NCBI GenBank assembly: GCA_020444275.1
Contig: JAHLLG010000006.1
Span: forward strand, 12,316 to 76,315
Direction of reading: 5' to 3'
Length of the DNA: 64,000 nt
DNA from: Bacteroidota bacterium
GTDB taxonomy: Bacteria > Bacteroidota > Bacteroidia > Bacteroidales > UBA12077
Shown one piece after another: positions 1 through 64,000 of this stretch. Under the pieces are notes generated by a model that made no database searches, had not been told where the DNA came from, and saw only the letters and a program-made list of their open reading frames with translations. The position numbers were made by a program, and so were the translations under genes. The stretch's first letter is position 1; the number at the start of each line of letters is the position of its first letter.

Positions 1-1137
1 CTACTAACTATCATCGGGGCTCGGCCACAAATTATTAAAGCTGCCGCTTTAAGTCGTGCCATAAAAAACAGCTATTCAGATCAGATACACGAGATCATTG
101 TACATACCGGGCAGCATTACGATGAAAATATGTCGGATGTGTTTTTTAAAGAGTTGGGTATTCCTCATCCCGATTACAATCTGAATATAGGATCAGGTAA
201 GCATGGCGAACAAACCGCAAAAATGATTGGTGGTATTGAAGAAATCCTGTTAAAAGAAACGCCCGATTTTATTATTTTATATGGTGATACAAACTCCACA
301 TTAGCAGGAGCAATAGCATCATCTAAAATCCACATTCCTATTGTACATATCGAAGCAGGATTAAGATCATTCAACAAAAAAATGCCCGAAGAAATTAACC
401 GAATAGTTTGTGACCATTGCTCAACGTATCTGTTTCCGCCAACACAAACGGGTTATCAGAATTTAAAAAACGAAGGGTTTACCAAAAACCAGCCTCCGTA
501 TTCGATCGATAAGCCTGCCATTCTAAATCTTGGCGATATCATGTATGATAACACCCTGCATTTCTCCAATGTGGCCGAAGAAAAGTCGGCAATCATACAA
601 AAGCATGATCTTCATGAAAAGGATTTTTTATTAGCTACCGTTCACCGCGATTATAATACAGATAGCGAAGAAAACTTACTGAACATCATTAAAGCATTAG
701 ATCATATAACCCGGGAAAACCAGATCGATTTGATTTTCCCTGTTCATCCCCGCACAAGAAAGAAGATTGAGGCTTTAGACAAACATCAAGAGATTTCCAG
801 CTTTTTAAACAATCCACGGATTCATCAGATTGATCCGGTTTCGTTTTTAGATATGATCTTACTGGAAAAATATGCCCGTTTAATACTAACCGATTCAGGC
901 GGAGTACAAAAGGAAGCGTATTTTTTTAATAAACCATGCATAATACTTCGCTCGGAAACCGAATGGGTAGAAGTTCTGGATACCGGCAAAGCGCTTATTG
1001 CATATGCTTCGTTCGATAAAATTGTACAGAGTTATGGTGATTTAATTAATCTTCCTCCAACAGAATTCCCCAAGATATTCGGAAAAGGAAATACTGCTGA
1101 GTTAATTTGTAAGGAGTTGTTAAAAAATAAACCTTAA
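1..1137 (+). CDS. wecB: UDP-N-acetylglucosamine 2-epimerase (non-hydrolysing), 5' end cut by window edge
   Basis: Frame 1 is open from base 1 (LLTIIGARPQIIKAAALSRA...) into the 130..1137 ORF. Family motifs present: HTGQHYD, GDTNSTLAG, HIEAGLRSFN, PEEINR, DSGGVQKEA. Confidence 0.9.
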   Translation, partial: LLTIIGARPQIIKAAALSRAIKNSYSDQIHEIIVHTGQHYDENMSDVFFKELGIPHPDYNLNIGSGKHGEQTAKMIGGIEEILLKETPDFIILYGDTNSTLAGAIASSKIHIPIVHIEAGLRSFNKKMPEEINRIVCDHCSTYLFPPTQTGYQNLKNEGFTKNQPPYSIDKPAILNLGDIMYDNTLHFSNVAEEKSAIIQKHDLHEKDFLLATVHRDYNTDSEENLLNIIKALDHITRENQIDLIFPVHPRTRKKIEALDKHQEISSFLNNPRIHQIDPVSFLDMILLEKYARLILTDSGGVQKEAYFFNKPCIILRSETEWVEVLDTGKALIAYASFDKIVQSYGDLINLPPTEFPKIFGKGNTAELICKELLKNKP

Positions 1138-1254
1138 TAAATACCATTTTAAAAAATAGTTATTGTGTAACGTTCCAAAACTCATACACCATAATCAATA
1201 TAACTATCTGACGGTTCAGCAATTCTACTTTCTTGCCTGCCAATTAATTATCGC

Positions 1255-1627
1255 CTGTGGACTGTCAACTATCGACTATGGACAATTAAACTATTCCTTC
1301 CCGCAACGTTCCAATGTCCTGCGGACGATTGGAAGTTTTCCGGTCCATCATCTGTGAACCGTGGACCATCGACTATGGACAATTAAACTCTTCCTTTCCT
1401 CAACATTCCAATATCCTGCGGATTATTGGAAGTTTTCCGGTCCATCATCTGTGGACTGTGGACCATCGACTATGGACAATTAAACTCTTCCTTTCCTCAA
1501 CATTCCAATATCCTGCGGATTATTGGAAGTTTTCCGGTCCATCATCTGTGGACTGTGGACCATCGACTATGGACAATTAAACTCTTCCTTTCCTCAACAT
1601 TCCAATATCTTCCGGATGATTGGACGT
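1255..1627. repeat. Tandem repeat, 97-bp unit, about 3.8 copies (each unit = 4-5 phased heptamers plus a ~65-bp core)
   Basis: Anchor atcgactatggacaattaaac recurs at 1271, 1368, 1465 and 1562 (period 97). Copies 1368-1464 and 1465-1561 are identical; copy 1 differs at about 10 positions. Confidence 0.95.
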
Positions 1628-1893
1628 TTGTATATAAAATTAAATACCTCAACAATTTAATCGTTGAACAATTCTACTTACTTCCTGCCCGCTCACCAGA
1701 TCAATAGGCATGATATCACAAGCAGAATATTATAAAAACAGGATATTTATCATCAAGGCACAGGAGTTCAGCTAATCAATAAAATAAAACCTTCTATCAA
1801 ATATTTTAAAAAATTAATGGAAAGTCATTGTCAGGATCTACTACTCGTATTATCTTCATAGCCATATACTCAAACATCTAAAACTTTTTCACC

Positions 1894-4017
1894 ATGAAAA
1901 GAAGTCTTTTTTCGATTATTTGCTTACTGTTCTTTCTGCAATTAACCGCAGGTAGCCAACAAACAAACATCGACAGTTTGCAAAAAATAATAAAATCCAC
2001 ACAAGATAGCACACACAAATTTAATGCTCTGCTTCAACTCTACAAATCGACAAAAAATGAGCATCCTCAACAGGCAGACGCTTATGCATCAGAAGCGCTA
2101 GCAATAGCCCGAAAAATGGGCGATAAACTAAAGGAATCACTGGTTATTAAAGAAACCAGTAAATTGTTGCTGGCCAACTATCAATTTGAACAGTTCGATT
2201 CTATTGTACATGCCATTATCCCGGTTTTTGAGGACCATAACGAAACCGAGCTGCTGGCTGACTGCTACAATAACCTGGGAACAAGTCAGTTTTACAGAGG
2301 GAACGTAGTAAAAGCAGAAGAATATTATCATCAGGCATTAGCTCTTTACGATCCCGATTCATGGCCCTGGGCATCTACCCGTCTAAATACGGTTTTTCTT
2401 ATGCAAACACAAGGCAGGTATTCAGAAGCGTTGCCCATATTATTGCAGCTGACCAAAAAATTTAAAGCACTGGAAGACGAATATAATTATACCCAGTGCC
2501 TGGTTACGTTAGCCTCTGTTTATGAAACCCAGGGTGATTTTGAAAAATCGAGGGAATATAACTTACAATACATTGAAAAATGTAAAGCTATAGGTTTTCA
2601 AGATGGCATAGCCGGGGGTTATCATAACCTGGCTAACCTGGCATCTAAACAGGAAAACCACCAGGAAGCACTAAAATATGCCCTTAAAGCCGTAGAAGGG
2701 TTCAAAAAACCGCAAATGGTATGGAACAAAGCATCATCCATGTTAACACTTGGTATTATCTACCATCAGTTAGGACAATTGGATAAAGCCTTGCAAACTA
2801 ACGAAGAAATTCTGACTATCTGCAAAGAAAAAGGAATAAACAGCTTTCTTTCGGAAATATACAATAATAACAGCAATATTTATCTGGAGAAGGGTGCTTA
2901 TCAAACGGCTTTCTCATGGGCAAAAAAATCCCTGCAGGAAGCAGAAAAAAACCGGGAAATAGACATGATCCGTGATGCCAGTTACAATCTATATGAGGCA
3001 AGTAAAGCATTAGGAAAAACAGATGACGCTCTGGCTTATCATGAATTGCATCATCAGTATAAAGACAGCCTGTTGCAAGAACAAAATAGCAAAGCCATCA
3101 GAGATTTGAAAAATAACTTTGAAATAACCATTAAAGAATATGAAAACCAGCAGTTAAAACAGGAAAATACGCTTAATGATTTGGAAATAAAGCAACAAAG
3201 AACAAAACTATGGGTAGTTGCCGTTATTCTTATCCTGGTAAGTGTTATCGTATTTGTTCTTATCTTGTTGAACAGGAAATTGCGTTCGAAAAACCGGGTA
3301 ATATCTGAACACCGTATTGAACTGGAAAAAAACAACCGGTTAAAGGATAATATGTTTTCTATTATTGCTCACGATCTGAGAGGACCTATGGGTGCAACAA
3401 AAGGCTTACTCGAATTTCTTGATATCGATAGTGCCAGAGAAGATCAAAAAGGCTATGAAGACGTTTTAGAAACAGTTAAAAAATCGGCCTCTTCTACTTA
3501 TGAATTACTTGAAAACTTGCTTAACTGGTCGCGACAGCAAAAGAACGAAATAACCTTTGAACCAAAATCAGCAAACCTTACCGAATTGGTAGATGAGATC
3601 ATGCAATTGAAACAGCCTGCAGCCAAAAGAAAAAACATTCATCTAAGTCATTCCCTGCAAAATGAATTTATTGTCAAATTCGATAAAAATATGATTCACC
3701 TGGTAATTCGCAACCTTATCGACAATGCAATCAAATTTACTCCCGAAGGAGGAAAGGTAGATATACTTGGAGAGATAAAAGAAGAAAAAGTTCAAATTGC
3801 TGTAGCTGATACCGGAGTTGGCATCAGTGAAGAAGCTAAAGTTAAAATATTCGATAAATACCAACTTTATAGCTCCAAAGGTACAAAAAATGAACATGGA
3901 TCAGGATTGGGACTTAAACTATGCCATGATTTTATTCAAAAACACTCCGGTTCTATTTATGTAGAAAGCAAAATTGGCGAAGGTAGCAGATTCATATTTA
4001 CAGTGCCACAAAATTAA
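1894..4017 (+). CDS. TPR-repeat sensor histidine kinase
   Basis: Signal peptide, ~400-aa TPR-like region, coiled coil and one TM (WVVAVILILVSVIVFVLILL). H-box FSIIAHDLRGP; ATPase boxes NLIDNAIKFT, DTGVGI, GSGLGL. Confidence 0.85.
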   Translation: MKRSLFSIICLLFFLQLTAGSQQTNIDSLQKIIKSTQDSTHKFNALLQLYKSTKNEHPQQADAYASEALAIARKMGDKLKESLVIKETSKLLLANYQFEQFDSIVHAIIPVFEDHNETELLADCYNNLGTSQFYRGNVVKAEEYYHQALALYDPDSWPWASTRLNTVFLMQTQGRYSEALPILLQLTKKFKALEDEYNYTQCLVTLASVYETQGDFEKSREYNLQYIEKCKAIGFQDGIAGGYHNLANLASKQENHQEALKYALKAVEGFKKPQMVWNKASSMLTLGIIYHQLGQLDKALQTNEEILTICKEKGINSFLSEIYNNNSNIYLEKGAYQTAFSWAKKSLQEAEKNREIDMIRDASYNLYEASKALGKTDDALAYHELHHQYKDSLLQEQNSKAIRDLKNNFEITIKEYENQQLKQENTLNDLEIKQQRTKLWVVAVILILVSVIVFVLILLNRKLRSKNRVISEHRIELEKNNRLKDNMFSIIAHDLRGPMGATKGLLEFLDIDSAREDQKGYEDVLETVKKSASSTYELLENLLNWSRQQKNEITFEPKSANLTELVDEIMQLKQPAAKRKNIHLSHSLQNEFIVKFDKNMIHLVIRNLIDNAIKFTPEGGKVDILGEIKEEKVQIAVADTGVGISEEAKVKIFDKYQLYSSKGTKNEHGSGLGLKLCHDFIQKHSGSIYVESKIGEGSRFIFTVPQN

Positions 4018-4067
4018 TCATCAGAAAACGATTATACTACGTTTTTACGAAATAAGCAGGAATAAAA

Positions 4068-4110
4068 AAGAATGAGCAGGTATTAAAAGCTGTTCATTCT
4101 TTTCCTTTTT
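4068..4110 (+). terminator. Rho-independent terminator candidate after the TPR kinase
   Basis: 12-bp stem aagaatgagcag (4068-4079) / ctgttcattctt (4090-4101) with one mismatch, followed by a T-rich tract. Confidence 0.6.
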
Positions 4111-4134
4111 CTATATGGCACAAAGATTCCAATC

Positions 4135-4533
4135 CCGACTATCCACTATGTAGTTAAAACTATTCCTTCTTGCAACGTTTCAAGCTTGCCTGCCGATTAG
4201 GCAGGGTCATGCGGACGCCTGCCTGTTCGACAGACAGGACTGGAATTTACTTCCTCCCTCCTAGTGCAGCTTAGTGTACAACAAGTCCCTGCCTGCCGGC
4301 TGGAAGGTAAGTGGTTACTGAACGCTGTAAACGATGATCTGTTGACTGTGAACCATGGACTATCGACTATTAAACTATTCCTTCCCGCAGCGTTCCTATG
4401 TCCTGCGGACGATTGGAAGTTTTCCGGTCCATCATCTATGAACCGTGGACTGTGGACCATGGACTATGGACCGCGGACCATGGACTGTGGACTATCGACT
4501 GTTGACTATGGACTGTAGACTATCAACTATGAT
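4135..4533. repeat. Two diverged copies of the 97-bp unit (first one interrupted by GC-rich hairpins) followed by 14 phased heptamers
   Basis: 4362-4440 matches the 1271-1367 unit (aaactattccttcccgca.cgttcc.atgtcctgcggacgattggaagttttccggtccatcatct). Heptamers CYRTNNA run in phase from 4436 to 4533. Confidence 0.85.
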
Positions 4534-4603
4534 CAAATGCAAAAATTTTTTGCCATTTATCCTGAAAAACCTACCTTTACTTAACCAATAACGATATTTG
4601 TAA

Positions 4604-4611
4604 TAAATTTG
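4604..4611 (+). promoter_or_regulatory. Bacteroidota-type -7 promoter box (TAnnTTTG)
   Basis: TAAATTTG lies 44 nt upstream of the ATG at 4656. Confidence 0.35.
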
Positions 4612-4655
4612 GAGGTACTATTTTACTAATTAACTATTTTACCAATACCCAATAA

Positions 4656-6194
4656 ATGACAAAGCGCTCTCTATTCTTTCACCTGCTATTTGATGTAATC
4701 ATCCTGCTCATTGCTTACAGTATGATCCTTTGGATAAAACCAGGTGATGCCGAGCCCTACGTAAGGAAATATGCCATTGGATTAGCCGTATTTTTGGTTA
4801 TCTGGATTATCATTTCCATTGCCTCGCAAAAATATACAGCACCTAAAAGAACCAGTTTAATCAATTCTGTTGTTTACCAGGTCGTTGTAAACACCTTTAT
4901 TGCCGGAATTATTGCTATTCTGATGTACCTGTTCCGGGCAGCAGACTATTCTCGTTTTATTGTTTTTGGCACCATTACCCTGACTACATTGTTTGAAATG
5001 GTTTTTGCTTTTAGCGAGTATTACATCTATAAGGCTAAAAGAAGCACCGACTCGTCGGAAGTATTCGAAAAATACAAGAAAATTGTTGGCCTGGATGATG
5101 AGTATCCTAAATCGGAAGTATTCCCTTTAGAATATACCGTTGATCCGGTGCCTGAAAATATTCGCGATACCATTATTGAGGAGTCGAATGTGGAAGTATT
5201 TAACTTTCTGTCGGAAAATATCGACCTCAATATTCCGAACTATTCGTTGCTTTCTACCACCACGCGGTTCAATGTGGAAAAGCTGCCGGCTAAAATGTAT
5301 TTAAAAATCGTTAATCTGAAACGAATTAATGATATCCGCTTTATTAACAAGTTTTTTGAAACGGTAAACCGCAAACTGGTCGATGGTGGCTTTTACATCG
5401 GATGTGTTGAAACCAAAGATCAGCGAAAAAAACGATTACTCAAAAAATATCCCCCGGTACTGAATCGCATCTACTATCTGTTCGACTTTATCATTAAACG
5501 TGTTTTTCCGAAGTTTAATCTTACCAAACATCTATATTTTTTCCTGACCCGTGGCGAAAACCGGGTAATATCCAAGGCCGAAACTTTTGGCCGGTTGTAC
5601 TCTTGCGGCTTTAAAGTAATTAACGAACAAGAAATTAGAGGTAATCTGTACTTTGTGGCTCGTAAAAATCGTGATCCGTTTTACGACATGGAGCCCACGT
5701 ATGGACCGCTGGTAAAGCTTAACCGGATAGGAAAGAACGGGAAAAATATCCAGGTATTTAAATTACGAACCATGCACCCTTATGCTGAGTACTTGCAGGA
5801 GTATGTATACGAAAAATCGAACCTGCAGGAAGGTGGTAAGTTTGCCGACGATTTTCGAATTACCACTGCCGGTAAACTATTCCGTAAATTCTGGATTGAT
5901 GAATTACCTATGCTCATCAACTTTTTACGTGGCGACCTGAAAATTGTGGGTGTTCGGCCGCTAAGTAAACATTATTATAGTTTATATAGTAAAGAGTTAC
6001 AGGAAAAGCGTATTCAAACCAAACCAGGCCTCATCCCTCCGTTTTATGTTGATATGCCTAAAACATTAGACGAAATTCAAGCCTCAGAACACAAATATCT
6101 CGATGCCTATTTTAAACATCCTTTTAGAACCGACTGGAAGTATTTTTGGAAAGCCGTGTGGAATATTGTTTTTAGAAAAGCGAGAAGTAGTTAA
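4656..6194 (+). CDS. Polyprenyl-phosphate sugar-phosphate transferase (bacterial sugar transferase family, WbaP-like) with N-terminal TM block and extra central domain
   Basis: C-terminal catalytic motifs are VFKLRTMH, WIDELPMLINFLRGDLKIVGVRPL and KPGLIPP. There are 4 hydrophobic helices in residues 1-125. Confidence 0.8.
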   Translation: MTKRSLFFHLLFDVIILLIAYSMILWIKPGDAEPYVRKYAIGLAVFLVIWIIISIASQKYTAPKRTSLINSVVYQVVVNTFIAGIIAILMYLFRAADYSRFIVFGTITLTTLFEMVFAFSEYYIYKAKRSTDSSEVFEKYKKIVGLDDEYPKSEVFPLEYTVDPVPENIRDTIIEESNVEVFNFLSENIDLNIPNYSLLSTTTRFNVEKLPAKMYLKIVNLKRINDIRFINKFFETVNRKLVDGGFYIGCVETKDQRKKRLLKKYPPVLNRIYYLFDFIIKRVFPKFNLTKHLYFFLTRGENRVISKAETFGRLYSCGFKVINEQEIRGNLYFVARKNRDPFYDMEPTYGPLVKLNRIGKNGKNIQVFKLRTMHPYAEYLQEYVYEKSNLQEGGKFADDFRITTAGKLFRKFWIDELPMLINFLRGDLKIVGVRPLSKHYYSLYSKELQEKRIQTKPGLIPPFYVDMPKTLDEIQASEHKYLDAYFKHPFRTDWKYFWKAVWNIVFRKARSS

Positions 6195-6201
6195 AATATT
6201 T

Positions 6202-6230
6202 GTCAACAGTTAACGGTCGATAGTCCACGG
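6202..6230 (-). repeat. Four phased heptamers in inverted orientation
   Basis: The reverse complement reads ccgtgga ctatcga ccgttaa ctgttga. It starts 8 nt after the stop of the sugar transferase. Confidence 0.8.
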
Positions 6231-6255
6231 TATATTAATTATAAAATACAATCAT

Positions 6256-6618
6256 ATGGCATTTAAATTTGAAAAATTGAACGTTTGGAAAAAAGCTCTT
6301 GATTTTGATAATGAAATTAATAATCTTGTAAAAGATTTTCCTAAAGAAGAACTATATATTTTAACATCACAAATGAAAAGAGCTGCTGATTCAATAGTCT
6401 TAAATATAGCCGAAGGTTCTACAGGACAATCAAATGCTGAATTTCACAAATTTTTAGGTTATGCTTTAAGATCAGCAATTGAAGTTGTTTCATGTTTATA
6501 TATTGCCAAAAACCGAAACTATATTAATCATATAACGTTTTCTAAACAGTATTCAACAGCAGAAGAAATTATTAAAATGATACAAGCATTGCGTAATTCT
6601 CTTAATGGAAAGAGATAA
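6256..6618 (+). CDS. Four-helix-bundle protein (23S rRNA intervening-sequence protein / Avd family)
   Basis: 120 aa. N-terminus FEKLNVWKKALDF...; also RAADSIVLNIAEG and LRSAIEVVSCLYIA, the typical pattern of this family. Confidence 0.8.
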   Translation: MAFKFEKLNVWKKALDFDNEINNLVKDFPKEELYILTSQMKRAADSIVLNIAEGSTGQSNAEFHKFLGYALRSAIEVVSCLYIAKNRNYINHITFSKQYSTAEEIIKMIQALRNSLNGKR

Positions 6619-6702
6619 CTATCAACTATCGACTATGGACTATCAACTATGGACTATGGACTGTGGACTATGGACTATAAACTATAAACTATGAACCATA
6701 AA
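6619..6702 (+). repeat. Twelve phased heptamers (CTATNNA) filling the whole 4HB-to-wzi spacer
   Basis: ctatcaa ctatcga ctatgga ctatcaa ctatgga ctatgga ctgtgga ctatgga ctataaa ctataaa ctatgaa ccataaa. The ATG at 6691 lies inside heptamer 11. Confidence 0.95.
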
Positions 6703-8316
6703 ATATTAATCATTAGTATATTACTTTCAATTTGCAGTTCTGTAAGCTCACAAGAAGTCTACTACCATACTTCAAATCAGGACATTTACGAATTCCTCGA
6801 TGAGTTTGCCAATATAGGTGTAATTGAACTTAACGCTACGGTTAAGCCCTATTCGAGGGTTTTCATTGCCGATAAGCTTCAAGAAATTCAGGAAAGCGAT
6901 TATTCTCTTAACAAAAGACAGCAAGCAGAGCTCGATTTCTATTTAAAAGATTTTAATAAAGAACTGCAACCAACCTATAACCGGAAGAATAAAAATTTCG
7001 ATAAACGATTTGATATTCTCTATTACAAAGATTCGTTGTTTACCTTCTCGGTAAATGCTATTCTGGGTGCTGAATATTTCATGAACGACAGCGGAAATTT
7101 TTACCACCGTTGGAATGGTGCCGAAGCATTTGCTTATATAGGTGATCATTGGGGATTTTATGCCAGCCTACGCGATAATCACGAGAGTGAGATTTTAACC
7201 CGCGAAGATTACCTTACCCCGCGTATGGGTGCTAATTATAAAAACAATGAAGGAGGAGGCGATTTTAGTGAAATGCGTGGTGGTTTAACCTACGCCTGGG
7301 ATTGGGGTAGTTTTGGAATTGTAAAAGATCATTTTGAGTGGGGAAACAACTACAACGGTGCGAATATCTTTTCAGGCAGAACACCTTCGTTTGCGCACAT
7401 CAAATTAAATTTAAAACCGGTCGATTGGTTTGAGTTTAACTGGGTTCATGGCTGGTTGGTTTCCGAAGTAATCGATAGTGCCTCCACCATGGTATTTACG
7501 AATGCATATGGTACCGATCGCAGAGAACAAATGTTCGATAAATACCTGGCCGCAAACCTGTTTACCTTTAAACCTTTTAAAAACTTTTATATCTCAGCAG
7601 GTAATTCGGTGATTTACAGTGCCGACGGACCACAGCTAGAATATCTGATTCCGGTAATGTTTTACAAATCGGTGGATCATACCTATAATGCTACTGACAA
7701 ATCGGGACGTAACGTGGGACAAAATTCACAGATGTTTTTCGATGTAAGCTCAAGAAACATTAAAAAAGTGCACCTTTCGGCCACCCTGTTTGTTGATGAA
7801 TTGAGCACCAGTCGATTTACCAACGATACTGTTTGGAACTTTTATAGCCTTAAAACCAGCATGCGGATTTCAGATCTTATACCCAATACGTTTATTACAG
7901 CCGAATATACCAAATCGATGCCACTAACCTATAAACACAATATACCTACTACAACTTTTGAGAGTAACGGGTATAACCTCGGACACTATTTAATGGATAA
8001 CTCGCAGGAAATTTATGTTTCGGCACTGGTAAAACCATTTCGAACGCTTTCGTTAAAATTGTCGTATCTGCATACACAAAAAGGAAAGGATTATGATGAA
8101 CTGGGCGGATCGCGACTGGGTAATCCGTATATGGATTCGGTTGAATGGGAAAATAAAACCATCGCTTTTCGTGCCAGTTATCAGGTAATTAACGACGGTT
8201 ACATCTTTCTGAATTATGTGCACAGCGATATTTCCGGTGATTTGGATAAGTACACAGCCCCTGTGTTCCACGGGAAACAAAGTACCATTTCGTTGGGGGC
8301 TAACTTTGGATTTTAG
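6691..8316 (+). CDS. Capsule assembly Wzi-like outer-membrane beta-barrel protein
   Basis: Signal peptide; N-terminal YEFLDEFANIGVIELNATVKPYSRVFIADKL resembles the Wzi helical lead. Aromatic-rich beta-strand pattern with a C-terminal F. Sits in a polysaccharide locus. Confidence 0.6.
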   Translation: MNHKILIISILLSICSSVSSQEVYYHTSNQDIYEFLDEFANIGVIELNATVKPYSRVFIADKLQEIQESDYSLNKRQQAELDFYLKDFNKELQPTYNRKNKNFDKRFDILYYKDSLFTFSVNAILGAEYFMNDSGNFYHRWNGAEAFAYIGDHWGFYASLRDNHESEILTREDYLTPRMGANYKNNEGGGDFSEMRGGLTYAWDWGSFGIVKDHFEWGNNYNGANIFSGRTPSFAHIKLNLKPVDWFEFNWVHGWLVSEVIDSASTMVFTNAYGTDRREQMFDKYLAANLFTFKPFKNFYISAGNSVIYSADGPQLEYLIPVMFYKSVDHTYNATDKSGRNVGQNSQMFFDVSSRNIKKVHLSATLFVDELSTSRFTNDTVWNFYSLKTSMRISDLIPNTFITAEYTKSMPLTYKHNIPTTTFESNGYNLGHYLMDNSQEIYVSALVKPFRTLSLKLSYLHTQKGKDYDELGGSRLGNPYMDSVEWENKTIAFRASYQVINDGYIFLNYVHSDISGDLDKYTAPVFHGKQSTISLGANFGF

Positions 8317-8331
8317 AACCAAACCAGCATT

Positions 8332-8355
8332 CAGTCAACGGTCAATAGTCCACAG
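8332..8355 (-). repeat. Three phased heptamers in inverted orientation
   Basis: The reverse complement reads ctgtgga ctattga ccgttga ctg. It starts 16 nt after the wzi-like stop. Confidence 0.75.
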
Positions 8356-8384
8356 TTTTTTTACTATTAATCACATACTCTACA

Positions 8385-8608
8385 CTATCGACTATCAACC
8401 GTGGACTATGGACTATCAACTATGGACTGTAGTCTATCGACTATAGACCATCAACCGTGGACCATGGACTATCGACTGTGGACTATAATCTATCAACTAT
8501 AGACTATTAACCGTGGACCATGGACTATCAACTGTGGACTATAATCTATCAACTATAGACTATTAACCGTGGACCATGGACTATCAACTGTGGACTATAA
8601 TCTATCAA
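8385..8608 (+). repeat. 32 in-phase heptamers with a 56-bp (8-heptamer) higher-order repeat
   Basis: 224 bp = 32 x 7 with no phase slip. The 56-bp unit ccgtggaccatggactatc.actgtggactataatctatcaactatagactattaa starts at 8455, 8511 and 8567 (the last copy is 42 bp). Confidence 0.95.
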
Positions 8609-9191
8609 CCCTCTCTTTCTCAAAAATCTCCTTAAGAAGTTTCTCCATCGTTTTTTCTTTTTCCTCTTCATTCAGTGAAGTAACCCGGGTAACATACATG
8701 TGATCGATCACCTGCATGCCACAAAACTCGAATACTCCCTTATCCTGTGTAGTTTTTAGTCCTTCATACACATTGGATAACCGTAATGATTTTTCATCCA
8801 TTCCTGCCGAGGTAATTAGGCGTACGCGTTTTTCGGTAAGCATTCCCTCCGGTCCCTTACCATTCATCCTAAATGCAAAACCATTGGTAAATACCCGGTC
8901 GATATACCCTTTCAAAATCGCCGGAAAAGCATCCCACCACAGTGGGTACAGTATCGTAATCTCATCAGCCCACTGGATATAATTTTGTTCTACTACCACA
9001 TCGGCCATAAACTGCCCTTCTTTATTAAATTTTAACTCCTGTGCTGATAATACCGGATTAAACTTTAAATCATACAAATCTCTGACTTTGACCTCATGGC
9101 CCTGTTCATAAAATCGGTCTACCAGTTCGCTTTTTAATTGTTGTGTAAAACTGTCTTTTTTCGGATGTGCTATTATGAGTAACTGATTCAT
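8595..9191 (-). CDS. NAD(P)H dehydrogenase (quinone), flavodoxin-like fold family
   Basis: MNQLLIIAHPKKDSFTQQL..., WW.AFPAILKGYIDRVFTNGFAF. The ORF extends to 9224, but the ATG at 9191 gives the family-typical N-terminus. Confidence 0.75.
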   Translation of the reverse strand: MNQLLIIAHPKKDSFTQQLKSELVDRFYEQGHEVKVRDLYDLKFNPVLSAQELKFNKEGQFMADVVVEQNYIQWADEITILYPLWWDAFPAILKGYIDRVFTNGFAFRMNGKGPEGMLTEKRVRLITSAGMDEKSLRLSNVYEGLKTTQDKGVFEFCGMQVIDHMYVTRVTSLNEEEKEKTMEKLLKEIFEKERVDRL

Positions 9192-9430
9192 CTTGTTTAT
9201 TTTTATCTTTATTTTTTTAAACAAATGTTATTCTGAATTGTTCAGAGCATATTATTTATAACGTTCATCTAATATTTTAACTGTTCATAAACATAATTTG
9301 CTAGTTCGTCGGAAAAGTTTTGGATGCTATTTGTTTCCGAGGTTCCTTTGTGTAACATTTTTAACAAAAAAATAATCTTCTGTTAATTATGGTGAACAAT
9401 AATTCATAGAGCTTTGTTTGAAATAAACAC

Positions 9431-9460
9431 TGGAAACTTTTTTTATATTTTTTGTTTCCA
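9431..9460. promoter_or_regulatory. Inverted repeat TGGAAAC-N16-GTTTCCA, candidate TetR operator
   Basis: Perfect 7-bp arms at 9431-9437 and 9454-9460, immediately upstream of the -7 box of the tetR-efflux operon. Confidence 0.3.
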
Positions 9461-9473
9461 ACGTTTTTTGTTA

Positions 9474-9481
9474 TATATTTG
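9474..9481 (+). promoter_or_regulatory. -7 promoter box (TAnnTTTG)
   Basis: TATATTTG lies 26 nt upstream of the ATG at 9508. Confidence 0.45.
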
Positions 9482-9507
9482 CGACCTTAAAAAGAAGGAT
9501 AACATAA

Positions 9508-10170
9508 ATGACTAGATTAGAAGAAGATATTAGTGAAAATTTGAATCCGGAACTAGAAAATATTTTGGGAAGAGTGGGTGAGCTCTATAACAAATATGGT
9601 ATTAAAAGCGTTACCATGGACGATGTTGCTCGTGAGTTGGGAATATCGAAAAAAACACTCTACCAGTATGTTGTAAACAAGAATGATTTGGTTTCAAAAG
9701 TCCTGGATTATCTCCTGAATCAAAAAAATTGCGTGTTCAAGGAGTTATTATCTAAAGATCTGAATGCCATTGAAGAGCTTCTTGAAGTTGGTGTTTACAT
9801 TATTAAATCTATTAAAGATTATAATCCTTCAACACAATACGACTTAAAGAAATACTACCCTGAACTGTACACTAAATTCCATGATGTGAGAAAAGAACGT
9901 ATGCATCAGTCTATTCTGAAAAACATTGAAAAAGGAAAAGAACAGGGTTTATATCGCAAAGAACTGGACAATGACATTATAGCAAAAATTCAAACCAGCC
10001 GGTTTATTCATATGAGTTCCGACGAATTTTTTGACCGGGATGAAATGCTAAAACCTCAATATGTGATGGAGCTGTTTATTTATCACATCCGGGGAATTGC
10101 AAACAATAAAGGCCTCGAAGTTTTGGAGAAAACATTAGATAAAATAGATATACAAGAATATTTACATTAA
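9508..10170 (+). CDS. TetR/AcrR family transcriptional regulator
   Basis: N-terminal HTH SVTMDDVARELGISKKTLYQYV. It heads the efflux operon. Confidence 0.85.
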   Translation: MTRLEEDISENLNPELENILGRVGELYNKYGIKSVTMDDVARELGISKKTLYQYVVNKNDLVSKVLDYLLNQKNCVFKELLSKDLNAIEELLEVGVYIIKSIKDYNPSTQYDLKKYYPELYTKFHDVRKERMHQSILKNIEKGKEQGLYRKELDNDIIAKIQTSRFIHMSSDEFFDRDEMLKPQYVMELFIYHIRGIANNKGLEVLEKTLDKIDIQEYLH

Positions 10171-10186
10171 ACATAATCAGAGTACA

Positions 10187-11584
10187 ATGAAACATAAAAT
10201 TTGGATTCAACTTATTTTAATTGCACTACTCCCCGTTTTGTCATTAGCACAAAACGACAGCACGCTTAATTTTACGTTAAACAGTGCACAAGAGTATGCC
10301 ATACAAAATAACCTGACGTTGGAAAATGCAAAACTGGATATTGAATCAGCAGAGAAAAAGGTTTGGGAAACAACCGCCATTGGCTTGCCCCAGATTAATG
10401 CAACGCTCGATTATCAGCATATACCCGGCGATTTGCCAACAGCCAGTTTTGGTAGTGATAGCACCACAGCAATGTTTTACGATTACATTTTAAGTTCTCT
10501 TAGTGATATGGGGTATCCTCCATCACAAGACTTAATGGATCGATTATCAACACCGGCAGAACCTTTTACCTTGGGTGTAAAAAACAGTACAACCTATGGT
10601 GCTACCGTATCGCAACTTATTTTTAGCGGTGAGTATATTGTTGGATTGCAGGCTTCAAAAACCTACCTGCAAATATCAAAGTTAAGCCACGAAAAGCAGG
10701 AGCTTGAACTACGATCAAAGGTAATCAATAGTTATATCTCCATCTTGATTCTTGAAAACAATCTACAGATCATCAACGAAACCATAGACAATATGCAGTC
10801 GTTAGTTGATGAAACCCAAAAGATGCAGCAGCAAGGATTTTTGGAGTCAACGGATGTGGATCAGTTGCAAATTAACCTGAACACTTTAATCAACTCTCAG
10901 AAAACCATTGAGCGCCAAATTGAAATTTCGTATGTGCTTTTTAAAATTGTACTGGGAACTGATCTGGATGCAAAATTGGCGTTAGCTGAAAACCTGAATA
11001 CGGTATACGAACAAATCATTGGTAAAGCAGTAAACACCGAATTTGACGTAACAGGTAATATCGATTACAGAATGATGGATAACCAGGTGAGAATATCCGA
11101 GCTATCGTTAAAAAGAGAAAAATCAACCTATCTGCCAACGGTTTCGGCCTTTTACAATTACCAGGATAAAACCAATAAAGCATCGTTTGATTTTACGATT
11201 AATCACATTATTGGTGTAAATGTAAGCATGCCAATATTTACTAGTTTTCAGCGTAATGCAAAGGTTCAGCAGGCCAAAATCGATCTTGAAAAATCAAAAA
11301 ATAACCAAACATTGCTGGAAAGAAACCTGAAAGCGCAAACACAGCAATTACGGTTCAATTTCCAAAATGCACTGGATAAGTATAGCGTAACCATGCAAAA
11401 TGTAGATTTGTCGAAACGTGTTTTTGAAAATACAACCAAACGTTATAAAGAAGGCATGGTTTCGAGCATGGATTTAACACAATCGAACACAACATATTTA
11501 CAGGCAGAGTCGGATAAAACATCGGCACTGTTTGAATTGATACAAACCAAAATAGAATTAGAAAAAATATTAAACGAATTATAA
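10187..11584 (+). CDS. TolC-family outer-membrane efflux protein
   Basis: Signal peptide, duplicated coiled-coil/beta architecture, and position ahead of the MFP and RND genes. Confidence 0.85.
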   Translation: MKHKIWIQLILIALLPVLSLAQNDSTLNFTLNSAQEYAIQNNLTLENAKLDIESAEKKVWETTAIGLPQINATLDYQHIPGDLPTASFGSDSTTAMFYDYILSSLSDMGYPPSQDLMDRLSTPAEPFTLGVKNSTTYGATVSQLIFSGEYIVGLQASKTYLQISKLSHEKQELELRSKVINSYISILILENNLQIINETIDNMQSLVDETQKMQQQGFLESTDVDQLQINLNTLINSQKTIERQIEISYVLFKIVLGTDLDAKLALAENLNTVYEQIIGKAVNTEFDVTGNIDYRMMDNQVRISELSLKREKSTYLPTVSAFYNYQDKTNKASFDFTINHIIGVNVSMPIFTSFQRNAKVQQAKIDLEKSKNNQTLLERNLKAQTQQLRFNFQNALDKYSVTMQNVDLSKRVFENTTKRYKEGMVSSMDLTQSNTTYLQAESDKTSALFELIQTKIELEKILNEL

Positions 11585-11585
11585 A

Positions 11586-12830
11586 ATGAGAAAGTTAATC
11601 GTATTAGCCGTAATTGCAGCAATGGCTGCGTGCAGCCCAAAACCAGAAAATAAAACATTAGCTGAATTGTATGCTACAAGAGATTCGTTGCAACAAGAAG
11701 AAGCAAAAATCGATAAAAAATTAAATAACATACAAATCGAAATTGCTGAGATCGATTCAACTGTTAATCCTGATGATTTGAAAATCATTAAGCAAATTGC
11801 TATGCAAAAAAATAAAATTGTTGGGATTGAATCTAAAATCAGGAAACTGGAAAATAAGATGACAGCACGGGAAGAAAAAGAATTGATTCCTGTATCTGTG
11901 AAAGATATCAAGCCAGAAACATTTAATCACTATATCATAACATATGGCGAAGTAGAAGCAAAGAATTATGCCATGATAAGCCCTGAGATGAATGGACGAA
12001 TAGAAAAATTCTACGTTCAGGAAGGTTCACGAGTTACAAAAGGACAATTGCTTGTTTCTTTAAATACCGATGCCATTGACAAACAAATACAAGGTGTAAA
12101 AAGCACTTTAGAATTAGCCACAAAAACATTTAATAAATTAGATACCCTATGGAAACAAAATATTGGTTCCGAGATAGATTATCTTTCGGCTAAAAACAAT
12201 AAAGAATCATTGGAAGCACAACTGGAAGGATTACAAGCGCAAAAACGTATGGCCCAAATTCGTGCTCCGTTTGATGGTATTGTTGATAAGAAATTTTCAA
12301 AAGAGGGTGAAATTGCCAGTCCGGGAATGCCGGTGATTGAATTTGTGAACTTAAGCAAATTAACCATTACGGCTGATATTTCCGAAGCATATCTTGGTAA
12401 AATTAATACCGGTCAGCTTGTTGAATTAAGTTTTGATGCGTTACCAAATTACAGTGTTAAAGCTCCTATCTCAAGAGTTTCGAAGGTAATTACCTCTTCT
12501 AGCAGAACGTTCGAAATTGAAATGGAAATCAACAATCCGGATGAAAAAATTAAACCTAATTTAGTTTCAACCATTAAAATTAATGATTATTCATCTGATA
12601 AAGCATTTGTGGTTCCTTCGTTAGCTATTCGTAAAGATATTACCGGAAACTATGTATATGTTGTTAACAACAAAAATAACCAACAGATTGTCGGGAAAAA
12701 ATATGTAACCACCGATTTATCATACGAAGAAAACACACTGGTTACAAAAGGTTTGGCAAAGGGAGATCGGGTAATAGTTAAAGGATACCATTTGGTAAGT
12801 GCTGGTGTACCGGTAAAAGTTGTAAAATAA
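11586..12830 (+). CDS. Efflux RND periplasmic adaptor (MFP/HlyD family) lipoprotein
   Basis: Lipobox AAMAACS, long coiled coil, and a lipoyl/beta-barrel segment (IRAPFDGIV). Confidence 0.85.
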   Translation: MRKLIVLAVIAAMAACSPKPENKTLAELYATRDSLQQEEAKIDKKLNNIQIEIAEIDSTVNPDDLKIIKQIAMQKNKIVGIESKIRKLENKMTAREEKELIPVSVKDIKPETFNHYIITYGEVEAKNYAMISPEMNGRIEKFYVQEGSRVTKGQLLVSLNTDAIDKQIQGVKSTLELATKTFNKLDTLWKQNIGSEIDYLSAKNNKESLEAQLEGLQAQKRMAQIRAPFDGIVDKKFSKEGEIASPGMPVIEFVNLSKLTITADISEAYLGKINTGQLVELSFDALPNYSVKAPISRVSKVITSSSRTFEIEMEINNPDEKIKPNLVSTIKINDYSSDKAFVVPSLAIRKDITGNYVYVVNNKNNQQIVGKKYVTTDLSYEENTLVTKGLAKGDRVIVKGYHLVSAGVPVKVVK

Positions 12831-12847
12831 ATTGAAATTGTATTGAC

Positions 12848-15800
12848 ATGACAGTTAAAGAATTATCAGATAAAGTGGTGAGAGAGTTTAAATTAACTAC
12901 TCTTGCGCTCAAAAATAAAAATACGGTATATCTTCTAACCCTGATTCTTCTCTTTTTTGGAATCTACTCGTACAGAAGTTTGCCTAAGGAATTATTTCCT
13001 GAAATTGTGTGGCCACAAATTATGGTCCAAACCATTTATCCGGGTAACTCACCGGAAGATATTGAGAACCTGGTTACCCGACCGCTGGAGAAAGAGCTGG
13101 AAAATGTTCGTGGATTAAAAGAGATCACTTCTATTTCGGCTCAGGATGCGTCAATGATATTTGTTGAATTCAATACCGATGTTGATATAGAAGATGCTTT
13201 AAGAAGAGTTAAAGATGGGGTAGATAATGCTAAAACAGAACTTCCTCCGGAAGGTCCAGATTTTCCGGGTCCGAATGCTTTTGATATTGACTTTTCGGAA
13301 TTTGCTATTATAAATATTAACCTTTCGGGAGATTATAGTGTTGAGGAGTTAAAATATTATGCAGAGCAGCTTCAGGATGAGTTTGAAAGCATCTCCGAAG
13401 TTTCCAAAGCTTTGATTGAGGGTGTTAACGATCGCGAAATAAAGATAAACGTTGATCTAGTGAAACTTGAAGCAATGGAGCTATCCTTTTATGATATCAC
13501 AAATGCTATTCGAAATGAAAATGTTTCGATGTCGGGAGGTGAAATTCTTTTAGGACACACCAGACGTAGTATTCGAACAGTTGGTGAGTTTAAGGATATG
13601 AAAGAACTGGAAAATATTATCATTAAAAGTGACCAAGGTAAAAATGTATACCTGAAAGATGTAGCTGAAGTTATTGATGGTTATACTGAACCAACGAGTT
13701 TTGCTCGTTTAAACAAAGAACCTGTGGTTTCTATACAGGTAGTTAAAAAAGGCGGTGAAAATCTACTTTCTACTACAAAGCAGATTTATGCAAAACTTGA
13801 CGAATCAAAAAATAATAATACTTTGCCTGATAATCTTGATATATCAATTACCAACGATCAGAGTGAAATGGTTAAGATGCAGCTAAGTAACCTGGAAAAC
13901 AGCATGATCATGGGGGTAATTTTGGTTATCACCGTGCTATTTTTCTTTTTAGGTACACGAGATGCATTGTTTGTTGGTTTAGCTATTCCAATGTCTATGT
14001 TTATTTCATTCGTTGTAATTGGTGCCATTGATTTTCGTATCAATATGATTGTTCTTTTTGCGCTTATTTTAGCACTGGGTATGCTGGTAGATAATGCTAT
14101 TGTGGTAGTGGAAAATATTCACCGGTTTATGGATAATGGTTATTCCCCGTGGGTTGCAGCGAAGGAAGCTGTTGGTGAAATTGCGGTACCTATTATCGCT
14201 TCAACAGCAACTACATTAGCAGCGTTTTTTCCATTGGCACTTTGGCATGGCATTATGGGTGAATTTATGAAATACTTACCCATTACACTCATCATCGTTT
14301 TAACATCTTCACTGCTTGTAGCTCTTGTAATAATTCCTGTTGTCGCAGCTACATTTAGTAAACAACAAGACGAAAACAACAATGGGAAAAAAGTATACCG
14401 CAAAAAAAGAGCTGTACTCGTTGCTATAGGATTAATGGTTGCAGGTGGATTACTTCTTTTAACAGGTGTGCGTGTTATCGCCAATCTTTTGATTTTATTT
14501 GGATTTATTGGAATCTTGCACGTGTTATTTTTGCGTCGGATGGAATCGTGGTTTCAGGATATATTCCTGGTTAAACTGGAAAAAGTTTACAGTCGAGTAA
14601 TTACATTTGCTCTTAAAGGAAAGCATTTATTATATATCTTCTTCGGAACCATTGCATTACTGATTATTACGGTAATGTTGTTTTTCTCAAGAATGCCAGA
14701 TATTACCTTATTTCCCGATGCAGATCCTAACTATATTAATATTGTGGCAAAACTGCCAACAGGAACAGATATTACAGGAACAAATGCCTTTACCAATAAA
14801 TTAGAAGATGATATCATTTCGTTTTTAGAACCCTACAAAAATGAAAACGGTGAATCAATTACCGAATCGGTATTAACAACAGTTGGTAAAGGTGATCCAA
14901 TGGATTTTTCTGCCGGAGCCAAACCTAACGAAGCAATTATAACTATTAGTTTTATTGATTTTGATCTTAGAGGTGATATAAGTACTTCTGATATCATGAA
15001 AAAATTAACTGACAACATTATAGGTCGCTACCCAGGTGTTGAACTGGAAATATCAAAAGATGAAGGTGGGCCACCTACCGGAAAACCTATTAACCTGGAA
15101 ATAATTGGTCAGGACTTTGATGAGTTAGTATATTTGACTGATACCATTAAAACGTATATCGAAATGCAAAATATTGATGGTATTGAAGGGCTAAAAATGA
15201 ATATTAGCACACAAAAGCCGGAAATATTAATCCATATCGACCGCGATAAGGCTCAACGATACGGACTATCCACACAAATGATCGCCTATACTATCCGTCA
15301 ATCTTTATTTGGCGATGAGGTTTCTGATTTTAAAGTGGGAGAAGATGAATACCCAATTATGGTTCGATTGAAAGATAAATACAGGTATAATTTACCTGCT
15401 ATGATGAACCTGAAAATACCTGTTTTCGGTGACGGGCCACCGGCATATATTCCACTATCTGCAGTTGCAAATTTTGAATACTCTACCACTTTCAGCTCTA
15501 TCCGACGTAAAGATTTAGACCGTGTAATTACTTTATATTCAAACGTAATTGAAGGGTATAATGCAAACACGATTAACATACAGTTGGCTGGTTTAATGGA
15601 AGATTTTGAAATGCCTGCTGGCTATCGTTATGAATTTACCGGCGAGCAACAAGAACAAAATGAATCTACTGAATTTCTTGGTAATGCTATGTTAATTGCA
15701 CTTGCCCTTATCATGTTAATACTTGTTACGCAATTTAATTCCATCATTAGAACATTAATCATCCTGACCAGTGTTTTATTTAGTACTATCGGTGTTTTTG

Positions 15801-16321
15801 GCGGATTATGGACTTTTAAAATGGACTTCGTGATTATCATGACGGGGATTGGTATTATCTCACTGGCCGGAATTGTGGTAAACAATGCCATTGTACTGGT
15901 CGATTATATTGAGCTTTTAAAAGCACGAAAACGAAAAGAACTTGGATTACCTGATGGAGCATTTTTACCATTAAATGCTGCTACAGAGTGTATAATTGCA
16001 GCTGGAAAAACAAGATTACGTCCGGTGCTGTTAACAGCAATTACAACCATTTTAGGTCTTTTACCAATGGCCATTGGTTTAAATTTCGATTTTGAAGGTT
16101 TACTTAGTAACTATGATCCACATATTTATTTCGGTGGAGATATGTCTTCATATTGGGGACCTATGTCATGGACAGTAATATTTGGATTAACATTTTCTAC
16201 CTTTCTAACGCTCATTGTGGTGCCTGTAATGTATCGTTTAACGGTAATTGCACAAAAATGGGTTACCGGTTTTAAAAATGATATTAAAACGAGTATTACA
16301 GAAATGAACAATAATAAATAA
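12848..16321 (+). CDS. Efflux RND permease (AcrB-like), 1157 aa
   Basis: Typical two-fold TM/porter architecture. Motifs LGMLVDNAIVVVENI and AGIVVNNAIVLVDYI. Confidence 0.9.
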   Translation: MTVKELSDKVVREFKLTTLALKNKNTVYLLTLILLFFGIYSYRSLPKELFPEIVWPQIMVQTIYPGNSPEDIENLVTRPLEKELENVRGLKEITSISAQDASMIFVEFNTDVDIEDALRRVKDGVDNAKTELPPEGPDFPGPNAFDIDFSEFAIININLSGDYSVEELKYYAEQLQDEFESISEVSKALIEGVNDREIKINVDLVKLEAMELSFYDITNAIRNENVSMSGGEILLGHTRRSIRTVGEFKDMKELENIIIKSDQGKNVYLKDVAEVIDGYTEPTSFARLNKEPVVSIQVVKKGGENLLSTTKQIYAKLDESKNNNTLPDNLDISITNDQSEMVKMQLSNLENSMIMGVILVITVLFFFLGTRDALFVGLAIPMSMFISFVVIGAIDFRINMIVLFALILALGMLVDNAIVVVENIHRFMDNGYSPWVAAKEAVGEIAVPIIASTATTLAAFFPLALWHGIMGEFMKYLPITLIIVLTSSLLVALVIIPVVAATFSKQQDENNNGKKVYRKKRAVLVAIGLMVAGGLLLLTGVRVIANLLILFGFIGILHVLFLRRMESWFQDIFLVKLEKVYSRVITFALKGKHLLYIFFGTIALLIITVMLFFSRMPDITLFPDADPNYINIVAKLPTGTDITGTNAFTNKLEDDIISFLEPYKNENGESITESVLTTVGKGDPMDFSAGAKPNEAIITISFIDFDLRGDISTSDIMKKLTDNIIGRYPGVELEISKDEGGPPTGKPINLEIIGQDFDELVYLTDTIKTYIEMQNIDGIEGLKMNISTQKPEILIHIDRDKAQRYGLSTQMIAYTIRQSLFGDEVSDFKVGEDEYPIMVRLKDKYRYNLPAMMNLKIPVFGDGPPAYIPLSAVANFEYSTTFSSIRRKDLDRVITLYSNVIEGYNANTINIQLAGLMEDFEMPAGYRYEFTGEQQEQNESTEFLGNAMLIALALIMLILVTQFNSIIRTLIILTSVLFSTIGVFGGLWTFKMDFVIIMTGIGIISLAGIVVNNAIVLVDYIELLKARKRKELGLPDGAFLPLNAATECIIAAGKTRLRPVLLTAITTILGLLPMAIGLNFDFEGLLSNYDPHIYFGGDMSSYWGPMSWTVIFGLTFSTFLTLIVVPVMYRLTVIAQKWVTGFKNDIKTSITEMNNNK

Positions 16322-16342
16322 AAGCTATACTTTTATAAAAAA

Positions 16343-16373
16343 CCTGAGAGTTCTAAAATTCTCAGGTTTTTTT
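16343..16373 (+). terminator. Rho-independent terminator
   Basis: Stem cctgaga (16343-16349) / tctcagg (16360-16366), then T7. Confidence 0.8.
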
Positions 16374-16488
16374 ATGCGCATAATCCATCTGCTATATCGT
16401 AAATTGATGCTTATTATTGACATTTAAGTGGCCAATGCGTATCTTTAGTTGAATTAACGGGAGGGTGTAACCAAAATTTTAACGTTCA

Positions 16489-18924
16489 ATGAGCAAACTG
16501 CATTCATATGAAGATTTGCAGAACAGGATATCATACCTGGAAAATGAACTTGCCAAAGTAAAATCAAGTAACCTTTCTCCAAAATTTGATTTAGAACCAC
16601 ACTTGTTTTATGAAATTTGCGAAAACTCAAAAAATGCTATTGCGGTATTTGAAGCCAAAAATAATGGTAGTAAATTCATTATTAAATATTTGAATTTCAA
16701 AGCAGAAGAAGTTGAGTCTGTACAAAGAAATCAAATTATTGGTACAGATTTAACCGAATCATTTCCTTCTGTAAAACGCACCGGCTTTTTAAAAACCTTA
16801 AAAAGTGTCTATAAAAATAACAAGCCTGAAGATTTCCCGGCAATCAGGCTCTCTTCAGGCAAAATAATAGAATGGAAACAAAATTATATTTACAAACTAA
16901 CCGATTTATTATTGGTAAGTATTTATGTTGATGAGACAGAACACAAAACCAGGGAAGTGGAGCTTTTCGAACATCGTGAAAAGCTCCAGATAGCAATGGA
17001 AGCGGCAAAATATTATGCATACGAAATTAATTTTAAAACAGATAAAATTACAACCGATAAAGAGCTTTATTTGCATCTAGGATATTCGCATAACGAATCG
17101 GTGGAGTTATTAAAAAAAGCAGGTAGTTTAATTCATCCCGAAGATTTTAAGCAGGCAAGAATGTTAATATCCAAACATTCAAGAAATCTAAAACCTTCCC
17201 TGATAACCGAATTCAGAATAAAAAACAAAGCAGGACAATGGATCTGGTTCAGCGCAAACGGTAAAATTATTGAGTACGACAAAAGATCTGAGCCACTGCG
17301 TTTTGTGGGTTTGCTAAAAAACATACAGAATGAAAAAGAGGTTTTTCTAAAATTGCGGGAAAGCGAGGAAATATTTCGACAATTATCTGAAAACATTGAT
17401 GATGCCTTCTGGCTGCATACTTTGGATGAAAAAATTATTTATGCTAATCCGGCTTGTTACAAAATAGTAGGAACTAATATCAAAGAAATTTTTGAAGATT
17501 TTGATTTATATATTCAATGGGTCCACCCTGACGATCGAAAAGATATTCTTAAAAAACGAAAAAAAAATCAGGTTAAACAGGAAACAATTCATTTTTATGA
17601 ACACCGTATTATTAATCAGGATAAAGAAGTTCGCTGGCTTTGGATAAGAACATTTCCCGTTTATAACTCCAATGGTAAACTTTACCGCAGAGCCGGTATA
17701 GCAAGTGATATTACAGCGCAAAAAAACTTAATGAACGACTTGTTGGTTGCTAAAGAAAAAGCCGAAGAAAGTGATAATTTAAAATCGGCGTTTCTGGCAA
17801 ATATGTCGCACGAGATTAGAACTCCCATGAACGGTATAATTGGGTTTGCAGAGCTTTTAAAGGACGAAGACCTTACCGAAGAAGACAAATCGCATTACTT
17901 GCGGATTATCGACTCCAATAGTAAACAACTTCTTAATCTTATTAATGATATTATTGATGTGGCTAAAATTGAAGCCGGACAGTTAACACTTAAAAAAACC
18001 ACGGCAGAAATCAACCCCATGCTTCATGAAGTTTTTCAGATGTTTAAAGAAGAACAAAAGCGACATAAAAAAGAACATCTAAAATTTAATCTAATACTAC
18101 CCGAAACAAACAATAATATCATCTTCACAGATGTATTTCGTTTAAAGCAAATTTTACAAAATTTGTTAAGCAATGCATTTAAATTTACCGAAACAGGTAC
18201 CATTAATTTTGGTTATATTCCTCTTTCCGAAAATGGAAAATCCTACTACCAGTTCTTTGTATCAGATTCCGGAATAGGTATTCCGGAAAATATGATTCAT
18301 TTCATTTTTGAGCGTTTTGGACAGGTGCAACCTCAGCGTTATAAAAACAAACATGGTACAGGATTAGGATTAGCTATCTCTAAAGGATTAATTGAATTAT
18401 TAGGAGGTAAAATATGGGTAGAGTCCGAAACATATGATCCGGTAAATAAAAAACCGGGACACTCTACTTTTTACTTTACAGTTCCAATTAATAAACTACA
18501 AAGTTTTAATAGTGCATCTAAAATGGAAAACACAGACAAAAAAGAGATGAAAGATCTAAAGAATGTTAGCATTTTGATTGTTGAAGATGACGCAGACAAC
18601 CTGGAATTTTTGCGTAGATTAATTCTTAAATTTGGTGCTCAGGTTGTCATTGCTAAAAATGGCGAAGATGCCATTAAAGCAGTTGAAACCGATGATCAAA
18701 TTAAACTTGTTTTAATGGATATCCGCTTACCCGACATCGATGGATTTGAGACAACCCAACGAATAAAAGAAATTAACCCACAGCTGCCGGTTATCGCTCA
18801 AACCGCTTATGCCATGTATAACGACCGTGAAATATGTCTTGAAAACGGTTGCGATGATTACATGGCCAAACCCTTGAATAAAGATATTTTATTTAAAAAA
18901 ATAAATCATTACATTTACAATTAA
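16489..18924 (+). CDS. Hybrid PAS sensor histidine kinase / response regulator
   Basis: N-terminal coiled coil and PAS/PAC repeats. H-box FLANMSHEIRTPMNGI, ATPase GTGLGLAI, C-terminal receiver ILIVEDDADN...MDIRLPDIDG. Confidence 0.9.
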   Translation: MSKLHSYEDLQNRISYLENELAKVKSSNLSPKFDLEPHLFYEICENSKNAIAVFEAKNNGSKFIIKYLNFKAEEVESVQRNQIIGTDLTESFPSVKRTGFLKTLKSVYKNNKPEDFPAIRLSSGKIIEWKQNYIYKLTDLLLVSIYVDETEHKTREVELFEHREKLQIAMEAAKYYAYEINFKTDKITTDKELYLHLGYSHNESVELLKKAGSLIHPEDFKQARMLISKHSRNLKPSLITEFRIKNKAGQWIWFSANGKIIEYDKRSEPLRFVGLLKNIQNEKEVFLKLRESEEIFRQLSENIDDAFWLHTLDEKIIYANPACYKIVGTNIKEIFEDFDLYIQWVHPDDRKDILKKRKKNQVKQETIHFYEHRIINQDKEVRWLWIRTFPVYNSNGKLYRRAGIASDITAQKNLMNDLLVAKEKAEESDNLKSAFLANMSHEIRTPMNGIIGFAELLKDEDLTEEDKSHYLRIIDSNSKQLLNLINDIIDVAKIEAGQLTLKKTTAEINPMLHEVFQMFKEEQKRHKKEHLKFNLILPETNNNIIFTDVFRLKQILQNLLSNAFKFTETGTINFGYIPLSENGKSYYQFFVSDSGIGIPENMIHFIFERFGQVQPQRYKNKHGTGLGLAISKGLIELLGGKIWVESETYDPVNKKPGHSTFYFTVPINKLQSFNSASKMENTDKKEMKDLKNVSILIVEDDADNLEFLRRLILKFGAQVVIAKNGEDAIKAVETDDQIKLVLMDIRLPDIDGFETTQRIKEINPQLPVIAQTAYAMYNDREICLENGCDDYMAKPLNKDILFKKINHYIYN

Positions 18925-18934
18925 AAGAAACATT

Positions 18935-19264
18935 ATGCAGAAATCACTCATAATAGGCTTATTATCAGCACTAATACTGGTAATATTCGCACTTAAGAAC
19001 AGTACATCGGTTGAACTTGATTTTATTATTGGAAAACCCGTACAAGGTTCATTATCACTAATATTACTAGTAACTATTATCATTGGTATTTTTGTCGGAC
19101 TGCTACTATCATTTCCAACTGTAAAAAAATTAAAAGATATCATATCCGATAATAAAACAGAAATTGCAAAATTAAGCGGAGTACTTGAAGAGTATAAAAA
19201 AGAGTATGGTACAAAAAAAATTAAGGATGAAGAAAAGGAAGATGAACCCAAAGAAAAAAATTAA
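18935..19264 (+). CDS. LapA-domain (DUF1049-like) small membrane protein
   Basis: Two TM helices flank SVELDFIIGKPVQGSLSL, with a charged K/E tail. It starts 10 nt after the kinase stop. Confidence 0.55.
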   Translation: MQKSLIIGLLSALILVIFALKNSTSVELDFIIGKPVQGSLSLILLVTIIIGIFVGLLLSFPTVKKLKDIISDNKTEIAKLSGVLEEYKKEYGTKKIKDEEKEDEPKEKN

Positions 19265-19698
19265 TCTTTCGATTCTTTGAGTCGTCTTGTTTCTACATAA
19301 TACCCTCTTTTTTTCCAGGAAATTAATCCTCCTTGCAGGTTAAATACATTAGTGAACTTTAAATCATTACATACAATCTGGGCAGCAACTTTGCTTCGGG
19401 TACCCTCTTCACAATATATGACAATAATTTGTTCTTTATCTACTTGATGTAATAAATCCTTTAATGCCCTGCTATCAGATGCTAAAAAAGCGTTTTCAAT
19501 TCTCTCCTTTCGATATTCCCTGTTTAATCTAACATCAATAAGTAATACATCTTTTGTTTCAGTAATCAACCTCAAATCATTGCAGTTTATTTCACTATAA
19601 CATTGATTTTCTGTTTTTTGTGCAGAAACATTACTGCTAAATATGATCAAAAATAGTATACCAATAATGTTATATTTCATAACTTTATACATAAGCAC
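19261..19698 (-). CDS. Rhodanese-domain protein, secreted
   Basis: Signal peptide; LLIDVR...EY...I.NA; active-site loop YCEEGTRS. Alternative start at 19680. Confidence 0.75.
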   Translation of the reverse strand: MLMYKVMKYNIIGILFLIIFSSNVSAQKTENQCYSEINCNDLRLITETKDVLLIDVRLNREYRKERIENAFLASDSRALKDLLHQVDKEQIIVIYCEEGTRSKVAAQIVCNDLKFTNVFNLQGGLISWKKRGYYVETRRLKESKD

Positions 19699-19778
19699 CT
19701 TGCTACAAAAGTATACTATTAATTCTATTTTAATGAGAGTATTCGTAATTTTACATGTATAATAAATCCTTATGCATT

Positions 19779-21056
19779 ATGAAAATAGGAATCATTATTG
19801 GCAGAATTGGTGGCGTTGACGGTGTAGCTCTTGAAACCGAAAAGTGGATTGAAGTACTCCAAAAAATGGGTCACGAAATATTTATCATTTCAGGACAATT
19901 TGAAGGCCGTAAAATAGATTGTGCCCACGAAACACGTGTTCCGGAAATGTCATTTTTTTCGCCAGAAAGTTACTGGGAGCAAAAAAAGGCCTTTTTCCAT
20001 CCGGATTATGATCAGGACGATTTACTGGAACATATTCGACTTTACTCAAAAGTTATTGAAGTAAAAATCATTAATTGGATTCAAAAATTTGATCTTGATT
20101 TGCTGCTCTCTGAAAATGCATCCTGCCTTCCTTCGCACATATCAATGGGGATAGCCATTAAAAACGCAGTTATCAAAACCGGAAAACCAATTATTACGCA
20201 TGATCATGATTTTGCCTGGGAACGTGGTGATCGGTATGTTTCACCACATCCAAAAATTAATGAATTTGTCGAGAATGAATTTCCGCTGCGTTTACCCAAT
20301 AGTTATCATGCAGTTATTAATTTGCATGCGCAGAATACGCTAAAGGAAAAGTTTAATCGTAATTCAATCGTTGTGCCCAACGTAATGGATTTTAGTAAAC
20401 CATATGCAGAAATAACTGATTTTAATAAGGATTTAAAACAAGATCTGGGGTTAAGTAAAGAAGATATCCTGTTATTCCAGATTACCCGTATAGTGCGTCG
20501 AAAAGGAATTGAAACTGCCATTAAATTAATAGATAAACTACATGACAGTAAAGTAAAGCTTATTATTACCGGAAACTACGCCGACGATGCCGGAAGTGAG
20601 TATTATATGGAACTTGTAGATTTAATTCACGATTTAAAACTGAGTAAACAAGTGCAGTTTGCTTACCACAGTTTTACCAATAAAGGAGCATCGGGTAAAG
20701 CAAAAAATTATTCTCTTTCTGATGCCTATGCTCATGCCAAAGCATGTACCTATTTTAGCACGTACGAAGGGTTTGGTAATGCATTTGTAGAAGCAGTTTT
20801 AGCAAAACGTCCTATATTTGTAAACAACTACAAACCTGTATATTGGCCTGATATTGGCAGTAAAGGATTTAAAACAGTAATGCTTGAAGATAACAATATA
20901 ACCGACTCTGCACTTAAAGATATGCAAGAGATTATTTATAACGATCAGCTCAATCGTGAAATTGCAGAATATAATTACGCTTTAGGTAAAAAGTTTTTCT
21001 CCTATGATACCTTAGAAGAAAAATTAACCGAATTAATTAAACTTGCAAAAAGCTAA
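19779..21056 (+). CDS. GT-B fold glycosyltransferase (GT4-like)
   Basis: MKIGIIIGRIGGVDGVALETEKW, THDHDFAWERG, and the donor-site region STYEGFGNAFVEAVLAKRPIFV. The ORF opens at 19755, but the ATG at 19779 fits the family N-terminus. Confidence 0.7.
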   Translation: MKIGIIIGRIGGVDGVALETEKWIEVLQKMGHEIFIISGQFEGRKIDCAHETRVPEMSFFSPESYWEQKKAFFHPDYDQDDLLEHIRLYSKVIEVKIINWIQKFDLDLLLSENASCLPSHISMGIAIKNAVIKTGKPIITHDHDFAWERGDRYVSPHPKINEFVENEFPLRLPNSYHAVINLHAQNTLKEKFNRNSIVVPNVMDFSKPYAEITDFNKDLKQDLGLSKEDILLFQITRIVRRKGIETAIKLIDKLHDSKVKLIITGNYADDAGSEYYMELVDLIHDLKLSKQVQFAYHSFTNKGASGKAKNYSLSDAYAHAKACTYFSTYEGFGNAFVEAVLAKRPIFVNNYKPVYWPDIGSKGFKTVMLEDNNITDSALKDMQEIIYNDQLNREIAEYNYALGKKFFSYDTLEEKLTELIKLAKS

Positions 21057-21057
21057 T

Positions 21058-21411
21058 TTATAGACATTTAAGAACCGCATTTGGCGATATTTCTTCTTTA
21101 ACAATATAGTTGCGGGCTCCGGCCTCAAGCATAACTTTTATGTCGTCAAGTTCTGAATGGAATGAAACGGCAATAACTTTAATATGCCTGTATTGATCTA
21201 CAATTTTCTTTGTAGCAGCAACACCATCCATAACGGGCATTTGTTTATCCATAAAAACGATATCAACAGATTCTTTGCTGATTACCTCTAAACATTGCTC
21301 TCCATTCTCAGCTTCATATAATTGTTCGTACTGATCGGCTAAATTTTCCTCAAACATAAATTTAAAAGCCTCTCGGAACTCTTTGTTATCATCAACAATT
21401 AATATATTCAT
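21058..21411 (-). CDS. Single-domain response regulator (receiver only)
   Basis: 117 aa. ILIVDDN, phospho-acceptor FMDKQMPVMDG, and a conserved K in NYIVKEE. No output domain. Confidence 0.85.
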   Translation of the reverse strand: MNILIVDDNKEFREAFKFMFEENLADQYEQLYEAENGEQCLEVISKESVDIVFMDKQMPVMDGVAATKKIVDQYRHIKVIAVSFHSELDDIKVMLEAGARNYIVKEEISPNAVLKCL

Positions 21412-21415
21412 ACTA

Positions 21416-24034
21416 TTATTTTTTTTGTATTTCCTTGGTTAATATAAACTGAAAACCCTTGTTTTTATCTGTTATGATTTCATACTTACCATCAATGGTT
21501 TTTACCCTGTTATCTATGTTGTTTAATCCTAAACCTTTTGTTTTACAACTTGTTAATATCTTTGGATTCATACCTATTCCATTATCGCGATAATCTAAGA
21601 TCAATTTTTGATCAGTATACTCCATTTTAATAGTAACCTTACTTGCATTTGCATGTTTGATAGTATTATTTATCAACTCTTTTAAGATTCGATAAAATAC
21701 TGTTTCAATCTTAATTCCAAATCGCTCATTATTTATGTTTGTGTTTAAATCAATCTTAATGATTTCTTTTTGAGTTTTGATAAATGACTTTATAGCAGAA
21801 ATTAATCCATAATTAGTTAACAAATTAGGACTTAAATCGTTGGATACCTCACGAATATTTACAATAGTTTCCTTAATTAAATCCTGTAATTTTCCTTTTA
21901 TAAATTCTTCTTTTCCCGATTTTTCGTTAATCATTTCGATATACATTTTTAAACTGGACAGTAATGGTCCAACCTCATCATGTATATCACTTGCCAGTCT
22001 TTGTCTCTCTTTTTCTTCGGTTTCGATCATAACATCGAATATACGCTGCTCTAACTGTTTACGTTCCGTTATATTTCTAATAATAGATAAGATAGCCCTT
22101 TCGCCTTCGTAATTTATTAATTTACTGTTACCTTCAAACAATATTTCTTTTCCATCCTTAGATATCATTTTAAATTCCCGGGGTGCTATTTTTTTTCCAT
22201 TTAATAATTGCTGTATACGTTCTTCAATGCTTTTCCAATCTTTTTCGCCAATAATTACTTTTGGTGATTTATTAATCACTGAATCAACACTATATCCCAG
22301 CTGCTTCTCAATGGCCTGATTAATATTAATTATTTTTGCGTCGGAGTTAATAATCATAATAATATCCTTACTGCTATGATAGATATTACTAATTTTTTCC
22401 TCACTTCTTTTCAATAATTCTTCGGCATGTTTTCTTTCCGTAATATCCTCAACAATTCCTAGTCCTGAAATAATTTGATTTTGCTTATCACGAATTCCAT
22501 TAAATAGTACCCTTACGTAATTTCTTTTATTTGCAGTAACCGATTGGTATAAATCTTCGTAGTACGCTTCTCCTTTTGATAATGAATCCTTTACACACTT
22601 AACCAATTTTTTATCTTTTAGCTGAGTTATCATATTTAAACCAACCAATGCCGTTTTATTTGACCCGATAATTTTTACAAAATTTTCATTGCAATCGGTT
22701 ATTATTCCATTTACATCGTAATGAAAAATACCTAATGGTGAACTGTAAAAGATATTTCGATATTTTTCTTCACTTTCTATAAGTGCCCGTTCAATATGCT
22801 TTCTTTTTGTAACATCTCTGAACAAAGCCTGCATGCGTCCATCGTCAAGTATTTTAGTATTCATTTCGGTATGAATAATAGAACCATCCTTTCGTACGAG
22901 TTCTCGATCAGATATAACCGTTTCACCTTTCTTTACCAGATCGTAACGTAGAGGCTTTTTTGTTAAAATATCTTTGGTAAACAGTATTTTTATGTTTTTA
23001 CCTATTAGTTCGTCTTTTGAATATCCTGTTAGATTACAAATACTTTCATTGGCCTCTACAATTTCTCCATCTTTTATTCCAACCAATATACCATCTGCAG
23101 CTTGTTCAAAAAGTGTACTAAATTGTTTTTCACTCGCTTTTAACGATTTTTCGTACTGTTTTTGTTTGGTAATGTCTCGCCATACCGTAAAGATCATCTG
23201 TCGGCCTTTATATGGTATTTTAGTGAGCGAAATATCCATTACTATTTCATGTCCTTTCGTATTGATATGGATCCACTCAAAACGTTTAAAGCCTTCTTTA
23301 TAGGTTAAATCCATTAGTTCCTGGGCCTTTTCATACGATAATCGTCCGTCGGGTTGATGTTGTGGTGAAATTTGTGATGGATGAATCTTAAAAATATCTT
23401 CTTTTGATTTAAAGCCCAGCATATGAACAGCCGATTCATTGCACTCAACAAAATTATACCCATCTATAATAAGAATCGGATCATGTGATTTTTCAAAAAG
23501 TAGCCTGAATTTTTCTTCGCTTAATTTGAGTTCTCCGGTTCTCTCTTCTACAAGAAGCTCTAGTCGGTTTTTATAATTTCTTAATTCAATTTCTTTTTCT
23601 TTCTTTTCAGTTATATCATTAATAATTCTACCAACAAAACATGCATTTTCAGTTAATATGGGAAAAATTAGCAGATTAATATATTTTACCTTTGTTTTTG
23701 TAACGATCTCTGTTTCTAATGTTTCAGGTTTTTGATCTTTAATGTTTTTTAAATATTCTTTTTGTATTTTATATACCTTATTTATGAATTCTTTTTTTTG
23801 CTTTTCGTGTATGAAAAACTGCGGTTCAAAATCCCATATATGTTTACCAATAATATTCTCTTTTTCTACTTCATAAATGTGTAGCATAGCCTCATTGCAC
23901 TCCACAATTAATCCTTCCTCGTTAATTAAGGCAATTCCCTCTGATGATTGTCCTATAAAACCCTTAAATATATTTTCACTGCTTTTTGGAAATTCTTTTT
24001 TTATCAAACTACCAAAATCGTTGTTTGTATTCAT
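21416..24034 (-). CDS. Multi-PAS sensor histidine kinase, HisKA_3 type
   Basis: About five PAS/PAC modules (recurring ...RDITERK/DITKQK ends). H-box RLASDIHDEVGPLLSSL; ATPase NNTIKHA, DNGIGM, GLGLNN. Confidence 0.85.
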   Translation of the reverse strand: MNTNNDFGSLIKKEFPKSSENIFKGFIGQSSEGIALINEEGLIVECNEAMLHIYEVEKENIIGKHIWDFEPQFFIHEKQKKEFINKVYKIQKEYLKNIKDQKPETLETEIVTKTKVKYINLLIFPILTENACFVGRIINDITEKKEKEIELRNYKNRLELLVEERTGELKLSEEKFRLLFEKSHDPILIIDGYNFVECNESAVHMLGFKSKEDIFKIHPSQISPQHQPDGRLSYEKAQELMDLTYKEGFKRFEWIHINTKGHEIVMDISLTKIPYKGRQMIFTVWRDITKQKQYEKSLKASEKQFSTLFEQAADGILVGIKDGEIVEANESICNLTGYSKDELIGKNIKILFTKDILTKKPLRYDLVKKGETVISDRELVRKDGSIIHTEMNTKILDDGRMQALFRDVTKRKHIERALIESEEKYRNIFYSSPLGIFHYDVNGIITDCNENFVKIIGSNKTALVGLNMITQLKDKKLVKCVKDSLSKGEAYYEDLYQSVTANKRNYVRVLFNGIRDKQNQIISGLGIVEDITERKHAEELLKRSEEKISNIYHSSKDIIMIINSDAKIININQAIEKQLGYSVDSVINKSPKVIIGEKDWKSIEERIQQLLNGKKIAPREFKMISKDGKEILFEGNSKLINYEGERAILSIIRNITERKQLEQRIFDVMIETEEKERQRLASDIHDEVGPLLSSLKMYIEMINEKSGKEEFIKGKLQDLIKETIVNIREVSNDLSPNLLTNYGLISAIKSFIKTQKEIIKIDLNTNINNERFGIKIETVFYRILKELINNTIKHANASKVTIKMEYTDQKLILDYRDNGIGMNPKILTSCKTKGLGLNNIDNRVKTIDGKYEIITDKNKGFQFILTKEIQKK

Positions 24035-24090
24035 AATCTTTTATAGCTTCTATATTTTCTCGTTAAAATTCGTTTATCGAATATTAAGTT

Positions 24091-25230
24091 TTATACTATT
24101 AAAAAATTTTGCATAATATGATCAGAAATAAAAATTCCTTTTTCGCTTAAAAAATAATTTTGTCTATCCTGTTTCATTAAATTCTGATCTATATATTTTT
24201 TCGACTTTTTTATAAAATCGCTCAAATACTTTTCTCCAAATTTCTTTTTCAGTTTTTCGGTATTTAATCCCCACATTGTTCTTAATGAAGTAATGACAAA
24301 ATCATTATATTTTTCATTTTTTGATAAATTTTCCGTTTCCTTTACCAATTTTCCTTGAAATATTCCATCCATATATGCACGAATATCAGAAATATTCCAT
24401 TCTCGAGAAGTTAAATTATACGAATGTGCAGAAGGTCCTAATCCTAAATATTTTACATCCATCCAGTAATTTGTATTGTGAAACGAAATAGAACCGTCTT
24501 TAGCAAAATTTGAAATTTCATAGTGCACAAATCCATTTTTTGCTGTTAACTCCTTCAATTTTTTAAATTGATCTAAGCTTTCATTTTCGGACGGTAGATT
24601 TATTTTACCATTTTGGTAATATTTAAAAAAAAGCGTTTTGGGTTCAATGGTTAAATGATAAGCTGAAATATGCTGAATATTTAATGCTATTACTTTTTCT
24701 ATATTTTGCTTCCAGCTTTGCATAGATAAATTTGGCAGACCATAAATTAAATCTACACTTATATTTTCAAATCCCTGATCCTGTGCTGTTTGAACAGATT
24801 TTAGAGCTTGTTCTGCCGTATGACTCCGTCGCATAAGCAACAAGTCATCTGGTATAAACGATTGTACTCCAATACTTAACCGATTAATTCCAAGAGATTT
24901 AAGTCCTTTTAAATAACTCTCCTTTAAATCGTCTGGATTTGCTTCAAGTGTAATTTCGTTTTGTTCTTCAATCGTAAAGTTTTTATTTAATGCATTTAAT
25001 ATTTTATCAATTTCTTGAAGATCTAGCATTGATGGGGTGCCTCCACCAAAGTAAATGGTTTGAACCGAATCGGGAAATAAATAATCCTTTCGTAATTCTA
25101 TTTCTTTACAAATGGCCGTAACAAACTGCTCCTTATTCTTAACAGTTGCCACTGAATAAAAATCGCAGTATGCGCATTTACTTTTACAAAATGGTATATG
25201 TAAATAAATTCCTGCCAAATTATTCCTCAT
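24091..25230 (-). CDS. hemW: Radical SAM heme chaperone HemW (HemN-like, oxygen-independent coproporphyrinogen oxidase family)
   Basis: YLHIPFCKSKCAYCDFY (CxxxCxxC), GGGTPS, and a HemN_C-like tail. Confidence 0.85.
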   Translation of the reverse strand: MRNNLAGIYLHIPFCKSKCAYCDFYSVATVKNKEQFVTAICKEIELRKDYLFPDSVQTIYFGGGTPSMLDLQEIDKILNALNKNFTIEEQNEITLEANPDDLKESYLKGLKSLGINRLSIGVQSFIPDDLLLMRRSHTAEQALKSVQTAQDQGFENISVDLIYGLPNLSMQSWKQNIEKVIALNIQHISAYHLTIEPKTLFFKYYQNGKINLPSENESLDQFKKLKELTAKNGFVHYEISNFAKDGSISFHNTNYWMDVKYLGLGPSAHSYNLTSREWNISDIRAYMDGIFQGKLVKETENLSKNEKYNDFVITSLRTMWGLNTEKLKKKFGEKYLSDFIKKSKKYIDQNLMKQDRQNYFLSEKGIFISDHIMQNFLIV

Positions 25231-28200
25231 TTAAGTATCCCATAATAACATTCGAAACGGCTCTTGGTTCGGGTGGTAATGCATAAACATTTTCTTCGTA
25301 CTTACTATTATAAGGCGAAATATTTAATGTTTTTCCGTTAATCACTAATGTACTGCTACCACCCGGATCGAAACCCATGGCTTTTTGTATATCAAACTTT
25401 TTTAAGATATTAGCCATATCGTAATGTGTCGCTCCTACTGATTCTCTAATCCGTCCGTTTATTGTTAACACCACTAAGTTATTATTTTTATCGATACCTG
25501 CTGCTATTTTGGGTCCGCGCATATCGGTATAATCTAAACGTGCTGCCTGGGTTTTTATTGAATTATTTGTTTTCCAACCTTCAATTTCCATATCCAATAC
25601 TACTTCGCCATGGTTAATAAGCATGGGTCCGGCCTCTATTGCATAATCGTACTTTTCAATTCCTACAATCTCTAATTCTACTTCCTGCTCTTTTTCCCAA
25701 CTTTTAGGAAATTGTTCTTTAGGAATAACCAGAGTTAATCCTACCGGGATTATGCTAATATATTGTTTATCTTGTATTTGTATAATTTCTTTAATTATAT
25801 TTCCGGCCAATCGAACAACCACACAATTTTCAACTAAAATCTGTTCGCTTTTATGCATCAAATCATAGTATTTTGGTCCTGACAAACTATTTTCGTTATT
25901 ATACTGATCCTCAGAAAGCTCGATTCTATCTGTTCCACGTGAAACAATAACCCCCTTTGAACAGTTTACTTGTAAGATATTAACCTGATTATCTTTAAAA
26001 ACAATAGCAGGTTTATTAAAAAGTGGAGCACTGACCATTTTTTGGTTTGTTATTAATAAACCAAGTGGTGATCCAATATATGATTCGGGTAATCCTAGTT
26101 TTCCCACCAGCTCCGGATTTAAAATATATCCGCCATTCCATGCAATTTTTGGTGTATTACCAGATTTTTCGCTATACTCGTTAATAAAGTCTGTAACACG
26201 TTTTGTAACCTGGCTTGATTCTGCAATAAAATTCCAGTCATTCTGCTCCATATTTACTCTGGCTATTACACCATTCCAGGGCATTCTGTCGGAGTATATA
26301 CCACTTACATAATCATATGTAACTGCCTTTTTAGTTTTTGGTTTAGCTAATAAATCGTCAATAACTTTTTTGACTGGTGACATCTTTGTTTCTGCATCCT
26401 TCTTTAAAAACTCGAATACTGTTTCTTCGCCATATTTATCCATGGCATTCTTAAATTCGTCGCTCTTTATATAATCGCTAAAATCTTTTGCAGTTTGCAC
26501 TGGTGTTGGAAAGGCTAATGTTGTTCTTATTCCTGCTGGCACAAATTGTATAAATCCACTATCCATAGGAATACCCATAATTGCCTCAGTAAATTTATTT
26601 TCTACTTTGCCAATATGGAAACGATCAATATCAACAATATCAGTCATCACCGCTGCATCTTGTCGGTTGGTAATTATAAAACCCTGTTGCTCCTTAACTC
26701 TATTTAATATAGACAAACCTTCTCTCCCAATTTGATTAAAATGCACTCCAATACATAACTGATCTATTTCTATAACCTGAAGTATATTGTTTCTGAACAA
26801 TATTTTTAGTTCATCATCAATTCCTTGTACGATGTACTCTTTAATGCTTTGACTATTATAATTTTCAATAGTGGTAGTTTTACTGGCCATAATATATATC
26901 GGAGCAATATAGGCAGCATTTTTCTCAATCATTTCGTCGGTTAGTTCCTTTTCTATTCCCAGTTCCAGACGCGATCGAACAGCTTGTAACGCAAAAAATT
27001 CCAATTCGTTCTTAATATAGCTTCCCGGAAAATACGCAATGGGTACATTCGATTGTAATTTTTTTACCAGTTTTTTTCTGTCGTCTATTGCCAGATATGT
27101 GCTTGAGGTTAATTGTGATAATGCTAAATCCATATCCGTAAAGAAATGTGCATTTTCTTTTATGGTGCTTTTTTCTTCCGGATATAAAACCATATGAAAA
27201 AGTTGATTAATTAATCCGCTCAACTCCTGAATTGTAAACTCCTGGTATGGATAATAATTTTTGTTTCTGTGTCGATAAGGTAACGAATGATCATGTCTTA
27301 TTCTAACTTCTTCTTGCTTATATAAAAATATGTTTTCTACAGCGTGAAGAAAGCGTATAATTCTTTTTTCTGTAAACTCATCTTTTCGTCCTTCTAATAG
27401 TTTTCTGGCATACGTAAATGCCATACCTTTCATAAGTTGCTCTTCCACTCTAAAATAACTAGGATCAATTAACGATTTTAGCATTAGCATAAAATGTAAT
27501 CGTCCGTAACCGGGCAAGTACTCTCGATTCTCAGTGTGTAAAATATTCTGCAAATTTTCATCGGTGTAATTACATAATTGTTTGTATTCTGTAATGGCTT
27601 TTTTAACTATATTTTGGGCTCTTCTGTTCGATTTCATTTGCCTGTACATTCTATAACAAATTTCATCAATATTATTTGTTAAAGCATTTAAGCTATAACG
27701 CATGTCAACTACGTTCTGGTTATGTAATATTTCCTGTGCGAACTTATGAGGAAAGAAAACCCTGTTAATGATTTTGGTAACATGTTTTTTGGTTATGGTT
27801 TTGCCATTAAATTCAATAACATTTAATCTGCTTTCATAAGGTAAATGTTCACCAATAACTTCGGAATAAACATTTTCGGGATAATACCTGCTACAAAAAA
27901 TTGGTGTGCCGCAGGCTGTAGCTTCAATAATTGGTAATCCTCTACCCTCTGTTTTACTTGGCAACAATATTAATGAAGCAATATTGTACAACTCTGGTAT
28001 TCCTGCAGGATTTTCAAAATGTTTTTTAAATTTTTCTTTATCCAGTTCACTAAATAAAAATGCCAGATACACTTTATTTTTTACCTCTTCGTCTAAATAA
28101 TCTAAAAGTTCTTTAAATGTTTTTACCAGATTTTTAAAATATTTGTAATGTCCTGCGGCAATTGGACCTGTAATGAGTATTGTAAGTTTCAAGTGTTTTG

Positions 28201-29386
28201 TTTCTTTGAAACGTTTGTAGAAACCTTCATCATCAAATAATTTTTTAACTAAATCGAATCCAATTTCTATTCTTTTCCTGGAAATAATTCGGGTTGGTTG
28301 CAAAAAAACAATATTCTCTGTTAGAAATTTCTTTATGGCTGTTGTTTTTCTTGCTCCTATTAATATTGGTCTTGGATTAGTTTCAGAAACCAAATCTGAC
28401 TCTATAACATCTTTGGCAGAATAACTAATTAATGTATCGGAATAACGACTTAAGACTTTTTCAAATTGATAAAAGGTATTAATCTTTTTCCTTTTGGAAG
28501 TATTTCTGTAAACTGTTGTATCAACTGCTGTACCTATTTCTAAAACATTGGCAGGATTGTGACCATTTCTTTTTATTAAATGTTCGGATTGTTGTTTGTT
28601 AATATTGACATTTAACCATATTCGAGATTCCCAGGGAAACAAAACTTCGATGATGGAAAAAAATTCTCCGATGTGGGCATTTTTGAAAAAGAAATCTCTG
28701 GGTCCGTCGGGCAAATTATTTTTTAGTTTATCTATTTCACTATTCCCTCCTTCCCAATAAAAATCATGATTATTATTAATAACCGGTATTTTTAAATATT
28801 CAGATAAAATAACTGTCGCTAAACTCAGGGATACATTTCCCGGATTTGAACAAACATTAATAAGATACAATAATTTTATATCTTCATTTATAATATAGTT
28901 TCCTAAGTTTTGAACCAACTTTAAGGTCTGATTCCAAAACTTACCTATTAATGAATTATATTCTTCACTTCCTCTTTCCAGTTTTGTAAAAAAAAAGTCC
29001 TCGTACAAATCCCACTCATCAAAGGCACGCATTAAGGGCTCTTCGTATTTTTTTACGTAACCTGGAACAATTTGATCTGCTTCAGGAAAAAATCTACCCG
29101 AAATATAATGAATATTTGAGCCCTTAAACTTTTTTGAAAAAATCTTGGTATACTTTTCAACCTCAATACTAACTCCATCAACCGAATATTGATACGTTAT
29201 AAAGGCAATGTTGCTTTTGCACATCAATGATTTAAAATCGTCGTAGTTACCAATAAATTTTTTTTGCGGTACTTTTCTGTTTTCCTTTATTCTATCTAGA
29301 AATAATCCTAAATCGAACCAAGTTTTAATATTCTCATTTTCTAATTTATCAAGTAATTTTATGATCTTTGTATCTGTAGATTTCAT
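25220..29386 (-). CDS. 1388-aa multidomain protein: GT4-like glycosyltransferase + unknown ~450-aa region + phosphodiester glycosidase (NAGPA/DUF2233) domain
   Basis: N-terminus: VDGVSIEVEKY, NNNHDFYWEGG, SKTEGRGLPIIEATACGTPIF. C-terminus: AWNGGYILNPE, AIEAGPMLINHG, LVVLTINGR, GFDPGGSSTLVINGK. Confidence 0.7.
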   Translation of the reverse strand: MKSTDTKIIKLLDKLENENIKTWFDLGLFLDRIKENRKVPQKKFIGNYDDFKSLMCKSNIAFITYQYSVDGVSIEVEKYTKIFSKKFKGSNIHYISGRFFPEADQIVPGYVKKYEEPLMRAFDEWDLYEDFFFTKLERGSEEYNSLIGKFWNQTLKLVQNLGNYIINEDIKLLYLINVCSNPGNVSLSLATVILSEYLKIPVINNNHDFYWEGGNSEIDKLKNNLPDGPRDFFFKNAHIGEFFSIIEVLFPWESRIWLNVNINKQQSEHLIKRNGHNPANVLEIGTAVDTTVYRNTSKRKKINTFYQFEKVLSRYSDTLISYSAKDVIESDLVSETNPRPILIGARKTTAIKKFLTENIVFLQPTRIISRKRIEIGFDLVKKLFDDEGFYKRFKETKHLKLTILITGPIAAGHYKYFKNLVKTFKELLDYLDEEVKNKVYLAFLFSELDKEKFKKHFENPAGIPELYNIASLILLPSKTEGRGLPIIEATACGTPIFCSRYYPENVYSEVIGEHLPYESRLNVIEFNGKTITKKHVTKIINRVFFPHKFAQEILHNQNVVDMRYSLNALTNNIDEICYRMYRQMKSNRRAQNIVKKAITEYKQLCNYTDENLQNILHTENREYLPGYGRLHFMLMLKSLIDPSYFRVEEQLMKGMAFTYARKLLEGRKDEFTEKRIIRFLHAVENIFLYKQEEVRIRHDHSLPYRHRNKNYYPYQEFTIQELSGLINQLFHMVLYPEEKSTIKENAHFFTDMDLALSQLTSSTYLAIDDRKKLVKKLQSNVPIAYFPGSYIKNELEFFALQAVRSRLELGIEKELTDEMIEKNAAYIAPIYIMASKTTTIENYNSQSIKEYIVQGIDDELKILFRNNILQVIEIDQLCIGVHFNQIGREGLSILNRVKEQQGFIITNRQDAAVMTDIVDIDRFHIGKVENKFTEAIMGIPMDSGFIQFVPAGIRTTLAFPTPVQTAKDFSDYIKSDEFKNAMDKYGEETVFEFLKKDAETKMSPVKKVIDDLLAKPKTKKAVTYDYVSGIYSDRMPWNGVIARVNMEQNDWNFIAESSQVTKRVTDFINEYSEKSGNTPKIAWNGGYILNPELVGKLGLPESYIGSPLGLLITNQKMVSAPLFNKPAIVFKDNQVNILQVNCSKGVIVSRGTDRIELSEDQYNNENSLSGPKYYDLMHKSEQILVENCVVVRLAGNIIKEIIQIQDKQYISIIPVGLTLVIPKEQFPKSWEKEQEVELEIVGIEKYDYAIEAGPMLINHGEVVLDMEIEGWKTNNSIKTQAARLDYTDMRGPKIAAGIDKNNNLVVLTINGRIRESVGATHYDMANILKKFDIQKAMGFDPGGSSTLVINGKTLNISPYNSKYEENVYALPPEPRAVSNVIMGYLNEE

Positions 29387-29484
29387 AATTATTTTTTTTA
29401 ACGTTTTATAAGTTATGAAAAATTTACAAAAGATAATATGATAATGTCATAATAACTTTCTGTTTACTTAAAGATACTCTTTTC

Positions 29485-29871
29485 ATGAAAATTTTATTTT
29501 ACTGGAAACCAATTATAATAGCTCTATTAATTTTATATGCCAGCATTACACCTACCGATAATATATCAAATGTTAATTTGTTTAATATTAAACATTTAGA
29601 TAAGTTAATTCATTTTTTAATGTATTTCATATTTTCTTTAACGCTTTATGCTTCAATCGAAAAGCATAAATTTTTAAAGAAAATAGTAAAAATTATTACA
29701 ATTCTTGTAATTACAATTTTTTATGGATTATTAATGGAGAGTTTTCAGTACATATTTACAACGTATCGTTCACCAGAATTTTTTGATGCGTTAGCAAATA
29801 CATTAGGTTCAGTTGTAGGAATTTTATTATTTCCAGCGCTTCAAAAAAGTAGATTATATAAATATTTATAA
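29485..29871 (+). CDS. VanZ-family membrane protein
   Basis: 128 aa with four TM helices and the DKLIHFLMYF motif. Confidence 0.65.
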   Translation: MKILFYWKPIIIALLILYASITPTDNISNVNLFNIKHLDKLIHFLMYFIFSLTLYASIEKHKFLKKIVKIITILVITIFYGLLMESFQYIFTTYRSPEFFDALANTLGSVVGILLFPALQKSRLYKYL

Positions 29872-30309
29872 ACCTATTTTTCCTTCGGAAGCTTCTATCT
29901 CTTTTGCTAAATTATAAATTGTTTCATTATTAAACAGATCATAAATTTGCTTATTAATAGGAACATATTTATAATGTATTGGGCATTGTAAATCAGGTTT
30001 AGCATTTGCCGAACAACTGCGTAAACCTATTACACAATTATTAAAAAGATCCAAACCGTCTATTATTTCAATAATATTTAACAATGTAATTTCTTGTGGT
30101 GACTTAGCCAGGGCAAATCCTCCATTCGGACCCTTGGTAGATATAAGTAATTTATTTTTAGCCAGAATTTGTAATATTTTGCCTAAAAACGGGGATGGGA
30201 TATCAAGTTCCTTTGAAACTTCTTTCAATCCAATTTTTTTTTCATCCTTACTATTCAGTGCTAAATAAATTACTCCCCGAATTGCATATTTACATGTATT
30301 TGATAACAT
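29866..30309 (-). CDS. Rrf2-family transcriptional regulator (three-Cys, possible Fe-S type)
   Basis: MLSNTCKYAIRGVIYLA, a wHTH, and the Cys cluster CVIGLRSCSANAKPDLQC. Confidence 0.85.
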   Translation of the reverse strand: MLSNTCKYAIRGVIYLALNSKDEKKIGLKEVSKELDIPSPFLGKILQILAKNKLLISTKGPNGGFALAKSPQEITLLNIIEIIDGLDLFNNCVIGLRSCSANAKPDLQCPIHYKYVPINKQIYDLFNNETIYNLAKEIEASEGKIGL

Positions 30310-30320
30310 ATTTTATTGGT

Positions 30321-30761
30321 TTAATGAACAGGTATCTTTTCAATTCTTCTTTGGTGTCTTCCTCCTTCAAATCTGGTATTTATAAATATATCCACTATTT
30401 GTTTAGCTAAATTATAGTCTATGAAACGGGCTGGTAAAGAACAAATATTAGCGTTATTGTGTAAACGCGCTAATTCTGATATCTCTTTATTCCAGCATAA
30501 TGCTGCCCTTACACCCTGATGTTTGTTTGCTGTCATGTTAATACCATTTCCACTGCCACATAAAGTAATTCCAAAAGTATGTTCTTTATTTTCTATCGAA
30601 TTTGCAAGCGGATGAGCAAAATCAGGATAATCGGTACTTTCACTTGAATAGGTACCATAATCTTTAATATTGTAACCCTCTTTCTCTAAATCTTTTTTTA
30701 ACTTTTCTTTAAATTCAAATCCAGCATGATCGCTTGCAATGCCTAATGTTATGTTTTTCAT
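30321..30761 (-). CDS. rpiB: Ribose-5-phosphate isomerase B
   Basis: GIASDHAGFEFKEKL, CGSGNGI, and the C-terminal FEGGRHQRRI. Confidence 0.9.
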   Translation of the reverse strand: MKNITLGIASDHAGFEFKEKLKKDLEKEGYNIKDYGTYSSESTDYPDFAHPLANSIENKEHTFGITLCGSGNGINMTANKHQGVRAALCWNKEISELARLHNNANICSLPARFIDYNLAKQIVDIFINTRFEGGRHQRRIEKIPVH

Positions 30762-30792
30762 ATCAGATAAAAAATATATTTATTTGTTTGAT

Positions 30793-30800
30793 CAAATTTA
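30793..30800 (-). promoter_or_regulatory. -7 promoter box (TAAATTTG on minus strand) for rpiB-rrf2
   Basis: 32 nt upstream of the rpiB ATG. It overlaps the 10-bp palindrome TTTGATCAAA (30787-30796). Confidence 0.4.
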
Positions 30801-31232
30801 ACGATTTTATCTTATAAATCTTTAGTAATTTATTATATACTGATATTTAATAGTTAACAATATGTTGATTAATATAATATTTAACTTAAAAGTAATAACT
30901 TAATTAATTAACAGAGTTTTATACTATTTCGTTAATAAGTAGTTTTTTTGTTAATTATTTGATAATGTTCTGTTAGTTTATTGTTAATTAAAGTCAATAA
31001 AAACTAAAAAAAAGTTCTTGGTTTATTACATAAGGTGTACTATATATATTTTTTTCAATTATATCAAAAATATTTTTTTAGTTTTAGCCCTCAAATATTG
31101 AACATTATGTTAACATTAAAAGTGTATAAGGTGCGTCAGTATTTATTAATAGTCACCAGTATTAACATCATGTTAATAAAATTTGGATACTGTTAATTAT
31201 CAGATAAAAGAGTATGTTTAGCATTGTTAAAA

Positions 31233-31240
31233 TAGCTTTG
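31233..31240 (+). promoter_or_regulatory. -7 promoter box candidate (TAGCTTTG) for nadA
   Basis: This is the only TAnnTTTG match I found on the plus strand ahead of nadA, and it is 112 nt upstream of the ATG. Confidence 0.25.
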
Positions 31241-31352
31241 AAATCTTTTTGAAAACGTAAAATACAAGTAAACAACAAACAATTTTGTAACAATATTAAC
31301 AGGATATCATTATTATTATAATGGATTAATAATTAAATAATATATATAATAT

Positions 31353-32357
31353 ATGTATATAAGTGTTGACAACAAGGAACTGGAAAAAGGATTTATTGAT
31401 AAAAGTATCGATAGTAAAGTTAATGTCGTTGAAGAAATAAACCGGTTAAAAAGAGAGAAGAACGCAATAATCCTTGCACACTATTACCAAACAGCCGATA
31501 TTCAGGATTTAGCGGATTTTGTTGGAGATAGTTTAGCTTTATCGCAAAAAGCCGCAGAAACAAATGCCGATATTATTTTATTTGCTGGAGTGCATTTTAT
31601 GGCAGAAACGGCAAAAATATTAGCACCAAACAGCAAAGTTTTAATTCCTGATTTAAATGCTGGTTGTTCTTTAGCCGATTCTTGTCCGCCTGATGATTTT
31701 AAAAAGTTTGTCGATGATCATCCTGATCATCTGGTAATTTCATATGTAAATACGACAGCAGAAATTAAAACGATGACTGATATTTGCTGTACATCAACCA
31801 ATGCATTAAAAATTGTTGAATCGTTACCAAAGGATCAGAAAATAATTTTCGCTCCCGATAGAAATCTCGGAAATTACATTAAGAGAATAACTGGAAGAGA
31901 TGATATGGTAATATGGAATGGAGCTTGTCATGTTCATGAAGAATTTTCTGTAGAAGCCATTCTGGAATTAAAAAAGGAATATCCAAATGCAAAAGTCATC
32001 TCACATCCGGAATGTGAAAAACCTGTTCAATTAATATCCGATTTTGTAGGATCTACAGCTGCTTTACTTAAGTTTACTGAAAACGATAATTCAAAAGAGT
32101 ATATTGTGGCAACTGAATCGGGTATACTGCATCAAATGAAAAAGCAAAATCCTGAAAAAACGTATATTGTTGCTCCATCAAAAGATTCAACATGTGGATG
32201 TAACGATTGTAATTTCATGAAATTAATTACTGTAAATAAAATTTACAATACACTAAAATATGAAAAACCAGAGGTTACACTGGATAATGAAATTATTAAA
32301 AAGGCAGGAAAATCAATAGAGAGAATGTTAGAGATATCTAAAAAATTGAATTTGTAA
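31353..32357 (+). CDS. nadA: Quinolinate synthase
   Basis: ILAHYYQ, FVGDSL, HFMAET, and the Cys ligand contexts GCSLADSC, CHVHEEF, CGCNDCNFMK. Confidence 0.92.
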   Translation: MYISVDNKELEKGFIDKSIDSKVNVVEEINRLKREKNAIILAHYYQTADIQDLADFVGDSLALSQKAAETNADIILFAGVHFMAETAKILAPNSKVLIPDLNAGCSLADSCPPDDFKKFVDDHPDHLVISYVNTTAEIKTMTDICCTSTNALKIVESLPKDQKIIFAPDRNLGNYIKRITGRDDMVIWNGACHVHEEFSVEAILELKKEYPNAKVISHPECEKPVQLISDFVGSTAALLKFTENDNSKEYIVATESGILHQMKKQNPEKTYIVAPSKDSTCGCNDCNFMKLITVNKIYNTLKYEKPEVTLDNEIIKKAGKSIERMLEISKKLNL

Positions 32358-32379
32358 AATTATTAATATATACTTACAG

Positions 32380-32405
32380 GCAGGGAAAATCTCCCTGCTT
32401 TTTTT
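32380..32405 (+). terminator. Rho-independent terminator
   Basis: Stem gcaggga / tccctgc with loop aaatc, then T7. Confidence 0.8.
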
Positions 32406-32435
32406 GTATATTTAAAACAATTAAACAATAAGATT

Positions 32436-33977
32436 TTGAAACAACTAATCTTTCTCTTTCATATTTTATGTCTTGTTAATATCAGTGTAGCGCAAACCGA
32501 TACTCTAGGCACTGGAGAGTATAAAATTTTTTATTACCCCAATGGAAAAATTGCCAGCGAAGGAATTTTAAAAAATGAAAAACCCGAAGGATTGTGGAAA
32601 TCGTATTATGTAACAGGTATTAAAAAGTCTGAAGGAGTTTGGAAAAATAATAAACTGGATAGTGTTTGGATATTTTTAAATCAAATGGGAGATACAACGG
32701 AAAAAATTAATTATCTCTTAGGAAAAAAGAATGGGTACTATTTTAAATACTATACCGGATTTGATCATGAAAATACCGTTAGATCAAAAGAGTTATATAT
32801 AAATGATGAAAGAAATGGTAAAGCGGTAAAATATTATGAAAACGGTGCAATTTTAAATGAAATACCATATAGACATGATGCAAAACATGGAATTGCTCTT
32901 GAATATAATAAAGAAGGAAAAATAATTACTGTAACTAGATATAGAAAAAATGAGATTGTAGTTCGAGAAGAAATTAATCGTTTGGATAAGGAAGGAAGAA
33001 AAACGGGGAAATGGCAGGAGTTTTACGATAATGGAAATATTAAGGAAGAAAGAAATTATTCAGAAGGAAAACTGGATGGATATGTAAAAAGATATAATGA
33101 AGACGGAAAATTGGTTACAGCAATTAAATACAATTATGGAATTGTTGATTTAGATGAAAATGATTTTGAAACAGGTATTGAGATTAAAGAGAAGTACGAT
33201 GATAACGATAATCTGATTTTTCAGGGTAGTTATCGAAAAGAAATACCCATTGGCGTGCATAGATACTTTAATAAAGATGGTAAAGTAACAGAAAGTAAAA
33301 CGTATAATGTAAACGGAAAGTTAATTGCAGAGGGTATTGTTTTACTTAATGGATTAGAGGATGGTAACTGGACATATTATTATCAAAATGGAAATAAGAG
33401 GGCAACAGGGAGTTATAACTACGGAAAAAAAACCAGACAATGGACGTACTATTACCCAAATGGAAAAGTACAACAAAAAGGATCGTATACTAACGGTAAA
33501 CTATCCGGTATTTGGCGATGGTATTACGATACAGGTGAATTGCTTAAAGAAGAGTACTATATTTATGGAAATTTGGATGGCGAATGTGTCGAATATTCAG
33601 TACTCGGTGAAATCATAACTAAAGGAAGTTATATTGAAGGTTATAAGGAAGGTGAATGGATTTATATTATTGGCGATCAAAAACATATAGGTAAGTATGT
33701 TATGGGAGAGAAAAACGGAACATGGAAAAGTTTTTACATTGAAGAAAATAAAAAAAGTTTTACAGGAGATTATATTCAAGGAAATCTGGATGGAAAACAT
33801 CTTTATTTTTATCCGAATGGTGAATTAAAAGAAGAGAGATATTATGAAGAGGGACAAAAAGTAAGATCGTGGTCGAAATACAATGAGAACGGAGAATTAA
33901 TTTTAGTTGTAAAATATAAAGATGGTATTCTGTATAAAATAAACGGAGAAAAAGTACAACTTGATCAAATGCAATAA
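32436..33977 (+). CDS. MORN-repeat (YwqK-like) secreted protein
   Basis: TTG start and a signal peptide. About 17 repeats of the G.W..YY.NG....EG.Y..GK..G pattern. Confidence 0.75.
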   Translation: MKQLIFLFHILCLVNISVAQTDTLGTGEYKIFYYPNGKIASEGILKNEKPEGLWKSYYVTGIKKSEGVWKNNKLDSVWIFLNQMGDTTEKINYLLGKKNGYYFKYYTGFDHENTVRSKELYINDERNGKAVKYYENGAILNEIPYRHDAKHGIALEYNKEGKIITVTRYRKNEIVVREEINRLDKEGRKTGKWQEFYDNGNIKEERNYSEGKLDGYVKRYNEDGKLVTAIKYNYGIVDLDENDFETGIEIKEKYDDNDNLIFQGSYRKEIPIGVHRYFNKDGKVTESKTYNVNGKLIAEGIVLLNGLEDGNWTYYYQNGNKRATGSYNYGKKTRQWTYYYPNGKVQQKGSYTNGKLSGIWRWYYDTGELLKEEYYIYGNLDGECVEYSVLGEIITKGSYIEGYKEGEWIYIIGDQKHIGKYVMGEKNGTWKSFYIEENKKSFTGDYIQGNLDGKHLYFYPNGELKEERYYEEGQKVRSWSKYNENGELILVVKYKDGILYKINGEKVQLDQMQ

Positions 33978-33985
33978 TAGTTTTA

Positions 33986-33993
33986 TAAATTTG
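33986..33993 (+). promoter_or_regulatory. -7 promoter box (TAAATTTG)
   Basis: 17 nt upstream of the ruvB ATG. Confidence 0.4.
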
Positions 33994-34010
33994 CGGTTAA
34001 AACAGATTAA

Positions 34011-35051
34011 ATGGACGATTTTGATATTAGAGATTTAACGTCGGACGAATCCGCTAACTTTTCAGATAAAGAGCAGGAATTTGAGAAAAAGTTACGGCCA
34101 TTAGACTTTCATGATTTTAAAGGTCAGTTTAAGGTAGTAGAGAATCTTAAGATTTTTGTTCAAGCCGCAAAAATGAGAAATGAATCCTTAGATCATGTTT
34201 TACTGCATGGACCACCAGGATTGGGAAAAACTACGCTTGCTAATATTATTGCCAATGAGTTAGAGGTAAACTTAAAACTAACCTCAGGTCCGGTTTTAGA
34301 TAAACCTGGAGATTTAGCAGGGTTATTAACCAATTTAGAAGAGGGTGATGTTCTTTTTATTGATGAAATACATCGATTAAGTCCGGTTGTTGAAGAGTAT
34401 TTATATTCAGCAATGGAAGATTATAAAATTGATATTATGATCGATAAAGGACCAAGTGCAAGATCTGTACAAATTGAATTAAATCCCTTTACCCTGATTG
34501 GCGCAACAACCAGATCAGGTTTATTAACCAGCCCCTTAAGAGCTCGGTTTGGAATTAGTTCACATTTAGAATATTACGATTTTAAAATACTAACTTCAAT
34601 TATAAAAAGATCATCAAAAATTTTAAATGTTGCTATTGAAGATAACGCAGCAGTGGAAATTGCGTCCAGATCTAGAGGTACACCACGTATTGCAAATGCG
34701 CTCTTACGACGAGTGCGCGATTTTGCACAGGTTAAAGGTAATGGAAGTATAGATCTGGAAATTGCAAAATATTCACTGCAGGCACTAAATATTGATAAAC
34801 ACGGATTAGACGAAATGGATAATAAAATTTTGTTAACCATTATTGATAAGTTTAAAGGTGGCCCGGTAGGTATTACAACTATAGCAACTGCCATAGGAGA
34901 GGATGGAGGAACAATCGAAGAAGTGTATGAACCATTTTTAATTAAAGAAGGATATATAAAAAGAACACCACGAGGTAGAGAAGCAACAGAGATTGCATAT
35001 AAACATTTGAATCGGATAAAAGATTTAGGAGATCAGTCTAGACTATTTTAA
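34011..35051 (+). CDS. ruvB: Holliday junction branch-migration helicase RuvB
   Basis: LRP..F.DF.GQ, Walker [38 protein letters not shown]. Confidence 0.95.
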
Positions 35052-35758
35052 TTGAATGCGTTGGAAATTTTTTCCAAACGTTTAATATCAAGAATTTTTA
35101 TTTTTCGTCCGTTTAAATCAATTAACTTATCGTGTTTAAACTCAGAAAGAAGACGTATAACTGATTCTGTTGCGGTACCAACAATATTGGCAAGTTCTTC
35201 ACGTGTTAAAGATATTTGTAATACATTATCCTGATCAAGATCAAACGTATCTTTTAAATTTAATAGTACTTCGGCCAAACGCTCACGGACTGTTTTTTGT
35301 GCTATGTCTGTTATATAGGAATTGGCTTCACCCAACTCTCGACAAGTTTGTTGCATAATAGCCATGGAAAAGTTACCATTGGTTTTAACAAGTTGGATTA
35401 ATGTATCGCCAGGAATAAAGCAAAGGGTGGCATCTTCAATAACTTTAGCCGAAGAACAAGCTAGTTCACTACTTAGAATAGATCGGTAACCAATAATTCC
35501 TCCCTTTTTAGCAAAAGCAATAATTTGTTCCCGACCATCAATACCGGTTTTAAATATTTTAATGATACCGGAGTTTATGCAATAAAAACCATTGGTGCGG
35601 CTACCTTCATGATAAATTACATTACCTCGTTTATACGAGTTACATACTTTTTCTTTTTCAACTAATGCATGCTCCTCTGGTGTAAGATGCTTAAAAATAG
35701 AATCTTCACTAAGTAAACAATTGTCGCAAGAAGGTATTTGATCCCTGTGCTTTATCAT
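35048..35758 (-). CDS. Crp/Fnr-family transcriptional regulator
   Basis: cNMP-binding beta-roll (GIIGYRS), C-terminal [24 protein letters not shown], and N-terminal Cys residues (CDNC). Confidence 0.85.
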
Positions 35759-35882
35759 GATTTCGACTCAAATAACGTTAAATACCTAAAAATCAGATAA
35801 AAAATAATATATATAAATATTTAGAACACAAAATTAGTTTTTTTGTTGTATAAACACGAATTTAGATTACAGATTTTAAAAT

Positions 35883-35890
35883 TATATTTG
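35883..35890 (+). promoter_or_regulatory. -7 promoter box (TATATTTG)
   Basis: 31 nt upstream of the ATG at 35922. Confidence 0.4.
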
Positions 35891-35921
35891 CACAAAACTA
35901 AATATAAAAATATATAGAACT

Positions 35922-36344
35922 ATGAAAACATCACTTAATTTGAATTGGATAGACGGAATGGCTTTTGAAAGTGAAGTAAATGGTCATAAAATTGTCATAG
36001 ACGCTGTAGAAAGTGTAGGAGGTAAAGATAGAGGACCAAGACCAAAACCTTTAATGCTTTTAGCCTTAGCAGGTTGCACGAGTATGGATGTGGTTTCTAT
36101 ACTTAAAAAAATGCGTGTTGAACTGGAAGATTATGGTTGCGAGGTAGTTGCAAATAATACCGAAGAACATCCAAAGCATTACGACGAAATGAAAATAATA
36201 TACAAGTTCTGGGGCAAGGATTTACCAAAGGAAAAATTAGAAAAGGCTGTAAATTTATCTGAAGAACGATATTGCGGTGTAAGCTATATCTATAAAAAAT
36301 ATGTTAAAATGAGTTACGAAATTCAAATCAATCCTGAAAAGTAA
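35922..36344 (+). CDS. OsmC-family peroxiredoxin-like protein
   Basis: Two conserved Cys contexts: LAGCTSMDV and ERYCGV. Confidence 0.8.
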   Translation: MKTSLNLNWIDGMAFESEVNGHKIVIDAVESVGGKDRGPRPKPLMLLALAGCTSMDVVSILKKMRVELEDYGCEVVANNTEEHPKHYDEMKIIYKFWGKDLPKEKLEKAVNLSEERYCGVSYIYKKYVKMSYEIQINPEK

Positions 36345-36345
36345 A

Positions 36346-36375
36346 AAAAGAAAGGCTCACAATTGTGAGCCTTTT
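36346..36375. terminator. Bidirectional terminator between OsmC gene and pheS
   Basis: 18-bp palindrome ggctcacaattgtgagcc, flanked by an A-run on one side and a T-run on the other. Confidence 0.8.
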
Positions 36376-36397
36376 ATATGTATAAAAATATTTAAAA

Positions 36398-37417
36398 TTA
36401 AAGAGCAGATTTGAATTGGTCTAAAAACCGCACATCGTTCTCGAAATAAAGGCGAAGATCATTAACTCCATACTTAAGCATAGTAATTCGCTCTATTCCC
36501 ATACCAAATGCAAAACCGGTATATTTTTTACTATCAATACCACAGGAATCTAAAACATTAGGATCGACCATACCACAACCTAATATTTCGAGCCATCCGG
36601 TGTATTTGCAAACATTACAACCTTTACCACCACAAATATTACATGCTACATCCATTTCGGCTGATGGTTCGGTAAAAGGAAAGAATGACGGACGCAAACG
36701 AATTTCTGTTTGTTCTCCAAACATCTCTTTGGCAAAATATAGCAAGGTTTGTTTTAGATCTGCAAATGAAACATTTTCATCAATATATAAACCTTCAACC
36801 TGATGAAAAATACAATGTGCACGTGCACTTATTGCTTCGTTTCTAAAAACTCTGCCGGGCGAAATTGTACGAATCGGAGGTTGGGAATTTTCCATAACGC
36901 GAACTTGTACCGATGAGGTGTGAGTTCGTAATAAAATATCAGGATTTTTTTCAATAAAAAACGTGTCCTGCATATCTCTCGCTGGATGTTCTTCAGGAAA
37001 ATTTAAAGCTGAGAATACGTGCCAGTCGTCTTCAATTTCTGGTCCTTCGGAAATGGTAAATCCTAAACGTTTAAAAATATCGATAATTTCATTTCTTACT
37101 ACTGAAATAGGATGACGTGTGCCTAATTGTATTGGATCACCTGGTAAGCTGGTATCAATCTTAGAAGATGAATCAACAGCATTTTCAAGGTTTTCTTTCA
37201 ATTTGTTCACCTTCTCTTGAATAGTAATTTTAAGCTCATTTAATTTTTGTCCAACTTCTTTTTTGTTTTCACGTGGAACGTTTTTAAACTCTGCGAAAAG
37301 ATCATTTACTAATCCCTTCTTTCCCATGTATTTAATACGAAATGCTTCTATTTCGTCTAATGTAGTTGCTACAAACTCTTTGGTTTCTTCTAAATACTTA
37401 TTAATCTTTTCAATCAT
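36398..37417 (-). CDS. pheS: Phenylalanine--tRNA ligase alpha subunit
   Basis: Class II motifs HPARDMQDTFF, FRNEAISARAHCIFHQVEG and GFAFGMGIERI. Confidence 0.95.
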   Translation of the reverse strand: MIEKINKYLEETKEFVATTLDEIEAFRIKYMGKKGLVNDLFAEFKNVPRENKKEVGQKLNELKITIQEKVNKLKENLENAVDSSSKIDTSLPGDPIQLGTRHPISVVRNEIIDIFKRLGFTISEGPEIEDDWHVFSALNFPEEHPARDMQDTFFIEKNPDILLRTHTSSVQVRVMENSQPPIRTISPGRVFRNEAISARAHCIFHQVEGLYIDENVSFADLKQTLLYFAKEMFGEQTEIRLRPSFFPFTEPSAEMDVACNICGGKGCNVCKYTGWLEILGCGMVDPNVLDSCGIDSKKYTGFAFGMGIERITMLKYGVNDLRLYFENDVRFLDQFKSAL

Positions 37418-37427
37418 ATGGATATCG

Positions 37428-38237
37428 TTATAACTTTTTAATTTTCATTTTAACATCTTTTACTGGTCGATCGTTTTCGTCAGTTTCAACTGCAGCAATT
37501 TTATCAATTACCTCCAAACCTTCTATTACTTCGCCAAATACTGTATACGCATTGTCTAAATGTGGAGTTCCTCCAATGGTTTGATATACTTTTCGTTTAA
37601 AACCAGGAATTTTATAATAACCTTGTTTTTTAAATTCCTCTTCGGCTTTTTTTCTGGCATCAGGAACAATAACCTGATAATCAACTATTCCTCCGGTATT
37701 AAAAGCTTCTTCTTTTGCTTCTTCAATATGTTTTGTGATTAAATTATTTAAACGAGTAGCATTAATACGGTCTTCAACTTTTTCTATATCTTCATCGGTA
37801 AATACTTTCCCCTGAACAATATAAAATTGAGAGCCTGATGATCGCATTTCAGGATTAACATTATCTCCTTCGCGTGCTGCTGCAATTACACCTTTTTTAT
37901 GAAAAATAGTATCAACAAATTCGGCAGGAATCGTATAACCAGGTCCGCCATTTCCTAACATTTCACCTGGCGCAGCATTACGAGAATCAGGATCACCGCC
38001 CTGAATCATAAAACTATCTATTACCCGATGAAAAAGTAGTCCATCAAAATAACCTTGGTTTATTAACTTTTCAAAGTTTGCTTTGTGCAAAGGTGTAGCA
38101 TCGTAAAGCTTAAAAATCATATCACCATATATGGTTTCAATTTTATAAAGCTGGTCTTCTTTTTTCTCTTTCTTTTCCGTTGTACAAGAAAGTAAAAATA
38201 CAGTTAATGCTAATGATACGAATAGAATCTTTTTCAT
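37428..38237 (-). CDS. Cyclophilin-type peptidyl-prolyl isomerase, lipoprotein, with ~70-aa insertion
   Basis: Lipobox LLSC, FHRVIDSFMIQGGDP, SQFYIV, and TVFGEVIEG. Confidence 0.88.
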   Translation of the reverse strand: MKKILFVSLALTVFLLSCTTEKKEKKEDQLYKIETIYGDMIFKLYDATPLHKANFEKLINQGYFDGLLFHRVIDSFMIQGGDPDSRNAAPGEMLGNGGPGYTIPAEFVDTIFHKKGVIAAAREGDNVNPEMRSSGSQFYIVQGKVFTDEDIEKVEDRINATRLNNLITKHIEEAKEEAFNTGGIVDYQVIVPDARKKAEEEFKKQGYYKIPGFKRKVYQTIGGTPHLDNAYTVFGEVIEGLEVIDKIAAVETDENDRPVKDVKMKIKKL

Positions 38238-38417
38238 AAGGTTGATTTTAAATAAACAACAAAAATAGAAACAAATACGAATTTATTAAAATACAGGGCT
38301 AATTAAATTACATATACTACAATATTTCGTTCAATTGTTAATAGATATAAATACAATAATTATGATAAAATGAATAAGAAGTTTTATTTTGTAAGATTAA
38401 ATTTTAAATAAACAGAA

Positions 38418-39881
38418 TTGAATCAAATAAAAAAACTCGCGGGGCAAACTGTTATTTACGGATTAAGTAACATGTTGGGTCGGTTTCTGAATTATTTGCT
38501 GGTACCATTGCATACACTTGTACTTGGTAAATTTTATTATGGTAAATTAACATTTATCTATAGTAGCATAGCCATACTTCTCGTAATATTAACGTATGGA
38601 TTAGAGACGGGGTTTTTTCGTTTTGCCAGTAAAAAAGATGAAGATTACAATAAAGTTTTAGGTACAAGTTTGTATTCAATTTTAACAACTACATCGCTTT
38701 TTATCCTAATTTCTGTTTTACTTAAAAATGTTTGGCAAGGCTATTTTGAAGTCAACCAGGTAAAAATTGTATTCTATTTTATTTTTATACTGGCATTCGA
38801 TGTTCTCAATGCGATACCTTTTGCAAAGTTGCGTATTGATGAACGCCCTGTAAAGTTTATGTTCATAAAGCTATTAGGTATATTTATAAATATTCTGTTA
38901 AATCTATTCTATCTGGTACTTTGCAGAAAACTTTCTGAAGCTGGCGATACAGGTTTTTTAGCTAATATCTATAATGAAGAATTAGTTCTCGATTATGTTT
39001 TAATAGCAAATCTGATAAGTAGTGCCGTAATGTTCATCGCGTTATTACCGGAAATTATTAAGGTTAATCCTTCTTTCGATATAAAATTACTAAAAAGGTT
39101 GTTAAACTATTCATTTCCAATTTTAATGATCGGCCTTGCAGGAATGTTAAATGATAACATCGATAAAATTTTAATTCCGGAATTAATTAACGATCCAAAT
39201 CCGGTCGAACAGTTGGGTATTTACGGAGCCAATTTTAAGCTTTCTATTTTAATGGTATTATTTATTCAAATGTTCAGGTATGCTGCGGAACCATTCTTTT
39301 TTAAGAATGCAGAAAATAAAAATGCAAAAAAATTGTACGCCGATGTTATGAACTATTTTATCATATTTGGTTTGCTCATTTTTTTAGGTGTAATGTTTTA
39401 TATTGATATTCTTAAATATTTTATTGCTGAAGAATTTAGAGAAGGCTTATTCATAGTTCCGATTTTGCTTATTGCTAAATTAATTTACGGAGTAGTATTT
39501 AGTTTATCTATATGGTATAAAATTACAGACAAAACAAAATATGGTATTATTGTTGCTGTGACCGGAGCCGTAATTACAATTGTTTTAAATATTGTTTTAT
39601 TACCAAGAATCGGTTATTTGGGATCAGCATATGCTAGCCTGGCAAGTTATTCAGTAATGTTAGTTGTTTCTTATTTATTAAGCAGAAAACACTATCTAAT
39701 AAACTATAATTTTAAAAAAATACTGTTTTATGTAATGATGGCGTTTGTACTATTTGTAGTGAGTAAAGTAATTAAAATTGATAAACAGATTATTCAATAT
39801 ATTATGAACACACTGATGATAATAGGATTTATGGGAATTGCCTATTTGATCGAAAAAAAATCTTTTATACATGAAAGTTAA
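38418..39881 (+). CDS. Polysaccharide/oligosaccharide flippase (MOP/Wzx family)
   Basis: 487 aa and about 14 TM helices. TTG start; the N-terminus [27 protein letters not shown] is typical of the family. Confidence 0.75.
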
Positions 39882-40305
39882 TATTGTAAACAAATCAAAC
39901 AATGATTTACCTGGTTATAGTACGGATCATTCTGCCGGAATGGATTTAAGAGCCTACTTAAAAGAACCCGTTATATTAAAACCATTGGAAAGAGCTTTAA
40001 TTCCGACAGGCTTATATATCGAATTACCCGTTGGTTACGAAGCGCAGGTGAGACCACGCAGTGGACTCGCATTAAAAAAAGGAATATCGGTTCTAAACAC
40101 TCCGGGAACAATCGATGCTGATTACAGAGGTGAGATTGGAGTGATCTTAATAAATTTATCTAACCAGGAGGTGAAAATTGAAAGTGGTGAAAGAATATGC
40201 CAAATGGTGATTGCAAAACACGAACAGGCGGAATTGATAAACGTTGAAGTACTAAATGAAACTAAAAGAGGAGCAGGGGGTTTTGGAAGTACTGGAGTAA
40301 AATAG
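39871..40305 (+). CDS. dut: dUTP diphosphatase
   Basis: [23 protein letters not shown], and [10 protein letters not shown]. Confidence 0.95.
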
Positions 40306-40396
40306 AAATCTTAAATAGTGTTAAAATTCAAATTATCTAAACTTAAGGTATTTAATTTGCGTTAGGTTGTAGTTAAAATGAATTAAATATAGAAGT

Positions 40397-42127
40397 ATGA
40401 GAGTAAAACAAGTTATACTTATAATCTTAGTATTGTTGGTATCTGTGTCGTGCAGTAGTTATAAGTCAGTTAATAGGGCAAAAGGCAAAGAAATAAAGCA
40501 GATCAAAAGTAACAAAGATCAACAGTACTATTATGTATTTATAGAGGCAAATCGAAAAAAAATACTGGGAGATTTAAGCGGAGCACTGGAATTATACTAC
40601 GAATGTTTAAAAATCAAACCTGATGCAGCTGCAGCAATGTACGAAATATCGAATATTAATACTATCTTAAAAAATTACGATACTGCTGTAAAGTATGCCA
40701 AGATGGCTACAGATAATGATCAGGAAAATAAGTGGTACCAATTAAATCTTGCCGAATTATTAATTGCTACCAAAAAATATGAAGAAGCTATAAAGGTTTA
40801 TGAAAAGGCTTATGCGTTAGATCAAAAAGATTTGGAAATACCCTATAAACTTGCCGCGCTGTATACTCATGTTAAAAATTATGAGCGAGCTATTCAACTA
40901 TACAACGAAATAGAAAGTTCATTAGGCATACATGAAAGTCTCTCATTGGCAAAACAACAGCTATATTATAACTTAGGACAAAAAACTAAGGCATACGAGG
41001 AGATAGAAAATCTTATTGAACACTATCCCGGAGAACCTAGATACTATGGAATATTGGCAGAAATGTATACGAATGATAATTTATTTATTAAAGCACAAGA
41101 AAATTACGATAAGTTATTTACTATCGATAGTACAAATCAACTTGGATTGTTATCTATAATTGACTTCTATAGAAAAAAAATGGATTATGATAATGCCTTT
41201 AAAACCGTCCGAAAGGTTATTGACCATAAACAAATTGATTATAATCAGAAAGTAATTGTTCTGGTATCTATTCTTAATACAAGAAGTGAGTTTAATATAT
41301 ATAATCAGCAGATAAAGGAATTATTGACGTACTTAAAAGAAAAATATCCGGACAAAAAAGATTCATACACATTGTACGCCGACTATTTAATCAAGATGAA
41401 CGAGCTTGAAAAAGCTAAAACTGAAATAGAATTTATTCTTAATAATTTTGAAGGTAATATCGCGTTATGGGAACAATTACTATATATCTATAGTTACAAT
41501 AACAATTTTGACACACTATATACACAATCAAAAGCGGCTATCGATAGCTTTCCCGACCACGACATTTTTTACCTTTTTAATGGCATTTCAGCAAACCAAA
41601 CAGGAAAAACAAAGGAAGCTATCAAATCGTTGGTAAAGGGCTTAAATCTTACTAAAACAGACGAAATTAAGATCGACTTTTATGCGAACCTTGGCGAAGC
41701 ATATCATGATAATGGAGAATATGAAAAATCTGATTATTACTTTGATTTAGTATTAAAGGCGCAACCTGATAATTTGTATATTAGAAATAATTATGCATAC
41801 TATTTGTCTTTGCGCGGAGAAAAACTTGAATATGCTGAGTCACTAAGTAAAGTAACCGTACAGAAAGAACCTAATAATAGCACCTATTTAGACACATATG
41901 CCTGGATATTGTTTAAACTGGAACGATATCAGGATGCATTGTTTTATATAAAAAGAGCTTTTGAGAGAGGTGGTGCAGAAAGTAATGTAATTGTAGAACA
42001 TTATGGTGACATTATGTATAAAGTGGGAAATGTTGATGCAGCAGTGGAACTGTGGAAATTATCAAAAGAATTGGGAAACGCAAGTAAACAGTTAATAGAA
42101 AAAATTGAAAAAAAATCCCTTAATTAG
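40397..42127 (+). CDS. TPR-repeat lipoprotein
   Basis: Lipobox LVSVSCSS and repeated 34-aa A..YY..A helical motifs throughout. Confidence 0.75.
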   Translation: MRVKQVILIILVLLVSVSCSSYKSVNRAKGKEIKQIKSNKDQQYYYVFIEANRKKILGDLSGALELYYECLKIKPDAAAAMYEISNINTILKNYDTAVKYAKMATDNDQENKWYQLNLAELLIATKKYEEAIKVYEKAYALDQKDLEIPYKLAALYTHVKNYERAIQLYNEIESSLGIHESLSLAKQQLYYNLGQKTKAYEEIENLIEHYPGEPRYYGILAEMYTNDNLFIKAQENYDKLFTIDSTNQLGLLSIIDFYRKKMDYDNAFKTVRKVIDHKQIDYNQKVIVLVSILNTRSEFNIYNQQIKELLTYLKEKYPDKKDSYTLYADYLIKMNELEKAKTEIEFILNNFEGNIALWEQLLYIYSYNNNFDTLYTQSKAAIDSFPDHDIFYLFNGISANQTGKTKEAIKSLVKGLNLTKTDEIKIDFYANLGEAYHDNGEYEKSDYYFDLVLKAQPDNLYIRNNYAYYLSLRGEKLEYAESLSKVTVQKEPNNSTYLDTYAWILFKLERYQDALFYIKRAFERGGAESNVIVEHYGDIMYKVGNVDAAVELWKLSKELGNASKQLIEKIEKKSLN

Positions 42128-42148
42128 TATAAAATATTACATTAAAAA

Positions 42149-43342
42149 ATGAGGAATTCGTCAACTAAGATCCTTTTACTGTCTGTTATCATGCTATTTA
42201 GTTTTGTAATAGCGACAGCACAAACCAAAGATGAACTGCAAAAGAAAAAGCAAAAAACGGAAGAGGATCTTAGATTAACCAATCAACTTTTACAACAAAC
42301 TGAAAAAACGAAATCAGCAGGATTAAATAAGTTGCTTATCATTAAGAAAAGAATAAGTTTACGTGAGAAGCTTATCAATGAAATTTCGCAGCAAATTAAT
42401 ATGCTTGACAATGAAATTGAGCAAAATACAGAACGAATTATAAAGCTTGAAAATGAGCTAAAGCAACTAAAACAAGAGTATGCTAAAATGATTTATTTTG
42501 CCTATAAAAACAGAAATAACTACGATAGGTTAATGTTTATTTTAGCCTCGGAAGATTTTAATCAGGCCTATCGAAGAATGAAATATTTTCAACAATACAC
42601 GAAGTATAGAAAAAAACAGGCAGAGAAGATTCTTATCACTCAGAAAAATTTGGAATATGAAACGGAACAATTAAAAGAGCAGAGAAATGAAAAAATCATG
42701 TTGTTATCAAGTAAGGAGAGGGAGAAAGCACATTTAAGTTCCGAAAAGGTTAAGGAAAACCAGGAAGTTGCGCGTTTAAAACGAAAAGAACAGGAATTAA
42801 GAAATAAAATACGCGAAAATCAGCGGGTAATGAAGCAATTGGAAAATGCAATTGCTGAATTAATAGCAAGAGAGGCAAAAGAAAATAAAACATATAAAAC
42901 ATTATCAGCAGAAGAGGAACTTATTTCTCAGCAATTCAAAAGTAACAGAGGCAGACTCATTTGGCCGATCGATAACGGAGTAATCATACGAGAGTTTGGT
43001 GAGCATCCACATCCGGTAATAAAAGGTGTAAAAATTAAAAACGACGGCATTGATATTGGCACAAATAAAGATGCTAAAGTAAAAGCTGTATTCGAAGGTG
43101 AGGTAAAAAATGTAATAGCGGTTCCCGGTGCAAATATGGCCGTAATTATACGGCACGGGCATTACCTTACGCTCTATTCAAACATTGTAAACGTTAGAGT
43201 AAAACCAGGAGATAAAGTTACTAAAGGTTATTATATTGGTGACGTATATTACACAGATAATGACGAAGGTTCGGTATTACATTTACGGGTATATGAAGAA
43301 ACCAAGGTGTTAAACCCAAAAAACTGGCTCTCGGGAATGTAA
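42149..43342 (+). CDS. Murein hydrolase activator / M23 peptidase family protein (EnvC-like)
   Basis: Signal peptide, ~230-aa coiled coil, and a C-terminal LytM domain (GIDIGT...AVFEGEV...GHYLTLYSN). Confidence 0.85.
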   Translation: MRNSSTKILLLSVIMLFSFVIATAQTKDELQKKKQKTEEDLRLTNQLLQQTEKTKSAGLNKLLIIKKRISLREKLINEISQQINMLDNEIEQNTERIIKLENELKQLKQEYAKMIYFAYKNRNNYDRLMFILASEDFNQAYRRMKYFQQYTKYRKKQAEKILITQKNLEYETEQLKEQRNEKIMLLSSKEREKAHLSSEKVKENQEVARLKRKEQELRNKIRENQRVMKQLENAIAELIAREAKENKTYKTLSAEEELISQQFKSNRGRLIWPIDNGVIIREFGEHPHPVIKGVKIKNDGIDIGTNKDAKVKAVFEGEVKNVIAVPGANMAVIIRHGHYLTLYSNIVNVRVKPGDKVTKGYYIGDVYYTDNDEGSVLHLRVYEETKVLNPKNWLSGM

Positions 43343-43467
43343 ATATCATTAAAAACGCTATCTTTGAGAAAAATATATAGCAAAACGTAACAAATTGAAA
43401 ATATATAAGTATACAACGGTAATTGTATAACTTAAAGACAATTGACGTGCTAACATCAGTAATAAAA

Positions 43468-43866
43468 ATGGAAAAAAGCATTTTAATAGAGTCAAAAATC
43501 GAAAACATTAATAAGATCGAAAAGATTATTGATGAGGTTTCGGAAGAGGCTAAAATAAATTCTGAAGTTTATGGTAAAATGTTAATAGCAACCGTTGAAG
43601 CGGTTAACAATTCCATTGTACACGGTAATAAAGAAGATGATTCTAAAACAGTAAAAGTAGAATTTGTAATTGTCGACGATACCATTAGTATTTTTATCGA
43701 AGATGAGGGTCCAGGGTTTAACTTTTACAATGTTCCAGATCCAACAACTCCTGAAAATATAGAAAACATACACGGAAGGGGAGTTTACTTAATGAAACAT
43801 CTCGCTGATGATGTTATTTTCCACGGGAAAGGAAATCGGGTTGAAATAAAATTCAACTTAAAATAA
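43468..43866 (+). CDS. Anti-sigma-factor-type serine kinase-like ATPase (RsbW/SpoIIAB-like HATPase)
   Basis: VEAVNNSIVHGN, IEDEGPGFN, and HGRGVYLMKHLADDV. The ORF opens at a TTG at 43423; the ATG at 43468 is preferred. Confidence 0.65.
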   Translation: MEKSILIESKIENINKIEKIIDEVSEEAKINSEVYGKMLIATVEAVNNSIVHGNKEDDSKTVKVEFVIVDDTISIFIEDEGPGFNFYNVPDPTTPENIENIHGRGVYLMKHLADDVIFHGKGNRVEIKFNLK

Positions 43867-43867
43867 A

Positions 43868-44293
43868 ATGCCAGTAAAGTTTTTTAACGAAGACTATTCT
43901 TACCAACTAAAAAGCAAAAAGATATTAAAATTATGGATAGATAAAGCTATCCACGAAGAGGGTTACCAACAAGGTGACATCAATTTTATATTTACTTCAG
44001 ATAAGTATTTGTTAGACATTAATAAAAAATATCTTAATCATAATTATTATACCGATATAGTTACCTTCAACTATTGCATTAATTCCACAATAAACGGCGA
44101 TATTTTTATAAGTATTGAAACCGTTAAGAACAATTCGAAGCGTTTTGGTGTTAACATGATTGAAGAATTACATCGGGTTATTATACATGGAATTCTTCAT
44201 TTGATTGGTTTCGACGATCAAAATGACACGCAAAAAGCGTTGATGAGAGAAAAAGAGAATTATTATTTAGATAGATTGAAAAATCTTTTCTAA
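43868..44293 (+). CDS. ybeY: rRNA maturation RNase YbeY
   Basis: Zinc motif HGILHLIGFDD. Confidence 0.92.
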   Translation: MPVKFFNEDYSYQLKSKKILKLWIDKAIHEEGYQQGDINFIFTSDKYLLDINKKYLNHNYYTDIVTFNYCINSTINGDIFISIETVKNNSKRFGVNMIEELHRVIIHGILHLIGFDDQNDTQKALMREKENYYLDRLKNLF

Positions 44294-44322
44294 TTTTCCG
44301 AAAATTTTAAATAGATAAATGT

Positions 44323-46197
44323 ATGTTGCCAGAGTATGATGTTATTGTGGTAGGTGGTGGACATTCAGGATGCGAAGCAGCAGCTGCAGCAGCCAATATG
44401 GGTTCAAAAACATTGTTAATTACAATGGACATGACCAAGTATGCTCAAATGTCATGTAACCCGGCAATGGGTGGAATAGCCAAAGGGCAGATTGTAAAGG
44501 AAATTGATGCGCTAGGCGGTTATTCGGGTATTGTAACGGATAAAAGTATGATCCAGTTCAGAATGTTGAATAGATCAAAAGGACCGGCAATGTGGAGCCC
44601 AAGAGCACAATGTGATAGAATGATTTTTTCTGCTGAATGGAGAAATATTTTAGAAAATGTAGAAAATCTGGATCTGTGGCAGGATTTAGTTACAGAACTA
44701 ATTATAAAAGATAGTACTGTTAAAGGAGTAAAAACAAAGCTCGGAATTACCTTTACATCAAAAACAGTAATTTTAACCAACGGAACATTTTTGAATGGAC
44801 TCATGCATGTTGGAAAAAAACAAGTTGAGGGAGGAAGAGCAGGTGAAGCTGCATCAAAAGGTTTATCTGAACAGTTAGCTGAACATGGATTCGAAGTAGG
44901 AAGAATGAAAACAGGCACACCTGCAAGAATAGATGGAAGAACGATTGACTTTTCTAAGGTTCAGGAGCAGGAAGGTGATGAGGAAGGTGGACAGTTCTCC
45001 TTTTTGGAACACGATTTTAAACCAATGAATCAACGCAGTTGTTATATTACATACACAGACAAAGAAGTTCACAGTATACTGGAAACCGGATTTAAGGAAT
45101 CACCATTGTTTAATGGAACGATTAATGGTGTCGGACCCAGATATTGTCCAAGCATAGAGGATAAAATTGTAACTTTTGCCGAAAAGGATAAACATCAGTT
45201 GTTTTTAGAACCAGAAGGAGTAACTACAAATGAGTATTATATTAATGGTTTTTCTTCATCGTTACCCTGGGAAGTTCAGTTAAAAGCCCTGAAAAAAATA
45301 CCCGGTTTAGAAAATGTTAAAATTTTCAGACCAGGTTATGCCATAGAATACGATTATTATCCACCAACCCAACTAAACCACACACTGGAAACAAAATTCA
45401 TATGCAATTTGTATTTTGCAGGTCAAATAAATGGTACTACAGGATATGAAGAGGCGGCTGCCCAAGGTATGATCGCAGGCATTAATGCTACACTAAAAGT
45501 GAAAGGTGAACCAGAGTTTAAACTCAACAGAGATCAGGCCTATATAGGTGTGCTTATTGACGATCTAGTTACAAAAGGCGTTGATGAACCCTACAGAATG
45601 TTTACCTCCAGAGCCGAGTATAGAATTTTATTACGACAAGATAACGCTGACCTGAGATTAACTGAGCTTTCTTATAAAATGGGATTGGCCAAAAAGGAAC
45701 GTTTTGAACTATTGAAAGAGAAGATAGCGGCTCGAGATGAAATCATCAAATTTATAAAGGAAACCAGTATTGCACCTGAAGACATTAATGAATATTTAGT
45801 CAGTGTTAATACCACCCCGCTTAAGCAAAAACGGAAATTACTTGACGTGGTGCTTAGACCACAGGTGAAGTTATCAGACATTATTGAAATAAACGAAGAG
45901 TTTAAGGGTATCGTAGAAGGCATAACACACAAACCCGATGAAATTATAGAATCAGCCGAAGTTCTCATAAAATATTCTGGATACATAGATCGCGAACAGC
46001 AAATGGCCGATAAACTCAAGAGATTGGAATATATAAAAATACCGGAAAACTTCAATTATGATGAAATTTCATCGCTATCAACAGAAGGAAGACAAAAGTT
46101 AAAAAAGGTAGCTCCGAGAAGTATCGGACAAGCTGCCAGAATCAGCGGCGTTTCGCCATCCGACATTAGTGTGCTTTTAGTATATATGGGTCGCTAG
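44323..46197 (+). CDS. mnmG: tRNA uridine-5-carboxymethylaminomethyl(34) synthesis enzyme MnmG
   Basis: [45 protein letters not shown]. Confidence 0.96.
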
Positions 46198-46198
46198 T

Positions 46199-46247
46199 GT
46201 TCCACGTGGAACGCAATATGGTTTTATAAATTGGTTCCACGTGGAAC
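46199..46247. promoter_or_regulatory. Two copies of the perfect 14-bp palindrome GTTCCACGTGGAAC, centres 35 bp apart
   Basis: 46199-46212 and 46234-46247, in the 65-nt gap between the mnmG stop and the ade start. Confidence 0.5.
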
Positions 46248-46262
46248 TCTAAAAAATTTATC

Positions 46263-47897
46263 ATGAAAAACAGGCGTGTTATTTCGGGAAAGTTGGTTGA
46301 CATTGTTCAGCGCAGAATTTATAATGCCGAAGTTACCATATCAGATGGACAAATTAAAAAAATAGAAGAGGTTGATCAAAGCCAGGAAAACTACATAATC
46401 CCAGGCTTGGTCGATTCGCATGTGCATATTGAAAGTTCTATGCTTATACCAACAAGCTTTGCGAGGGCTGCAGTAAAAAATGGAACTGTAGCAACAGTTT
46501 CCGATCCGCACGAAATAGCCAATGTAATGGGTGTAAAGGGTGTTGAGTATATGATTGAAAATGGTAAAAAAAGTCCGTTTAAATTCTATTTTGGTGCGCC
46601 TTCATGTGTTCCTGCAACACCGTTTGAAACTTCAGGTGCTGTTATTAATGCTGAGCAAATTAAAACACTAATGAGTAATCCGGACATTTATTATTTAGCC
46701 GAAATGATGAATTTTCCCGGGGTTATTTATAATGATGAAGAAGTATTGAAAAAAATTAACTATGCACACGCTGCTAACAAACCGATAGATGGTCATGCTC
46801 CCGGACTAAGTGGTGAAGGATTGCAGAAATATGCCGATCAAAACATTTCTACCGATCATGAATGCACAACGGTTGATGAAGCGGTAGACAAAATAAAAAA
46901 AGGCATAATAATCCAAATAAGAGAAGGAAGTGCAGCCAAGGATTTTGAAAATTTATTTCCGCTAATTAAGAGTCACCCGGATAAAATCATGTTTTGTACC
47001 GACGATTGCCATCCGGATGATCTGGTAAAAGGACATATTAATAAAATAATTAGCAGAGCCGTCAAGAAAGGTGCGGATGTTTTTGATGTGATTACAGCAG
47101 CTACTAAAACTCCTAAAGAACATTACAAATTAAATAATGGCTTATTGCAAAAAGGAGATCCGGCCGATATCGTTCTGGTTGATAATTTGGAAGAATTTAA
47201 TCCTATTCAAACATATATTGATGGTAAGTTAGTATATGATAAAAACGAAGTTTTAATTGAGAAAACAAAAGAAAAACCGATTAACAATTTCAATTGTTCA
47301 ACCATCAAAACTGAGGATATACTTGTTAAAAATCAGGGAGAACATATTCAGGTAATCGTTGCAAAGGATGGCGATTTGTTAACAGGTAAGGAAACGATTA
47401 CACCTTCAGTTCAGAATGGAAAAATTATTGCTGATATCAACCGTGATATTTTAAAAATAGTGGTTGTAAATCGCTATCGTGACGAGAAACCACAGGTTGG
47501 TTTTATTAAAAATTTTAATTTGAAAAAGGGTGCTATAGCCGGAAGTATTGCGCACGATAGCCACAATATTATTGCCATTGGAACAAACGATCAAGATATT
47601 GTTAAAGCAGTAAATACTATAATTGAAAACAAGGGTGGAATTACTGCAGTTGAAGGTGATCATAGCAAATCGTTAGTACTGAATGTTGGTGGTTTAATGT
47701 CAACACAGGAAGCAGATGAAGTCGCAGATAAATATCATCAGGCGCACGCAATGGCTAAAGATTTCGGATCTGATTTAACAGCACCATTTATGACCATGGC
47801 TTTTATGGCTTTATTGGTAATTCCGGAATTAAAAATTGGCGATAAAGGATTATTTGATGTTTCAAAATTTGAATTTACTTCGTTGTTTGTAGAATAG
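46263..47897 (+). CDS. ade: Adenine deaminase
   Basis: Amidohydrolase motif GLVDSHVHIESS, IDGHAPG, TDHE, and the C-terminal adenine deaminase domain. Confidence 0.88.
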   Translation: MKNRRVISGKLVDIVQRRIYNAEVTISDGQIKKIEEVDQSQENYIIPGLVDSHVHIESSMLIPTSFARAAVKNGTVATVSDPHEIANVMGVKGVEYMIENGKKSPFKFYFGAPSCVPATPFETSGAVINAEQIKTLMSNPDIYYLAEMMNFPGVIYNDEEVLKKINYAHAANKPIDGHAPGLSGEGLQKYADQNISTDHECTTVDEAVDKIKKGIIIQIREGSAAKDFENLFPLIKSHPDKIMFCTDDCHPDDLVKGHINKIISRAVKKGADVFDVITAATKTPKEHYKLNNGLLQKGDPADIVLVDNLEEFNPIQTYIDGKLVYDKNEVLIEKTKEKPINNFNCSTIKTEDILVKNQGEHIQVIVAKDGDLLTGKETITPSVQNGKIIADINRDILKIVVVNRYRDEKPQVGFIKNFNLKKGAIAGSIAHDSHNIIAIGTNDQDIVKAVNTIIENKGGITAVEGDHSKSLVLNVGGLMSTQEADEVADKYHQAHAMAKDFGSDLTAPFMTMAFMALLVIPELKIGDKGLFDVSKFEFTSLFVE

Positions 47898-47899
47898 TA

Positions 47900-49702
47900 A
47901 TGCTTACAAAACAAAAAGAAAAATTTAAACCTATATTAGCGGTACTTCCGAAAAGTCCGGGAGTATACCAGTTTTATAATGCCAACAATGAAATAATTTA
48001 TGTTGGCAAAGCGAAAAATTTAAAGAACCGGGTTTCTTCATATTTCACAAAAGATCACTACGAGAACAATAAGGTAAAAGTGTTGGTTGGTAAAATAGAC
48101 CGCATAGAATATATTGTGGTTAAAAGTGAAACTGATGCGCTTCTGCTCGAAAATAATTTGATAAAAAAATATCATCCACGATATAATGTCATGTTAAAGG
48201 ATGATAAAACGTATCCGTGGATCTGCATTAAGAACGAACATTTTCCACGCGTTTTTTATACTCGAAATGTGATCAACGACGGGTCAACCTATTTTGGTCC
48301 GTATACTTCGGTTCATATGGTAAAGGTATTACTCGATCTGGTAAGACAATTATATCCTTTACGCAATTGCAATTTGAATTTATCTCCCGAAAATATCCAA
48401 AAGAAAAAATATAAACCGTGTTTAGAATACCATATTGGAAATTGTTTGGCTCCATGCATTGAATTGCAATCCGAAGAAAACTATAACGAGTCTATAACGC
48501 ACATCAAAAAAATTCTGAAAGGAAATATTCAGGAAGTCATTCGATATTTAAACCAGCTTATGGCGAAATATGCCGAAGATTTTAAGTTTGAAGAGGCCCA
48601 ACTAGTGAAAGATAAGATTGAGATACTGGAAAAGTATAAGAGTAAATCAACGGTAGTAAGTGCAAGTCTAAATAATGTTGATGTGTTTAATATCCTGGAT
48701 GATAATAATTTTGCTTATGTTAACTTTTTAAAAGTTGTAGAAGGAAGAATTGTTCAGGCTCATACTCTGGAACTAAAGAAAAAGCTGAATGAAAGCATTG
48801 ACGATTTGCTAGTACTTTCTATCATAGAAATAAGAGAGCGCTTGCAAAGTACTGCTAAAGAGTTAATTTTACCCTTACCAGTAGATTTAGAGGGAGTTAA
48901 AATCCATGTGCCTACTCGAGGTGAAAAAAAGTCCCTACTGGAACTTTCCGAACGAAACTTAAAATATTATCGCCTGGAGAAGCAAAAAAGAGCCGAAAAG
49001 AAAAAGGAAAAGCATTCCAGCAAACGTTTATTGGAAATTATAAAAAAGGATTTAAACTTACCAGAGTTGCCCGTGCATATTGAGTGTTTTGACAATTCAA
49101 ATATTCAGGGTACAAATCCTGTAGCAGCATGCGTTGTGTTTAAAAACGGAAAACCCAGCACCAAAGATTATCGGCATTATAATATTAAAACGGTTGAAGG
49201 ACCAGATGATTTTGCATCCATGGAAGAAGTTGTCTACAGAAGATATAAACGCCTGGTTGATGAGAAGAAAAGTTTGCCACAGTTAGTGGTTATTGATGGT
49301 GGAAAGGGACAGTTAAATTCTGCTGTAAAGAGTCTTAAAAAGTTAAACCTAAAAGATAATATTTCGGTCATTGGAATCGCTAAACGTTTGGAAGAAATTT
49401 TTTATCCTGGTGATCCGGTACCGTTGTATTTAGATAAAAATTCAGAGTCGTTAAAAGTTATTCAGCACATTCGTAACGAAGCGCATCGGTTTGGAATAAA
49501 ATTCCATAGAAATAAAAGAAGCGGTAATTTCATAAAAAGTGAACTGGAGAATATTCCCGGAATCGGACCTAAAACTATTCAAACATTACTTTCTAAATTT
49601 AAAACCATAAAAACCATAAGGAAACTTTCTTTGGATGAAATTTCCAGTGAGATTGGCAGCACAAAAGCTAAATTACTTTTTGAATATTTTAATGCTTTGT
49701 AA
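47900..49702 (+). CDS. uvrC: Excinuclease ABC subunit C
   Basis: GIY-YIG (GVYQFYNANNEIIYVGKAKNLKNRV), UVR domain, RNase H-like endonuclease domain, and C-terminal HhH. Confidence 0.95.
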   Translation: MLTKQKEKFKPILAVLPKSPGVYQFYNANNEIIYVGKAKNLKNRVSSYFTKDHYENNKVKVLVGKIDRIEYIVVKSETDALLLENNLIKKYHPRYNVMLKDDKTYPWICIKNEHFPRVFYTRNVINDGSTYFGPYTSVHMVKVLLDLVRQLYPLRNCNLNLSPENIQKKKYKPCLEYHIGNCLAPCIELQSEENYNESITHIKKILKGNIQEVIRYLNQLMAKYAEDFKFEEAQLVKDKIEILEKYKSKSTVVSASLNNVDVFNILDDNNFAYVNFLKVVEGRIVQAHTLELKKKLNESIDDLLVLSIIEIRERLQSTAKELILPLPVDLEGVKIHVPTRGEKKSLLELSERNLKYYRLEKQKRAEKKKEKHSSKRLLEIIKKDLNLPELPVHIECFDNSNIQGTNPVAACVVFKNGKPSTKDYRHYNIKTVEGPDDFASMEEVVYRRYKRLVDEKKSLPQLVVIDGGKGQLNSAVKSLKKLNLKDNISVIGIAKRLEEIFYPGDPVPLYLDKNSESLKVIQHIRNEAHRFGIKFHRNKRSGNFIKSELENIPGIGPKTIQTLLSKFKTIKTIRKLSLDEISSEIGSTKAKLLFEYFNAL

Positions 49703-49951
49703 TACAGCGCATTAATGTGTTTTTGACATTGTATTAAAGCTATAGATAGTATTGTAAAGTAAAACATTAGATAAATTATTATAATAAACTGTATTACAAA
49801 TAGTAAAATCATATAAAATGCATTTATATCTTCGCGAGAGTTTCATATTTGGAATAGCGTAATACCATGGTGTTGTTTACTAATTCTGTAACGTATTTTT
49901 AATCATAAAACTTTTCGGGAATAAAACAGATCTTGTTTTTATTAAAACTAC

Positions 49952-49959
49952 TATCTTTG
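49952..49959 (+). promoter_or_regulatory. -7 promoter box (TATCTTTG)
   Basis: 23 nt upstream of the ATG at 49983. Confidence 0.4.
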
Positions 49960-49982
49960 CAGCGAATAAAATCGAGCCTGTT

Positions 49983-51140
49983 ATGCATAATTGGAATACT
50001 ACTATTGATTATTTATCTGCAATAAGGAATTATAATTTTCAGCAGGACACGATTCAAAATATATCCGATTCGCTCGTTATTCAAAAAAGTGATTCAACCG
50101 AAAAGGACACTGTTCAAAAAAAGTTGAATAATGTAAATGCAATTCAACAAATCGATTTTTCTGCTATTGATTCAATTTTTAAAAGAAACGAAGAACGTGA
50201 AAAGCAGATTAAGGAGCAGAAAGAACAGCAAGTCGCCATTAAAAAATGGTATCGGCGTGAAGTAGATACTACCGAAATTCTTTATAAAGAATTTGGAATT
50301 GCCGGATTTCCTATAAAGGAAAAAATAAAGGAAGATCAATTTGCACAAAATTTTCTGTATAATATTTCAGTTGTTAAGCCGGAAGAAAAACCAGTTAAAG
50401 ATGTTGTATTTCTTGAAGATACACATCAACAGCAGGTTGAGTCTACGAAAAGTGATATTAGAAAGGAAATTACGCCAAAATATATACCCGAACGATTACA
50501 ATTTGATTGGATAACTATTCTCTTAATTGGTTCCTTTCTATTATTAGGATGGATAAGATTATTTAGTAAAAAATATTTAGGATCACTTGTAAAATCGGTA
50601 ATCAGTTATAAAGAATCGAATACCTTGTATCGGGAAAAAAACTCGTTAGTAGAACGTGCCTCCTTTATGGTTAATCTACTGTTTCTGAGTAATGTTTCTG
50701 TTTTTGTCATACAAATAAAGCATTTGTGGAATATCGAAATTGAAGGAATAAGCGATTGGATATTTTATTTTGTGGTACTGGGTTCGTTACTTGCACTCTA
50801 TATTTTCAGAGGAGTTTCAACGACATTTATCGGATATGTTTTTTTAAAGCAAAGAGTCTTTTCTGAATTCTTCCATAACATGAATATTTTTACAAAAATT
50901 ACCGGACTGTTTTTGTTCCCAATTGTTGTGGCATTGCAGTTTTTACCTTATGATTCTTTAAGTGTAATGGTTTATAGCGGATTTTCCATTATTGTCGTGT
51001 TATATGTTTTAATGATCATTCGATCGTTCCAAATAATTATTCGTAAGAATGTTTCTATATTTTATATGATTTTGTATCTTTGTGCTTTCGAATTTGCGCC
51101 CTTTTTGATTATTTACAAAATATTGTTATCACATTCATAG
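49983..51140 (+). CDS. DUF4271-like multi-pass membrane protein
   Basis: Soluble N-terminal half and about six C-terminal TM helices. Its position directly upstream of hemD is the usual Bacteroidota arrangement for DUF4271 (recalled, not searched). Confidence 0.5.
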   Translation: MHNWNTTIDYLSAIRNYNFQQDTIQNISDSLVIQKSDSTEKDTVQKKLNNVNAIQQIDFSAIDSIFKRNEEREKQIKEQKEQQVAIKKWYRREVDTTEILYKEFGIAGFPIKEKIKEDQFAQNFLYNISVVKPEEKPVKDVVFLEDTHQQQVESTKSDIRKEITPKYIPERLQFDWITILLIGSFLLLGWIRLFSKKYLGSLVKSVISYKESNTLYREKNSLVERASFMVNLLFLSNVSVFVIQIKHLWNIEIEGISDWIFYFVVLGSLLALYIFRGVSTTFIGYVFLKQRVFSEFFHNMNIFTKITGLFLFPIVVALQFLPYDSLSVMVYSGFSIIVVLYVLMIIRSFQIIIRKNVSIFYMILYLCAFEFAPFLIIYKILLSHS

Positions 51141-51184
51141 TGAAGAGTTTATAGGTTTTGAAGGAAAAATCCAAAAAAGAGTAC

Positions 51185-51937
51185 ATGAAAATTAAAACGA
51201 TTTTAGTATCACAACCGGAACCCAAAAATGACAAATCTCCTTATTCAGAACTGGCTGAAAAGAATAATCTGAAAATTGATTTCAGACCATTTATTCAAGT
51301 AGAGGGAATACCTGTAAAAGAGTTTAGGCAAACCAGAATTGATATTTTAGCTCATACAGGAGTTATTTTTACGAGTAGGACTGCAGTGGATAATTATTTT
51401 AGACTCGCCGAGGAGTTGAGATTAGCAATACCAGATACCATGAAATATTTCTGTATTTCCGAAGCCACTGCTTTTTATTTACAGAAGTATATCGTATACA
51501 GAAAGCGTAAAATTTTTTACGGAAACGGTACATTTACGAATCTTATGGAAAGTATTAAAAAACATAAGGATGAAAAATTTTTGGTACCGTTATCAGATAC
51601 CCATAAGGAAGAAATTCCTAAAAAATTAGAGCAAGCTAAAATTAAATATACAAAAGCGATCATGTATAGAACAGTTAGTGCTGATCTTTCCGATTTGGCT
51701 GATGTGAATTATGACATGCTTGTATTTTATAGTCCGTCCGGTATCAAATCATTATTTGAAAATTTCCCTGAGTTTAAACAAAATAATACACAAATAGCTA
51801 CTTTTGGTCCTAAAACTGCTAAAGCAGTTAAAGATGCAGGATTAAAAGTAAATGTAAAGGCGCCAACAAAAGAGGCCCCATCTATGACAATGGCTATAGA
51901 TCAGTTTGTAAACGCAAATAGTAAAGCAAAAAAGTAG
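51185..51937 (+). CDS. hemD: Uroporphyrinogen-III synthase
   Basis: KTILVSQPEP start, FTS..AV, and the duplicated flavodoxin-like halves of the HEM4 family. The ORF opens at a TTG at 51158. Confidence 0.75.
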   Translation: MKIKTILVSQPEPKNDKSPYSELAEKNNLKIDFRPFIQVEGIPVKEFRQTRIDILAHTGVIFTSRTAVDNYFRLAEELRLAIPDTMKYFCISEATAFYLQKYIVYRKRKIFYGNGTFTNLMESIKKHKDEKFLVPLSDTHKEEIPKKLEQAKIKYTKAIMYRTVSADLSDLADVNYDMLVFYSPSGIKSLFENFPEFKQNNTQIATFGPKTAKAVKDAGLKVNVKAPTKEAPSMTMAIDQFVNANSKAKK

Positions 51938-51959
51938 TTTCTGAGAAAGATAATTTATG

Positions 51960-51990
51960 CGGGGATTGCTTAAGCTTTCCCCGTTTTTTT
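51960..51990 (+). terminator. Rho-independent terminator
   Basis: Stem cgggga / tccccg with a 12-nt loop, then T7. Confidence 0.7.
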
Positions 51991-52033
51991 ATCTTTCGCA
52001 AAAAATTCTGAGGAGAATAGATTAAATTTGAAT

Positions 52034-52444
52034 ATGCAAAATTGGAGATATACATTTTGTAAGGACGAGAGGTTAAAAAGTCGTAAAGTTATTCAAGAAC
52101 TATTCGAAAAGGGTAAAATCGTGCATCATTATCCTTTTAAGGTATTATATATCTACAAACCAAAAAACGAATCAAAATTTCCGGCTCAGTTTGCGATTAG
52201 TGTTTCAAAGAAGAACTTTAAGCATGCGGTGGATAGAAATCGTATTAAACGAAAAGCACGCGAAGCATATCGAAAAAACAAACATACGTTATATTCAGCA
52301 ATTGAAATGAGTGATCAAATGCTCTGTTTATTTGTTATATATACTGCGAAAGATGAAGTGGAATACACTGTTTTTGAGACCGAAATGAAAAATATGATCA
52401 GAAAAATAAAGCAGAAATATTTAAACGATTCAAAGAATTCATAA
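52034..52444 (+). CDS. rnpA: Ribonuclease P protein component
   Basis: Basic ~136-aa protein with ERLKSRKVIQELF and AVDRNRIKRKAREAYR. The ORF opens at a TTG at 52028. Confidence 0.8.
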   Translation: MQNWRYTFCKDERLKSRKVIQELFEKGKIVHHYPFKVLYIYKPKNESKFPAQFAISVSKKNFKHAVDRNRIKRKAREAYRKNKHTLYSAIEMSDQMLCLFVIYTAKDEVEYTVFETEMKNMIRKIKQKYLNDSKNS

Positions 52445-52560
52445 TCAAACAGAACGTTAAAAAAGGTTAATTATAATAAAAGAATTACACTATCATTTAA
52501 TAATCGTTAATTTTATGAACTTTGGTAAGATAATTGAGTTGTAAAGAAAAAATTTAGGAT

Positions 52561-54333
52561 ATGAAATCAACGATAAAAACAAAAAAAGTCATTCAGTATT
52601 CAATCACAGGATTATTGGTGATTGTGCTATTGTGGGGTTTTAAAAAAGGTGATGATTTTAAAATAGCCAAAAGTCTGGATATTTATTACTCCCTTTTTCG
52701 CGATGTAAACATGTATTATGTAGATGAAACCAATCCGGAAGATATGGTTGAAAACAGTATTCATGCTATGTTGAATAAGTTGGATCCGTACACGGTTTAT
52801 ATTCCTGAAAAAGATAAGGATGAATTTACTTTTATGACAACGGGGCAATATGGCGGAATAGGTGCTTTAATACGAAATAATGGCGAATATCCCATTGTAG
52901 CGCAACCTTACCAGGGATTTCCGGCTGATAAAGCGGGCTTAAAGGCTGGCGACCGTATTTTGGAAATTGATGGAAAACCAACCAATGAATACGAACTGGA
53001 TGAGGTAAGTGAGCATCTGAAAGGTATTCCCGAAACGACTGTTAAATTGCTTATTGAACGTCCGTATAGCGAGGAAAAATTTGAAAAGGAGATTGTTCGG
53101 GAAGAGATTCAGATAAAGAGTGTACCATATTATGGTGTGGTAAAAGATGGAATAGGATATATCCGGGTTTCAAAATTTACACCGGATGTTTCCAAAGAGG
53201 TGAAAAAAGCTTTTCGTGAGCTGCAAACAGAGTATCAAATTAACTCATTGGTTCTTGATCTAAGAGGAAATCCAGGAGGTTTATTAATTGAAGCTCCGCG
53301 AATTTGTAATCTATTCGTGAACAAAGGAGAGGAAATTGTAAGCACCAAAGGGAAAATGCAAAAGTGGAATCAGACATTAAAAACAACTGATTCGCCAATT
53401 GATACTGAAATTCCGTTAGTGGTTATGGTAAACAGAGGTTCTGCTTCGGCCTCGGAAATTGTTGCTGGTGCTTTACAGGATCTGGACAGAGCTGTGATAA
53501 TTGGTCAGCGAACTTTTGGAAAGGGATTGGTTCAAACAACTGTTCCGTTAAACTATAATGCACAGGTAAAAATTACAACAGCCAAGTATTATATCCCAAG
53601 CGGCAGATGCGTTCAGGCATTAGATTATACCAACAGAAACGAGGATGGAAGTGTTGGACATGTTCCCGATTCGCTTATCACGGAGTTTAAAACCCGCAAC
53701 GGAAGAACTGTTTTCGATGGCGGTGGAATTATGCCCGATGTAAAAGTGGAATCAGAAGATGTTAGTCCTTTATCGATTAGTTTAATAACACAGAATGTAA
53801 TCTTCGATTATGCTACAAAATTTGCCTACGAAAATCCTGAAATAGAAAGCGTGGAAGAGTTTAATATTACCGATGAAATCTACAATGATTTTGTTCAATT
53901 TGCATTAAACGACAGCTTTACGTATGAAACCAGGAGCGAAATGGAATTAAAAGAATTGGAAAAAATTGTGAAGCGAGAGAAATATTACGACAGAGCGAAA
54001 GAAGAACTTGAAAACCTGAGAAATAAACTGATTAATGATAAAGAAACCGATTTACAGGCATTTAGGGAAGAGGTAACAGAATTTTTACGCGATGAAATTG
54101 TGGGTAGATACTATTACCAGGAAGGTCAGATTAGAACAAACCTAAAAGATGATACCCAACTGCATAAGGCACTGGACGTTTTAAAGAACAAAGAACAATA
54201 TGACTCGATTCTTTCGCCGGATTTCGTAAATGACCGACAACTGGGAATGAAAATTTCAATGCTCGATAAACGAGTAATAAAAGATAAAACTTCTGCTGTT
54301 AATGGTTATTTTTATGAATCAGCCATGAGGTAA
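52561..54333 (+). CDS. S41 family C-terminal processing peptidase
   Basis: PDZ (PADKAGLKAGDRILEIDG), LDLRGNPGG, and catalytic SASASEIVAGALQD...TFGKGLVQ. Confidence 0.9.
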   Translation: MKSTIKTKKVIQYSITGLLVIVLLWGFKKGDDFKIAKSLDIYYSLFRDVNMYYVDETNPEDMVENSIHAMLNKLDPYTVYIPEKDKDEFTFMTTGQYGGIGALIRNNGEYPIVAQPYQGFPADKAGLKAGDRILEIDGKPTNEYELDEVSEHLKGIPETTVKLLIERPYSEEKFEKEIVREEIQIKSVPYYGVVKDGIGYIRVSKFTPDVSKEVKKAFRELQTEYQINSLVLDLRGNPGGLLIEAPRICNLFVNKGEEIVSTKGKMQKWNQTLKTTDSPIDTEIPLVVMVNRGSASASEIVAGALQDLDRAVIIGQRTFGKGLVQTTVPLNYNAQVKITTAKYYIPSGRCVQALDYTNRNEDGSVGHVPDSLITEFKTRNGRTVFDGGGIMPDVKVESEDVSPLSISLITQNVIFDYATKFAYENPEIESVEEFNITDEIYNDFVQFALNDSFTYETRSEMELKELEKIVKREKYYDRAKEELENLRNKLINDKETDLQAFREEVTEFLRDEIVGRYYYQEGQIRTNLKDDTQLHKALDVLKNKEQYDSILSPDFVNDRQLGMKISMLDKRVIKDKTSAVNGYFYESAMR

Positions 54334-54351
54334 ACGAAAAAAAAGAATATG

Positions 54352-54387
54352 AAAAAGCTATTGGCCTCAAGCCTTTAGCTTTTTTTA
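54352..54387. terminator. Bidirectional terminator hairpin
   Basis: Stem aaaaagcta (54352-54360) / tagcttttt (54376-54384), between convergent genes. Confidence 0.6.
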
Positions 54388-54484
54388 TTACATATATCGT
54401 CCTTCTTTTCTGAGTGAAAAATGCTATAAGTATCAAAAGGAGAGAAAAACTACAACTTCCGCTCTTATGCTTTCAAAGCAGAAT

Positions 54485-55831
54485 TTATATCAAATTCTTT
54501 CTTCTAAATGTCATATATAATATGATAACAGAAACAATAGCTGCAACAAAATCTGACGTTGGAAAAGCAATCCAAACACCATCCAGACCCAGTCCTCTAA
54601 TATTAGGAAGAATTAGAATCAATGGTGTAATTAGTAAGACCCAGCGCTGTATAGCCAATACAAAAGCCTGCTTAGCTTGGCCCATTGCCTGGTGAATTCC
54701 CATGGCCATGGTAGTAACACCCATGAGCCACATCATCATTACTACAATGCGCAAAGCACGTGGGCCCTGCTCCAGTAGAGCCGATTCATTGGTAAAAAGA
54801 GTAAAAACTTCACGTGCAAAAACCTCAAAGAAAATAACTGCTAATGAACCATAAAGTAACGAATATTTTATTACCAGCCGAACAGTATGTTTAACTCGTT
54901 CATAATTATCTGCTCCGTAGTTGTATCCAACAATAGGCTGCATGCCTTGATTCAAACCAAAAAGAGGCATTCCAAAGAAAAGCGTTGTTTTATAAATAAT
55001 TCCAAAGATAGCTATGGCTGTTTCTCCTCCTAATGCACCCAAGGTATGATTAAGCACAATATTTGCAAAACTGCTGGATGAACGCATGCCGAAACCCGAT
55101 AAACCTACGGAAAGAGAAGGTTTTAAGATGTGTTTTTGGAGCTTAAGGTATCTTAGTCTTATAGTGATAATACTCTTGGCACCGGCAAAATATCGAATGA
55201 GATAAAGCAAAGTTGCAAATTTGCCCAAAATGGTTGCCAGAGCAGCTCCACGTATCCCCATATCCAATGGAAAAATAAAGATATAGTCCAATATTGTATT
55301 TATAATAATACCTAGCAGCATAGCGAACATGGCTTCGCGTGCAAATCCCTCAGCACGCAAATAGTTGTTGGTACCTACACAAAAAGGGAACCATAACATG
55401 CCGACAAAAATAATTTGGCCATAATCATGAGCATAAGGTAAAATGTTTTTTGTGGCACCGAAGGCTTGCATAATAGGATCAGTAAATAAAATTCCTATGC
55501 TACTGAAAAAAACACCAACAAGAATAATCAGTAAAAAACCGTTTCCGGCAATGGCATTTACTTCTTGAACATCTCCTTTTCCTAATTTGCGGGATATTAG
55601 AGTAGATGTTCCAATACCTATCATGTGAGCAAAAGAAGATATTATTGCCATAATGGGTAAAACAATAGCCACTGCAGCAATCCCAATAGAACCAATTCCT
55701 CGACCTACAAATATGGTATCAATAATATTGTAAATGGCATTGGCAAACATGGCTACCATAGATGGAAGAGACAGGCTAAAAAGGAGTCTGCTGATTTTTT
55801 TGCTTCCCAGTTTGGTGTAGTTATCTACCAT
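54485..55831 (-). CDS. MATE-family efflux transporter
   Basis: 448 aa and 12 TM helices. N-terminal LLFSLSLPSMVAMFANAIYNIIDTIFVG pattern. Confidence 0.88.
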   Translation of the reverse strand: MVDNYTKLGSKKISRLLFSLSLPSMVAMFANAIYNIIDTIFVGRGIGSIGIAAVAIVLPIMAIISSFAHMIGIGTSTLISRKLGKGDVQEVNAIAGNGFLLIILVGVFFSSIGILFTDPIMQAFGATKNILPYAHDYGQIIFVGMLWFPFCVGTNNYLRAEGFAREAMFAMLLGIIINTILDYIFIFPLDMGIRGAALATILGKFATLLYLIRYFAGAKSIITIRLRYLKLQKHILKPSLSVGLSGFGMRSSSSFANIVLNHTLGALGGETAIAIFGIIYKTTLFFGMPLFGLNQGMQPIVGYNYGADNYERVKHTVRLVIKYSLLYGSLAVIFFEVFAREVFTLFTNESALLEQGPRALRIVVMMMWLMGVTTMAMGIHQAMGQAKQAFVLAIQRWVLLITPLILILPNIRGLGLDGVWIAFPTSDFVAAIVSVIILYMTFRRKNLI

Positions 55832-56007
55832 TCCTTATGCTTTTCAGTACAGTATAAGTATAAAACAAAAACCTGCGTTTTTAGAATAAAGAAAACGATT
55901 TTTGGTTTATTTTAAAGAATTATTCTCAGCATGCCAATAATAAATGGGAAAAACAAGAAACCACTTCTTTATATCGCAGGTTTTTAGTTAAATCTAATTT
56001 GTCTTTT

Positions 56008-58776
56008 TTAATGCGCTTCCAGCCAGTTTTCTCCGGTGCCAATTTCTACGGTTAATGGTATGCTTAATTTTACAGCATTTTCCATCTTATTCTTGACAAT
56101 AGATTTTACTTCTTCCAGTTCGGGTTTGTATACATCAAAAATCAATTCATCATGCACTTGAAGTAACATTTTTGTTTTGAGCTTTCTTTTGTTAATCTCA
56201 TTAAAAACATCAATCATAGCCAATTTTATGATATCGGCTGCAGATCCCTGAATCGGAGCATTGATTGCATTGCGTTCGGCAAACCCTCTAACAACGCCAT
56301 TTCTCGAGTTTATATCTTTTAAAAATCGTTTTCTTCCCAGCATGGTTTCCACATAACCTTTATCCCGAGCTGTGGCAATACTTTTATCCATGTACTCTTT
56401 TACTTTTGGAAACCCATTAAAATACTCGTCTATGAGCTGTTTTGCTTCCGTTCGTGGAACATTTAACCGTTGAGACAGACCAAAGGCAGAAATGCCGTAA
56501 ATAATGCCAAAATTGGCCGTTTTAGCCTTTCTTCGTTGGTCGCTGGTAACGTCGTCAATGTTTTCCACGTGGAAAATCTTAGCTGCCGTAGAGGTATGAA
56601 TATCGACATTATCTTTAAAAGCTTGTATCATGTTCGTGTCCTGACTCATATGCGCCATAAGCCTCAATTCAATTTGAGAATAATCGGCAGCCAATAAAAT
56701 ATGATCCTTGTCCGAAGGTATAAAAGCTTTTCTGATTTCACGACCCCGTTCTTCGCGAATAGGAATATTTTGCAAGTTAGGGTTTTGTGAACTCAACCGA
56801 CCTGTTGCAGCAACGGCCTGATTGTATGAAGTATGAATTTTACCAGTTTTTTCATTAATCAATTTTGGCAATGCTTCCACATAAGTTGAAAGTAGTTTTT
56901 TTAGCGAACGAAACTCCAGGATATCACTAATAATTGGATGTTTGTCAGAAAGTTTCTGCAAGGTTTCTTCACTTGTAGAATATTGCTTCGATTTTGTCTT
57001 TTTAGCATTTGGATCAAGTTTCATATGTTCGAAAAGCACTTCGCCCAATTGTTTCGGAGAGGAAATGTTAAATTGAACGCCGGCTTGCTCTAAAATTTTT
57101 TCTTCTATGTTAATTAATTCTTTATTAAGCTTTTTAGCAAAATCATTTAAAGCATTAATATCAAGTTTTATTCCGGATTTTTCCATGTCGGCTAAAACCG
57201 GAATCAAAGGCATTTCAATGGTTATAGCTAAGGTATCTAAATAAGTCTTTTCTAGTTCAGGTTCAAAAATCTCTTTCAGCTGAAATGTTAAATCGGCATC
57301 TTCGCAGGCATAATCTTTTATTTTTTCGGCAGAAACATTACGCATGGAGTCCTGTTTTGCTCCTTTTTTCCCGATGAGCTCTTCAATGCTAATTGGCTTA
57401 TAACCCAGATATTGCTCAGATAAGTAGTTTAAATTATGTCGCAAATCGGGTTGCAATAGATAGTGTGCAATCATGGTGTCAAAAATTTCACCGTGCACAT
57501 CAACATCATATTGCTTTAAAATAGAAATATCATATTTAATATTCTGTCCGATTTTACGGATTTTCGGATTTTCCAAAACACGTTTAAATTCTACAAACAG
57601 TACCTTCGCATCAGTGTAATCTTGTGGGAAAGGAATATAAAATGCCTGATGTGCTTTAAATGAAATGGCTAATCCAACAATTTCAGAAGTATGCGGATTA
57701 AGACCGGTTGTTTCTGTATCGAAACAGAACTCTTCTTGTTCCTGTAACTTTTCAAGTAAAGATTTTCTCTTTTCTGCCGTATCGACTAACTGATAATCAT
57801 GTTCAACATTGTTAATGTCATGAAATTCTGATTCTTTGTGTTCAATTTCTGTGTCGCCAAAGAGCGAACCTTGCATAACTCCGGTTGCCGGTGTGGAAAT
57901 AATTTCTTTTTGGAATAATCTTCGGGCAATTGTTTTAAATTCGAGTTCTTCAAATAACCGGGTAAGTTTTTCTTCATCAGGATCATCAAGCGTCAAACTT
58001 CTGGGATCTATCTTTATTGGCACATCCAATTTAATGGTTACCAATTCTTTTGAAAGTAAAACCTGTTCTTTATTTTCTTCCAGCTTCTCTTTTTGCTTAC
58101 CTTTAATTTCTTCAATATGTTCATATAAATTTTCAATGCTCTCGTACTGACCAACCAGTTTCATGGCTGTTTTTTCGCCAATTCCCGGTGCACCGGGAAC
58201 ATTATCTGAACTGTCGCCCATCAATCCCAGGATATCAATGACCTGTAAGGGATCATTAATTTTATATTTCTCGCAAATCTTCTGTTTGTCAATTACCTCC
58301 ATATCGTTACCACCACGTGCAGGTTTCAGCATGTAAATGTTGTCCGAAACCAGTTGTCCGTAATCTTTATCCGGTGTCATCATATACGTTGTAAAACCTT
58401 CTTGTTCTGCTTGCTTGGCCAAAGTTCCAATCACATCATCGGCTTCGTATCGTTCCACTTCAATAACCGGAATATTAAAACCTTCAATCATTTGTTTAAT
58501 ATAAGGAATAGCCAGTTTAATATCTTCGGGTGTAGCCTCTCTATTCGCTTTATATTCTTTGTACATTTCATGACGGAATGTTGGATAGGGCGGGTCGAAA
58601 ACCACAGCAATGTGTGTAGGGTTTTCTTTCGCGATCAGATCAATTAAAGTATTAGCAAATCCATAAATGGCCGAAGTATTTTGCCCTTTTGAATTATAAC
58701 GTGGATTCTTAATAAATGCATAATATGAACGATAAATTAACGCATAAGCATCTAACAGATAAAGATTTTTAGACAT
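56008..58776 (-). CDS. polA: DNA polymerase I
   Basis: 5' nuclease (LLDAYALIYRSYYA), 3'-5' exo (FDTETTGL), and polymerase motifs (DYSQIELR, RRKAKTANFGIIYG, QVHDEL). Confidence 0.97.
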   Translation of the reverse strand: MSKNLYLLDAYALIYRSYYAFIKNPRYNSKGQNTSAIYGFANTLIDLIAKENPTHIAVVFDPPYPTFRHEMYKEYKANREATPEDIKLAIPYIKQMIEGFNIPVIEVERYEADDVIGTLAKQAEQEGFTTYMMTPDKDYGQLVSDNIYMLKPARGGNDMEVIDKQKICEKYKINDPLQVIDILGLMGDSSDNVPGAPGIGEKTAMKLVGQYESIENLYEHIEEIKGKQKEKLEENKEQVLLSKELVTIKLDVPIKIDPRSLTLDDPDEEKLTRLFEELEFKTIARRLFQKEIISTPATGVMQGSLFGDTEIEHKESEFHDINNVEHDYQLVDTAEKRKSLLEKLQEQEEFCFDTETTGLNPHTSEIVGLAISFKAHQAFYIPFPQDYTDAKVLFVEFKRVLENPKIRKIGQNIKYDISILKQYDVDVHGEIFDTMIAHYLLQPDLRHNLNYLSEQYLGYKPISIEELIGKKGAKQDSMRNVSAEKIKDYACEDADLTFQLKEIFEPELEKTYLDTLAITIEMPLIPVLADMEKSGIKLDINALNDFAKKLNKELINIEEKILEQAGVQFNISSPKQLGEVLFEHMKLDPNAKKTKSKQYSTSEETLQKLSDKHPIISDILEFRSLKKLLSTYVEALPKLINEKTGKIHTSYNQAVAATGRLSSQNPNLQNIPIREERGREIRKAFIPSDKDHILLAADYSQIELRLMAHMSQDTNMIQAFKDNVDIHTSTAAKIFHVENIDDVTSDQRRKAKTANFGIIYGISAFGLSQRLNVPRTEAKQLIDEYFNGFPKVKEYMDKSIATARDKGYVETMLGRKRFLKDINSRNGVVRGFAERNAINAPIQGSAADIIKLAMIDVFNEINKRKLKTKMLLQVHDELIFDVYKPELEEVKSIVKNKMENAVKLSIPLTVEIGTGENWLEAH

Positions 58777-58912
58777 AAGCTAAAGTTTAAATTGAAGAAA
58801 AACTTCTAAAATAATTATAGTAATTTCTGAAGGTCTAAATTAAGTAAAAACAAAATAACATACTATAAAACTTAAATGGATTGTTATTTGGGAATTATTT
58901 ACTTACCCTTAC

Positions 58913-59066
58913 CACGGCTTTTAGCCGTACTGAAGTCTCCCTAGAACCGCTATAGACGGTTCAACGGTTTTTAGATCAACAATAGTAATTGATATCCGTA
59001 TCACGGCATTTAGCCGTAGTACGGATTTTACATCCCTGTATCACGACTTTTCGCCGTAAGACAGGG
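58913..59066 (+). repeat. REP-like hairpin cluster (three copies of YCACGRCWTTTMGCCGTA plus one unrelated hairpin)
   Basis: Cores at 58913-58928, 59001-59017 and 59041-59057. Copies 2 and 3 carry outer stems atccgta/tacggat and ccctgt/acaggg. A separate hairpin gaaccg/cggttc lies at 58944-58962. Confidence 0.8.
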
Positions 59067-59129
59067 TTTATATTCAACAACCAATATTTGTAGCATCTTT
59101 AGTCGGAGAAATGCGCACTTAATCAATTC

Positions 59130-59722
59130 TTAAGCTTCAATAACTGTATCTAAACCATTTGTTTGGTTAAACAAATCATCTTCCAATGAAATAGTTTTTA
59201 AAGCGAGCGTTTTATTTACCAAACTTCCATTACGTAATCCCATGTAATCACGATATGAAGAGAATTCCCAATCTTCCTTGATTTTTACTAAACCTGACAC
59301 CACCGGATTATTATGAATATAATGAAAACAGTAATAATCGTATCCTATTTCATCGGGTTTTGATATTTTACCATAAAAAATATCATTTAATGGTTTTATT
59401 TTTGAGTTTTGTTGAAATAACGAACCTGTTCTTTTTTCTTGTTTATTAATTGCTTGCGTATAACTGCTTAACATAATATGCAAGTTTTCAGAGAAAATAT
59501 TTGCTTTGGCTTTACCATACTTTACTGTTTTTTCTGAATTAGCATTTCCAGCAATCATAAAATGGAAATGGTTAGGCATTAGGCAGTATGCTAATATATC
59601 GCAGTGAGGGTAAAGATGTTTGCGAACTTTTCGCAGGAAAATATGTAATTGTCTCTATTAAAGAATATTTTTTGACTGTTATTTCCTCTATTGTAGAGAT
59701 GATAAATGAGGTCTTTTTCCAT
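59130..59722 (-). pseudogene. REP-associated tyrosine transposase (RAYT, IS200/Y1 family) interrupted by a 1-nt frameshift
   Basis: Minus-strand ATG at 59722 gives MEKDLIYHLYNRGNNSQKIFFNRDNYI. After the A4 run at 59638-59641, the -1 frame continues FLRKVRKHLYPHCDILAYCLMPNHFHFMI (HuH motif), and 59130..59579 completes the protein. Confidence 0.8.
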
Positions 59723-59744
59723 TTTAGTTCTAAAATGATTAAAT

Positions 59745-59752
59745 CAAATTTA
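59745..59752 (-). promoter_or_regulatory. -7 promoter box (TAAATTTG on minus strand) for the RAYT gene
   Basis: 22 nt upstream of the ATG at 59722. Confidence 0.4.
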
Positions 59753-59769
59753 CATAAAATGCTTAAATG

Positions 59770-60213
59770 TTAATTATCCTCGGCATACCACTCAGCAAAA
59801 GAAGTAGCTGTTTCATGGAGTTTTAAGCTGTATAATTTTAAGTGAGGAGGTAAGTTCTTTTGAATCTTTTCCACAAAGTCAATCACCATATTTTCGCAGG
59901 TAGGCTGATAATCGACAATGTATTGTTTTTTAAACATCTGATTGCTAAAATCTAAATTTTCTGTAGCTTTTTTATTTAATGTTATGGCATGATCCATGGG
60001 ATGCACGATTTGTTCATTTACGATTTTTTTCAAATCCCCAAAATCTATTACCATTCCATTTTTAGGATCCTTGTCATCATTAAGAGGTTCACCAATTACC
60101 GTCACAAACATACGATACGAGTGTCCATGTATGTTTGCACAGGGACCATCGTAGTTCCACAATGCGTGTGCAATTTCGAAATTAAATTCTTTGGTAACCC
60201 TTATCTTAGCCAT
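59770..60213 (-). CDS. queD: 6-carboxytetrahydropterin synthase
   Basis: EFNFEIAHAL, GPCANIHGHSY, and HETATSFAEW. The ATG at 60213 is 22 nt downstream of a -7 box, so the longer ORF to 60279 is unlikely. Confidence 0.88.
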   Translation of the reverse strand: MAKIRVTKEFNFEIAHALWNYDGPCANIHGHSYRMFVTVIGEPLNDDKDPKNGMVIDFGDLKKIVNEQIVHPMDHAITLNKKATENLDFSNQMFKKQYIVDYQPTCENMVIDFVEKIQKNLPPHLKLYSLKLHETATSFAEWYAEDN

Positions 60214-60235
60214 GGCAATGATTTTAGTTATTATA

Positions 60236-60243
60236 CAAAGATA
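60236..60243 (-). promoter_or_regulatory. -7 promoter box (TATCTTTG on minus strand) for queD
   Basis: The plus strand reads caaagata, 22 nt upstream of the queD ATG at 60213. Confidence 0.45.
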
Positions 60244-60272
60244 CAACAGAATTGTTGAATGCAAGCAAAAGA

Positions 60273-60302
60273 AAACCATTCAACAGATATATTGAATGGT
60301 TT
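60273..60302 (-). terminator. Terminator hairpin after the ArsR-family gene
   Basis: 11-bp stem aaaccattcaa / ttgaatggttt, followed on the minus strand by tcttttg. Confidence 0.65.
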
Positions 60303-60325
60303 TATAAAATATCATCAAGAAGTTA

Positions 60326-60625
60326 CTAACCCATTGTACACTTGCTTACACAGTTCACGATGTTACTTAAATTGGCATGCTTAAGAAAGTAATATGTGTT
60401 CTTACCTTCTCTTTTTGAGCTTAATACACCTTTATCTTTTAGAATTCCTAAATGATGAGAGGTTGTAGATTGTTCTATTTTAAGTAGCTCGTGAATTTCG
60501 GTAACAGTTAATTTTTTACCATCTTCTAAATAATTAAGAATAGCTATTCTCATAGGATGCGCTATTGCTTTTAGCATGTTTGCTGCTTCTTCTAACTGGT
60601 CAATTGTCAGGTCCTTAATTTGCAT
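60326..60625 (-). CDS. ArsR/SmtB-family transcriptional regulator
   Basis: LKAIAHPMRIAILNYL, wHTH LTVTEIHELLKIEQSTTSHHLGILK, and a C-terminal CVSKC. Confidence 0.85.
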   Translation of the reverse strand: MQIKDLTIDQLEEAANMLKAIAHPMRIAILNYLEDGKKLTVTEIHELLKIEQSTTSHHLGILKDKGVLSSKREGKNTYYFLKHANLSNIVNCVSKCTMG

Positions 60626-60848
60626 TTTCTGTTCAAAAATTTTGGTTAATTAGACAAATGCAAATATATAAATATATTATTATAAAAATTGTGATAATAG
60701 TCAGGATTTTGAATATTTTAATATGAATGTGAGCTTATTAGCCATTATTCTAATGAATTTAGGAAGATTAATTAATGGCAATATTCGTGAACAGCATGGA
60801 AAGAAAACTGTTTACCATTAAAATGGTTTTGAACCATTTTTTAATTAC

Positions 60849-60856
60849 TATATTTG
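60849..60856 (+). promoter_or_regulatory. -7 promoter box (TATATTTG)
   Basis: 16 nt upstream of the ATG at 60873. Confidence 0.4.
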
Positions 60857-60872
60857 AGAAAATATTCTAACA

Positions 60873-61850
60873 ATGTCGACAGTAGATAAGATAAAGACTC
60901 CCATAAAAACAGAAATGGAAAAATTTGAACCATTTTTCCGTTCATCCATGCAAACAAAAGTTCCTTTGTTGAATATTATTATGAATTATATTCTTCGAAG
61001 AAAAGGAAAACAAATGCGGCCGATGTTTGTTTTTTTAACTGCTAAAATGCTGCAGAATGAGGTTAAACAGTCGACATATTCTGCTGCTTCTTTAATTGAA
61101 TTGTTGCACACTGCTACTTTAATCCATGATGATGTGGTTGATGAAGCTTATGAACGAAGAGGATTTTTCTCTATCAATGCACTTTGGAAATCAAAGATCA
61201 GTGTTTTAGTTGGTGATTATCTTTTATCAAAAGGGCTTTTATTGGCGGTTGATAATAATGAATATGAATTGCTTAAAATTGTTTCGGTTGCAGTAAAAGA
61301 AATGAGCGAAGGTGAACTGTTACAAATTCAGCAATCAAGAAAGTTGAACATTACAGAAGAAATTTATTTTGATATTATTCGCAAAAAAACCGCAGCGTTA
61401 ATAGCTGCTTGTGCTGCCAGTGGTGCAAAATCAACCGGAGCAGATGATGAAATGGTTGAAAAAATGCGTTTGTTTGGCGAATATGTTGGCATGGCCTTTC
61501 AAATAAAAGATGATCTGCTTGACTATCAAAACAATGGAAATATTGGTAAACCATCGGGGAATGATATTAAAGAGAAAAAGTTAACATTGCCGATCATTCA
61601 TGTGCTTAGCCAATCTTCTAATGGTGATAAAAAACGTATTATTGGAATTGTTAAAAAGCACAACAAGAATAAGAAAAAAGTTCAAGAGGTTATTGACTTT
61701 GTAATTCAAAACGGTGGATTGGATTACACCATGGAGAAAATGCATGAATACCAAAACAAAGCATTAGAACTTCTTAGAGATATTCCGGATAGCGACTCCA
61801 AGCAATCAATGATTGAGTTGGTGAATTACGTTGTGGAACGAAAAAAATAA
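60873..61850 (+). CDS. Polyprenyl diphosphate synthase (long-chain, IspB-like)
   Basis: First DDxxD in LIHDDVVD and second in FQIKDDLLD. Confidence 0.88.
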   Translation: MSTVDKIKTPIKTEMEKFEPFFRSSMQTKVPLLNIIMNYILRRKGKQMRPMFVFLTAKMLQNEVKQSTYSAASLIELLHTATLIHDDVVDEAYERRGFFSINALWKSKISVLVGDYLLSKGLLLAVDNNEYELLKIVSVAVKEMSEGELLQIQQSRKLNITEEIYFDIIRKKTAALIAACAASGAKSTGADDEMVEKMRLFGEYVGMAFQIKDDLLDYQNNGNIGKPSGNDIKEKKLTLPIIHVLSQSSNGDKKRIIGIVKKHNKNKKKVQEVIDFVIQNGGLDYTMEKMHEYQNKALELLRDIPDSDSKQSMIELVNYVVERKK

Positions 61851-61855
61851 GAATG

Positions 61856-61892
61856 GTAGACCTAACAGGTTTCTACAACCTGTTAGGTCTAC
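61856..61892. terminator. Bidirectional terminator, perfect 15-bp stem
   Basis: gtagacctaacaggt / acctgttaggtctac with a 7-nt loop, between convergent genes. Confidence 0.8.
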
Positions 61893-61893
61893 T

Positions 61894-62763
61894 TTAGAAA
61901 TATTTAATCTCTTTTTGATAAATATCTGACAATAAATTATTAGCCAAACGACTTGCTCCAATTCTAAACAGCTCAGGATTTAACCATTCATCTCCCAAAT
62001 TTTCTTTGACAATGGCAAAATAAGCTAAAGCATCTTCTTTGGTTGCTATTCCTCCTGCAGGTTTTATTCCTATTTTTTTACCGGTTTTTTCGTGGAACAT
62101 TTTTATTGCTTTAGTCATAACATAAACCGCATCGGTTGTTGCTGCAGGGTCTTGTTTTCCTGTTGAAGTTTTAATAAAATCAGCACCAGCTTCCATAGCC
62201 AGGATGCTTGCTTCCCAAATTTGCTGATGTGATTTAAGTGCTCCCGATTCAAGTATTACTTTTAAATGATTATCATCAATAGCAGATTTAATGTCTTTTA
62301 TCTCCTTGAAACAATATTCCAAGTCGCCTTCGAAAAACTTACCAACCGAAAGCACAATATCGATTTCTGTAGCTCCGGCCTTAATAGCTTGTTTACACTC
62401 TTCAACTTTAATATTTAGAAATGTTTGTGAAGAAGGAAATCCCCCTCCCACAGAGGCAATTTCAATGGTATTGCTTCTTAAATTATCTCTGACGTATTCA
62501 ACCATACTCGGATAAACGCAAATAGCCGCAACATTAGGAATATCGGGAAAGTTTTGTTTTAAACTGTCCACTTGGATAGCCATTCCTGCAACCTTTTCTG
62601 CATTATCTTCTGTGTTTAAACTGGTTAGATCAATTAAGCTAAATGTTTTCTTTAAATTTTCAGTGTTTGCATATTGATGACTGTTGTTTGCAATGATGGC
62701 AACTTTTTGCTCAATATCTTCCTTAAGAAAGTCTGCATTGTATTTTTCAAATAGTTCTTTCAT
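61894..62763 (-). CDS. deoC: Deoxyribose-phosphate aldolase (long form)
   Basis: IDLTSL, a Schiff-base lysine context FIKTSTGK, and IKPAGGI. Confidence 0.85.
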   Translation of the reverse strand: MKELFEKYNADFLKEDIEQKVAIIANNSHQYANTENLKKTFSLIDLTSLNTEDNAEKVAGMAIQVDSLKQNFPDIPNVAAICVYPSMVEYVRDNLRSNTIEIASVGGGFPSSQTFLNIKVEECKQAIKAGATEIDIVLSVGKFFEGDLEYCFKEIKDIKSAIDDNHLKVILESGALKSHQQIWEASILAMEAGADFIKTSTGKQDPAATTDAVYVMTKAIKMFHEKTGKKIGIKPAGGIATKEDALAYFAIVKENLGDEWLNPELFRIGASRLANNLLSDIYQKEIKYF

Positions 62764-63090
62764 CTACTTAAGTTTTTCGTTATTAATGTGCCTGGTTGAA
62801 TCCCGGGTTGTTTTTTTATCAAGATTATTTTTTAAAGCATCGGTCAAATTTACACCAGTTTGATTGGCAATACAAATTAATACAAAAAGCACATCGGCCA
62901 ATTCTTCTTCAAGGCTCTTTTCTTTATCGCTTTCTTTAAACGATTGTTCACCATATTTACGGGCAATTATTCTGGCTAATTCACCTACTTCTTCTGTAAG
63001 CAATGCCATGTTGGTTAGTTCGTTAAAATAACGAACACCATATTTTTTTATCCACTGATCTATTTTATTTTGTGCTTCCTGTATTGTCAT
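62764..63090 (-). CDS. MazG-like nucleotide pyrophosphohydrolase
   Basis: EEVGELARI and EELADVLFVLICIAN (the EExxE/D metal motifs). Confidence 0.85.
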   Translation of the reverse strand: MTIQEAQNKIDQWIKKYGVRYFNELTNMALLTEEVGELARIIARKYGEQSFKESDKEKSLEEELADVLFVLICIANQTGVNLTDALKNNLDKKTTRDSTRHINNEKLK

Positions 63091-64000
63091 TTTGCATATA
63101 TTTTATACGTGCAAGTGAAATAAAAATTCCCAAAAAACAAAGGACAGCAAAAATTAGAAAGATAGTTCTCACACTTATCAGGAATTCGTTATAATTCGAA
63201 GGTTTGATTTCTTCCTTTCCAATGAAAATTGAGAAAATCATCATGGCAACAGCCATGCTTGACATTTGTCCGATAAGCCTCATGGTTCCTACAGTACCTG
63301 ATGCAATTCCATAAAATTTCTTTTCAACAGAGCTCATAATGGCATTTGAATTGGGTGATGAAAACAATGAATATCCAATACCAAAAGCAAATAAAACACT
63401 CATAATAAATATGATATTTGATTCCGAGGTTAAAAAGTAAAGAATAAATAAACCGGCAGAGATAATAATCATTCCGGCTGTTGCCAGTTTACCCGGATTT
63501 ACTTTGTCTGATAGCTTTCCTGTTACCGGAGAAAAGATGGTCATTAGTACCGGTTGTACAACCAAAATTTGACCTGCCTGTTGTGGATCAAGTCCTTTAA
63601 TGTATTGTAGGTACAGGCTTAAAACAAAACCAATGGCAAACGTTGCGCCATAAATAATTAAGGCGGAGTAATTTGAAAAAGCAAAAAGCTTGTTTTTTTG
63701 AAAGAGTTGAATATTGATAACCGGAAACGCTTGTCGTTTTTCAAAATAGATAAACACAACGATACCTGCAATTCCTGATAATGTAAAGATTGCTCCCTGA
63801 ATATTTGGCAGTTGCCCAAAACCGTATATCAATAAAACAATCGAAACACCGTAAATGATAGAGCCTTTCCAATCGAATTTTTCACCTTTTGCATCGGCCC
63901 ATTCCAAACCTTTAAAATATACAACACTTAGAATAAGAGCTGTTAAACCAAGTGGTACAGTGAATATAAATACACTTTCCCAACCCAGGTTTTTAGTTAA
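63065..64000 (-). CDS. MFS transporter, N-terminal part beyond window edge
   Basis: The minus frame stays open from 63907 to base 64000 (LTKNLGWESVFIFTVPLGLTALILSVVYFKG...). About 8 TM helices are visible. It overlaps the mazG-like start by 26 nt. Confidence 0.8.
   Translation of the reverse strand, partial: LTKNLGWESVFIFTVPLGLTALILSVVYFKGLEWADAKGEKFDWKGSIIYGVSIVLLIYGFGQLPNIQGAIFTLSGIAGIVVFIYFEKRQAFPVINIQLFQKNKLFAFSNYSALIIYGATFAIGFVLSLYLQYIKGLDPQQAGQILVVQPVLMTIFSPVTGKLSDKVNPGKLATAGMIIISAGLFILYFLTSESNIIFIMSVLFAFGIGYSLFSSPNSNAIMSSVEKKFYGIASGTVGTMRLIGQMSSMAVAMMIFSIFIGKEEIKPSNYNEFLISVRTIFLIFAVLCFLGIFISLARIKYMQNDNTGSTK

Follow-up and report, generated by a model that had tools for sequence, protein, structure and literature searches.

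Complementary arrays of tandem heptanucleotides flank a 4HB gene in a polysaccharide locus of a Bacteroidota bacterium

The window, i.e., the whole 64-kb stretch of DNA analyzed here, opens with a polysaccharide locus encoding WecB, a TPR histidine kinase, a sugar transferase (Bac_transf), a four-helix-bundle (4HB) protein of the PF05635/TIGR02436 family, a Wzi-like protein and, convergently, a Flavodoxin_2 protein. Domain assignments uphold the gene labels of the first-pass annotation, the Wzi-like label by way of homologs: the 541-aa protein matches nothing when compared directly with Pfam, NCBIfam and PDB sequences, and Caps_assemb_Wzi is matched by 12 of 21 homologs (best E 5e-8). The 4HB protein is assigned to PF05635 (E 3.6e-35) and TIGR02436 (E 1.5e-33) and matches PDB entry 2gsc (Xcc0516; E 3e-11); no further 4HB gene turns up when all ORFs of the window are searched with an HMM. 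Searched with Rfam at gathering thresholds, the whole 64-kb window gives no match and no rRNA.

The five gaps between these genes contain arrays of head-to-tail 7-nt units, about 81 units in total, which mix some 16 variants of one degenerate consensus. The elements are listed below, a run being defined as at least three perfect heptamer units.

1255–1642, + strand: gap 1 (wecB/kinase), about four tandem 97-bp units, the last truncated (Tandem Repeats Finder, alignment)
1255–1282, 1352–1379, 1449–1476 and 1546–1573, + strand: perfect-unit runs of gap 1
1283–1351, 1380–1448, 1477–1545 and 1574–1629 (truncated), + strand: gap 1 copies of a 69-bp core (nhmmer)
4156–4199: partial, diverged core copy in gap 2 (nhmmer, E 0.005)
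4339–4373, + strand: gap 2 (kinase/sugar transferase), five-unit array upstream of the core
4369–4435, + strand: full core copy of gap 2 (nhmmer, E 3e-22)
4436–4526, + strand: gap 2 arrays of 5 + 7 units, in phase
4339–4373, 4436–4470 and 4478–4526, + strand: perfect-unit runs of gap 2
6203–6230, − strand: upstream arm in gap 3, a four-unit array and perfect-unit run; the + strand reads GTCAACAGTTAACGGTCGATAGTCCACGG
6256–6618, + strand: 4HB gene, 120 aa, 23S rRNA intervening-sequence family (PF05635, TIGR02436)
6619–6702, + strand: downstream arm in gap 4, a 12-unit array and perfect-unit run
8335–8355, − strand: reverse array of gap 5, three units, a perfect-unit run
8385–8610, + strand: forward array of gap 5, about 30 units as 4 x 56 bp (Tandem Repeats Finder)
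8385–8426, 8434–8482, 8490–8538 and 8546–8594, + strand: perfect-unit runs of gap 5

The motif (CYRTNRA)x3 is matched 51 times in the window, compared with 0.00 expected from 100 dinucleotide-preserving shuffles, and every match lies within 1255–8594, that is, in the first five of the 27 intergenic gaps of at least 40 nt; five consecutive occupied gaps would arise with P ~3e-4 if placed at random. Tandem Repeats Finder detects no period-7 array outside 1255–8609 in the 64 kb, and resolves two higher-order units, 3.9 x 97 bp at 1255–1629 and 4.0 x 56 bp at 8384–8609, each with 93% matches. The arrays are thus clustered in the window and not dispersed, in line with the first-pass annotation, which placed them in all five gaps and, by eye, saw none in the remaining 55 kb. 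Its consensus, CYRTNNA, stands in that the heptamers are real and phased, and tightens to CYRTNRA; the phase that it saw kept over up to 224 bp extends over ~226 bp in the array of 56-bp units, and its view that coding constraint is unlikely agrees with arrays that are non-coding in origin. Two reverse-oriented arrays had been overlooked, as had the fact that gap 3 holds only a four-unit reverse array.

Each 97-bp unit of gap 1 consists of four heptamers (e.g., CTGTGGA CTGTGGA CCATCGA CTATGGA) and the 69-bp core, which is the core of ~65 bp previously described as joined to heptamers in two gaps, here gaps 1 and 2. Within the core, TTCCAAT-GTCC-TGC-GGAC-G-ATTGGAA makes up a conserved hairpin resembling a terminator, with GTTTT directly after it; a single copy folds with −11.1 kcal/mol, and the consensus of 12 copies from the window and relatives has 13 pairs, of which four show compensatory changes. 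The 97-bp unit, translated in three frames and compared with the protein database so as to detect spurious ORFs over other core copies, has no match. Both gaps hold forward arrays only, the reverse partner being absent nearby, and the gap 2 arrays at 4436–4526 precede a Bacteroidota-type −7 motif, TAAATTTG, at 4604; this motif is absent from gaps 3 and 4 of the window. A sigma-70 promoter and terminator scan was discarded as uninformative, since its promoter model is inappropriate for Bacteroidota, spurious 'promoters' (TTGATA...GATAGT) arise from the arrays, and the core hairpin does not pass the T-run and GC criteria of the scan.

Gaps 3 and 4 enclose the 4HB gene, which sits between the Bac_transf and Wzi-like genes of the operon. 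The downstream arm begins right after the 4HB stop codon and includes the start of the Wzi-like gene, its ATG (6691) with the codons that follow first, and gene callers are misled by this arrangement, prolonging the Wzi-like ORF to 566–589 aa through the array. In both the MFE and centroid folds of 6190–6715 the two arms pair, and the long-range stem loops out the 4HB ORF, however, the fold of the region as a whole is no more stable than those of shuffled sequences (z = −1.1). In gap 5, the reverse array at 8335–8355 faces the forward array from 8385 as an inverted pair with no ORF between; the − strand of 8330–8440 folds with −35.9 kcal/mol (z = −5.7), and the TAG stop codon (8595–8597) of the convergent flavodoxin-like gene lies inside the array. 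An RNA stem partner, one of the candidate roles raised at first reading, agrees with the layout of gaps 3, 4 and 5, in which oppositely oriented arrays face one another.

A series of syntenic relatives (L202, L211, L205, L209 and L122) relates these features to array turnover. The 4HB protein is 74–97% identical across the series, a conservation on a par with that of its neighbors (65–94% and 76–92%). The arms keep their position while the number of units, from 3 to ~16, and their order change rapidly; the upstream arm is conserved nearly base for base in L202, L205 and L211, although the flanking proteins of the relatives differ by 15–25%. In the window as in L205 and L209, the array contains the Wzi-like start codon, and L211 has a perfect run of CTATCGA x 8. 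In close relatives, whole arrays are replaced by other families (CTTAGTG-type). The kinase/transferase gap of L211, at 85–93% protein identity, is without arrays, and in L122 arrays are limited to two places, around the 4HB gene and behind the Wzi-like gene; ORF-less inverted pairs like that of gap 5 are present in L083 and, behind the orthologous gene, in L122. The comparison of array lengths between strains, proposed at the outset, thus gives variation among relatives and identity within a strain: independent same-strain datasets carry identical arrays (four in L205–L208, three in L202–L204, and the window versus L001), and unit numbers differ only between relatives with proteins at most 97% identical. 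A 1354-bp Logan contig, found through an exact-protein match, is identical to the window.

Relatives of the window 4HB protein are numerous (more than 5000 at E <=1e-5), some being 66–72% identical across different phyla. In 80 metagenome 4HB loci, strict CYRTNRA arrays are about 28-fold denser within 250 bp of the 4HB gene than in the farther flank (427 kb), with upstream arrays reverse-oriented in 5/6 loci and downstream arrays forward-oriented in 8/9. A Patescibacteria locus, L015, which came from the array scan and not from the 4HB search, likewise has arrays of this polarity around a 4HB gene (42% identity). Periodicity is general: across 68 non-redundant 4HB loci, 56/63 upstream and 60/64 downstream flanks (89–94%) have 7 or 8 as their best local period, compared with 47/203 control windows (23%). 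The two flanks of a locus share on average 6.6 inverted and 3.2 direct 7-mers, against 1.6 in controls; inverted sharing is the greater in 43 loci and direct sharing in 13 (P = 2e-4), and sharing is higher within one locus than across loci. Inter-flank duplex energies reach z < −3 in 28/72 loci versus 1/88 shifted controls, with weak z-scores in ~40% of the loci. Sense and antisense duplex energies, compared in order to tell an RNA stem from a DNA stem, give no G-U asymmetry (36 loci versus 36).

The inverted-arm arrangement is found around 4HB genes at about 60 unrelated loci. The unit sequence varies by lineage, including AGTCCAYAG-type 7-mers, GTCCGRAA 8-mers, GGAGACG, CCGACYA and others, and the arms stay complementary; this holds at a common mlaF-like/radA site, where L152 and L157 have differing units. 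Flanking arrays are also present at 4HB genes in metH, aguB/aguA and radA contexts. The 4HB genes are co-oriented with both neighbors in 36/44 loci and are placed between genes of one pathway. Arrays break metagenome assemblies, many 4HB contigs being ~1 kb long and L210 ending inside an array.

Arrays of the same consensus occur in at least 120 genome stretches, among the matches listed mostly in Cyanobacteria and Bacteroidota, the taxon counts being an arbitrary sample of matches and no census. Among those listed, 89/100 arrays not at a stretch edge are intergenic (~89%), their orientation relative to genes is unbiased (32 versus 30), and other genomes have several array stretches each. Only one of the 120 stretches listed has a 4HB gene within an 8-kb block, so that arrays also occur apart from the cassette, and the notion of a 4HB cassette at each array was dropped.

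We consider that the arrays are probably short tandem heptanucleotide repeats that accompany 4HB '23S rRNA intervening-sequence' (IVS) genes, and that the locus carries an IVS-like cassette within an operon, with local spread of its units. The complementary arms in the Bac_transf–4HB–Wzi-like operon would close a stem of ~20 bp with the ORF looped out. In the polycistronic transcript, the arms would pair and RNase III would cut, as for the Coxiella and Leptospira IVSs; such cleavage would free the 4HB segment and make the 5′ end of the Wzi-like mRNA, the start codon of which lies in the last heptamers. The arrays may grow, shrink and be reshuffled by slippage or unequal exchange; because the arms are tandem arrays, pairing would tolerate shifts in register, and units could turn over with the stem retained. 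Gap 5 would represent locally spread units in the form of an ORF-less inverted pair with a 4 x 56-bp amplification, and gaps 1 and 2 spread heptamers fused to the terminator-like core, amplified as 4 x 97 bp in the former. Spread from the arms is not general, since at L146 the arrays of neighboring gaps (CCATGAA) are unlike the 8-mer arms of its 4HB gene. We find no evidence for a polysaccharide-specific function of the extra arrays in gaps 1, 2 and 5. The stem could act in DNA rather than RNA, and the link between arrays and 4HB genes may run the opposite way, with cassettes landing in arrays.

A rather unlikely alternative is that the arrays are functionless slippage repeats, either neutral or selfish, of the STRR or long-simple-sequence-repeat type that gather where selection allows, i.e., in the long gaps of a horizontally shuffled locus, and that 4HB cassettes insert preferentially there or insertion and repair generate arrays. 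The wide occurrence, predominantly intergenic location and unbiased orientation of the arrays listed are in agreement with this, as are the near absence of 4HB genes from those stretches, the fast turnover of unit number and order including CTTAGTG-type replacement, the recent higher-order amplification represented by the 56-bp and 97-bp units, and the absence of G-U strand asymmetry. Neutral slippage does not, however, predict that in dozens of lineages, each with units of its own, the arms of a locus are complementary, nor the reverse-upstream/forward-downstream polarity, and the nearly invariant upstream arm among relatives with diverging flanking proteins speaks against it. Given the tight spatial linkage of 4HB genes and arrays, the heptamers could be read instead as iterated DNA or RNA sites for a protein. 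The most attractive candidate is the pentameric 4HB protein, given that PF05635 is related to Avd, the nucleic-acid-binding protein of diversity-generating retroelements; another is an S1-, Csp- or CsrA-like factor at translation starts. The Wzi-like start codon within the array in three loci is consistent with protein binding, and MacGregor has proposed such a role for TAACTGA repeats that lie immediately before start codons (PMC4679880). We regard protein binding as improbable, since unit sequence and length (7 or 8) shift between lineages while the 4HB protein stays 60–75% identical, unrelated repeats substitute for arrays in close relatives, and arrays occur in either orientation relative to genes.

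Slipped-strand phase variation, suggested in the first-pass annotation, would have unit number switch polysaccharide genes, such as the Wzi-like gene with its leader and ATG in an array. The range of 3 to ~16 units at the 4HB/Wzi-like position, the perfect CTATCGA x 8 run in L211 and a one-heptamer difference between Coxiella strains accord with this, however, the identical arrays in independent datasets of one strain, the location of most arrays outside ORFs and promoter spacers, and the heterogeneity of the units, by which slippage is suppressed, make it very unlikely. Least probable of all, and already largely refuted, is the initial suggestion of a locus-specific cis element dedicated to the polysaccharide locus; such an element could be, e.g., an antitermination or processivity signal like ops/JUMPstart or UpxY leaders. 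Within the window the arrays are indeed confined to the five gaps of the locus, and all large arrays are co-oriented with the operon. Elsewhere, the arrays do not track polysaccharide loci as had been envisaged: none of the 120 stretches listed has a wecB or Bac_transf homolog near its arrays, the same arrays track 4HB genes in metH, aguBA and radA contexts, the orthologous kinase/transferase gap of L211 is empty, and the arrays of syntenic L122 are restricted to the surroundings of its 4HB gene and the gap after its Wzi-like gene. The ops octamer GGCGGTAG is absent from both strands of the window. CRISPR-like, REP/RAYT-like and ops-like readings were dropped on anatomy.

The IVS-like cassette that we favor has precedents in rRNA. 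RNase III cleavage has been shown for the Leptospira IVS. In the Coxiella 23S rRNA IVS, heptamer repeats accompany a 4HB ORF, and RNase III cuts the stem (PMC4990558); such cleavage is predicted for the present element. Two to three copies of GACAGAT, variable in number, lie directly upstream of the Coxiella ORF (PMC4990558); the reverse complement of this unit is one mismatch from CYRTNRA, and its upstream polarity is that of the window arm. The window element shares with the IVSs of Leptospira, Coxiella burnetii and others the S23p/PF05635 protein family and an ORF that is sense to the host transcript and enclosed by inverted repeats forming a long stem. It differs from them in its position between protein genes of an operon, and not in helix 25 or 45 of 23S rRNA, and in arms that consist entirely of heptamer arrays (4 and 12 units); furthermore, the window 4HB protein is under purifying selection to a degree similar to that on its neighbors, in contrast to the decaying ORF of Coxiella.

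STRR (short tandemly repeated repetitive) heptamers were reportedly described in cyanobacteria by Mazel in 1990. Like these, and like the long simple sequence repeats of Mrazek 2007 as summarized in PMC4679880, the window arrays are tandem heptanucleotides that are intergenic, multi-copy and variable in copy number, and the window unit CTGTTGA is a reverse-complement rotation of STRR3 (CAACAGT). STRRs, however, have one unit where the window mixes ~16 variants, and the window has inverted pairs around a gene and a Bacteroidota host; the likeness says nothing on mechanism. TAACTGA direct repeats occur in marine Beggiatoaceae, Cyanobacteria and a few Bacteroidetes (MacGregor 2015; PMC4679880), and resemble the window arrays as intergenic heptamer direct repeats, often ending a few bases from a start codon, with the same patchy Cyanobacteria/Bacteroidetes distribution. 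TAACTGA does not fit CYRTNRA in any rotation or on either strand, the closest form, CTGATAA, having one mismatch, no window unit equals any rotation, and PMC4679880 reports neither 4HB association nor inverted pairing of these repeats. The first-pass annotation did not recognize the repeat as a named family, which holds only in part: tandem heptanucleotide repeats are a described class (STRR, long simple sequence repeats, TAACTGA; PMC4679880), and heptamers beside a 4HB ORF are described in Coxiella (PMC4990558). REP/REPIN and BIME elements are likewise short extragenic repeats in inverted, hairpin-forming pairs, the gap 5 pair resembling a REPIN doublet, but a REP is an imperfect palindrome of 20–40 nt and the window unit a non-palindromic tandem 7-mer.

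A more far-reaching reading, which we offer tentatively and as doubtful, is that 4HB genes outside rRNA operons are as a rule IVS cassettes, with arms of co-evolving complementary 7/8-nt units, embedded in sense in operons or, in split metH, between domains of one enzyme, and processed at the RNA level like rRNA IVSs. On this view, the dispersed arrays of Bacteroidota, and perhaps cyanobacterial STRRs, would represent relatives of such cassettes that lack the ORF, or their footprints or landing pads, possibly bound by the 4HB pentamer.

The repeats tell little about polysaccharide regulation at this locus. We know of no function for the 4HB/IVS protein family outside diversity-generating retroelements, and the tandem heptamers of Cyanobacteria and Bacteroidota have, to our knowledge, been unexplained since 1990. 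Inverted 7/8-nt arrays around an operon-embedded 4HB ORF link these two puzzles, that of the 4HB family and that of the tandem heptamers.

The best-supported account of the heptamer arrays in the window is an operon-embedded, intervening-sequence-like cassette around the gene of a four-helix-bundle (4HB) protein of the PF05635/TIGR02436 family, with tandem heptamer arrays as its arms. With the unit consensus tightened from CYRTNNA to CYRTNRA, three consecutive units give 51 matches, where 100 dinucleotide-preserving shuffles predict 0.00, and all matches are confined to 1255-8594. Three or more perfect units in a row are found solely in the five gaps that separate, in order, the genes for wecB, the sensor kinase, the sugar transferase (Bac_transf), 4HB, the Wzi-like protein and the quinone reductase (flavodoxin-like), here gaps 1 to 5, and outside these Tandem Repeats Finder detects no period-7 array in the 64 kb; five adjacent occupied gaps among the 27 window gaps of at least 40 nt have P ~3e-4 under random placement. 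The first-pass annotation is borne out in its description of phased heptamers in all five gaps and their absence from the other ~55 kb, its gene labels for the polysaccharide locus hold, and so does the joining of heptamers to a core, a 69-bp hairpin element found in the window in gaps 1 and 2 only. It had missed the two reversed arrays listed here. The 541-aa Wzi-like protein gives no direct family match, and 12 of 21 homologues match Caps_assemb_Wzi.

Repeat features around the 4HB cassette in the window
1255-1629, 97-bp higher-order unit, 3.9 copies, four heptamers plus the 69-bp core (Tandem Repeats Finder)
6203-6230, minus strand, reversed array directly upstream of the 4HB gene (upstream arm)
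6256-6618, plus strand, 4HB gene
6619-6702, plus strand, downstream arm
8335-8355, second reversed array
8384-8609, 56-bp higher-order unit, 4.0 copies (Tandem Repeats Finder)
8595-8610, part of a heptamer array that contains the TAG stop and final codons of the convergent flavodoxin-like gene

Arrays of this kind flank 4HB genes in general. Over 5000 proteins are related to that of the window, many of them 66-72% identical and found in Omnitrophota, Ratteibacteria, Desantisbacteria and Bacteroidota. Across 80 metagenome loci the density of strict CYRTNRA arrays at up to 250 bp from the 4HB gene is ~28 times that in 427 kb of more distant flank, and these arrays are reversed upstream in five of six loci and forward downstream in eight of nine. 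Read directly, nearly every metagenome locus is flanked by short-unit arrays whose unit depends on the lineage (AGTCCAYAG/CTRTGGACT 7-mers, GTCCGRAA/CTTYCGGA 8-mers, GGAGACG/CGTCTCC, CCGACYA/TRGTCGG). Among 68 non-redundant loci, 56/63 upstream and 60/64 downstream flanks have a best local period of 7 or 8, compared with 47/203 control windows. The two flanks share on average 6.6 inverted and 3.2 direct 7-mers (controls, 1.6), inverted sharing being the higher of the two in 43 loci and direct sharing in 13 (P = 2e-4), and sharing is higher within than across loci; flank-flank duplexes with z < -3 are found at 28 of 72 loci and in one of 88 shifted controls. At two loci with a common insertion site between mlaF-like and radA genes (L152 and L157), the arms differ, yet each set is internally complementary. 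Complementarity that persists while the unit sequence drifts is the mark of a stem under selection, and on this comparative evidence the 4HB arms would constitute one.

4HB proteins annotated in Omnitrophota, Desantisbacteria and Ratteibacteria MAGs (P0070, P0073, P0079, P0081, P0095, P0105) are 67-72% identical to that of the window. Such closeness far exceeds that between those phyla and Bacteroidota, and it points to horizontal transfer of the gene. Several loci have another, divergent 4HB gene within 10 kb of the first (L123:8111-8461, L145:1738-2073, L177:944-1285 and L183:3702-4043), so that these genomes hold many copies.

No Bacteroidota -7 promoter motif was found in window gaps 3 and 4, the only one lying at 4604, upstream of Bac_transf, so that both arms are expected on one transcript. 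When 6190-6715 is folded, a long-range stem closes the 4HB ORF in the MFE and centroid structures alike; the total folding energy of this segment is not exceptional (z = -1.1). The earlier suggestion that the arrays serve as stem partners is sustained for three of the five gaps. Alternatively, the arms may act at the DNA level, or have no role; a G-U asymmetry test gave a null result.

The 4HB gene is co-oriented with both neighbors at 36 of 44 loci and is found interposed between genes of one pathway: between Bac_transf and the Wzi-like gene (window, L122, L202, L205, L209, L211), between aguB and aguA (L146, and, judged by common downstream flank sequence, L130-L132 and L136), and between an S-methyl_trans ORF and the remaining methionine synthase domains (L123, L138, L140). 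4HB-type genes have been reported between cmr3 and cmr2 (PMC3936711). They have also been reported within rRNA insertions of CPR bacteria. The split metH consists of a homocysteine S-methyltransferase-only ORF, the cassette with its heptamer arms, and an ORF with pterin-binding, B12 and activation domains (L123:3984-8045, L138, L140); in L123 a heptamer array encodes the first codons of the downstream fragment. L146 is a second locus with clustered arrays (840-3880 and 4995-5421), where CCATGAA heptamers occupy four gaps upstream of the 4HB gene, with a composite tandem unit of 96-117 bp made of heptamers and a ~60-bp core; the gene's own arms there are CTTCCGGA 8-mers, unlike the unit of the four neighboring-gap arrays.

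Relatives of falling identity retain the order Bac_transf, 4HB, Wzi-like, usually followed by flavodoxin-like, TetR and efflux genes.

Identity to the window and downstream-arm units in syntenic loci (window, 12 units)
L202: 4HB 97%, transferase 94%, Wzi-like 92%; ~10 plus 3 units
L211: 4HB 93%, transferase 85%, Wzi-like 91%; perfect CTATCGA x 8 run
L205: 4HB 86%, transferase 77%, Wzi-like 80%; 16 units
L209: 4HB 83%, transferase 76%, Wzi-like 83%; 14 units
L122: 4HB 74%, transferase 65%, Wzi-like 76%; 3 units

The 4HB identities track those of the neighbors; the protein is thus vertically inherited within this series, with purifying selection on a par with that on the flanking genes. The upstream arm is nearly invariant across these relatives. 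Arrays are identical between independent same-strain datasets (four, L205-L208; three, L202-L204; window and L001), so turnover is fast on an evolutionary scale and not of the contingency-locus kind, and the proposed slipped-strand phase variation is not favored. Arrays and cores are both missing from the kinase-transferase gap of L211, and L210 and L211 carry short CTTAGTG-type repeats at corresponding positions, indicating that the arrays of gaps 1 and 2 are recent and lineage-specific. This CTTAGTG family, of period 9-10, replaces CTATGGA-type heptamers around the Wzi-like gene in 90%-identical relatives (L210:1-54 and 1678-1758; L211:4577-4694), with a short trace in gap 2 at window 4262-4285.

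Arrays also intrude on gene calls and probably on assemblies. In the window, as in L205 and L209, the Wzi-like ATG falls among the final heptamers, and Wzi-like ORFs are called at 566-589 aa rather than ~540 where gene callers read through an open array (L202:1279-3009; P0122, P0125, P0143, P0145). Two direct GTTCAAA x 4-5 arrays, ~270 nt apart (L205:7160-7190 and 7462-7495), lie inside a called 270-aa ORF (6863-7675) with no Pfam match. Many 4HB-bearing contigs are ~1 kb and L210 starts 54 nt ahead of the gene, both suggestive of assembly breaks at heptamer arrays.

The core, a conserved hairpin (TTCCAAT-GTCC-TGC-GGAC-G-ATTGGAA) with GTTTT after it, shows compensatory changes in four of 13 pairs of its consensus. 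Relatives carry three to five copies upstream of Bac_transf (L205 and L207) and one each after the Wzi-like gene (L202, L205, L209), all in the operon's orientation. We infer a terminator- or attenuator-like element; the core fails a generic terminator scan. Apart from these copies and those of gaps 1 and 2, it was found neither in the window nor in ~210 fetched loci, and its translation gave no matches in a protein-database search. A separate conserved family of GC-rich hairpins (gcctgccgattaggcagg, cctgcctgttcgacagacagg, ccctgcctgccggctgg) occurs at window 4186-4330, at L122:3318-3362 and in gap 5 of L209 and L211, recurring in relatives either ahead of Bac_transf or behind the Wzi-like gene; the fold of window 4175-4320 has an energy of -53 kcal/mol (z = -2.0). 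The TPR sensor histidine kinase (1894-4017) lies between heptamer-plus-core modules that share one direction. It lacks an adjacent response regulator, and the model closest to it is that of FimS from Porphyromonas (NF053520, E 2e-67, below the model cut-off). The kinase is kept in L211 and missing at the corresponding position in L122, L205 and L209.

When one genome per species was searched for five CYRTNRA units in a row, at least 120 stretches matched. Among the matches listed, Cyanobacteria (Microcoleus, Nostoc, Calothrix, Tychonema and others) and Bacteroidota (Prevotellaceae, Paludibacter, Chitinophagaceae, Saprospiraceae, Cytophagales and others) make up most of the hosts, the remainder being scattered over other phyla; 89 of 100 arrays away from stretch edges are intergenic, orientation relative to co-directional neighbors is even (32 versus 30), and window-like mixed 'GGA-type' arrays occur also in Cytophagales, Chitinophaga, Ratteibacteria and Verrucomicrobiales. 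Gap-5-like inverted pairs are present in a Cyclobacteriaceae genome. No homologue of the window wecB or sugar transferase is encoded in the 875 kb of array-bearing stretches among these matches; the idea of a locus-specific polysaccharide element is not supported. At loci of the scan, again among the matches listed, arrays often abut or supply the stop codons of neighboring genes. Most arrays of the at least 120 stretches have no nearby 4HB gene; one stretch, L015 (Patescibacteria), encodes a 4HB protein 42% identical to the window's, with TYNAYRG-type units upstream and CYRTNRA-type units downstream, the window's polarity. Causality between arrays and cassettes may run either way. Being widespread, mostly intergenic and found in either orientation, arrays of this consensus belong to the described class of tandem heptanucleotide repeats, with cyanobacterial STRR, long simple sequence repeats and TAACTGA repeats (PMC4679880) among its members. 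CTGTTGA, one of the window units, is the reverse-complement rotation of cyanobacterial STRR3. TAACTGA fails the CYRTNRA consensus.

The PF05635 family was defined on ORFs within 23S rRNA intervening sequences. The intervening sequence of Coxiella burnetii is excised by RNase III, and two to three tandem GACAGAT heptamers, variable in number among strains, lie directly upstream of its ORF, the first repeat being the RNase III cut position (PMC4990558). Reverse-complemented, GACAGAT departs from CYRTNRA at a single position, so the upstream polarity matches that of the window. On this rRNA precedent, the window cassette may likewise be processed by RNase III. In the best-supported account the cassette sits within the operon with tandem heptamer arrays serving as arms, and units of the same kind would have spread locally to neighboring gaps, partly fused to the hairpin core and amplified. 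A literature search of incomplete coverage gave no description of non-rRNA 4HB genes flanked by inverted arrays of heptamers or octamers, and the general cassette architecture appears to be undescribed so far. The window element is a variant of two known kinds, S23p-encoding intervening sequences of rRNA and heptamer repeats of the STRR type.

Follow-up and report, generated by a model that had tools for sequence, protein, structure and literature searches.

A gene-less heptamer fold-back between two convergent genes of a Bacteroidota bacterium and its possible descent from a neighbouring four-helix-bundle cassette

How did a long, phased run of heptamers come to lie between the ends of two convergent genes, and does either gene depend on it? 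The question is raised by positions 8332-8607 of the window, the whole stretch of 64,000 nucleotides analysed here from a Bacteroidota bacterium (GCA_020444275.1, contig JAHLLG010000006.1, positions 12,316 to 76,315). A preliminary description had proposed that expansion or contraction of this array could change the C-terminus of the reductase on its right as well as the strength of a terminator.

Structure of the element

The element is composed of a left arm, a loop and a right arm about nine times longer than the left (Table 1), and it starts 15 nt past the stop codon of the upstream convergent gene, a 541-aa ORF. When the right arm was laid out unit by unit, 32 of 32 heptamers fitted the pattern [A/T]-C-Y-R-T-N-N over 8384-8607 with no phase slip, as the preliminary description had it. 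Position 2 of the unit is C and position 5 is T in all 32 units, and the only changes seen at positions 3 and 4 are transitions. TRF recorded 4.0 copies of a period of 56 (8384-8609; 93% matches, 0% indels, score 382), and a shuffled 1.39-Mb contig, used as a chance control, held no array of at least five units. With its strict 7-nt period, head-to-tail order and lack of indels, 8384-8607 is a heptanucleotide array, and it is intergenic except for 13 nt that overlap the end of the reductase ORF. In the register starting at 8384, successive 56-bp blocks differ by 8, 3 and 0 bases, which places the most recent 56-bp duplication at the reductase end of the array; the 2.75 copies of the 56-bp unit reported earlier, with one mismatch and then none, are correct for 8454-8607.

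Table 1. Positions of the element, its neighbours and related repeats (window coordinates unless a contig is named)
Feature	Position	Strand	Description
Left arm	8332..8356	+	~3.5 heptamers in inverted orientation (complement of ACTGTGG, ACTATTG, ACCGTTG, ACTG)
Loop	8357..8383	+	27 nt: remainder of T7 run (8356-8362), then ACTATTA, ATCACAT, ACTCTAC
Right arm	8384..8607	+	32 directly repeated heptamers in phase (A-C-Y-R-T-N-R consensus), in four 56-bp (8-unit) blocks
Flavodoxin_2 / NAD(P)H oxidoreductase ORF	8595..9224	-	PF02525, 1.1e-46; 209 codons listed, from TTG
541-aa ORF	6691..8316	+	Upstream convergent partner; syntenic in nine congeners, 80-90% identity
Four-helix-bundle (4HB) cassette	6203..6706	+	One gene upstream of the element; PF05635/TIGR02436 gene at 6256-6618
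97-bp tandem repeat	1255-1629	+	Heptamers and 65-nt hairpin core; same heptamer family
Hairpin core and array	4340-4531	+	Same heptamer family
Further family copies	Contig C4 11957-12228		Just upstream of the window

The inverted block that had been noted upstream of the array was recovered at 8332-8356. This arm (8332-8356/8357) pairs with several registers of the array at 76-88% over 17-25 nt, including a perfect 13-nt inverted match of 8345-8357 with both 8530-8542 and 8586-8598, and the best ungapped complement score between arm and array was 13, against 6 in the reversed control. A spacer does separate the block from the array, but it consists of the T run and of three heptamers in phase with the array (8363-8383) rather than of unrelated sequence; the first of these heptamers is an intact family unit and the remaining two are decayed. 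No ORF was found in the 27-nt loop. Rfam 15 had no match, either at the gathering score across the entire window or at E<=1 across positions 1-9300.

Predicted RNA folds close the inverted block on the array on both strands, so the fold-back of the transcript suggested in the preliminary description is structurally feasible. Compared with 100 shuffles, both strands fold better (plus strand, -79 kcal/mol, z -4.8; minus strand, -89.6 kcal/mol, z -3.4), the minus-strand fold being the more stable, and in one arm register among many, three C-A mismatches would be G-U in minus-strand RNA. The most probable effect of 8332-8607 would be to give each of the two convergent transcripts a long 3ʹ stem-loop, which might act as a REP/BIME-like barrier to exonucleases or, in the manner of the stem of rRNA intervening sequences, as a substrate of RNase III. 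A consensus scan of 8317-8594 for an intrinsic terminator, that is, a G+C-rich stem followed by a T run, gave none, and the T7 run sits after the left arm, within the loop; the proposed tie between the array and terminator strength therefore finds no footing in the spacer. The many sigma-70-like consensus matches on the minus strand of the array are by-products of the repeat, and we take them to be irrelevant to a Bacteroidota-type promoter.

REP/BIME sequences of enterobacteria are likewise imperfect palindromes at the 3ʹ ends of genes, often between convergent genes; they vary between strains and are thought to be 3ʹ mRNA stabilisers or selfish DNA. However, REPs lack heptamer periodicity, whereas the arms of the present element are tandem arrays.

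The convergent junction in this species and its congeners

The reductase ORF enters the array at the outer (right) edge and reaches its stop within 13-14 nt. It ends in ...ERVDRL*, to which the array gives D, R, L and the stop codon TAG (8595-8607), as had been described, but of the V codon only the third base. The Flavodoxin_2 domain match ends at residue 198 of 209 and the tail lies beyond it. In the orthologue alignment that had been recommended for judging conservation of the VDRL tail, the tails of the congeners diverge after ...K-V/I-F/Y-x-x-E, in sequence as well as in length. On the minus strand of the array, the three frames run into a stop at codons 0, 3 and 18, and therefore an ORF entering the array is shortened at once. 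Going by the sequence, an internal change in unit number would be unable to alter the reductase C-terminus, because the ORF meets the outer edge only and the last three 56-bp blocks are near-identical; the expected effect of expansion or contraction on this C-terminus must accordingly be given up.

The 541-aa ORF had no sequence match in Pfam, NCBIfam or PDB, and these databases lend no support to its earlier label as 'wzi-like'. Its start is signal-peptide-like and its C-terminal sequence, ...GANFGF, is an ending frequent in outer-membrane beta-barrels.

The 541-aa gene is kept in nine congeners (80-90% protein identity), and in seven of them the convergent reductase adjoins it. The heptamer array was absent in all seven congeners with an assembled junction, where the spacer ranges from zero (overlapping stop codons, G017) to about 600 bp and, where present, holds other small hairpin repeats or a GIY-YIG gene (by-eye resemblance). 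The array thus has no constant length among relatives, nor is the reductase tail conserved independently of it, and neither of the two findings named beforehand as speaking against the preliminary description was made. Presence in one species and absence from its close relatives at a syntenic junction is the pattern of rapid turnover. Arrays of at least six units of the A-C-Y-R-T (ACYRT) type occur in 3 of 37 genomes of the genus, and exact-protein look-ups with the reductase and the 541-aa protein found no other assembly of the same species on record. Among the genomes searched, the element at this junction is specific to this species. The flanking genes do not need the array, as the relatives live without it.

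The junction of the 541-aa gene and the reductase gene is an insertion hot spot across the genus. In the congener loci L004, L007, L008 and L009 it holds different MITE-like hairpin repeats, for example gtcattccc...gggaatc and tccgatcaagtcggagatgac, and the small gene that resembles the GIY-YIG family by eye.

In two congeners, the contig with the 541-aa gene ends within a few bases of positions that heptamer arrays occupy here, on the upstream side in one (G004:C128, 3110 bp) and on the downstream side in the other (G018:C279, 2128 bp), and unassembled repeats may lie at these ends. Such breaks, together with the identity of the last two full blocks and the single mismatch over the last 2.75 copies, would fit a copy number that is itself an assembly artefact, with identical 56-bp blocks collapsed or inflated. 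However, the array lies in the interior of a 245-kb contig of a 10-contig assembly, its phase is perfect and the diverged outer blocks serve as anchors, and we therefore consider an artefact very improbable. The existence of the element is independent of the exact copy number.

The same observations bear on a contingency (phase-variation) locus, in which the strength of a shared terminator, as well as the C-terminal end of the reductase, would vary with unit number. Heptanucleotide repeats of Haemophilus lie upstream of hmw1A, in the promoter/5ʹ region, and their unit number sets expression (PMC8262952). The present array shares with such phase-variable repeats a tandem 7-nt unit prone to slippage, highly so given its identical 56-bp copies; it overlaps the end of the reductase ORF, and no other strong structure lies between the two genes. 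Unlike the hmw1A repeats, it stands at the 3ʹ ends of two genes, where unit number alters neither a reading frame nor promoter spacing. The ORF reads only 13-14 nt into the outer edge, leaving the tail unaffected by internal change, the tail is outside the Flavodoxin_2 domain and unconserved, a hairpin-plus-U-tract terminator is absent, and G017 manages with zero spacer. We thus give next to no credence to a contingency locus. The overlap of reductase and array looks like a tolerated insertion accident rather than a device, because the junction array is absent in the congeners and the reductase tail is not conserved.

Heptamers and four-helix-bundle genes within the genome and beyond

In the 4.2-Mb genome (G+C content, 33.6%), A-C-Y-R-T-N-R arrays of at least five units occur in three places only, on contigs C4, C5 and C10, and a genome-wide dispersed repeat was consequently rejected. 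The main locus is contig C4 11957-20922 (window -359 to 8607), where at least five arrays lie in the intergenic gaps of a polysaccharide-type locus with genes for a UDP-GlcNAc 2-epimerase, a TPR histidine kinase, a sugar transferase, a four-helix-bundle protein and the 541-aa ORF. Every array of this locus is on the gene strand. Contigs C5 and C10 have minor copies of the heptamer family at one place each; those on C10 are antisense and lie amid the unrelated genes RmuC, PemK, def and YkuD.

This near confinement of the family to intergenic sites of a single locus, where it keeps to the gene strand, would suit a cis-regulatory array, on which a DNA- or RNA-binding repeat regulator coordinates the genes of the polysaccharide locus. 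The invariance of unit positions 2 and 5 and the restriction of positions 3 and 4 to transitions suggest constraint, and some sister arrays have 21-bp (two-turn) superperiods. On the other hand, the orthologous loci of the congeners lack the arrays, the C10 copies run antisense between unrelated genes, ACYRT units turn up in unrelated contexts and in mixed orientation across phyla, and the positional invariance is partly inherited via block duplication. On balance, a cis-regulatory array seems to us quite improbable.

Several other small repeats were observed alongside these arrays. A 65-nt core with an 11-bp hairpin (TTCCAATGTCC...GGACGATTGGAA) is set between heptamer runs at window positions 1255-1629 and 4373-4435, at L001 12095-12165, at contig C5 194-435 and also on C10. 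It is amplified as the 97-bp tandem repeat, in 3.9 copies, at 1255-1629, and its C5 version forms a 117-bp repeat with another left heptamer (CTACTTT); the core had no Rfam match. The C5 locus (positions 1-4500, L013) contains a NusG/UpxY-like gene and a Wza-like exporter gene, with two near-duplicate AbiEii toxin modules between and after them and hairpin-core copies in the gaps, and it runs off the contig end. Other heptamers also form short arrays in the genome, chiefly a TGAAATC/GATTTCA family with variants, which has arrays of 3-9 units in many intergenic regions, including C7:747190-747306, C9:321454-321543, C9:388198-388264 and C10:19514-21054; at C7:747258 it repeats the design of the element, with a loop of 31 nt between a short inverted block and the direct array. 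Finally, small GC-rich CCTGCC/GGCAGG hairpins are inserted in a diverged repeat unit at window positions 4189-4300, and in a congener (G038, L016 ~1270-1300) a 4HB gene that lies between sufB and sufC seems to be interrupted by one of them. They look like a separate, tiny mobile hairpin.

One gene upstream of the element lies a cassette with the same kind of arms around a gene. In the 4HB cassette, an inverted heptamer block occupies 6203-6232 and directly repeated units of the same family occupy 6617-6706, and its left arm (6208-6232) is identical to that of the element (8332-8356) at 22 of 25 positions. A 13-mer from the loop of 8332-8607 also matched the 4HB ORF (6521-6534) at 12 of 13 positions, a weak match (shuffle p ~0.04). 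The genome has six PF05635 genes in all, each with heptamer-like blocks on both sides and each with a different unit sequence. The ungapped complement scores of their flanks were 11, 10, 12, 14, 12, and 8, whereas in random windows a score of 10 marked the 95th percentile and 11 the 99th, so that the inverted flanks of five of the six genes were at or above the 95th percentile. The 4HB gene between sufB and sufC in a congener has the same flanking layout.

Inverted arms around a loop are also found in 23S rRNA intervening sequences with a PF05635 (S23p) ORF, where the element shares a stem that would suit RNase III. It differs from them in lying outside rRNA, in its strongly unequal arms (right arm ~9x left) and in its loop. 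When held against the ORF-bearing intervening sequences and 4HB cassettes, the element has the inverted arms but no PF05635 ORF between them. As its loop is 27 nt without an ORF, we file 8332-8607 as a gene-less relative of the hairpin-bounded 4HB cassette, not as a member.

Two congeners (G008 and G011) likewise have a 4HB gene, followed by a right arm of ACYRT type, at the same position ahead of the 541-aa gene. In G015 this position holds relic heptamers, and in four other species it holds neither the gene nor heptamers. Since the cassette is common to G008 and G011 and the junction array is not, the cassette is older than the 8332-8607 element.

Heptanucleotide repeats have been known since 1990 and, to our knowledge, have no accepted function; the heptanucleotides of Calothrix are probably the cyanobacterial STRR of Mazel et al. 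(1990). Arrays of TAACTGA with up to 43 units are present in Bacteroidetes and Cyanobacteria, and also in Beggiatoaceae, and are missing from close relatives (PMC4679880). Another study describes heptamers as over-represented among bacterial repeats and of unknown function, proposes slippage, and cites three tandemly repeated heptanucleotides in Calothrix PCC 7601 (PMC4692102). The present array shares with these heptanucleotide arrays (STRR, period-7 long SSR, TAACTGA) the 7-nt period, an intergenic position, mixed related variants, tens of units in Bacteroidetes and absence from the same region of relatives. It differs in its A-C-Y-R-T-N-R unit, a fold-back arm with fixed polarity, clustering at one locus and a 56-bp higher-order repeat.

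One genome per species was scanned for stretches of six to seven ACYRT units. At least 120 stretches were found, and those listed come from Bacteroidota, Cyanobacteria, Acidobacteriota, Gemmatimonadota, Verrucomicrobiota, Planctomycetota, Chloroflexota and others. Within the phylum of the window, 49 of 401 near-complete genomes (34 of 180 genera) carry ACYRT arrays. In this sample a reversed control pattern turned up about as often as ACYRT did, and therefore many unit families exist.

Polarity was counted, among the matches listed, in 109 arrays with both flanks, by searching for an inverted block within 150 nt in the ACYRT sense. The block was upstream of the array in 19 cases and downstream in 1, as against 5 and 1 in the controls, and the gap between block and array was mostly 10-112 nt in these listed fold-backs. 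By these counts, the block-loop-array design recurs in one fixed polarity in several phyla. Among the same listed matches, 13 of the 19 fold-backs begin at most 80 nt from the end of an ORF that has 100 codons or more and runs in the same orientation, and 40 of the 90 plain arrays end at most 80 nt from the stop of a convergent ORF, as the array does here. The orientation of arrays relative to their flanking genes is mixed across genomes (++ 32, -- 19, +- 16, -+ 6). A transcript-sense rule is thus unsupported, and the mixture speaks against a purely transcript-sense function.

PF05635 is widespread in the same phylum. It was found in 322 of the 401 near-complete genomes, often with at least 10 matches scored per genome and frequently with at least 11; in a control search, only Bacteroides thetaiotaomicron matched among 14 control genomes. 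Of the 49 genomes with arrays, 47 have the family, as do 275 of the 352 without (Fisher p = 0.0018, with related genomes not independent of one another). The association is modest and not decisive, because PF05635 is so common and kin are not independent. Around ACYRT arrays in other genomes, only four 4HB genes were found in the 120 listed loci (862 kb), one of them adjacent, and more than 95% of these loci had none. The notion that each ACYRT array is an arm of a 4HB cassette was therefore rejected as a general rule.

That most arrays elsewhere have no 4HB gene would be expected from a neutral, microsatellite-like expansion by slippage that is unrelated to the 4HB cassette, the inverted block being incidental. 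The over-representation of heptamers in bacteria, with the slippage proposed for it (PMC4692102), and the many unit families implied by the reversed control point the same way. However, the fixed polarity (19 vs 1 among the matches listed) and the recurrence of the block-loop-array design in several phyla are unexpected from slippage alone, the element and the neighbouring cassette have near-identical left arms, and in this genome the heptamers are clustered within 9 kb rather than scattered. We judge neutral expansion alone to be unlikely.

Origin of the element and its meaning

The explanation we favour, though with restrained confidence, is that 8332-8607 is a gene-less heptamer fold-back, a lineage-specific secondary copy of the 4HB cassette arms that has been expanded by slippage and forms a 3ʹ stem-loop for both transcripts. 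Under this explanation, the arms of the PF05635 cassette one gene upstream would have been copied without the gene; this descent is suggested by arm similarity within a low-complexity family. The array would then have grown by gain of whole units, via replication slippage or unequal exchange, the latest step being the duplication of a 56-bp block at the reductase end. The element would have landed at, or spread into, the convergent 3ʹ junction, where array sequence would have taken the place of the final three reductase codons and of the stop. This replacement could be tolerated because the tail is not conserved and the minus strand of the array has stops in all three frames.

A further and more tentative idea, which we hold to be distinctly doubtful, is that such fold-backs are the non-autonomous form of a mobile or self-copying hairpin cassette, that the 4HB (Avd/S23p-like) protein recognises or propagates the arms, and that the fixed polarity, with the inverted block 5ʹ of the ACYRT-sense array, reflects directional copying. 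If it were true, PF05635 proteins and the heptamer repeats of bacteria would both belong to a single system, each forming one half of it.

By itself the single locus matters little, as the reductase is not controlled by the array and relatives lack it. Heptanucleotide arrays are known as a class, and the present one is a further example, in which a gene-bearing cassette and a gene-less copy stand side by side. The value of the locus lies in this clean, datable pair, an older, shared 4HB cassette situated 1.7 kb from a younger copy present in this species only. With its gradient of block ages, it is a good site for studying how heptamer arrays originate and expand, and it is suited to asking whether the four-helix-bundle protein is involved in them.
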